The translations under genes were made by a program, and so were the position numbers. Shown in pieces: positions 1 through 29,456 of a stretch of DNA of 29,456 nucleotides. Where the stretch lies: the IMG/VR virus record IMGVR_UViG_3300002461_000876. The stretch is one strand, 5' to 3'. Position 1 is the stretch's first letter. Each line of letters starts with the position of its first letter. Source of the DNA: a virus. The notes under the pieces were generated by a model, which searched no databases, was not told where the DNA came from, and was given only the letters and a program-made list of their open reading frames with translations.

Positions 1-1381
1 TCTCGTACGCCCACGAGTCCTGGTACCCCACCCACGGTCCGTTGGTCGGACCGACATCTCCGGACCATGTCGCGATGACCATGGACGGATCGTGAACATC
101 GGATCGGATCTGCCGCACCGCGTCCACGGACACAGCGCCCGCTCCTTGGAGCTGAAGGAAGACGATCGTCGGCTGGAGCTGGCGGGCCGCCTCGACAAGC
201 GCACGATCCCTCGAGGCCGTGTCTCTCAGACTGGTCCACTGCACCACGGAGTGGCCGGCGCTACCCATGGCTCGGAACGCCTCGACCATAGACGTCTGAG
301 GGTCATCCTCGGTCCAGAGCTGGAAGTGAAGGAACCTCTCGGGGCCGGAGATCCGGTTCGCTGGGATGCGTCCGACATCAGGATCGAGACTCGGTATCCT
401 GGACCATCGCTGATTCGGAGACTCGCCGATCTCGATCCTTCGCAGTGCCTCGAGTTCGTGAGGTTGAACAGATGGCGCAGGACCCCTGAACGACAGCCTG
501 TCGATCGATGGCCAGCGGCGGAAAAATCCCCGTCGCGCGACGTCCTTCTTGGAGTTTCCGGCTCGGAGTTCGTCTCGGTGTTCGTCGTGGCGAACCCTTG
601 CGTCAGGAGCTTCGACGACCTTGTACCCGAGGCGGTACACCCAGCATGAGAGTTCGGTGTCACCTCCGTAGGTGTAGTAGACGCTCGCCCACATGCCGCC
701 GCAGATCTCGGCGATCTTCTGGAGCAGAGAGCCTCGAGTGATCGAGAAGTTGGCGTAGGGGATCGATCCGAAGATCTTCTCGTTCTTCCACTTCCCACCC
801 TCGAGGAACGCCATCGAGATCTGCCCAACGAACGGATCCCGGAAGTAACGAACACCCTTCTCGATCGCATCATCGTAGAGCTCGGCATCGTCGTTCATGG
901 CGACGACGTAACGCCCCTTCGACACGGACCATGCTGCATTGAACGCCTTGACAGCGCCGTTGAGGCCGCCGTTGACGACGGTGCAGTCGGGTTGATCCTT
1001 GAGCCATGCATACGACGGATCCGCCTCCGAACCGATCGCGACGATAATCTCGTAGGTCGTCGACGAGCACGCCTTGCGAATCGAAGCGACGCAACGCTGA
1101 AGAAGAGATGTTCGGTTGTGTGTACCGAGGACGACGCTGATCTCGACAGAGTACGATCCGACATCAGGGAGGAGCGGGTGGAGAAGCTTCGTGTCGACGA
1201 CGCTCGGGTCCGGAGGGATGTAGCCACGGCTCCGAGGATGTCGAGGTCCGGATGTCTCTCGACTACGGCTTTCTCTCGGCCTTGGATTGGGGACTGGGGT
1301 GACGACTCGATCTACGGATGGAGAGTTCGGACGAATCTTGACGCTCCGTCCGCCGTCACCCTTTCGGATCTTGATCCCCAT
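1..1381 (-). CDS. Two-domain glycosyltransferase (GT2/GT-A domain plus a probable CgeB-like GT-B domain), 3' end outside the window
   Basis: Not in the ORF track because it has no stop in the window. Manual translation from ATG 1381 (MGIKIRKG...) stays open to base 1 and gives the GT2 signature ISVVLGTHNR...YEIIV...AFNAAWSVSKGRYVVAMNDD and YGGDTELS, then PTIVFLQLQ...WSGD. Confidence 0.85.
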   Translation of the reverse strand, partial: MGIKIRKGDGGRSVKIRPNSPSVDRVVTPVPNPRPRESRSRETSGPRHPRSRGYIPPDPSVVDTKLLHPLLPDVGSYSVEISVVLGTHNRTSLLQRCVASIRKACSSTTYEIIVAIGSEADPSYAWLKDQPDCTVVNGGLNGAVKAFNAAWSVSKGRYVVAMNDDAELYDDAIEKGVRYFRDPFVGQISMAFLEGGKWKNEKIFGSIPYANFSITRGSLLQKIAEICGGMWASVYYTYGGDTELSCWVYRLGYKVVEAPDARVRHDEHRDELRAGNSKKDVARRGFFRRWPSIDRLSFRGPAPSVQPHELEALRRIEIGESPNQRWSRIPSLDPDVGRIPANRISGPERFLHFQLWTEDDPQTSMVEAFRAMGSAGHSVVQWTSLRDTASRDRALVEAARQLQPTIVFLQLQGAGAVSVDAVRQIRSDVHDPSMVIATWSGDVGPTNGPWVGYQDSWAYE

Positions 1382-1387
1382 CGCGAT

Positions 1388-2245
1388 TCATCCACGAATC
1401 TTGGCGCCCTTGGGGCACGTCGGACAGGGAGTTTCTGGCGTCGTGGTCGCGGACTGCGATTCACGGACCGTCACGGTGCTTCGTTGGGGGATGGTGGAGG
1501 TTCCACCGGGGCGTCCGACGCGGATTCTGTTGGCGTTCTGCACGGGTCTCTCCTGGGTCTTGGCTGCTGGAGGTTGAGGTGAAGCAGCCCCCCTCATAGT
1601 CCACGTACAGCGATGATCACGCAAGAAACTGTTATCGTCGTGGTAATGCCTCGTCTTCTGCCCGTAGAACGCGTCAACCGCCGATCCGACGTCGATGATG
1701 GTCTGACGCCTCGAGGGATCTTGCCGGGTCCAGTATCGATGGATGATCACCTTCGCGCATGGCCCAGCCGCAACGAAGATCGGACGATCGATGCCTAGGA
1801 GCTCGTCGACCACGGAATCCAGATCCCAAGTGGAGGAGACCCCGTCCTTGGGAACCTCAATCCCGCCGTGTTGACCCACGACGATGGCGTCGTAACGGTG
1901 GAACAGCTCTCCGATCCTCGAGAGATTGGCGTGGAGGAAGATCGTCGCGAAGGTGAGCCTCGACTCAGGAGTATGGATTCGGTTCGCCAGTGTGACGTAC
2001 TTGGCGAGACAGCAAGCCATAGGGATCCCGACACAGTATCGGTCGTCGACATACTCCATCGACTCGATCAAGTACGGAGCGATCCACGACTCCCCTCTCG
2101 AGGCGTCGGTCCTCCACTGGTCCGCGCTCACGTAGGGTTTCTTCGCGACGAGGCTCGCCTCTCCATCCCCGTACCTGACCAGCGCGAACGGTTCCTCGGC
2201 CTCGAGGATCGCGTCGAAGTCCCGATCGTGACGATGGCTGAACAT
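1388..2245 (-). CDS. GT-D fold (DUF1792-like) glycosyltransferase
   Basis: FALVRYGDGE, AAGPCAKVI and IIDVGS resemble GT-D family motifs; adjacent to a GT2 gene; low-complexity C-terminal tail ending in CPTC. Confidence 0.7.
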   Translation of the reverse strand: MFSHRHDRDFDAILEAEEPFALVRYGDGEASLVAKKPYVSADQWRTDASRGESWIAPYLIESMEYVDDRYCVGIPMACCLAKYVTLANRIHTPESRLTFATIFLHANLSRIGELFHRYDAIVVGQHGGIEVPKDGVSSTWDLDSVVDELLGIDRPIFVAAGPCAKVIIHRYWTRQDPSRRQTIIDVGSAVDAFYGQKTRHYHDDNSFLRDHRCTWTMRGAASPQPPAAKTQERPVQNANRIRVGRPGGTSTIPQRSTVTVRESQSATTTPETPCPTCPKGAKIRG

Positions 2246-2273
2246 CGACCTATACTAGACGATCACATGAACC

Positions 2274-2784
2274 TGGCACTGAGTTCTTCTCTTCCGACCC
2301 GACACGAGATTCGACCACGGCAATGACCCCTGACACTGGATCCTGATGTTCCCGATCCGCTCGACGATCAAGAGCAGCTATGCCTGGCACGGAGTCCTGA
2401 TCTTCCGACCTGGTACGAGATCGCTCCGAGTAGAACGACGTCCGTCATGGCGAGCGTGGCACTGGGTCCTGCTCTTCCGACCCGGTACGAAAACATCTTA
2501 ATCCGGGGTCCTGCTCTTCCGACCCGGTACGATGGTCCGAGCATCTGACCGTGGCACCGGGTCCTGTTCTTCCGACCCGGTACGAGCTGAGTCGCACGCC
2601 ACGCACCTCGGCGATGAAGTCGGCTGGCACCGGATCCTGCTCTTCCGATCCGGTGCGAGACTTTTTTCGCGAAGTCCAGGCGGTGTCTGGCACTGGGTCC
2701 TGCTCTTCCGACCCGGTACGAGGTGAGGCCCCGGTCTTGCGTGCGTCGCTCCATTCATCTCGGATCGGGTCGGAAGTTCAGGAC
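2274..2784. repeat. Array of eight 34-bp hairpin direct repeats (consensus TGGCACYGGGTCCTGCTCTTCCGACCCGGTACGA) with unique 15-39 bp spacers, plus one inverted copy
   Basis: Copies at 2274-2307, 2331-2367 (degenerate), 2385-2418, 2457-2490, 2506-2532 (5' truncated), 2552-2585, 2625-2658 and 2688-2721; inverted copy at 2760-2784. Confidence 0.95.
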
Positions 2785-2807
2785 ACTTCCCCGTTCGTAG
2801 AGGGCCA

Positions 2808-2833
2808 CCTCGATCCGAAGACTCGGGTCGAGG
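2808..2833. terminator. Stem-loop flanking the repeat array
   Basis: CCTCGATCCGA-AGAC-TCGGGTCGAGG: 11-bp stem with one T-G pair; no long U tract. Confidence 0.45.
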
Positions 2834-2958
2834 CTTGACGGCACTCTCCAGGGGCATCACATCGGGCATGCCCTGCCCTAGACCAGCTCGGTGCCGGCGA
2901 CGTCAACCTGCCACGGATCGGCGTCGCTCGGCAAGGGAAAGTTTCCGGACCGGTCAGG

Positions 2959-3831
2959 TCACGATGGGGTGCGGACCGTGAAGTCGCGGAACCTTCCCAG
3001 AATGTCGGATGGTCCGTCGACGTTCGAGTAGGTCATGAGTCCAAGCGCTACCGTGTTTGGCATCGCAGGAGTGGCGACGCTTCGATTGACCGTGTTGATC
3101 AGCGTCCATGGTCCATCTTGCGAGGGTCCGAAGAACGTCGAGAAGATCTGTCCGATCCTAAGCAAGCGAAGCCATCCCGCTCCACTTGGGTTCGGGATGT
3201 AGTCGAAGTGAGACACGCTGTCTTCCGTCGACTTGTGCTCCGCCTGCAGAGCACCTGTTCCGTTCGAACCGAACCCGACGTGGACATAGTTGTAGGGCGG
3301 ACCAGAGGTGTCGAGCGCGGACAGACCGACGATTTTGAAATCTTCGGTCGGGGCTGCAGCGTCATCCGCGGCGTTCCTGGCCTCCGCGTAGACTCGAGCA
3401 TCGAAGTTCAGGGGGCATGCCTGGTTGAGAAGGAGCCCGTCGAACGCGTTGAACCAGAACGTTCGGTTGACGCCAGATCCTCCGCCGATGATCGGGATCC
3501 GTGCGTACCCTCCACCTACCGTGATCCCCGGCGTCGCCGCGGGCTTGATGATCCCCCACTTCGGAAGAAGTAGGTCTCCTGAGAACGGATCGTCGAGCGC
3601 CGAGAGAGGATCGACGTAGGGCTCCGGAGGAATGTCGATCTCTGGAACTGGATCCGTCGCGAAGAACGGATCGTAGTCCGGGTATCTCACCAGCGATCTG
3701 CGGACTCTTCCGTTTCGAAGAGCGGCCAGTCGCATGAGCTCCTGGGCCGTGAACCGAACCGGGTCGATCGTCCGAATGGGATCGCTCTGAACTCTCAGGT
3801 AGTGACGGGCCCGTCCGATCAGGATCAGCAT
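2959..3831 (-). CDS. Protein with C-terminal concanavalin A-like beta-sandwich (DUF1349-like), possible virion receptor- or glycan-binding protein
   Basis: GWLRLLRIGQIFSTFF...DGPWTLI...LGLMTYS...FRDF pattern typical of ConA-like domains. Confidence 0.55.
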   Translation of the reverse strand: MLILIGRARHYLRVQSDPIRTIDPVRFTAQELMRLAALRNGRVRRSLVRYPDYDPFFATDPVPEIDIPPEPYVDPLSALDDPFSGDLLLPKWGIIKPAATPGITVGGGYARIPIIGGGSGVNRTFWFNAFDGLLLNQACPLNFDARVYAEARNAADDAAAPTEDFKIVGLSALDTSGPPYNYVHVGFGSNGTGALQAEHKSTEDSVSHFDYIPNPSGAGWLRLLRIGQIFSTFFGPSQDGPWTLINTVNRSVATPAMPNTVALGLMTYSNVDGPSDILGRFRDFTVRTPS

Positions 3832-3861
3832 TCTCCGTCCAGCCTACCACGCCCCTGAAAC

Positions 3862-3904
3862 GACTCGAGGCGCGGCCGATGGATCACCGGGCGCGCCTCG
3901 AGTC
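3862..3904. terminator. Strong hairpin just downstream of the 3921-5513 gene
   Basis: GACTCGAGGCGCG...CGCGCCTCGAGTC, a perfect 13-bp inverted repeat in an intergenic gap. Confidence 0.6.
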
Positions 3905-3920
3905 CGATCCTGAGGTTGGC

Positions 3921-5513
3921 CTAGACCGAGGCTTCAGCGGTCGCCTCGGGGCTGCCCGAAGCCTCATCTGCTGCCGGTTCGACCGCAGCGTCGACGACCA
4001 TGGGCCTCCATCCGATTCCCCTGTACGCCTCGTAGACCTCCCTCGCCACGGACTTGGCGCCGACGCCGGAAGAGTCGAGGAGCTGGGAGATCGAACCCTG
4101 GTGAGACGGCGGGTTGATCATGCCCCACGTCGAACGCTGCGAGTCGTAGGGAAGAACGAGCGTCAGACCTCCGATGTGCTGGACCACCGCCGCGAGATGG
4201 GTGGACCACCCCCTCTCGTGGACGCGCTGGAACTCGCGGAACGCCCGCATCGTCGCGACGCTGCACACCCATGCACCCCGGCCGACGTCGACCTCGACCT
4301 CCGATGCGTTCGGAGCCTCGGGCCCGATCAGCTCGATGTCGGAGCTGTCATCCGAATGGTAGATCGTGCCCGCGGCCGCGACGACCACGGGGATCCCCTT
4401 CTCCTCGAGCTCCTTGATCCGTGCGACAGCCAACTCGAACCACCGACCCGAAGGGATCGAATCCTCGTCGAAGACCGCGACGTACGGAGTCGTGAACTCC
4501 GCAGCCTGCAGGAACCGACGCCACGGTCCCATGTCTCGCTTCGACTGGTGCACCATCCCCGGGATGGCGTCGATCGCCGGAGCGTCGCTGGGGTAGATCG
4601 ACGATGGGTTCACCCAGAGCTCGACATCGTACGGTCGCAGGGTTTGCCGCGAGATCATCGTCATCTGCTGACGGAGCAGCTGCGGACGATCGTGGGTCGA
4701 GAGCATCACGGTGATCGGCGACGACGGATCCAACTCGATCGGGCGGACCGCAGACGATCCAGGGCGTGCCTCGACGCTCATCGATCCGACCGGGGCCCCG
4801 GGGAGGATCGGCGAGTCGGTCGAAGGCAGCGTCACGCCAGGGGGCTGGCCGACGGTGTTGCCGGTCGGAATCGGGGTCTCGGTGGGCACGACACGGATCC
4901 CTGCCGTCCCTTGCGTCGTGACGATCCTCGCGCCCGAGACCGGGTGGCCGCTGGTCTGCCGCGCGATTCCACCCGAGTGCTGGGGAGGTGCCGGAAGAGG
5001 CGTTCCACCCCTCACCGAGACCGGTCCACGTGGACCCGTCACCGATGGGCGTCCCGCGCTACGGGGTGTCGGAGCGACGCCGGGCGCCGAGGTCACTCGG
5101 ACCTTCCAGGCCGCCGCCTTGTCGCCGCCGGTCTGATTGGTGCGGACCTGGCCGAGCGGATCGTCGGGGTTGAACTCGCGCTGGTTGTTCAGCTCGAAGT
5201 TGGGATTCACGACGTGGCCGGGTGGGATCACGCGGCCGTCCGGGGCCAGGTTCTGGACGAAGTTGGGGTTCACGACGTGACCGGGCGGAACGATCGATCC
5301 GTCGGGGGCGCGAGGGGGTTCGGGGAACGATGCCGGGAGGGTCGGAGCGACGGTTCGCGCCTCGACCGAGGCCGGTTCGGACGCCGGGCCAGGAGCTGCG
5401 TCCCAGGGCATCGTCGCTTTTCCTGACGCAGGCGGAGCGTGGTCCGCGGGTGGAACGGTCGTGGCGGTGGCGGCTCGAGCAGCTCGAGCTTCGGCGAGTT
5501 TGTTGTCGGTCAT
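3921..5513 (-). CDS. GT2-like glycosyltransferase with long Pro/Ala-rich N-terminal extension
   Basis: ITVMLSTHDRPQLL...QTLRP...YVAVFDEDSIP (DxD motif); about 260 aa of low-complexity N-terminus containing a 21-aa tandem repeat. Confidence 0.75.
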   Translation of the reverse strand: MTDNKLAEARAARAATATTVPPADHAPPASGKATMPWDAAPGPASEPASVEARTVAPTLPASFPEPPRAPDGSIVPPGHVVNPNFVQNLAPDGRVIPPGHVVNPNFELNNQREFNPDDPLGQVRTNQTGGDKAAAWKVRVTSAPGVAPTPRSAGRPSVTGPRGPVSVRGGTPLPAPPQHSGGIARQTSGHPVSGARIVTTQGTAGIRVVPTETPIPTGNTVGQPPGVTLPSTDSPILPGAPVGSMSVEARPGSSAVRPIELDPSSPITVMLSTHDRPQLLRQQMTMISRQTLRPYDVELWVNPSSIYPSDAPAIDAIPGMVHQSKRDMGPWRRFLQAAEFTTPYVAVFDEDSIPSGRWFELAVARIKELEEKGIPVVVAAAGTIYHSDDSSDIELIGPEAPNASEVEVDVGRGAWVCSVATMRAFREFQRVHERGWSTHLAAVVQHIGGLTLVLPYDSQRSTWGMINPPSHQGSISQLLDSSGVGAKSVAREVYEAYRGIGWRPMVVDAAVEPAADEASGSPEATAEASV

Positions 5514-6529
5514 CGTGAGATTGCCTCTGTGGTCGAGTCTGTGTCCTGGATCGAAACAGGGAAGTAGTGCGTCTTGCCATCTCGGCTTTCTGATCGCACG
5601 CGTCCCATCTGAGTAAGCCTCTTGATCGAACTGCTGATTTCTGATCGCTTCGCAGCGATCAGACCAGGGAGAGTGGCGCCGGGAGTACCTGAGAAGCCGT
5701 GCTTCTCGATCTCGCTCATGACGACGTCATCGAGGTCACTGTGATCGTAGTAGCCGATTCCCTGTTGCTTCACGTCTGCGGATCTCGACTCCGAGAACAA
5801 CGACGTCTGCATATGGTTCGTGAGCGTGGCGATGCGATCACTCGAGCACTTGAAGTTCTCGAGCTTCTTCTCGATCCCGAGAAACCTTCGGCCAAGACCG
5901 ATCGCCGCAACGCCGGTCGTCCCAGACCCGAGATGGGAGTCGAGGATCGATTCTCCGGGCTGCGTGTAGTCCCGTACCAGTGCCTGCATCAGTCCAAGTG
6001 GCTTCGCTCCACCGACGCTTTGATCGTGACGCTCAGAGCAGTAGTACCCACCGGGCTTGGTGCCCCACTTCTTGCGCAACTTGGGACGAGCGACGACCAG
6101 GTAGATCGCCCACGACGAGGGCCCATCGCCTTGGATCCGAACGTTCATGCCCGGAATGATGATCGGGATCGGGTGGAAGACATAGTGACCGAGACGCTTG
6201 AGCTCTCTCTCCCAGATCGGGTAGAGCACATGATCGGTCTGGACCAAGATCCACTTCCTCGTGATCCTGACGTAGTGCTCGGAGAGCACGGCCACATCCT
6301 TCTCGCTCAAGAAGTCGTAGCCCAGTCCATCCTTGGTGATCCAGGAGGCCTGGTTCTCTTCTGAGTCACGGCGCGTCGTCTTCTGACCCTCGTGGGTCTT
6401 CGCGCTGTAAGGCGGATCAGGCATCGTGTGATCGATCGACTGATCCGGTACCGAAGGAAGACCTTCGCTTGCGAAGCAGTCGGCGTGGACGATCTTCCAG
6501 CCCGATTCTGGAATCGTGAGCGAGTTCAC
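5510..6529 (-). CDS. N6-adenine/N4-cytosine DNA methyltransferase (beta class) with C-terminal winged-helix-like extension
   Basis: Catalytic DPPY precedes the SAM-binding ILDSHLGSGTTGVAA...FLGIE; KPLGLM motif. Confidence 0.92.
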   Translation of the reverse strand: MNSLTIPESGWKIVHADCFASEGLPSVPDQSIDHTMPDPPYSAKTHEGQKTTRRDSEENQASWITKDGLGYDFLSEKDVAVLSEHYVRITRKWILVQTDHVLYPIWERELKRLGHYVFHPIPIIIPGMNVRIQGDGPSSWAIYLVVARPKLRKKWGTKPGGYYCSERHDQSVGGAKPLGLMQALVRDYTQPGESILDSHLGSGTTGVAAIGLGRRFLGIEKKLENFKCSSDRIATLTNHMQTSLFSESRSADVKQQGIGYYDHSDLDDVVMSEIEKHGFSGTPGATLPGLIAAKRSEISSSIKRLTQMGRVRSESRDGKTHYFPVSIQDTDSTTEAISR

Positions 6530-6538
6530 CGGAGCGGG

Positions 6539-6567
6539 AGGGTGCGCGCTGACTTGGGCGACGTCAA
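6539..6567 (-). promoter_or_regulatory. Sigma70-like promoter of the methyltransferase
   Basis: Minus strand TTGACG-17 nt-CACCCT, 9 nt before the GTG start. Confidence 0.5.
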
Positions 6568-6816
6568 CCTTTTCCGTTCGGGTAGCGTAACTCTGTCGTT
6601 TTCTCGGCCTTCTGCTCCAGAAGGCTCAGCGGCGTGGCTTTCGGACCGTCACCGACGATCCCTTGACCTTGGCTCAGCAGGGGGGTGGTCCGCCTGTTCC
6701 TGGCGTCGACGAAGTCGATGCCGGGGCAGTGGATGACGCTTGAACCTTCGCAGATGATCGAATCGATGGAAGGCGAAGCTTCGCGTTACGTGACGATGTG
6801 GTCATGGTCTGATCTC

Positions 6817-7548
6817 CTAGGTTCTGGGCGACGATGCTCGAAGAAGAAGATCTGTGGGGTCTAGCAACTCGGGCGGAGCCGCACTTCCCTTGTACCACTT
6901 CTGGTTCTGCCTGGTTCCACTCCGATAGGTCTCGAAGTGAAGCATCTGCGAGTCGCACTTGCCTTCGCTGTCTGTGATCATGCATCCGATCTCGGCGATC
7001 TTCTGACCAGCTCGGACCCTTGAGCCTTTCCCAAGCCCAAGCTTCTGCGTCGACCCTGGCTCGAGTTCTCCGTAGAGAGCGACGAATCCTGAGTCGTGTT
7101 CGACGAGGACCGCAGGCGTTCCGAGGTTGAAGCTCTGGATCGCAACGATCGTTCCATCATCGATCGCGACGATCGGATCTCTGTGGTAGCCGTACAGATC
7201 GATGCCCGCGTGATGACGGGAGTCTCTCGACGTTCCGAATCGTCGAGAAGCGTTGCCGTGGATCGTCCCGTTGACGTCGCGGTACGCGACTTCTCCGACA
7301 CGGCTGTTCTTCGTGACCACGGGCCAGACCGGGTCGCATGGTCCTTGGACTTGAAGGATGGCGCGACCCTTCGCATCGAACACGACGGCGGGAGGCATGA
7401 CACCCGGTGCCAGGGCTCGATCGCATCGAGGTGATACGAATCTTCGCGCGATGACGTAGCCCAGCACCGACGTTCCAGCTGCCACCACGACAGGGGTAAC
7501 CCATGCAGGTAGGCGTTCGATTCTTCGGATCAGGCTCTTCGTCGACAT
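6817..7548 (-). CDS. M23 (LytM-type) peptidoglycan endopeptidase with N-terminal membrane anchor
   Basis: HAGIDL (HxxxD), PIVAIDDGTIV, VRAGQKIAEIG, MLHFE; hydrophobic segment near residues 16-34. Confidence 0.92.
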   Translation of the reverse strand: MSTKSLIRRIERLPAWVTPVVVAAGTSVLGYVIARRFVSPRCDRALAPGVMPPAVVFDAKGRAILQVQGPCDPVWPVVTKNSRVGEVAYRDVNGTIHGNASRRFGTSRDSRHHAGIDLYGYHRDPIVAIDDGTIVAIQSFNLGTPAVLVEHDSGFVALYGELEPGSTQKLGLGKGSRVRAGQKIAEIGCMITDSEGKCDSQMLHFETYRSGTRQNQKWYKGSAAPPELLDPTDLLLRASSPRT

Positions 7549-7552
7549 GGCG

Positions 7553-8242
7553 TCACTGGTCAGGACGCGGTCGACTCCAGTTCAGAGCGGCCTGCCTGCA
7601 CTGCTTGAAGAAGTCGGTGGTCCATGCCGGAGACGATGCGTTCGGAGGCCATGTCTCGTTCGGATAGATCGAGTTGGCGATGCACACTGCGAGTCTCGGA
7701 GCATCGATCGTCGGCAGCTTCTCGAGGCAATCCCTCGCGACTCTTCCTGACATCAGCCAGAGAAGACCTTGCCATCCGGATGGATCTTGGGTCCCGTACT
7801 CCTGGGCGACTCGTTCACGAAGGTCAGACTCGACACGGATCGCGGCATCCCGCTGCCACGACTCCCAGGTTGCAGGGTCGGTCCACGGCCCTGACTCGGG
7901 AAAGCTCATCTCCAGGGCGCATGTCACGGCTTGCGGCCACGACATCACGTCATCGTCGCGTCGACACGTCGAGACAGCATCTCTGGATCGCTGCTCCCAT
8001 CTCACTTCCCACGACTCCTCAGGCTCGACGGCGACGGCCTCGGGTAGTGCTGGGGTGAGCGGAGGCGGAGGCGGAGGAGATGACTCCGGGAGCGACAGAG
8101 GAGAGGATGGCGGAGCAAGAACCTTCATCCGAGACCGCCTGCGGAGAAGAGCTGCCGTCGTGACCGTTGCTGCTCCGAGAAGAACGGCGACGATGCCGAT
8201 CTTCAGCATGCGACGGCTCGGATTCTTGCGTCTCCGCTTCAC
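7553..8242 (-). CDS. Membrane-anchored hypothetical protein with Pro-rich linker (putative virion protein)
   Basis: Start re-assigned to GTG 8242 (MKRRRKNPSRR), then a TM segment, poly-Pro and a Trp/Cys-rich domain. Confidence 0.7.
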   Translation of the reverse strand: MKRRRKNPSRRMLKIGIVAVLLGAATVTTAALLRRRSRMKVLAPPSSPLSLPESSPPPPPPLTPALPEAVAVEPEESWEVRWEQRSRDAVSTCRRDDDVMSWPQAVTCALEMSFPESGPWTDPATWESWQRDAAIRVESDLRERVAQEYGTQDPSGWQGLLWLMSGRVARDCLEKLPTIDAPRLAVCIANSIYPNETWPPNASSPAWTTDFFKQCRQAALNWSRPRPDQ

Positions 8243-8246
8243 GACC

Positions 8247-8444
8247 TCAGGATCCTTCCGACTCGAATCTCGATGTCTCCGCGATGTACCGCTGGAGTTT
8301 CTCCCAGAGCACGTCGCTGACCACGTCGCCGCGACGAAGCTTCTCCGCCGCCTCATCGAGAGCCTCTTGCTTCGAACGCCCCGCATCGATCGCCGTCGTG
8401 ATGATCGACGCGATCGACTTCCCGATCTCTTCGATGGTGCTCAT
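8247..8444 (-). CDS. Small hypothetical protein (65 aa)
   Basis: MSTIEEIGKS...; ATGA overlap with the upstream lipoprotein gene. Confidence 0.7.
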   Translation of the reverse strand: MSTIEEIGKSIASIITTAIDAGRSKQEALDEAAEKLRRGDVVSDVLWEKLQRYIAETSRFESEGS

Positions 8445-8878
8445 CGTCCGAACGCCTCCGAGAGTGCAGAGAAGATCCCGAGTTCTCGAAGCGTGGAGGA
8501 GAGCGCGCTGACGCTTCTCGCCACCTGACTCCTGGCATCTTCGATCTCTTCGGGCGTCGCATCGCCCTTCTTGATCACGAAGTACAGCGTGGTCTGGGCC
8601 GTTCGAAGAATATCGACGGCTGTGGCCACCTTCTCTGCGGAGACGGAGTCGCAGGGGCGGAGGCAGGCCACTCTCTGCTCCTTGGTCTGCTTCCATCCCG
8701 CATCTGCTGCGTCGCGATCTTCATCGACGCATCGCGGACGAACGACGCTCTCGCAGTACTCGAGGTAGGAGTCTCCGATTCCATCCGCGGCGGTCTTCTG
8801 CAGGACAGCGAGCTCGGCAGGAGATGGACGGAACGATGCGCAGGAGACGAGCAGGAGTGTGGCGGTGATGGCTCTCAT
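8441..8878 (-). CDS. Putative lipoprotein
   Basis: Signal peptide with lipobox-like LLVSC. Confidence 0.7.
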   Translation of the reverse strand: MRAITATLLLVSCASFRPSPAELAVLQKTAADGIGDSYLEYCESVVRPRCVDEDRDAADAGWKQTKEQRVACLRPCDSVSAEKVATAVDILRTAQTTLYFVIKKGDATPEEIEDARSQVARSVSALSSTLRELGIFSALSEAFGR

Positions 8879-8896
8879 CGTTCGAGATCCTTCGCC

Positions 8897-9559
8897 TCAG
8901 ATCGCGTTGGCTCCGGCGATCATGTCCTCCCAGTTCCACGGATTGCCGTTGGCGTTCGAGAACGCCCACTGCATCGCGGTCCAGGTCTTCGGGCCGATGT
9001 ACCCGTCGGCGGTGAGCTTGCCGATCGGCTTGTTCATCGTCGTGACGAAGATGCCCCAGTTGTCCACCAGTGCGTTCCAGTCTTTCTGGAACTGTCGGAC
9101 CGCAGATCGACCGCTGGTCCCGGTGATCTTGTACGACGCCTGGTTCAGCTGACTGACCTCGGGCTTGTACCGACCGTCGCTGAGCTTGACGAGAGCCCAC
9201 CCGACGCTGCCCTCGTTGGGGTACGTGGACTGGTTCGGCCAGACCCAGCCTCCGCCGATCACGTCGGAGGGAACCGTGCTTCCGCCGCCACCGCCACCGC
9301 CGCCACCGCCACCACCACCGCCGCCACCGCCACCGCCGCCACCGCCGGGTTCGACCGGCTCGACGGGCCCTGTGGGAGGAAGCGTCTTCTTCTTCTTCTT
9401 GATCGCGGATGCCGCGGCGACGCCGATGCCCAAGGTGAGGGCTGCGGCTCCGGCAGCGAGCGCCCACACCGTCGTGGTGGGGTTCACGATCATTCGGAGA
9501 GGGTTCGGAAAAATGCCGTGACGGCGTGAACGATGGGTTCGGGTTCGGCGTCGAGCCAT
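8897..9559 (-). CDS. Membrane-anchored protein with poly-Gly linker and peptidoglycan-binding-like domain
   Basis: Arg-rich N-terminus, TM segment, KKKKK, about 22 Gly, then AVRQFQ...LTADGYIGPKTWTAM resembling PG_binding_1. Confidence 0.8.
   Translation of the reverse strand: MARRRTRTHRSRRHGIFPNPLRMIVNPTTTVWALAAGAAALTLGIGVAAASAIKKKKKTLPPTGPVEPVEPGGGGGGGGGGGGGGGGGGGGGGSTVPSDVIGGGWVWPNQSTYPNEGSVGWALVKLSDGRYKPEVSQLNQASYKITGTSGRSAVRQFQKDWNALVDNWGIFVTTMNKPIGKLTADGYIGPKTWTAMQWAFSNANGNPWNWEDMIAGANAI
9281..9346 (-). repeat. GGC/GGT trinucleotide tract encoding about 22 Gly
   Basis: Run of gcc/acc triplets on the + strand. Confidence 0.95.
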
Positions 9560-9674
9560 GCCCAGGACCCTACCAAAACAAGGGCCAAGGTGTGAAAAGT
9601 AGAGGATTGCTCCCTAGAGGCGCCTGAGAGCCGTTTTTCGCGTGCGAATCGATGGCAGTGCTAGGGTAACGGCC
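9560..9674. promoter_or_regulatory. Divergent promoters with extended -10 boxes (TGnTAGGGT), each 7 nt before an ATG
   Basis: Minus strand TGG-TAGGGT (hexamer 9567-9572) before ATG 9559; plus strand TGC-TAGGGT (hexamer 9662-9667) before ATG 9675. Confidence 0.65.
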
Positions 9675-10067
9675 ATGGAATCCGACCGCGAGAAGTACCG
9701 CCGCAACCTGATCCTCGACCGAGATCTTGCCTCCAGGGTCATGGACTGGAACGAAGGTCAGGGGTCGGAGCTGTATTCGTTCGCTTCGTCCGGCATGAAC
9801 GACTACGTCTCTCAGTCGATGATCGAGCGCGCGATCGATGAGCTGTCCAGGCTCGAGCGCCGTGCTGATCGGAAGGGCAAGAAGGAGATTGGTGAGCTCA
9901 TCGGAGAGCTTCAGTCGGTGCTCTTCTCGCCGTACGAGCACTCGACCAAGGCGGCGACGGGGGAGGATGACGACTCGGGATACGATGACCGAGGCCTCGG
10001 CATGGTCGAGAACCCTTCGTCTTCGTCACGAGCACGTGAACTCGCGAGGCGTCTCGCGAATCCTTGA
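9675..10067 (+). CDS. Hypothetical protein ending in ENP...LANP
   Basis: Protein-like composition; start re-assigned to ATG 9675 after the TAGGGT box. Confidence 0.75.
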   Translation: MESDREKYRRNLILDRDLASRVMDWNEGQGSELYSFASSGMNDYVSQSMIERAIDELSRLERRADRKGKKEIGELIGELQSVLFSPYEHSTKAATGEDDDSGYDDRGLGMVENPSSSSRARELARRLANP

Positions 10068-10162
10068 CGACATTCCTTGCGCAGGATTCGTCCGAAAGAT
10101 CATCGATCGAAGCGTTGGTCACGTCGTGCTCTACCGACGAGATCAGGTGGTAAGATCTACGT

Positions 10163-10540
10163 GTGACCGAGCCGAGGATTTCTGATCTTCTTGTCTCGAT
10201 CGAGGCGCACCACGATTCCCTCGTCGAGCACTCCGGCGACTATGCCCTGATGCACGCCGAGATACTCGAGACGTCAAGCGCGATCCGATCCGCTGCATCG
10301 ATCGACCAAGCTGCGTTCCGGAAGATGGGCCTGGGTTCCGTTGCGGAGCGCATCGAGCAGATCGCGTCACGTGCTGAAATGATCGCTGGCCGTCTCGCAT
10401 CTGGGCTCGAGAGGCTCTCTTCGATCCTCCAGGCTGCGGAGGATACCGTCCCTGACATGCGCCGATCGGATCTCGGATTGCCAGACGGTCCGGCCGACGA
10501 GGAGTCTGGTCCTGTTGTCGTCGACCCCGATCCGGGCTAG
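10163..10540 (+). CDS. Hypothetical helical protein
   Basis: Protein-like composition; TGG-TAAGAT box 6 nt upstream of the GTG. Confidence 0.7.
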   Translation: MTEPRISDLLVSIEAHHDSLVEHSGDYALMHAEILETSSAIRSAASIDQAAFRKMGLGSVAERIEQIASRAEMIAGRLASGLERLSSILQAAEDTVPDMRRSDLGLPDGPADEESGPVVVDPDPG

Positions 10541-10980
10541 ATGCTCGCGCCGGTGAGGCGCATCCACGCGTCTCTCAGCAAGCGGGTCGCTGTATCTACC
10601 GACAGCATCTTGTTCGGACACCCGAGCGCGTTGACGAAGAGCGAAGCCATCTGCGTCGACCTCGAGCTCAGCTCGTCCGGGCCGATCTGATCGGCGCCGT
10701 CGACCTTCCCCCACATCGGCAGGAACACGTCGGTCACGAGAAGGTCCTGCTCCATCGCAGAAAGGTTCTGCGGTCTCAGACACATCGCTTGAAGCGCAGC
10801 TCGTACCGGGAGATTCGAGATCGGTGGCGTCGGCGTCGACGTTCCCTCCGGACCAAGTTGTGGTTTCTCGTCCTTCCGACGAATCAAGATCGCAGAGACT
10901 GTGGCTCCGATCGCGACTGTGGCGGCGGCGATGATGCCGTAGATCTTCTGCTTGCGGGTGAGATTCCGAGCCATGTTCAT
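10537..10980 (-). CDS. Membrane-anchored hypothetical protein
   Basis: Basic N-terminus plus TM segment IYGIIAAATVAIGATVSAILI. Confidence 0.75.
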   Translation of the reverse strand: MNMARNLTRKQKIYGIIAAATVAIGATVSAILIRRKDEKPQLGPEGTSTPTPPISNLPVRAALQAMCLRPQNLSAMEQDLLVTDVFLPMWGKVDGADQIGPDELSSRSTQMASLFVNALGCPNKMLSVDTATRLLRDAWMRLTGASI

Positions 10981-12761
10981 CCTCGCTTCGATCGGCGACG
11001 CAGCCGAGACCTGGTAGCTGTGATGGTACGACGTACATCGTCGGAGAACCAGAACATCAGGCCGGCGATGCTGGCCAGACCTGCGGCTGTCGCAACGCCG
11101 AGCATGATGTTGCTTCTCCGGGCTCTTGGCCCGGGTCCAACGAGCGATCCCCCTGGAATAGGAAGGCCGAGCCCTCCGGTGGGCGGGGCGACCTCGACGC
11201 CAACCGCCGGGGCTGCGGTGAGGCCCATGTGGTTCTTGGTCCCCCCGCCTGCCTTCTCGATCTGGTCTCGGTAGACCGGATCGAGAACGTCCTCGAGGCG
11301 AACCTCGTACTTCTGACTGCTCTCGAGGATCCTTCTCCGAGCCTTGACTGCGTGTTCTCGCATCGACTTGCTTCGCATCGATCCGAGGACGTTGGGTTGG
11401 TTCAGTGGATCAGCATCGACTCCGCCTTCGAATGGCAGGTAGGCGGCAAGCGTTGTGTTGTCGAGGTACCAGAGCTGAGCCGTGAGAAGCTTGTTGAGCG
11501 CTGGGAAGATCACGTTCCTGGCAGCGTTGGATTCGTTCCAGGAGTCGTAGTCCTTGTCCTTGAGCTTCCCCTCTCGCATCGGTCTCCAGGAGAGGAGGTT
11601 GATCTGCCCGTTGAGACCGACCGTGTAGTTTCCGACGAGGTCTTGCAATGCGTTCTCCCAGAGACCGCATCCCCATCCGATCGTGTGGTTGCCCTTGCCT
11701 TGCCACGGAATCTCGTGCCAGTACCTGTCCACGCCGGCCCAGATGGAATCGAAGTAGTCGTTCCACTGCTCGCTGAGCTCGAGCGCGTTCAGTGTATACA
11801 GGGAGGCGCCTCGCTGGAAGATGAACTGCCAGAGCGATGCACATCCCTGCGACGTGACAGGGTAGAAGGTTCCGACGTCGATCGTGGAGACCTTGCCAGA
11901 GCTTCCGCATCTCGGATCGTACAGCGTGGGGTGATCTGACGTGTAGCCAACCGGTGCCTCGAGGGTGGTCTGTTGGATCACGCTGTAGATCAGCTGGCCG
12001 CCAGGGATGAACCCGAGGCCTCCGCCTTCGATGAAGGTTCCATCTGCGGTAAACGAGTTGTCGTTGGTGACCCTTGGGACCTTCCCGTCTCCCAGGGCCC
12101 AGGCGAGGACATTCCTCTCCTGCTCATCGACGCGCACCTGCATCGACAGGTCGCCCTTGAACCTCGGCATGAAGATCGGGTTCCAGTCGAGACCTGCACG
12201 CATGACAGAACGGACCGCGTCGTTGAACTGCGACGTGTCCGTATCTCTCGAGTACTCCTGTGTCGGGATCTTCCCCGTCGGGGCGACGCCTTGGCTGTCC
12301 GCCCACGCACCTCCGAGCCAAGCTCCGAACTGGATGATCGCCGCGGCGATCTGCGTGTAGATGTTGGGAACAGCGCTGAGCGCCTTTCCGGCGATCCCAA
12401 TCGCGGTCGTGAGTGCCTCATCTCTGACCTTGAGAGCGTTCAAGGAACTGACGATCGTGTCGAACGCCCGAAGCGAACTCCGTGTCACGTCCAAGAATGG
12501 AGCGAGTACACCGGCACGAGACGCGATCTCGTAGACGATGTACTGCTGCTGACGCAGAAGGTTTCGCAGGGATCGATCCGCGATCGCCACCGCGAGCTTA
12601 TGAGGAGGGATCGCGAGGTTCCCGAGCACTAGACCCGGATCCAACAGCGCGTTGTCGAGGAGCTCGTCCGACGGGCTCATTGGCTGGAACGGATCGGCCG
12701 GGTTGAAGGCCGGATCGACGAACCTCTTGAGCGGATTCGGACTGTTGATGTCCAAGAGCAC
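10977..12761 (-). CDS. Large C-terminally membrane-anchored protein (putative virion or entry protein)
   Basis: Probable GTG start at 12761, just after the upstream stop; internal hydrophobic stretch; C-terminal TM segment and Arg-rich tail. Confidence 0.75.
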   Translation of the reverse strand: MLLDINSPNPLKRFVDPAFNPADPFQPMSPSDELLDNALLDPGLVLGNLAIPPHKLAVAIADRSLRNLLRQQQYIVYEIASRAGVLAPFLDVTRSSLRAFDTIVSSLNALKVRDEALTTAIGIAGKALSAVPNIYTQIAAAIIQFGAWLGGAWADSQGVAPTGKIPTQEYSRDTDTSQFNDAVRSVMRAGLDWNPIFMPRFKGDLSMQVRVDEQERNVLAWALGDGKVPRVTNDNSFTADGTFIEGGGLGFIPGGQLIYSVIQQTTLEAPVGYTSDHPTLYDPRCGSSGKVSTIDVGTFYPVTSQGCASLWQFIFQRGASLYTLNALELSEQWNDYFDSIWAGVDRYWHEIPWQGKGNHTIGWGCGLWENALQDLVGNYTVGLNGQINLLSWRPMREGKLKDKDYDSWNESNAARNVIFPALNKLLTAQLWYLDNTTLAAYLPFEGGVDADPLNQPNVLGSMRSKSMREHAVKARRRILESSQKYEVRLEDVLDPVYRDQIEKAGGGTKNHMGLTAAPAVGVEVAPPTGGLGLPIPGGSLVGPGPRARRSNIMLGVATAAGLASIAGLMFWFSDDVRRTITATRSRLRRRSKRG

Positions 12762-12763
12762 AG

Positions 12764-13060
12764 TTACCCTCGAGTTTCGTTCGCGTCGCTGTCCGATTCG
12801 CCATCCGACTCGACTGGCTCGGACGACTCGGAGAAGCGAGCATGAATGATGCCGTTGACGATTCTTCGCATGGAGAGGCGTGCGCCTGCGCCGAACGCCG
12901 CCATGATGCCCATGGACTGCTGGTTCAATCCAACCCATCCCTGAGCAACAGCAACTCCCCATGTCGTTCCGATCACGATCATGGCGAAGTCGAGTCCGTC
13001 CTCTACGATCGTGAGGTAGGTCTGGATCTTCTTGGGGCTGATCTTCTTCTCGGTGCTCAT
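12764..13060 (-). CDS. Small two-TM membrane protein, holin-like
   Basis: 98 aa, two hydrophobic segments, charged C-terminus. Confidence 0.55.
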   Translation of the reverse strand: MSTEKKISPKKIQTYLTIVEDGLDFAMIVIGTTWGVAVAQGWVGLNQQSMGIMAAFGAGARLSMRRIVNGIIHARFSESSEPVESDGESDSDANETRG

Positions 13061-13620
13061 CTCTGTTCTCCGGACTTGTCTTCGATGGGTGGTGGGGTAC
13101 GGATGCCTTCGTGACGATTGAGGTTCTCGATCATGACCTCGATCCGGGTGAGCCGGTTGGATTGACGGATCACCTCCTCGATGTCTGACTTTTTCGAGCC
13201 TTCGATCTCACCGATCCTGCTCTCGACCGACTTGAATCTCTTCTCGTCGGCGTCCTGCTGGTACTGCCTCTGGATCCTCATCTCGTTCATGGTTCTGTCG
13301 TTCGACACCCACCATGCCCCGATCGTGACGACTAGGGTCGAGGCCACCGAGATCAGAATCGAGTACCTCTTGAACCAAGGCTCCGGAGCGCTCGGCTCCG
13401 CCATCGCCTTGATCGACTGATCCTGAGCCCGGACGATCTTGATCAGGCTGGCGAGCTGGACCTGCATCTTGTGCAGATCCGACGAAGCCTCCATGTCCGC
13501 GGCTAGTTTTCGAAGCTGCTCGTTCGGAGGCGGACTCATCTTGTTCACCAACCTACCACCGCTGACGCAGGAGAGCGTCGTGTAGCCGTGGACGAGTTGA
13601 AGAGCGACGTCAGGCATCAC
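13057..13620 (-). CDS. Single-TM coiled-coil protein (start may be ATG 13539)
   Basis: TM segment SILISVASTLVVTIGAWWV followed by a heptad-like region. Confidence 0.7.
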   Translation of the reverse strand: MMPDVALQLVHGYTTLSCVSGGRLVNKMSPPPNEQLRKLAADMEASSDLHKMQVQLASLIKIVRAQDQSIKAMAEPSAPEPWFKRYSILISVASTLVVTIGAWWVSNDRTMNEMRIQRQYQQDADEKRFKSVESRIGEIEGSKKSDIEEVIRQSNRLTRIEVMIENLNRHEGIRTPPPIEDKSGEQR

Positions 13621-13671
13621 ACTGGCCTTTCGATCGTACGGCGCGTCAGATGCACTGGTTCGTACATCGGA

Positions 13672-14352
13672 TCACTTCGCAGCACGTTCTAGCTGCTTCG
13701 AGTTCTCCCTCTTCTTCTTCGACCTCCGTTTCCCCTTCCTCTTCTTCGGGTTCTCCGTGACCTTCTTCGGCGATCTTCGGATCACGACTGCGATCGCTGT
13801 CGTGGCCGATACCGCAACGACGAAGCCTCCGACGACGAGCGTCCACTTCAACCAGCTCGGCATCTTCTCCGCCTTCAGCTCGAACTTCGTCGGATCTCCC
13901 GTCGAGCCCGGGGCTGCCGGAGGCTCGGACTTGTACCGGGCCGCTGCGACATCCACGAGCTCCATCAGACACAGCGCGTCTTGGACGACCTTCTTGGCGT
14001 CTTCGATGGAATCTTTCCACGGATAGACCGGAGGAGTGACCGACCACCATGGAAGCGGTTCGACCAACGCCTGGTACTTCTCGGTCATCGAGTTGTTCAG
14101 GGGGACGAGCTGATTCCACTCCGGGTAGCTTCCTCCGACCGCGGAGTCGGTATCGCATCCGTATCCCCCGGTTGCCTCGCACTCGATCTTCCCCAGCCAG
14201 TTGAGGTTGTCGTTGGCGCTGGCCGATAGCCTCTGCGCCAGATCGAACCACTCCTCGTAGTCCGAACTCGTCGCCATGATCCCGTACGGCTGCTCGAGGG
14301 TGAGGCCAGATTCTGTGACGGCGAGGTGCCGATACTTGTCTCCACACGTCAT
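13672..14352 (-). CDS. C-terminally anchored membrane protein, paralog A
   Basis: Start MTCGDKY at 14352, chosen by alignment with its neighbour; TM segment plus a basic ENP-containing tail. Confidence 0.8.
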   Translation of the reverse strand: MTCGDKYRHLAVTESGLTLEQPYGIMATSSDYEEWFDLAQRLSASANDNLNWLGKIECEATGGYGCDTDSAVGGSYPEWNQLVPLNNSMTEKYQALVEPLPWWSVTPPVYPWKDSIEDAKKVVQDALCLMELVDVAAARYKSEPPAAPGSTGDPTKFELKAEKMPSWLKWTLVVGGFVVAVSATTAIAVVIRRSPKKVTENPKKRKGKRRSKKKRENSKQLERAAK

Positions 14353-14903
14353 GTCCGGATTCCTTCTCGATGCTTCGATGACTTGAGTCGCTTGCGACCA
14401 GGGTTCTGCCTCGGAGATTTCTTGGCGACCTTGACGATCAGTGCCGTGGCTACCAGCGTCGCACCGATGATCCCGGCACCGATCACGGACCACTTGAGCC
14501 AAGGCGGGGCAGGTGATGGCTTGTCGAGATCCGGGGAAGGGGTGACGCTTGGCGTCACCGGAACTTCTCCTCCGTACGAGACGATGACACGCTGGGCATC
14601 TCCGATCTCATCGGCCCAGCTCCATCCTCCGAAGTACAGGAGCCCTGAGGGGAGCTCGTGGAACTTGAAGACCATCCGGTTCTTGATCTCGACCAGGGCG
14701 TTCCACTTCGTGAACACGCCGGCCTTCTCTCCCTCGATCACCCCGAGCGCGTCGAAGCGAGAGACCGCCGTCTTGACCAAGTGATCCGCGAGGTCGTACC
14801 ACTCCTCGTAGTCGGAGTCCGTCGCAACGTTCCCGTACGGCTGCGACAGGTTCAGGCCTGAGGCCGTGACGATCAGTCTCTTGTACTTTTCTCCGCAGGG
14901 CAT
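14349..14903 (-). CDS. C-terminally anchored membrane protein, paralog B
   Basis: Start MPCGEKY at 14903; shares QPYG..AT.SDYEEW.DLA and P.WLKW with paralog A. Confidence 0.8.
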   Translation of the reverse strand: MPCGEKYKRLIVTASGLNLSQPYGNVATDSDYEEWYDLADHLVKTAVSRFDALGVIEGEKAGVFTKWNALVEIKNRMVFKFHELPSGLLYFGGWSWADEIGDAQRVIVSYGGEVPVTPSVTPSPDLDKPSPAPPWLKWSVIGAGIIGATLVATALIVKVAKKSPRQNPGRKRLKSSKHREGIRT

Positions 14904-15032
14904 GGGTCCTCTTGGTACGAGGCGGGGACGAACCCCGGACCCTGTGGACCCTACCAAAACGCTACGCCAAGTCTCGATTCTGCAAGAGATCGGCGAGTGC
15001 TGGCCGAAATCGAGCCCGTACGGACCTGAAAT

Positions 15033-16649
15033 CTACCCCTTGAGGAACCACGGCTGGGGCTTGTCCAGTGCCTGCGGGGACTCACGGAAGATCTCGTAGT
15101 ACTGGCGCTCGACGAACCGAGGATCGAACTTCTTCACCGCCGCCAGCTTCTTCAGGCGCGCCAGCTCCTGTCTCTTCTCGTTGATCCCGGCCGTCTGGGC
15201 CGCGTGACGGTTCACGACGTAGCTCGACTTCCCGCAGTCTCGGCACTTGACCTGGTACTGGAATATCGACGTCTTGCGCAGAGTGACCTTCGTTCCTCTG
15301 CATCCCTGGCACGTGTACTTCTGGATCTTCTCGTATGGAACCAGGTCACCGTCGACCTCGGAGACGACGCCTCGGAACAGCTGAGCCTGCTTCGCGTCGC
15401 AGAACGAGCACTTCTCTTTCGAAGCAGCTCTGAGCGCTCCGCACTTGTCGCACGAGACGAGCGGGATCGGGACGTTCTCCTCTTCCTTCGCCTTCTTCCG
15501 ATCTTCGAGAGACCAGTTGCGAGTTTCAGTGGGCTCTCCGTGCTCGAGGATCGAACCGGCGTGATCGAGAACGATCCCGTGCGTCATTCCTTCATGCAGT
15601 CGCATCACGCGTCCGATGCACTGCATGACTCTGGTGAGAGACTTCGTGGGTCGCAACAGGATCACTGCGCCGAGGGATGGCATGTCCCATCCCTCCGTGC
15701 AGATATCGACGTTGCACAGCACGGTGATCTCTCCAGACGCGAGCTTCTCGAACGCCGCCTTTCGCTTCATCTTCGGCGTCGATCCGTCGACATGCTCGGC
15801 TGGGATCCCTGCCTCGTTGAATCGAGAGGCAACCTCGAGAGAGTCCCGGACCGACGCGCAGAAAGCGACCGTCTTCAGACCAGGTGCCAGGCGCTTCCAG
15901 TTCTCGACGACCTTGCCGACCCGCTTCGCGTCGGATCCGAGCCTCTTGTCGAGCTCCTCCGCCGCATAGTCTCCGGCGGAGATCGAGACGCCGCTCAGAT
16001 CAGGCATGTCTGGGGCGAAGATCTTCAGTGGAAGGAGCCAGCCTTGATCGATCAGCTGCTGCATCTCTGCGATCACAACGATCGAGGTGAACATCGATCC
16101 AAGTCCCCGACCATCCAGTCTCCACGGCGTGGCGGTGAGACCAACGATCCTGGCCTGAGGATAGGTCTCGATCAGATCGGTGTAGGATGGACTCAAGACC
16201 CGATGGGTCTCATCCAGGACGATGAGCTCGACATCGGGGAGAGCCCTGGACCGAACCTTTCCGGTTCCCTTGCATGACTCGCACGCCGGGGCATCGTCCT
16301 CCTTCTTCACTGCCTTGCATGAGGGGCACATCTTCCTCGACGCCAAGGTCTGGATCGACGCCACGATGACAGGGCTGTCGAGCCCGTAGCTGTGACGCCC
16401 CTGGAGCCGACCGTGCTGGATCTCGTTGAAGGCAAGCGCTGCGCAGATCTGGGCGATCAGCTCTTCTCGATGAGCGATGAACATCGCCCGTTTCCCCTTC
16501 TTGACGCATGCTTCGATCAACATGATCGCCTGCACCGTCTTGCCTGCACCGGTCGGAGCGACGGCGACGATCTTGGTGTGACCTTCCATGGCCGCCGCAC
16601 GGATCGCGGCATGGCCTCGGACTTGGAAGTCTCTGGGCTCGTGCTTCAA
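15033..16649 (-). CDS. Superfamily 2 DExH helicase (phage SSL2/RadD-like) with zinc fingers
   Basis: APTGAGKT, AHREEL, LDETH, GLTATP, TEGWD, QCIGRVMR, DHAG; several CxxC pairs. Confidence 0.95.
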   Translation of the reverse strand: MKHEPRDFQVRGHAAIRAAAMEGHTKIVAVAPTGAGKTVQAIMLIEACVKKGKRAMFIAHREELIAQICAALAFNEIQHGRLQGRHSYGLDSPVIVASIQTLASRKMCPSCKAVKKEDDAPACESCKGTGKVRSRALPDVELIVLDETHRVLSPSYTDLIETYPQARIVGLTATPWRLDGRGLGSMFTSIVVIAEMQQLIDQGWLLPLKIFAPDMPDLSGVSISAGDYAAEELDKRLGSDAKRVGKVVENWKRLAPGLKTVAFCASVRDSLEVASRFNEAGIPAEHVDGSTPKMKRKAAFEKLASGEITVLCNVDICTEGWDMPSLGAVILLRPTKSLTRVMQCIGRVMRLHEGMTHGIVLDHAGSILEHGEPTETRNWSLEDRKKAKEEENVPIPLVSCDKCGALRAASKEKCSFCDAKQAQLFRGVVSEVDGDLVPYEKIQKYTCQGCRGTKVTLRKTSIFQYQVKCRDCGKSSYVVNRHAAQTAGINEKRQELARLKKLAAVKKFDPRFVERQYYEIFRESPQALDKPQPWFLKG

Positions 16650-17149
16650 CTCAGTCCCCAGTCGAGCATGGCCATGGAGAGCAGCCGCTTGCGAAGCAGC
16701 TCGGTTCCAGGAACCCGATCAGGGTGACAAGGCGCGATGTTGAACGCCTCTCCATCCCTGGTCCATCCGGAACAAGCACGATGATCGAAGCTGCGAAAGA
16801 AGATCGACTTATCCCTGACGGTGTAGTTCCGAGGAGGACGGAATCCGTTCTCGAACGCGGACTTCAGTCCCCACAGCATCCCTTCTGAGACGCCTCGGTC
16901 GAGATAGAAGACCCACGCCTCGAGACGGATCGCGATGGCGAGACCGGTTCGTATGCCCAGTGATCGGTGGTGGAGATCCGAGTCGTTGAGGAGCTTGGGG
17001 TAGAGGATGTGGGATAGAAACGGGGCCTCTCCTCGCTCCATGCAGTCCGTCATGCATCGCTCGGCGTACCGAACGTTCTCTTCCTCTTGATCTGAGTCCC
17101 CTTTGAAAGGGGACTCCACGACCATGGTGAGTGGAATCTTCTCAGGCAT
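16646..17149 (-). CDS. Conserved phage protein of the ESP(Y/F)xGD...GEAPFxSH family
   Basis: VVESPFKGD...NVRYAERC...RGEAPFLSHILYP...DRGVSEGM, a recurrent phage DUF pattern recalled from memory. Confidence 0.7.
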   Translation of the reverse strand: MPEKIPLTMVVESPFKGDSDQEEENVRYAERCMTDCMERGEAPFLSHILYPKLLNDSDLHHRSLGIRTGLAIAIRLEAWVFYLDRGVSEGMLWGLKSAFENGFRPPRNYTVRDKSIFFRSFDHRACSGWTRDGEAFNIAPCHPDRVPGTELLRKRLLSMAMLDWGLS

Positions 17150-17714
17150 CTGGAAACTCCTTGCCTCGGATCGTGTGCTGAGACACGATGGCGGACTGAT
17201 CTCTGATCTTCATCATCGTCTGTCGGTAGAGATCCGCAGCCCTCGTGACCTTGTCCCCGACATGCTCCTTGACGGCGGCGTGAACGGCCAGCGCCATGAG
17301 GCCTCCCCAGAACCTCGCGTTCTCGAGCTTCGGCTTCGCCGAGACGATCCTGGTCCTTCTCCGCGTCGCCCAGATACGGAGGATCTCCGAGTGTCCAGGA
17401 GGAGCTGAAGACTCCGGCGATCGGTACTCCTCCGGATCGTTGTCGTCGTCGTGGTAGTACGGATCTTGAAGGTCTTCCTCGAACGTCGAGAGAGCGCTCA
17501 TGACGGCCTGAACCACTTCTTCGACCGTATGATGCTCCTGCCAATGAGTCACTGCTGCGAAGAGGATCGCAGCGACGTCGTCGCCAGTGATCGGGTGTTC
17601 ACGATCAACGGCGACGTGGATGATGTGGACCGCGTCGACGGTATGCATCGACAACCGAAGGATGCACACGGCACGACTGTCGAGGTCGTCGGGTCTGCGG
17701 ATGACTTCGTTCAT
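17142..17714 (-). CDS. Hypothetical protein
   Basis: Overlapping member of the minus-strand operon. Confidence 0.65.
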   Translation of the reverse strand: MNEVIRRPDDLDSRAVCILRLSMHTVDAVHIIHVAVDREHPITGDDVAAILFAAVTHWQEHHTVEEVVQAVMSALSTFEEDLQDPYYHDDDNDPEEYRSPESSAPPGHSEILRIWATRRRTRIVSAKPKLENARFWGGLMALAVHAAVKEHVGDKVTRAADLYRQTMMKIRDQSAIVSQHTIRGKEFPDA

Positions 17715-18316
17715 GGTATGTGAAACTCCATGTCGCTGTAGAGGAGGAGGCTGACGTCAGCGTCAACCAGAGTGGGAGCTTGCCTGAAAGGATCCACCTT
17801 GGATCGAGGTCGACGTACGTCGCAGTGGAGTTGTTGGAAGAGTGGACAGTCGAACGAGATGAGGTTGTAGAGGTGGATCGGGATCGGGATCCGTGGATGA
17901 ATGATCGATCGACCAGCGTCACCCATGCCTCCGACGAAGAGACGAACCAGCTCGATCTCCGACACAGGAGACAGCAACCGTGCCTGGCACCCGCCGAGCC
18001 ATGTCATGGCATGATCGTCGATCTGAAACGTCAAGACTGACGTGGTGCCTTCGGACAAGGCCTCACTCACGTCTCGAAGCAGAAGACCGTTGACGGGATG
18101 TTCCGTCGACACAGAACGGAGACGTTCTGGGACGGCGGGACACTTCGAAGTGGCGGAGATCCTCATGTCCCGATCGATCGACTCCACCACGTCTCTCCAT
18201 CGCGGTGGACCAATCGGAACCTCTGAACCGATCTGGTCGCTCAGCGTCTCTCCCCGCTTGAAGGATCTGAGGATCCGATCGATGAGGCTCGGCCTCGGAT
18301 CTTTGAACGAGTTCAC
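17711..18316 (-). CDS. Hypothetical protein
   Basis: 4-bp overlaps with both neighbours. Confidence 0.65.
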   Translation of the reverse strand: MNSFKDPRPSLIDRILRSFKRGETLSDQIGSEVPIGPPRWRDVVESIDRDMRISATSKCPAVPERLRSVSTEHPVNGLLLRDVSEALSEGTTSVLTFQIDDHAMTWLGGCQARLLSPVSEIELVRLFVGGMGDAGRSIIHPRIPIPIHLYNLISFDCPLFQQLHCDVRRPRSKVDPFRQAPTLVDADVSLLLYSDMEFHIP

Positions 18317-18879
18317 TTCTTGTACCCCATCGAGTCCAAGACGTCCGCCATCTCGCTCATGATCTCCGCTCGGCGGCGAAGCTCATGAGCGTTGAGTGCC
18401 GTCATGATGATCTGGTCGCCCAGCGTCGTCGTCACCTCGGCGAGGTAGAGCCCATGGCAAGAAGAGGTTCCCGCTTCGACACGGAGGCCTCCGTCGATCT
18501 GGGCCGAACTCCCGGCCTGATCCGATTTTGTGAGCGCGTCTCGCTCGCGGAGGAGTTCCCAAAACTTCTTCGAGCACATCCTCCCGAGATTTTTCCGATC
18601 CGCAACATGGTCTGCGATCGGACACCTCCAGACGTTGTCCATCTTCCCAAGCCGATCCTTCCAGATGAAGAGGGTATGGATGGTGGCGTTCATGTCCTCG
18701 AGCAAGTACGCCTGGTAGGTTCCTCCGTCCGTACACGTCACTGGATCGGAGATGCAGATCCCGCTCTCTGGGTAGTACTGCACTCCTTGGTATCCGTGCA
18801 TGGGGATGCTCTCCATCCTCGAGGAGAACTCCCGAACCAGAAGTCTTGACCACAGCGTGAGGTTGTCTTCTTGCTTCAT
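18313..18879 (-). CDS. Hypothetical protein
   Basis: 4-bp overlaps; purine-rich RBS upstream. Confidence 0.7.
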   Translation of the reverse strand: MKQEDNLTLWSRLLVREFSSRMESIPMHGYQGVQYYPESGICISDPVTCTDGGTYQAYLLEDMNATIHTLFIWKDRLGKMDNVWRCPIADHVADRKNLGRMCSKKFWELLRERDALTKSDQAGSSAQIDGGLRVEAGTSSCHGLYLAEVTTTLGDQIIMTALNAHELRRRAEIMSEMADVLDSMGYKK

Positions 18880-19217
18880 GTCTTCTCTCCCTTGGATCTC
18901 GGAACCAGCCCCACAAGAGGATCACCGAGGCCCAGTGCGATGGACTTCTGCTGGAACTCGATCGCCTCGCGGAGGTACTCCGCGCAGATGCGTGCTGCGC
19001 CCTCGTCGTTCGGCTTGAAGGCCGTGTACATGACCGCGATGCGCTGGACGGCCAGGTATCGCGGCGATGGGCGCTTGTCGACCTCCTGCCCGCTTCGATA
19101 CTCGCGCCATACGGCATCGCGTACGGCCTTCGGCAGCGAGAACCAGTGCGCGCGACAGCCCCACATCGACGGTGGAACGGGTCGATTGCACCCGTGGGCA
19201 TGGCATGTATGGCTCAT
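18876..19217 (-). CDS. Small Cys/His-rich (probable zinc-binding) phage protein
   Basis: HTCHAHGC...VPPSMWGCRAHWFSLP. Confidence 0.75.
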   Translation of the reverse strand: MSHTCHAHGCNRPVPPSMWGCRAHWFSLPKAVRDAVWREYRSGQEVDKRPSPRYLAVQRIAVMYTAFKPNDEGAARICAEYLREAIEFQQKSIALGLGDPLVGLVPRSKGEKT

Positions 19218-19510
19218 CGTGTCCCTTCGTCCGCAGCCTCGGCCGCCGGCTGCGCTGGCAACGACCAGATCAACGTGGGGTAGTTCCTATTTTTCACATC
19301 GCGACGTTGGAATGAAACCTTACCGATCGCGGCGAGCGTGTGAAGAACGATCGACACCTGCTGTGCTCCGAACACGTCAGCAAGGTCGGAGACATCCCGC
19401 GTGCTTCCCTCGCCAAGCACAGCGACGGCGGCGAGAATCCTCGCGACAGTCTCGCGATTGATCTGGCTCTCACTGGCTAAGGCGTTGAAACCAGGCCTGC
19501 GTCTACTCAT
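19214..19510 (-). CDS. Putative winged-helix DNA-binding protein
   Basis: STRDVSD...QVSIVLHTLAAIGKV...LIWSL pattern. Confidence 0.5.
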   Translation of the reverse strand: MSRRRPGFNALASESQINRETVARILAAVAVLGEGSTRDVSDLADVFGAQQVSIVLHTLAAIGKVSFQRRDVKNRNYPTLIWSLPAQPAAEAADEGTR

Positions 19511-19800
19511 GGCTCATCCTCAGTGATCGCGATGTACATGAGCGTTGCGGCGATCGAAACCATGAACGATGCCGCAGCACCGAAGTTTTCCAACGCGAGA
19601 GAGAAGGCTGCAGCTGCGCCCAGGAGTGCGATCTGTCCAAGGCGTACGAACCAGCGGTCGACTTGCAGCTCTTCGAAGCATCGAACCTCCTTCGCCTTGG
19701 CCCATCGAATGATGTAGATGGCCACGTGCGAACTGAACCCAAGGATCGCCAAGATCGCGGAGATCTGAAATATCGTGGGGTGGAGAATGCTGGTGTTCAT
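19507..19800 (-). CDS. Small multi-TM membrane protein
   Basis: Three hydrophobic segments. Confidence 0.7.
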   Translation of the reverse strand: MNTSILHPTIFQISAILAILGFSSHVAIYIIRWAKAKEVRCFEELQVDRWFVRLGQIALLGAAAAFSLALENFGAAASFMVSIAATLMYIAITEDEP

Positions 19801-19830
19801 GGGAGGTGTTTCTCGTCCCCTTGAGGTTTT

Positions 19831-20352
19831 CTACCGAACCTGAGCGAGAAGCTGACGCACGCGCTCGAGTTCTTCGGATGTGTGCGGTGTACCCCCAGCG
19901 TTGATGCTGAGATAGAGGCGCAGGATCTCCTCTCGGGTCTGTAGCACGCACACGCGGAAGCTGAACGTGAGTCTCTGGGGAAGCTTGTCGGTAAAATCCT
20001 TGAACAAGATCCCGAACGCGGGGAACTCGCTCCTTTGGAACGCACGCACGGCCTCGACCCGCTGCTTGCCGTCGACGAGCTCGGTCGGTCGCTTGTACCC
20101 CTTCATCCAGTCTGGGCTGTTGAAGATGATGTTCTTGCCAACCTCACCACCTTGCAGCTGGTACTCGACGTAGGCGATCTGCTGCTCGCGAGTCCAGACA
20201 TGAGCACGCTGGTAGTCGGGGGACATGTCGAGTCCACCCATGCCATCCGTGGTGTCGGACCACGACGAGAGAGTCTCCTCGACGTAGCGCCATGCAACAT
20301 CGATCTGGTACTGAGCTCGCTCGAACTGGGTGATGTCGGCGAAGCGTGGCAT
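19831..20352 (-). CDS. Stand-alone DUF262 (GmrS/SspE-like, ParB/Srx fold) protein
   Basis: PDYQRAHVWT, LVDGKQR, YLSINAGGTP; start is ATG 20352 or TTG 20373. Confidence 0.85.
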   Translation of the reverse strand: MPRFADITQFERAQYQIDVAWRYVEETLSSWSDTTDGMGGLDMSPDYQRAHVWTREQQIAYVEYQLQGGEVGKNIIFNSPDWMKGYKRPTELVDGKQRVEAVRAFQRSEFPAFGILFKDFTDKLPQRLTFSFRVCVLQTREEILRLYLSINAGGTPHTSEELERVRQLLAQVR

Positions 20353-20707
20353 GCCTGGTCTTGTCCGATCCAACGTCTCGCTGTTCTCGTCGATGGTCTG
20401 TGCGCGGCATCACCAACGCAGAGAAAAAATGCTCGCGCCGCACACCCTAGAGAGTGTACGGCGCGAGTGCGAAGGATTACCAGGCCACTTCGCAGGCCAC
20501 TTCGCTCTGGATCATGTGCACACGCCGACCCGACGGCGCGCTGCATGATGGGTGGCGATGATCATCTTCCCTCCACGAACCGTGCAGCGTTGGGGCGCGA
20601 CGCACCACGGCGATTCAAATCCCGGGCCCCGCCTCGTCTCTCACGCGAACCTCGCCGTCGCGAGGAGGATCAGGACCTCGTCAGATGCCTGTCCGGTTTC
20701 CGTGAGA

Positions 20708-20748
20708 TCCGAGGCGGGGCCGAGGATGATCCTCGGCCTCGTCTCGGA
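20708..20748. terminator. 19-bp stem-loop downstream of the ParB-like gene
   Basis: TCCGAGGCGGGGCCGAGGA-TGA-TCCTCGGCCTCGTCTCGGA, with two G-T pairs. Confidence 0.6.
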
Positions 20749-20759
20749 CCGCCATGGTC

Positions 20760-21782
20760 CTACTCTTCCTCGTCCTCCTTCTTGTCGTGGGTCTTCTCGC
20801 CCTTCAGGACCGCGGTCAGTCCCTTGATCCGGTTCTGCTTGTACTCCCCGACCAGGACGCCGGCGATGCGATGGGCGAACTCCGCCGGATCCATGCCCTC
20901 GGGGCCGCCGATGTCGAAGTAGCGATCCTTCTTCGGGAGCTTCGCTTCCTTCTTGAGGAAGGTGATCAGCCGGTTCGCTTCCTTCTTCGTCGGGCGGACC
21001 GTCGCGTTCGGGTCGGCCTTGCCGCGGGCGGTGCGGGCGGTGGGCTTCTCTCCGGTCTCGGCGTAGTTCTTCAGCAGCTCCTTGGCCTGCTTGACCTGTT
21101 CGGTGTGCTCGAGATTGTTCAAGGCGAGGGCGGCGCTGCGCGAGAGACCGCCGTTCTTCGGGCCGTCGTCCACCATCTTCTGAACCTCGGGCGCCAGATC
21201 GTTCAGATCCAGGAGCTGCTTGAGCGCGTTGACCGAGGAGTAACCGCAAGTCGTGGCGACATCCTGCTCACTCTCGCCGAGCTTGATCAGCTTCAGCGCG
21301 AGGCGGGCCATCTCCATCGGCGTCTCTTCGACGCGCTGGGCGTTCTCGCGGATGATCAAGGCGATCATCTCCGCCTCGCTGCCCTGGAACTTGAAGGCGG
21401 GCAGCGGCCAAGGCTTCAGGCCGTCCGCGACGCGCATCTTGTTCGCCTCGCGCAGGGCCATCAGTCGACGGTGGCCTACCACGAGATCGTAGTACGGACC
21501 GTTGCGGGTCACCGTCACCGGGTTATTGACACCCTCCTTGTAGATGCTCGCCACCAGCACCGGATCTGCGTGCCGGTTGCGGTTGGTGATCGAGTACAGC
21601 TTGTGCTCTGGACCATCGTCGGTATCGACGCCGATGTTCCGGACCTCACCACCTTCGCTCGGAGGGCGGGGGTCGAAGTTCTCGGCCCGCGGGCCGCCTC
21701 GATTGACGCGCTTCCGCTTGTTCTCTTCGGTGGTGGTATCGTTGTCGTCGGTGCTCTCGATGCTGGTCTCGTCGGTGTTCAT
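20760..21782 (-). CDS. ParB/RepB/Spo0J-family protein
   Basis: LVASIYKEGVNNPVTV, VVGHRRLMA (GxRR), ENAQR, then an HTH (SEQDVATTCGYS). Confidence 0.88.
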   Translation of the reverse strand: MNTDETSIESTDDNDTTTEENKRKRVNRGGPRAENFDPRPPSEGGEVRNIGVDTDDGPEHKLYSITNRNRHADPVLVASIYKEGVNNPVTVTRNGPYYDLVVGHRRLMALREANKMRVADGLKPWPLPAFKFQGSEAEMIALIIRENAQRVEETPMEMARLALKLIKLGESEQDVATTCGYSSVNALKQLLDLNDLAPEVQKMVDDGPKNGGLSRSAALALNNLEHTEQVKQAKELLKNYAETGEKPTARTARGKADPNATVRPTKKEANRLITFLKKEAKLPKKDRYFDIGGPEGMDPAEFAHRIAGVLVGEYKQNRIKGLTAVLKGEKTHDKKEDEEE

Positions 21783-22021
21783 GGTTGTTTCTCCTCTTGG
21801 TGGATTCTGCCTCGCTCGAGCAGCCAGGTCGCGACGGAAGGCCTGTCGCGGAGCTCAGCTGCTGAAGATTCGATCATATTCCTCTCATCACTGCGTCGCG
21901 ATCGGTCTTCGACGACGACGTTGTCGTTGATGAGAAGTTGATCAGCTCCGTAGATCTGATCGGGGTCTCGTTCTGCGCCTGCCCAAGGGCCGCGCGTCGC
22001 ACAGGCGGTGGTGATCCTCAT
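21779..22021 (-). CDS. Hypothetical protein (80 aa)
   Basis: MRITTACA...; ATGA overlaps at both ends; carries the RBS for the ParB-like gene. Confidence 0.55.
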   Translation of the reverse strand: MRITTACATRGPWAGAERDPDQIYGADQLLINDNVVVEDRSRRSDERNMIESSAAELRDRPSVATWLLERGRIHQEEKQP

Positions 22022-22719
22022 GGTTTGACCGGGACGTAGGAGAGCTCGCCGTTGTCCTCGATCCGACGCTCGGCCCGCAGCTTGCCTGCTGCGCTGAGGC
22101 GAACGCAAGCGTCGAAGTCCTCGGTACTGAAGATGAAGATCCTCCCGTTGGTCTCGGCGCGAGCGAGCCAGTGGTCGTCGGCCTTCTCCCAGGAAAGATC
22201 CTCCAGCTCCAGCTCGGGCAGCGTCCGAGGATCCGTGGGTCGGGACGAACGCTCCCAGATCGCCAACGAACTGGGTCGAAACAGCCAGGTCGGAATCCGG
22301 ATCTTCCGTGTCCAATCGCGAGAGGCGAGCACTTTCCAGTCGCCGACCAGCGCGAAGGGGCGGAGCGCGATGCTGCTGGGAGCCAGCGGGGTTCCTCGAT
22401 CGCTGACCGAGTCGGGCCCGACCCGAGCGGCTCGGGCTCTCACGTACCCAGGATCGGCGTGGTAGTGGACGATGTCCCCGACGTTGAGCGAAGCGAAGAA
22501 CGCGCGATCCTCTTCTGCTCGACGCTCGCATGCCTCGGCGTAGTCGAGGATCGTCAAGATCTCTCGCTCCGAGAAGATCTTCTTGGTCCCCTTCCACTGC
22601 TCGGGAGAGGTGGACTCGCACAGGTAGCCTCGTGCGCTGATCGGCTTGAGCACGATCCACGTCAGATCGTCGCCGCAGAGCCGGTCGACGAAGGTGGTCT
22701 CGGTGTTGATCTTGTTCAT
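22018..22719 (-). CDS. Hypothetical protein
   Basis: Protein-like composition; GGAG RBS; operon overlaps. Confidence 0.7.
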   Translation of the reverse strand: MNKINTETTFVDRLCGDDLTWIVLKPISARGYLCESTSPEQWKGTKKIFSEREILTILDYAEACERRAEEDRAFFASLNVGDIVHYHADPGYVRARAARVGPDSVSDRGTPLAPSSIALRPFALVGDWKVLASRDWTRKIRIPTWLFRPSSLAIWERSSRPTDPRTLPELELEDLSWEKADDHWLARAETNGRIFIFSTEDFDACVRLSAAGKLRAERRIEDNGELSYVPVKP

Positions 22720-22958
22720 CGAAGAACTCCATCCTCAGTGAGCCGGATCGCGCCGGCAAGACTAAGCGCCCCTGTGGCGACCTTCACGACGAGCCTTGCC
22801 ACGGGCGGACAGGGTGCAGAGCGAAGTCCGAGACCGGTCTCGATCTCGATCTGCTCCTCGGAGAGACCCGCTTCGAGCAGTCGCTTGCGGGCGTTCGCGA
22901 GCTGCTGCTCGCTGGGTCCCATGTCTCTCGTCTCCATCGCTGGGTCTGACGCGTGCAC
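22716..22958 (-). CDS. Small hypothetical protein (start may be 22922 or 22937)
   Basis: First gene of the leftward operon; ATGA overlap with the next gene. Confidence 0.6.
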   Translation of the reverse strand: MHASDPAMETRDMGPSEQQLANARKRLLEAGLSEEQIEIETGLGLRSAPCPPVARLVVKVATGALSLAGAIRLTEDGVLR

Positions 22959-23141
22959 CTTGAGCCTTCTTCCAACTCCCCATGCGCTGGACCGCTCGAA
23001 GAGTTCCTGTTGCGTGTACCGGTCCGGTAGGGTAACTTCCTCCGCGTGTCAGCGCAACGCGAAAGTTCCTCGTGCGTCTCGGCGCATGGGGAGTGGAAGA
23101 GACAAGCGCACCGGGTCGTCAGACGGGTGTGGACGCGATGG
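22934..23141. repeat. Diverged inverted duplication flanking the strand switch
   Basis: Core GCGCATGGGGAGT(T)GGAAGA on the minus strand at 22968-22987 and the plus strand at 23082-23100, with further collinear blocks on both sides. Confidence 0.75.
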
Positions 23142-23546
23142 TCGCGGCCCTTGTCCCGGAGAAGTTCCTTGGCTCGACGCTACAACAACGTGGTCTGTGA
23201 CGCAGGCGTGATCGCTTCCGAGGTCGTGACGCGTGGCGAGTCCAGGGGATGGGCTGGAGCCATCGAGGAGAGAGACGAGGTCGCCCGGATCCTGGCCCCG
23301 TTCAAGATCGTCTACAAGGATGACTTCCACGGCCTGTGGGCTCGCGGCGAACCGGAGCCCCAGGGCTTCGATCCTGCGAAGCGTCTCGCCGAGCTCGAGT
23401 CCGACGAGGTTCTCGTGAAGTACGAGTGTGCTGATGTCCAGATCAACTCGGTTCTGGCTCTGACCCAGACTGCGATGCATGTCGAGGCTCTGACGTTGCG
23501 TCGTGTGCTCGGGATGCCGCTCCTTCAGTACTTCGGGAGGGACTGA
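23046..23546 (+). CDS. Hypothetical protein (true start possibly about 23190-23208)
   Basis: C-terminal ~110 aa are protein-like; the N-terminal part overlaps the duplicated leader. Confidence 0.55.
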   Translation: MSAQRESSSCVSAHGEWKRQAHRVVRRVWTRWSRPLSRRSSLARRYNNVVCDAGVIASEVVTRGESRGWAGAIEERDEVARILAPFKIVYKDDFHGLWARGEPEPQGFDPAKRLAELESDEVLVKYECADVQINSVLALTQTAMHVEALTLRRVLGMPLLQYFGRD

Positions 23547-23548
23547 TC

Positions 23549-23809
23549 GTGGACACTCAGAACGGACGAGATCTTAGTCACCTCGACGCGCTCATGGGTC
23601 GACTCTCGCGTGAAAAGAGTCGCCTCGCATCGGCCAGGACAGATCATGAACGCTCCTTCCGCATGCGCGAGATCGCATCTTGTGAGAAGGAGATCGCGGG
23701 TGAGTACCGATTCCTCGGCATCGATCCCGCTCCGGCATCGCATGACATCTCAAACGACGAGCTCGCATCGCTCCTGGACGAACTCGACTCACTTCTGACT
23801 GAGGGCTGA
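23549..23809 (+). CDS. Hypothetical coiled-coil protein
   Basis: GGAGG RBS; operon spacing. Confidence 0.7.
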   Translation: MDTQNGRDLSHLDALMGRLSREKSRLASARTDHERSFRMREIASCEKEIAGEYRFLGIDPAPASHDISNDELASLLDELDSLLTEG

Positions 23810-23812
23810 ACC

Positions 23813-24115
23813 ATGGACACGCAGATCGGACTTTCCAAGATCGGGATCCCCCGAACCGTACGCGGCAAGCTGCTCTGCGCCGGTGACATCGTCGAGATCC
23901 ACGTGCCCGGCGTCGACTACCATTGTCTCGGGACCGCCAAGATCCTTGCGATCTTCCAGTCGTTGGTCTCCGACGATCGCGTCGAGTCCGCGATGATATT
24001 GCGGCCGGTCGATCCGATCCAGGCGCAGCCCGTTCACCTTCGGACTGGCAGCTACGATGGCCTGTACTTCGGCCGCCTCGGCTCCGATGAGGTGGAGTTC
24101 TCTCTATGGAAGTGA
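23813..24115 (+). CDS. Hypothetical protein
   Basis: Operon spacing; GAGG RBS. Confidence 0.65.
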   Translation: MDTQIGLSKIGIPRTVRGKLLCAGDIVEIHVPGVDYHCLGTAKILAIFQSLVSDDRVESAMILRPVDPIQAQPVHLRTGSYDGLYFGRLGSDEVEFSLWK

Positions 24116-24705
24116 TGCAGACTGTGAAGTTCCGGGGCTATCACGAGGTCGATGGTCTTCCGTTTCGCCGGGGCCAGAGCGTTGTCGTGCCTTCCTCTAC
24201 GGAGGTCGACAGCACGGACCCCAAGCGCCGGAAGTTCAAGACCCGACGCCGTCAAACCGTTCGCGTCGACCATGTTGGCTGCGGCCGATCCTTCTGCATC
24301 GGCCACGTCTACGGCGACAGTCAGCGCGTCGGATCACTGATGGATCGTGGCGACATCGACATCCTTCAGGATCGCTACGGAACCTCTGATCTCGATGCTC
24401 TGGTTCACCACCGCGATGTAGTCGTGAAGGGTCGAGACATCTTCATCCCGATCGACAACCCCACGATCGTGTGGGCGGGAAGCGGTGGGTACTGGTGCGA
24501 GGTCGATCTGAACGACCTGCTCGAAGCGAACGGAATCCGCCCGACTCCCGTCCTGGAGAAGTGTCCGTACTGCGGAGAGGATCGAACGCCCCTTCCTGAT
24601 GGGACGACCCTAGAGTGCGTCAAGTGCGGCCGGGACGGATGCGACTCGTGCATGCCTGGAGGTCGCGGAGTGGCCTGTCCTGACTGCGAGGAGAAAGAAC
24701 CATGA
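24106..24705 (+). CDS. Hypothetical protein with C-terminal Cys-rich zinc-finger region
   Basis: CPYC, CVKC, CDSC, CPDC. Confidence 0.75.
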   Translation: MEVMQTVKFRGYHEVDGLPFRRGQSVVVPSSTEVDSTDPKRRKFKTRRRQTVRVDHVGCGRSFCIGHVYGDSQRVGSLMDRGDIDILQDRYGTSDLDALVHHRDVVVKGRDIFIPIDNPTIVWAGSGGYWCEVDLNDLLEANGIRPTPVLEKCPYCGEDRTPLPDGTTLECVKCGRDGCDSCMPGGRGVACPDCEEKEP

Positions 24706-24912
24706 GGCCGTACGGAGCGGATCGTTGCGTTGATCGAAAGTGGATGCACCACCATCATCGGTGGCCTCGCGATCGCGTCGACCATGTGCGGATCGTTCGC
24801 TCGGAACGAAAACGAGCTCGTAGGATCGCGCGCGAGGAGTGCATGACGCAGAACATTCATGCTGAAGGTCGCGTAGCGATCTGCCCTGACTGCGAGGAGA
24901 AAGAACCATGAG
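24679..24912 (+). repeat. 28-bp identical direct repeats CCTGACTGCGAGGAGAAAGAACCATGAG
   Basis: Copies at 24679-24706 and 24885-24912. Confidence 0.95.
24702..24911 (+). CDS. Small Arg/His-rich protein between the direct repeats
   Basis: GAGGAG RBS; ATGA overlaps. Confidence 0.55.
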   Translation: MRPYGADRCVDRKWMHHHHRWPRDRVDHVRIVRSERKRARRIAREECMTQNIHAEGRVAICPDCEEKEP

Positions 24913-25426
24913 CAAGAAAAAGACCGATCCTTCCGATCTTCCACAAGGCCTGATGATCGTCGTGGGCTGGGAGTACTCGCGCTACCCGAACGTCGGCGAC
25001 CGAGCTCTGCTCAACGGAAGGACCAGCGTGGACATGTCGGACACGTCTCCGGATCCGCCACTGACGAACGAGGAGATGCAGAGGATCGCAGGGGCGGCCA
25101 AGATGGAGTGCGCCAGGATCCTCAAGATCCGTCACATTCTACACCGAGCATCGCTCGAGAACGCCAAGGGTGACGACTACAAGCAGGACGTTGTCGACGC
25201 CTTGACGCCTGGTCAGATCAGGTTCGTCCGCCGTCACCGGCGACTCGATGACTACCATCGGACTCCTCACAAGTTCGAGGCCGGTTACGGCGGAATGGGG
25301 CCCGTGTTCAGGGCGTGTGAGGAGAAGCTCCTCTGCTTCGATCGCTTGGAGGGTTGTGGTTGCGGATACGTATCCGAGCTCACGCCGTTCGGAGAGTCGA
25401 TCCGGGAGATCCTCGGAGAGGAGTAA
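24908..25426 (+). CDS. Hypothetical protein
   Basis: RBS; operon overlap. Confidence 0.7.
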   Translation: MSKKKTDPSDLPQGLMIVVGWEYSRYPNVGDRALLNGRTSVDMSDTSPDPPLTNEEMQRIAGAAKMECARILKIRHILHRASLENAKGDDYKQDVVDALTPGQIRFVRRHRRLDDYHRTPHKFEAGYGGMGPVFRACEEKLLCFDRLEGCGCGYVSELTPFGESIREILGEE

Positions 25427-25429
25427 CCA

Positions 25430-25705
25430 ATGGAGATGGGCGACAACGACAACGGCGACGGCGACGGCTTCAGCGTCGGGGTTCTGTTCAGCGGCTTCGG
25501 GCTATCCGTAACCCTTGTGATCCTCGCCATCTTTCTCGTCGTGACCTGGTACTCCTCGAACCAACGCCAGGAACAGCGTCGCGAGTTCTGCACGTCGGTA
25601 TGCGCTGATCATGGCGACGCTCCAGTCATCCAGGGCACGCAGTGCTACTGCCGTGGCGACGACGGGACGTATGACCCCGGGGCGAAGACAGGCGGTGTCC
25701 GATGA
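25430..25705 (+). CDS. Small single-TM protein with Cys-rich C-terminus
   Basis: TM segment then CTSVC...CYC. Confidence 0.7.
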   Translation: MEMGDNDNGDGDGFSVGVLFSGFGLSVTLVILAIFLVVTWYSSNQRQEQRREFCTSVCADHGDAPVIQGTQCYCRGDDGTYDPGAKTGGVR

Positions 25706-25974
25706 AGGATCAGGTCGGCGATCTCGAGGCGTTGCGGTCGAGGCTGGAGTACTGCGAGAAGCGACTCGCTGCGTACCGAGCCAAGAAGAAGGAGCACTTG
25801 CAGCTGGACTACGACGTCTCGAAGTGCTCGAAGTGTGCCCGATTCCTCTCAGGCGACTGCGAGAACTACTACGTCGACGAAGACACGGGCGAGAGCTTCT
25901 GCACATCGTGTCACCTCGACTCCGGCGGAGTCGCTGCAACTCCCGCGGTATCGTCTAGATCCGAAGGAAGATGA
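25702..25974 (+). CDS. Small zinc-finger protein
   Basis: CSKC...CTSC. Confidence 0.7.
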   Translation: MKDQVGDLEALRSRLEYCEKRLAAYRAKKKEHLQLDYDVSKCSKCARFLSGDCENYYVDEDTGESFCTSCHLDSGGVAATPAVSSRSEGR

Positions 25975-26240
25975 AAATGGCAACCATGAAAAAGATCTTC
26001 GTCATCATCGCGCTGGCATTCACCGCTTGCGACCAGGATCACAAGCTCGTCCTCGTCAGGCGCTGCTTCGGGAATCCCGAGTACAGAGACTGGATCGTCG
26101 AGTGCTCGAAGTACGGAGAGAACTCCATCGCGTACTGCGAAGAATATGCCGTCGACATCTTCGACTGTCCATTCGTCGAAGAGTGCCACATGTACGGAGA
26201 TGTTGTTCCGTTAGAGAACTGCACGTCCATGGATCGGTAG
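25971..26240 (+). CDS. Cys-rich putative lipoprotein
   Basis: MKKIFVIIALAFTAC lipobox-like signal. Confidence 0.7.
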   Translation: MKMATMKKIFVIIALAFTACDQDHKLVLVRRCFGNPEYRDWIVECSKYGENSIAYCEEYAVDIFDCPFVEECHMYGDVVPLENCTSMDR

Positions 26241-26247
26241 GCGAACC

Positions 26248-26784
26248 ATGCTCTGTCTCAGCGTTCACCAGCCGTGGGGATCAGCGATCGTGATCTCGGA
26301 GCAGGAGATGGTCCGCCAGCGTCGCAAGACTGGCTGGCCTCGAGGCCATCGCCCTGCCATTCCCAAGACGGTCGAGAACCGGACCTGGAACTCTTTGTTC
26401 CGCGGCAAGTTCGCGATCCATGCCTCGGGCCAGATGACTGCCCGTGAGTACGACGAGTCGGCCGAGTCGATCCGTGCCTCGGGTGGATTCGTCATGCCCT
26501 ACATGAAGATCCGACTCGGCGTCATTCTCGGAACCGCAGACCTGGTCCATGTGCTTCCGCCGCGATCCGAGCCCTACCCCTCGAAGATCACTCCGAAGCT
26601 GTTGTCCGAGCTCAGCTCTGGGTCTCCTGTTCCTATCACGAGGAACGACCTGCGATGGCACATCTACGATCAGTACGGACTCGTGCTTCGGAACATCGTC
26701 CCTTGTAAGCTCGTACAGTTCAAGGGCAGGCAACGGTGGTTCTCCCTTCCTGATGATGTCGCGACGAAGATCGTGACCGAGTAA
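26248..26784 (+). CDS. ASCH domain protein
   Basis: LSVHQPW...KTVENRTW...RGKFAIHAS...GVILGTADL...KGRQRWF. Confidence 0.85.
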   Translation: MLCLSVHQPWGSAIVISEQEMVRQRRKTGWPRGHRPAIPKTVENRTWNSLFRGKFAIHASGQMTAREYDESAESIRASGGFVMPYMKIRLGVILGTADLVHVLPPRSEPYPSKITPKLLSELSSGSPVPITRNDLRWHIYDQYGLVLRNIVPCKLVQFKGRQRWFSLPDDVATKIVTE

Positions 26785-26824
26785 CCCGGCGCTTGGCGCC
26801 AAGACCCAAGAGAGAAGAGAAGCA

Positions 26825-27313
26825 ATGCAACACCAAGAACCAGTCCATGTCTTCGAGCGTCTCGTCGGAACGATGAAGGTCGGCGAGCTCGCCGAACGAG
26901 CCGGCGTCTCCGTCAGCGACCTCATCGATCGTGTCTCGTCCTCCTCGGACGTGGACTTCGCGAACTCGAGCCAAGAGGAGGAGATCGCCGCGGGGTGCAG
27001 CTTGGAAGAGCTCGAGGCCGAGGTCGAAGCCGAGGGGTTCTCCGGGGCCACCAAGACTGTCAAGAGGACCAGGACCGCCAGAGACACCGCCAAGAAGTCG
27101 TCGCCGAAGCGCGTGAGGTCGGTCAGCGCCGACAGCATACTCTCGGCGCTTCCCCAGAACGGTTCGTGGGTCAGCCTCCGTGACCTCCGGCGGCGCTTCC
27201 GGATCGCGGTCGACGTGCTCGATGGGACGCTGAAGAATATGCTCTCCAGTCGATCGATCCTCGCCGACAAGGACGAGGCCGGCGAGGTCGTCTACAAGCG
27301 CAGCGGTCGATGA
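26825..27313 (+). CDS. Putative DNA-binding protein (N-terminal HTH, C-terminal winged helix)
   Basis: MKVGELAERAGVSVSDL; VSLRDLRRRF...LKNMLSSRSI. Confidence 0.6.
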   Translation: MQHQEPVHVFERLVGTMKVGELAERAGVSVSDLIDRVSSSSDVDFANSSQEEEIAAGCSLEELEAEVEAEGFSGATKTVKRTRTARDTAKKSSPKRVRSVSADSILSALPQNGSWVSLRDLRRRFRIAVDVLDGTLKNMLSSRSILADKDEAGEVVYKRSGR

Positions 27314-27903
27314 CGATCCGTCCACAGGTCCTTCCGCTGACCGGAGAAGAGCGAGATCGTATCGCTCTTCTCCGGCCGGCGGAGCCGTCGCTCGGACTTC
27401 CCGAGCCGCAGCTCGTGCTTCGTGAGCCTCGCGACATCGACGCCGCATACAAGGCATGGGGTGCGAACTGCGGCCCTGCAGCTCTTGCTGCTGCGATCGG
27501 CGTCGACCTCGAGCAGGTCAGGGGTGCAGTCGGTGGTCCATCGTGGAAGGGATACATGGGCGTCGTGGACATGCGCGATGCGATCGATCGCTGCCCTGGC
27601 GTCTGCATCGCCGAGCAGTGGTCGAAGCCGGCCCGTCTTCCCAAGACCGACGGATCCCCTGTCCTTCTCCTGATCCACTGGGGGGGACCGTGGTCCACGG
27701 TCCCTCGCGCCGCAGCGAAGCATCGACACTGGATCGTGTTCCGAGACGGATATGTCGGGGCGTCTGCGTCGGGGTTCGTCTTCGACGTCAACTGTGGCTG
27801 GGTTCCGAGGGCGGACTGGATCATCAGGACGCTTCCGAATCTTCTTCCAGATCGAGCCGATGGGACGATGTCGATCGGCTGGGCCTGCACCGTGAGGACG
27901 TGA
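27310..27903 (+). CDS. C39-like papain-fold cysteine peptidase
   Basis: NCGPAALAAAIG (catalytic Cys), HWIVF (His), FDVN. Confidence 0.6.
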   Translation: MTIRPQVLPLTGEERDRIALLRPAEPSLGLPEPQLVLREPRDIDAAYKAWGANCGPAALAAAIGVDLEQVRGAVGGPSWKGYMGVVDMRDAIDRCPGVCIAEQWSKPARLPKTDGSPVLLLIHWGGPWSTVPRAAAKHRHWIVFRDGYVGASASGFVFDVNCGWVPRADWIIRTLPNLLPDRADGTMSIGWACTVRT

Positions 27904-27906
27904 CCC

Positions 27907-28092
27907 ATGAGCTGCTGCGCGAGATCAAGACCTCGTCTGACCAAGGACAAGAAGCTGCGGTGCAAGAACTGTGGCGCCTTCTCTGATCCTCCACCTGAGT
28001 CGCCGAGAGAACCGTTGAAGCGGATCTCAAACGCGGTGCTCATGAGCGCCCTCATCATGACGATGCCGCCGCCTTCGAGGAGAAGGTCATGA
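27907..28092 (+). CDS. Small Cys-containing protein
   Basis: CC...CKNC; ATGA overlap with the next gene. Confidence 0.45.
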   Translation: MSCCARSRPRLTKDKKLRCKNCGAFSDPPPESPREPLKRISNAVLMSALIMTMPPPSRRRS

Positions 28093-28355
28093 CGGATCCT
28101 CTCCACGATCCTGCGTCGGAACTCGTCGTGGCGTTGAACAAGTTCCAGAAGGAACGTGTCGACGAGGCCAAAGCGAAAGGAGAGCCCATGTTCATGGGCC
28201 TTCCCGACCGGTGGTACGACCCGCCGGGTCCCAAGTGGAGATGCCTCAAGGGTCACGTCTCGAGGCACTACATCGGATCGGAGAGATTCGGTCCGCAGTG
28301 TCCCAAGTGCTTGGGGTGCCTGATCCTTACCTTCCCAGAGGACTGCGAGTCATGA
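28089..28355 (+). CDS. Small zinc-ribbon protein
   Basis: CLKGH...CPKC. Confidence 0.7.
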   Translation: MTDPLHDPASELVVALNKFQKERVDEAKAKGEPMFMGLPDRWYDPPGPKWRCLKGHVSRHYIGSERFGPQCPKCLGCLILTFPEDCES

Positions 28356-28636
28356 GCAAGATCCGAGTGTGGCATATCCCTCAGGTTCCAGGCGAGCCCT
28401 TCCTCGTCGAGGTTCCCGACATTCGCTCGGCAGAGCTGGTGAAGAAGGCTCTCGCCGACTACGACATCTTCCAGTTCGAGAACCGGATCAAACCCGACTA
28501 CTGCAACGCCCAGGGCACTGAGGTGTTCGTCGACGGAGAGTGGATCGACGCGGACGATCTGGATCCTCTCTCGTGTCGGATCCGATACCGAACCTCGACC
28601 AGCGGCGAGGTCGAACTGCCCGTGCTCGCCTCCTGA
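28352..28636 (+). CDS. P22 gp17-like ('superinfection exclusion') family protein
   Basis: KIRVWHIPQVP..PF.VEV...LADYD.FQ..N.IKPDYCNA.G matches the family motif as recalled; start ATG 28352. Confidence 0.75.
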   Translation: MSKIRVWHIPQVPGEPFLVEVPDIRSAELVKKALADYDIFQFENRIKPDYCNAQGTEVFVDGEWIDADDLDPLSCRIRYRTSTSGEVELPVLAS

Positions 28637-28646
28637 GGAGAACGCG

Positions 28647-28751
28647 ATGCTCGAAGCTCGATACACTCTGAAGTGGTGGATCTCGCTGATCGGGGCGATG
28701 ACTTTTGCCTCTGCCGAGATTGCGATTGTCTGGGTGGCATTCTATGGATAA
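28647..28751 (+). CDS. 34-aa membrane peptide (below the ORF-track cutoff)
   Basis: GAGGAG RBS; MLEARYTLKWWISLIGAMTFASAEIAIVWVAFYG fills the operon gap. Confidence 0.6.
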   Translation: MLEARYTLKWWISLIGAMTFASAEIAIVWVAFYG

Positions 28752-28757
28752 ACAACC

Positions 28758-29345
28758 ATGACGACCGATGTCGTACTACCAGGGGTTGCGATCGCCCACG
28801 CCTTCACGCCGAGGGAGACGGCGACGTTCGGAGGACGAGACCACGTGATCGTCCTCGGCGATTTCGTTCGCCCACGATTCAAGCGGAAGAATGGAGACGC
28901 GCTGTGTCGTCCGAGGTCGAAGTTCTGGGGGCTCGAGCAGGTCGATGATCCGAAAAGTAGGAGGCCGTGCCCGAAGTGCATGAGACTGGCCTGGCGCTAC
29001 GAGTTGACGTCCATCGTCCTCGAGGTCCTCGGGCTTCCTGATCCCAGCAAGCTCCCGATCTCGCCTTGGGATCCTCCCCGAAAAGCACTAGGATGCTGCG
29101 TCGATCGGAGATACGGGAAGGGGTGCGTCGAGTCGACCTGCATGCATCTTCCGATCGGAGAGACATGCCGGTCGTGTGCGCACGTCGTTCGATGCACCAC
29201 GATCTTCGGTCAAGATCCGGACAAAACCTACTGCCAGTTCTTCCCCCGAAGGTTCTTGTTGCGAAAGGCCCAGCACGATGAGCAGTCCAGCCAAGCAGAC
29301 CAACCCCCACTCGACCACCGATCCGAACGACAAGAGGGCGGTTGA
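28758..29345 (+). CDS. Cys-rich hypothetical protein
   Basis: CPKC, CC, CRSCAH...C...C. Confidence 0.65.
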   Translation: MTTDVVLPGVAIAHAFTPRETATFGGRDHVIVLGDFVRPRFKRKNGDALCRPRSKFWGLEQVDDPKSRRPCPKCMRLAWRYELTSIVLEVLGLPDPSKLPISPWDPPRKALGCCVDRRYGKGCVESTCMHLPIGETCRSCAHVVRCTTIFGQDPDKTYCQFFPRRFLLRKAQHDEQSSQADQPPLDHRSERQEGG

Positions 29346-29456
29346 GACTGCCCTGGTGGTTCGACTCGTCGCGTACGCCAAGGCTCAGGGGGTTGGGGGC
29401 TGCGATTCGTGCTCGTGGCTCCTCGGCCAGCTCGAGAAGATGGCGACCCACGAGAT
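29278..29456 (+). CDS. Hypothetical protein, truncated by the window end
   Basis: MSSPAKQTNP...CDSCSWLLGQLEK, open to the end of the window. Confidence 0.45.
   Translation, partial: MSSPAKQTNPHSTTDPNDKRAVETALVVRLVAYAKAQGVGGCDSCSWLLGQLEKMATHE

Follow-up and report, generated by a model that had tools for sequence, protein, structure and literature searches.

The window analysed here (a stretch of 29,456 nucleotides, IMG/VR virus record IMGVR_UViG_3300002461_000876) raises a two-part question: what is the array of short repeats and unique spacers near its left end, and what protein could make use of it? A first-pass annotation, which had correctly reported that the window holds no cas genes, took the array for an undescribed class of viral repeat element. 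We find instead that the repeats very probably form the crRNA half of a cassette in which a TnpB-type tracrRNA is joined to a CRISPR array. We read the cassette as a split TnpB omegaRNA (tracrRNA plus array) because a covariance model of TnpB omegaRNA cores ranks its three complete scaffolds ahead of everything else in the 65 kb of DNA that we examined. Among the candidates offered previously, a processed guide-RNA array on the minus strand with its effector elsewhere thus proves to be essentially right.

The array and its omegaRNA-derived scaffold

The array (2273..2722, minus strand) is made up of eight direct repeats with plus-strand starts at 2273, 2330, 2384, 2456, 2498 (a truncated copy), 2551, 2624 and 2687. 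The number of copies agrees with the earlier count, and the repeated unit measures 36 nt rather than 34. A 20-nt repeat core finds eight matches in the window at three mismatches or fewer, against 0.02 expected; seven are in the array and one is an inverted copy. The spacers between the 36-nt repeats are 21, 18, 36, 6, 17, 37 and 27 nt long. When the gaps are measured in the 34-nt register (23, 20, 38, 8, 19, 39 and 29 nt), five of the seven lengths given before are recovered, and the two discrepancies hang on the gapped copy at 2330 and the truncated copy at 2498. Three related loci described below (L078, L079 and L082) carry three more arrays. Over the 25 repeats of the four arrays, which are not independent copies, mismatches grow with distance from the right end (Spearman 0.71), and the degeneration remarked upon at the left end is therefore real. 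The best-conserved repeat of the window adjoins the scaffold, and the repeat nearest the scaffold has no mismatch or one in 4 of 4 arrays. Among the 18 spacers of at least 14 nt, 11 measure 34-39 nt and are unique; short spacers occur mostly away from the scaffold, two are 6 and 9 nt long, and many repeats are degenerate. Direct repeats of 36 nt, unique spacers and decay from leader to trailer are all features of a CRISPR array, in which repeats measure 23-50 nt and spacers are of similar length.

The palindromic repeat forms a real hairpin with a CTGCTCTTCC loop, as had been noted. It had also been argued that a compensatory GGATC/GATCC pair in two copies points to selection on the symmetry. 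This pair is in register at 2624 (1 of 25 copies); the copy at 2330 has it one base out of register, and four copies have an uncompensated A.C at the site. Double changes occupy 5 of 250 cells across the 25 repeats of the four arrays, and the upkeep of hairpin symmetry by compensatory change is not supported. The Rfam search that had been suggested matched no family: none appeared in the window at the gathering level, weak and unrelated matches alone appeared there at E up to 10, and L078 gave nothing. The window has no tRNA gene. A tRNA-Glu(TTC) gene lies inside a repeat of the L079 array (377-449), on the predicted transcribed strand of that cassette.

To the right of the array is a conserved block (2723-2953); the first-pass annotation had delimited the array itself but had missed this block and the inverted ninth copy of the repeat (2755-2784). 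On the minus strand, the order of parts is promoter-like motif, omegaRNA core, anti-repeat and array. The anti-repeat (2755..2784, minus strand), which is the inverted copy, is complementary to 26 nt of the repeat, and a linker (2723..2757, minus strand) of 35 nt, or about 110 nt in L078, leads from it to the first repeat. The anti-repeat:repeat duplex is worth about -43 kcal/mol on either strand and leaves the guide-adjacent end of the repeat unpaired. In alignment, the anti-repeat starts where stem 4 of an omegaRNA starts, directly after the omegaRNA core, and it replaces that stem. The omegaRNA-derived tracrRNA core (2783..2882, minus strand; 100 nt) is recognized by the covariance model, a structural descriptor, the alignment and consensus folds. 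It comprises stem 1 (2878-2864) with the loop GGGCA, a pairing of CCCC (2854-2851) with GGGG (2792-2789), a GAG/CTC stem and a variable hairpin. The stem-1 loop, GGGCA(T), and the repeat end GTGCC have complementary sequences; after GTGCC come AG and then the spacer. A pseudoknot is predicted between this loop and the 3' end of the repeat, immediately before the guide; its arm would be GTGCCAG (2687..2693, minus strand), the 3' end of the leader-proximal repeat. The arm is kept, as GT(G/A)(C/T)CA(G/C), at 24 of 25 repeat ends, and the TGCCA with which minus-strand repeats had been said to end is indeed this predicted arm. Further, TnpB omegaRNAs of L088, L089 and L117 have the same complementarity of loop and end in other letters.

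The covariance model, R1, derives from an alignment, made without the window sequence, of 16 omegaRNA cores from unrelated TnpB loci. In this training alignment, the named structure is present in 90.6% of cells, and all 13 pairs show double changes. With filters off, R1 was applied to both strands of 65,019 bases and returned 24 matches, the best of them at window 2882-2783 on the minus strand (29.0 bits, E 1.4e-5). The other complete scaffolds, in L078 and L082, score 26.9 and 24.8 bits, both on the minus strand, and the best match beyond these three reaches 11.4 bits. On 14 held-out TnpB loci, the model found six matches of 22-37 bits in five loci. A structural descriptor was made by hand after sight of the window sequence. 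With stem 1 included, it matches the three scaffolds and nowhere else in the element (shuffled windows gave 0.03 matches each); the descriptor picks out 11 of 35 TnpB 3' ends (10 of 29 on the training side and 1 of 6 among those fetched later). In searches for omegaRNA homology by sequence only, neither nhmmer nor gapped local alignment ranked the scaffold; only the structure-aware tests did so. The architecture of the cassette equals the guide-pseudoknot-stem core described in PMC10097598. In that paper, the core is treated as the equivalent of Cas12f repeat-antirepeat 1 and 2, and tracrRNA and crRNA are proposed to have arisen by a split at the stem-4 loop. A like pseudoknot is described for Cas12n in PMC12216341.

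We favor the minus strand as the transcribed one because of covariation, a G.U bias, the position of the best repeats beside the scaffold, and a leftward promoter-like motif. Consensus folds of the three scaffolds have a covariation term of -0.99 on the minus strand versus +1.34 on the plus strand, and mismatches within repeats fall as G.U 32 times on the minus strand versus 16 on the plus. Single-sequence folds favor the plus strand in two of three copies, and the plus strand has a sigma-70 consensus site (2228-2256) without a counterpart in L078. The leftward motif is a predicted sigma-70-like promoter (2905..2934, minus strand) with -35 TTGCCG, 18 nt, and an extended -10 TG-n-CAGGTT; an A/T tract lies upstream of it, and transcription would start near 2898. 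The motif is found in 3 of 3 scaffolds and is also matched upstream of the tnpB gene in L078. Indeed, the pattern TTGC-N11-14-TCCGTG, which was chosen post hoc, occurs at exactly these four places in 65 kb, against 0.45 expected. A looser form also marks another gene start, and the motif is thus better regarded as a promoter family of the element than as a private tag of the cassettes. Related to the scaffold promoter is the family CCCTACC(G/C)G..GTAA..CTTGC-N15-TGnCAnnnT, which is located upstream of two genes at L078 16524-16475 and 2777-2727 (minus strand).

Dispersed cassettes and a candidate effector

A metagenome scan gave five loci, of which three were true (L078, L079 and L082) and two were chance matches (L080 and L081). 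L078 and L079 are parts of one 101.8-kb contig. The arrays of the three true loci all have different spacers, and the same anti-repeat stands after each; the complete scaffolds of L078 and L082 are about 91% like that of the window, with changes that keep the structure. The cut end of L079 and the start of L082 may be halves of one cassette, and our count is thus at least four arrays and three complete scaffolds. Beside none of the four arrays is there an effector (75 ORFs scanned). Contigs of other runs hold the same repeat with other spacers of 35-36 nt, and cassettes are present in runs of other studies. Positions 2730-2960 are covered by several contigs with different flanks, and the summed depth there is 5-7 times that of the flank in runs X1 and X4, a figure that is not a copy number. 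Runs X1, X4, X5 and X6 hold the left part of the window and also cover L078, including tnpB. The depths of the window and L078 are about 8 versus 7-10 in X1 and about 68 versus 70-76 in X4, and the spacers of L082 occur in X1 at a depth of 7.8. The sequencing runs listed for the window include no RNA run, a fact without bearing on expression. No contig joins the window to L078; we infer that the window, L078, L079 and L082 belong to one genome.

The collections searched contain next to no relatives of the element. In viral contigs, the repeat is absent, a triple-core pattern hits 77 loci, none with the repeat, a 17-mer of the scaffold has one chance match inside a gene, and the neighboring protein, the TnpB clade and the stem-1 pattern are all unmatched. 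A search of 185,579 species genomes for the repeat yielded no array, just two single matches that look like chance, and the scaffold had nothing significant among phages and plasmids.

The gene content of the window is virus-like, with a helicase, a ParB-like protein, an M23 peptidase, a methylase, superinfection-exclusion gp17 and many unknowns; no capsid or terminase was identified with confidence, and "virus-like" therefore rests on gene content. Glycosyltransferase-like genes flank the cassette (1-5513), with a weak GT-D-like match at 1388-2245, and a 290-aa protein encoded at 2959-3831 has nine homologues, all unnamed. An N6/N4 methylase is encoded at 5510-6529. A run of membrane-type proteins (7553-14957) with basic N-termini, NP motifs and a poly-Gly tract has no Pfam or PHROG match, and its 661-aa member has no Atlas match above 0.81. 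Among the 4-mers of the window, GATC and TCGA occur most often; neither strand contains AATT, possibly a sign of restriction avoidance. The other loci encode a RelA/SpoT-domain protein (L079 7950-8855), an HNH nuclease (L078 11429-11920), a radical-SAM protein (L078 11755-12822), a thymidylate synthase (L078 15152-15994) and a HAD RNA-repair domain (L082 1391-1969). A second dispersed element (window 22920-23125, L078 6810-7012, L079 4009-4210) consists of about 200 nt of nested inverted repeats, folds at -100 to -126 kcal/mol and lies near strand switches. Its L078 and L079 copies are 97.5% alike and 70% like the window copy, and it encloses a core common to the element's promoter family; it could be an origin, a telomere-like site, a MITE or a regulatory RNA.

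A six-frame profile search of the 65 kb revealed a single TnpB-like sequence, a 430-aa protein encoded at L078:1427-2719 (minus strand), with none in the window, L079 or L082. Between this candidate effector gene and the far end of the L078 array lie 6,954 nt that include other genes. The tnpB gene has no omegaRNA match at its 3' end, where the next ORF overlaps its stop codon, and it is conserved at a fixed place in four runs. The protein has Cas12u4 as its best PADLOC model (241.5 bits) and an IS607-type TnpB neighborhood, and its structure model (pLDDT 76) ends in a helix at residue 427. Its catalytic triad reads D-E-Q: Gln replaces the RuvC-III Asp, one of three catalytic residues is lost, and no acidic residue takes its place in the motif. 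RQxNTA replaces DRDxNAA in the 14 closest of 32 homologues (15 of 15 in the alignment), and the RuvC-I Asp and RuvC-II Glu are invariant in the alignment of this Asp-less clade (15 of 15). In a quick, provisional tree of 61 proteins, the 17 Asp-less proteins (14 with RQxNTA, two with RPRNTA, and the query) form one branch with a support of 100. The RPRNTA members, P0025 and P0026, are longer (581 and 501 aa), and the RuvC-I context of P0026 is also altered. L114 scores best against the clade profile, yet the tree does not make it the sister of the clade; its omegaRNA ends in AGTGTCAG, compared with AGTGCCAG at the end of the repeat, a hint only.

The L078 TnpB is, in our estimation, somewhat more probably than otherwise the partner of the cassettes. 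If it is, binding without cleavage would be the likely mode of action. The co-occurrence of protein and cassettes is seen in one lineage (four runs). A study of TnpB-derived repressors (10.1101/2023.11.30.569447) reports that mutating any DED residue abolishes activity while cautioning about relocated residues, and PMC10691335 notes that conserved RuvC-III changes may be rearranged yet active sites.

A proposed mechanism and its alternatives

We lean, by a modest degree of belief, towards a scheme in which the cassettes act in trans as guide sources for the one TnpB known in the element, a protein predicted to bind DNA without cutting it. One transcript would run leftwards from about 2898. The anti-repeat would pair with the repeat, and the repeat end GTGCC with the stem-1 loop; both pairings would rebuild the guide-pseudoknot-stem core that TnpB binds. 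Host nucleases would trim the cassette RNA, which would then load on the remote TnpB, and each spacer would serve as a 3' guide starting right after the pseudoknot arm. The complex would bind TAM-flanked DNA without cleaving it and so block transcription or replication, with targets most likely in competing related elements. The first 12-16 guide nucleotides would suffice, and short spacers may thus still work. The guides of the TldR repressors measure 16 nt with a seed of about 6 nt (10.1101/2023.11.30.569447); spacers of 16-21 nt therefore need not be dead.

Searches of phages and plasmids for protospacers yielded chance matches only, and in viral contigs none of 80 seed matches could be extended, each having 10 or more mismatches. 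Within the element itself, seed matches are not enriched (9 versus 12 in the control). CRISPR arrays gain spacers at the leader end through Cas1-Cas2. Here, orthologous arrays in run X4 have lost or replaced units and show point changes, and neither cas1 nor cas2 is found in the 65 kb; any active acquisition of spacers is thus conjectural, and partial decay is possible. A start-associated repeat (window 24656-24706 and 24862-24912) ends in a ribosome-binding site and ATG and precedes two genes. A spacer of L079 (173-209) matches it at 11 of the first 12 guide bases, which hints that related elements, at their gene starts, may be the source of spacers. Some fragments recur in the spacers and linkers of different cassettes; in one case, 14 nt of a window spacer (2600-2613) are common with the long linker of the L078 cassette (10226-10239), which suggests exchange between cassettes.

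More tentatively, the whole could be viewed as a distributed, multiplexed form of natural CRISPRi, with four to seven self-promoted cassettes, lying kilobases from one another, and one nuclease-dead TnpB of an unrecognised clade; we consider this possible without yet favoring it. If true, it would constitute a TnpB-to-Cas12 transition that arose independently: its RNA side would have multiplied and parted from the protein gene, and a screen that looks for arrays only next to effectors would miss such systems. The omegaRNA appears to have been caught after it split into a tracrRNA and an array, at a stage when the pseudoknot and stem 4 can still be made out, and this bears on the origin of type V CRISPR from TnpB plus spacer gain without cas1. 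Should the pairing with the L078 protein hold, it would provide a 430-aa natural DNA-binding (non-cutting) effector with a tracrRNA of roughly 115 nt and a built-in multiplex array. It would also give reason to re-screen orphan viral arrays with omegaRNA models, beyond their neighboring genes.

The chief alternative retains the cassettes but changes the nature of the protein: an intact TnpB or Cas12 elsewhere in the genome, or the RQxNTA protein itself if active, would cut competitors in the manner of CauTranC9. We judge this unlikely, albeit by no means negligible. We examined 65 kb, and at least 71 kb of the 101.8-kb contig lie outside that DNA, as would any other contigs, so another effector may exist. 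There are 3-5 TnpB-like places per large phage record, and large phage genomes are reported often to carry several TnpB-like genes and orphan arrays (PMC12607003). The invariance of the RuvC-I Asp and RuvC-II Glu in the clade would suit an active enzyme, as would the statement that RuvC-III-altered branches may stay active (PMC10691335). Against these points, the L078 TnpB lacks an omegaRNA of its own and yet holds a fixed place in four runs, and its gene has a promoter motif in common with the scaffolds. Further, no acidic residue makes good the loss of the RuvC-III Asp, and the reported effect of any DED mutation is the abolition of activity (10.1101/2023.11.30.569447).

It is improbable that the arrays are relics out of use, i.e. 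decaying or selfish non-autonomous right-end derivatives of an IS200/605/607 element. Degenerate repeats, spacers of 6 and 9 nt, the tRNA-Glu gene inside a repeat, fragments common to the spacers and linkers of different cassettes, and the failure to find targets or cas1 would all agree with disuse. They are opposed by scaffolds that are about 91% alike with structure-keeping changes, by leader-proximal repeats with at most one mismatch in 4 of 4 arrays, by a pseudoknot arm intact in 24 of 25 repeats, and by the occurrence of cassettes in runs of other studies. The cassettes could instead be viral mini-arrays or RNA decoys by which a type V effector of the host is used or jammed; known mini-arrays and Racr would be precedents (PMC11656645), and no effector adjoins any array here. 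We nonetheless give this explanation very little credence: no array of this repeat turned up in the 185,579 species genomes, a collection that may lack the host, each cassette has its own tracrRNA, and the element encodes a TnpB without a guide.

A plus-strand RNA of the CRISPR-associated IscB or type II kind (spacer, repeat, anti-repeat, scaffold) is scarcely credible. On that strand, the part order is the same as in DelIscB (PMC12660989), folding energies are equal or better, and the site at 2228-2256 could act as promoter. Against it, there is no HEARO match at E up to 10 and no iscB or cas9 among the ORFs scanned, and R1 matches the minus strand; moreover, the anti-repeat fails to pair with the guide-adjacent repeat end. 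A by-eye comparison of the DelIscB and AwaIscB RNAs with the cassette gave no convincing match. A CsrB/RsmZ-like sponge or a cluster of DNA-binding sites (parS, origin, packaging or sigma-54), candidates that the first-pass annotation had raised in part, may call upon the palindromic repeat, the ParB-like gene and the GGA motifs of the minus-strand loop, but these are hardly tenable, since they leave the anti-repeat, the omegaRNA core, the polarity and the unique 34-39-nt spacers (11 of 18) unexplained, and there is no Rfam match. A sponge of that kind would have many GGA motifs in the loops of short hairpins and would lack long unique spacers. Sigma-54 sites have a GG-to-GC spacing of 10; that of the repeat is 11. 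REP/BIME elements are palindromes with a GTAG-type foot that occur singly through a host chromosome with a RAYT gene. They were rejected here, as the copies lie only in arrays and no RAYT was found among the ORFs scanned.

Relation to known systems

On the RNA side, the system resembles TranC/type V-U, and on the predicted protein side TldR or Cas12m. Jin et al. 2025 reportedly present TranC/type V-U systems as intermediates between TnpB and Cas12. The clade studied here may sit in the tables of that work and of Altae-Tran et al. 2021, both of which are said to have used 10-kb windows and could have caught the L078 pair. In the literature searched, an arrangement of several tracrRNA-bearing cassettes served by a remote dead TnpB is not described, and the repeat core was not found; one supplement of PMC10691335 has no match to the repeat or motif. 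Orphan arrays in jumbo phages are already known (PMC12607003).

With TranC/type V-U, the cassettes have in common a tracrRNA that is homologous to the TnpB omegaRNA core, bears an anti-repeat and lies upstream of the array, as well as a predicted pseudoknot of the stem-1 loop with the repeat end just ahead of the guide. As described, those systems likewise have an omegaRNA split into a tracrRNA and a short array of 32-38-nt repeats, a TnpB-sized effector, no cas1/cas2 nearby, and occurrence in a viral genome; the RNA side of TranC and the phage-borne CauTranC9 are treated in 10.64898/2026.03.27.714800 and 10.1101/2025.09.28.678669. In the TranC accounts, however, effector, tracrRNA and array share one locus and the nuclease is active, whereas here at least four arrays, each with a tracrRNA and promoter-like motif, have no adjacent effector, and the candidate effector lacks the RuvC-III Asp (D-E-Q, not D-E-D). 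Cas12n (V-U4/V-N) resembles the present case in being the best PADLOC model, in its IS607-type TnpB neighborhood, and in a core of stem 1, pseudoknot and triple helix (PMC12216341). It differs in that its tracrRNA overlaps the 3' end of the ORF and that the protein, of about 544 aa, has a disordered C-terminal tail and an intact D-E-D; the protein studied here has 430 aa, no RNA in its ORF, D-E-Q, and a model ending in a helix.

TldRs (10.1101/2023.11.30.569447) are, like the L078 protein, immobile RuvC-defective TnpBs, with a virus-like element as setting and RNA-guided repression as the predicted function. The primary TldR screen asked for two or more lost RuvC residues and the wider set for one to three; in the L078 protein, one catalytic residue is lost. 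As reported, a TldR has one adjacent single-guide omegaRNA and a fixed target. The L078 tnpB has no such neighbor; its guides would be supplied by remote arrays whose tracrRNAs are separate. Cas12m (V-M) and viral mini-arrays (PMC11656645; 10.64898/2026.09.14.751636) are similar as arrays borne on mobile elements without adaptation genes, the former silencing by binding and the latter being located away from cas genes. According to these sources, however, Cas12m needs no tracrRNA and adjoins its own array, and mini-arrays copy a host repeat and use host effectors. Finally, the stand-alone trans omegaRNAs and the omegaRNA arrays of sigma-factor-linked dCas12f (PMC10691335) also keep guides apart from the effector gene, several to a genome. 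As portrayed there, each unit is either a complete single-guide RNA or a long duplicated stretch (>60 nt), whereas the unit here is a tracrRNA plus an array of 36-nt repeats.
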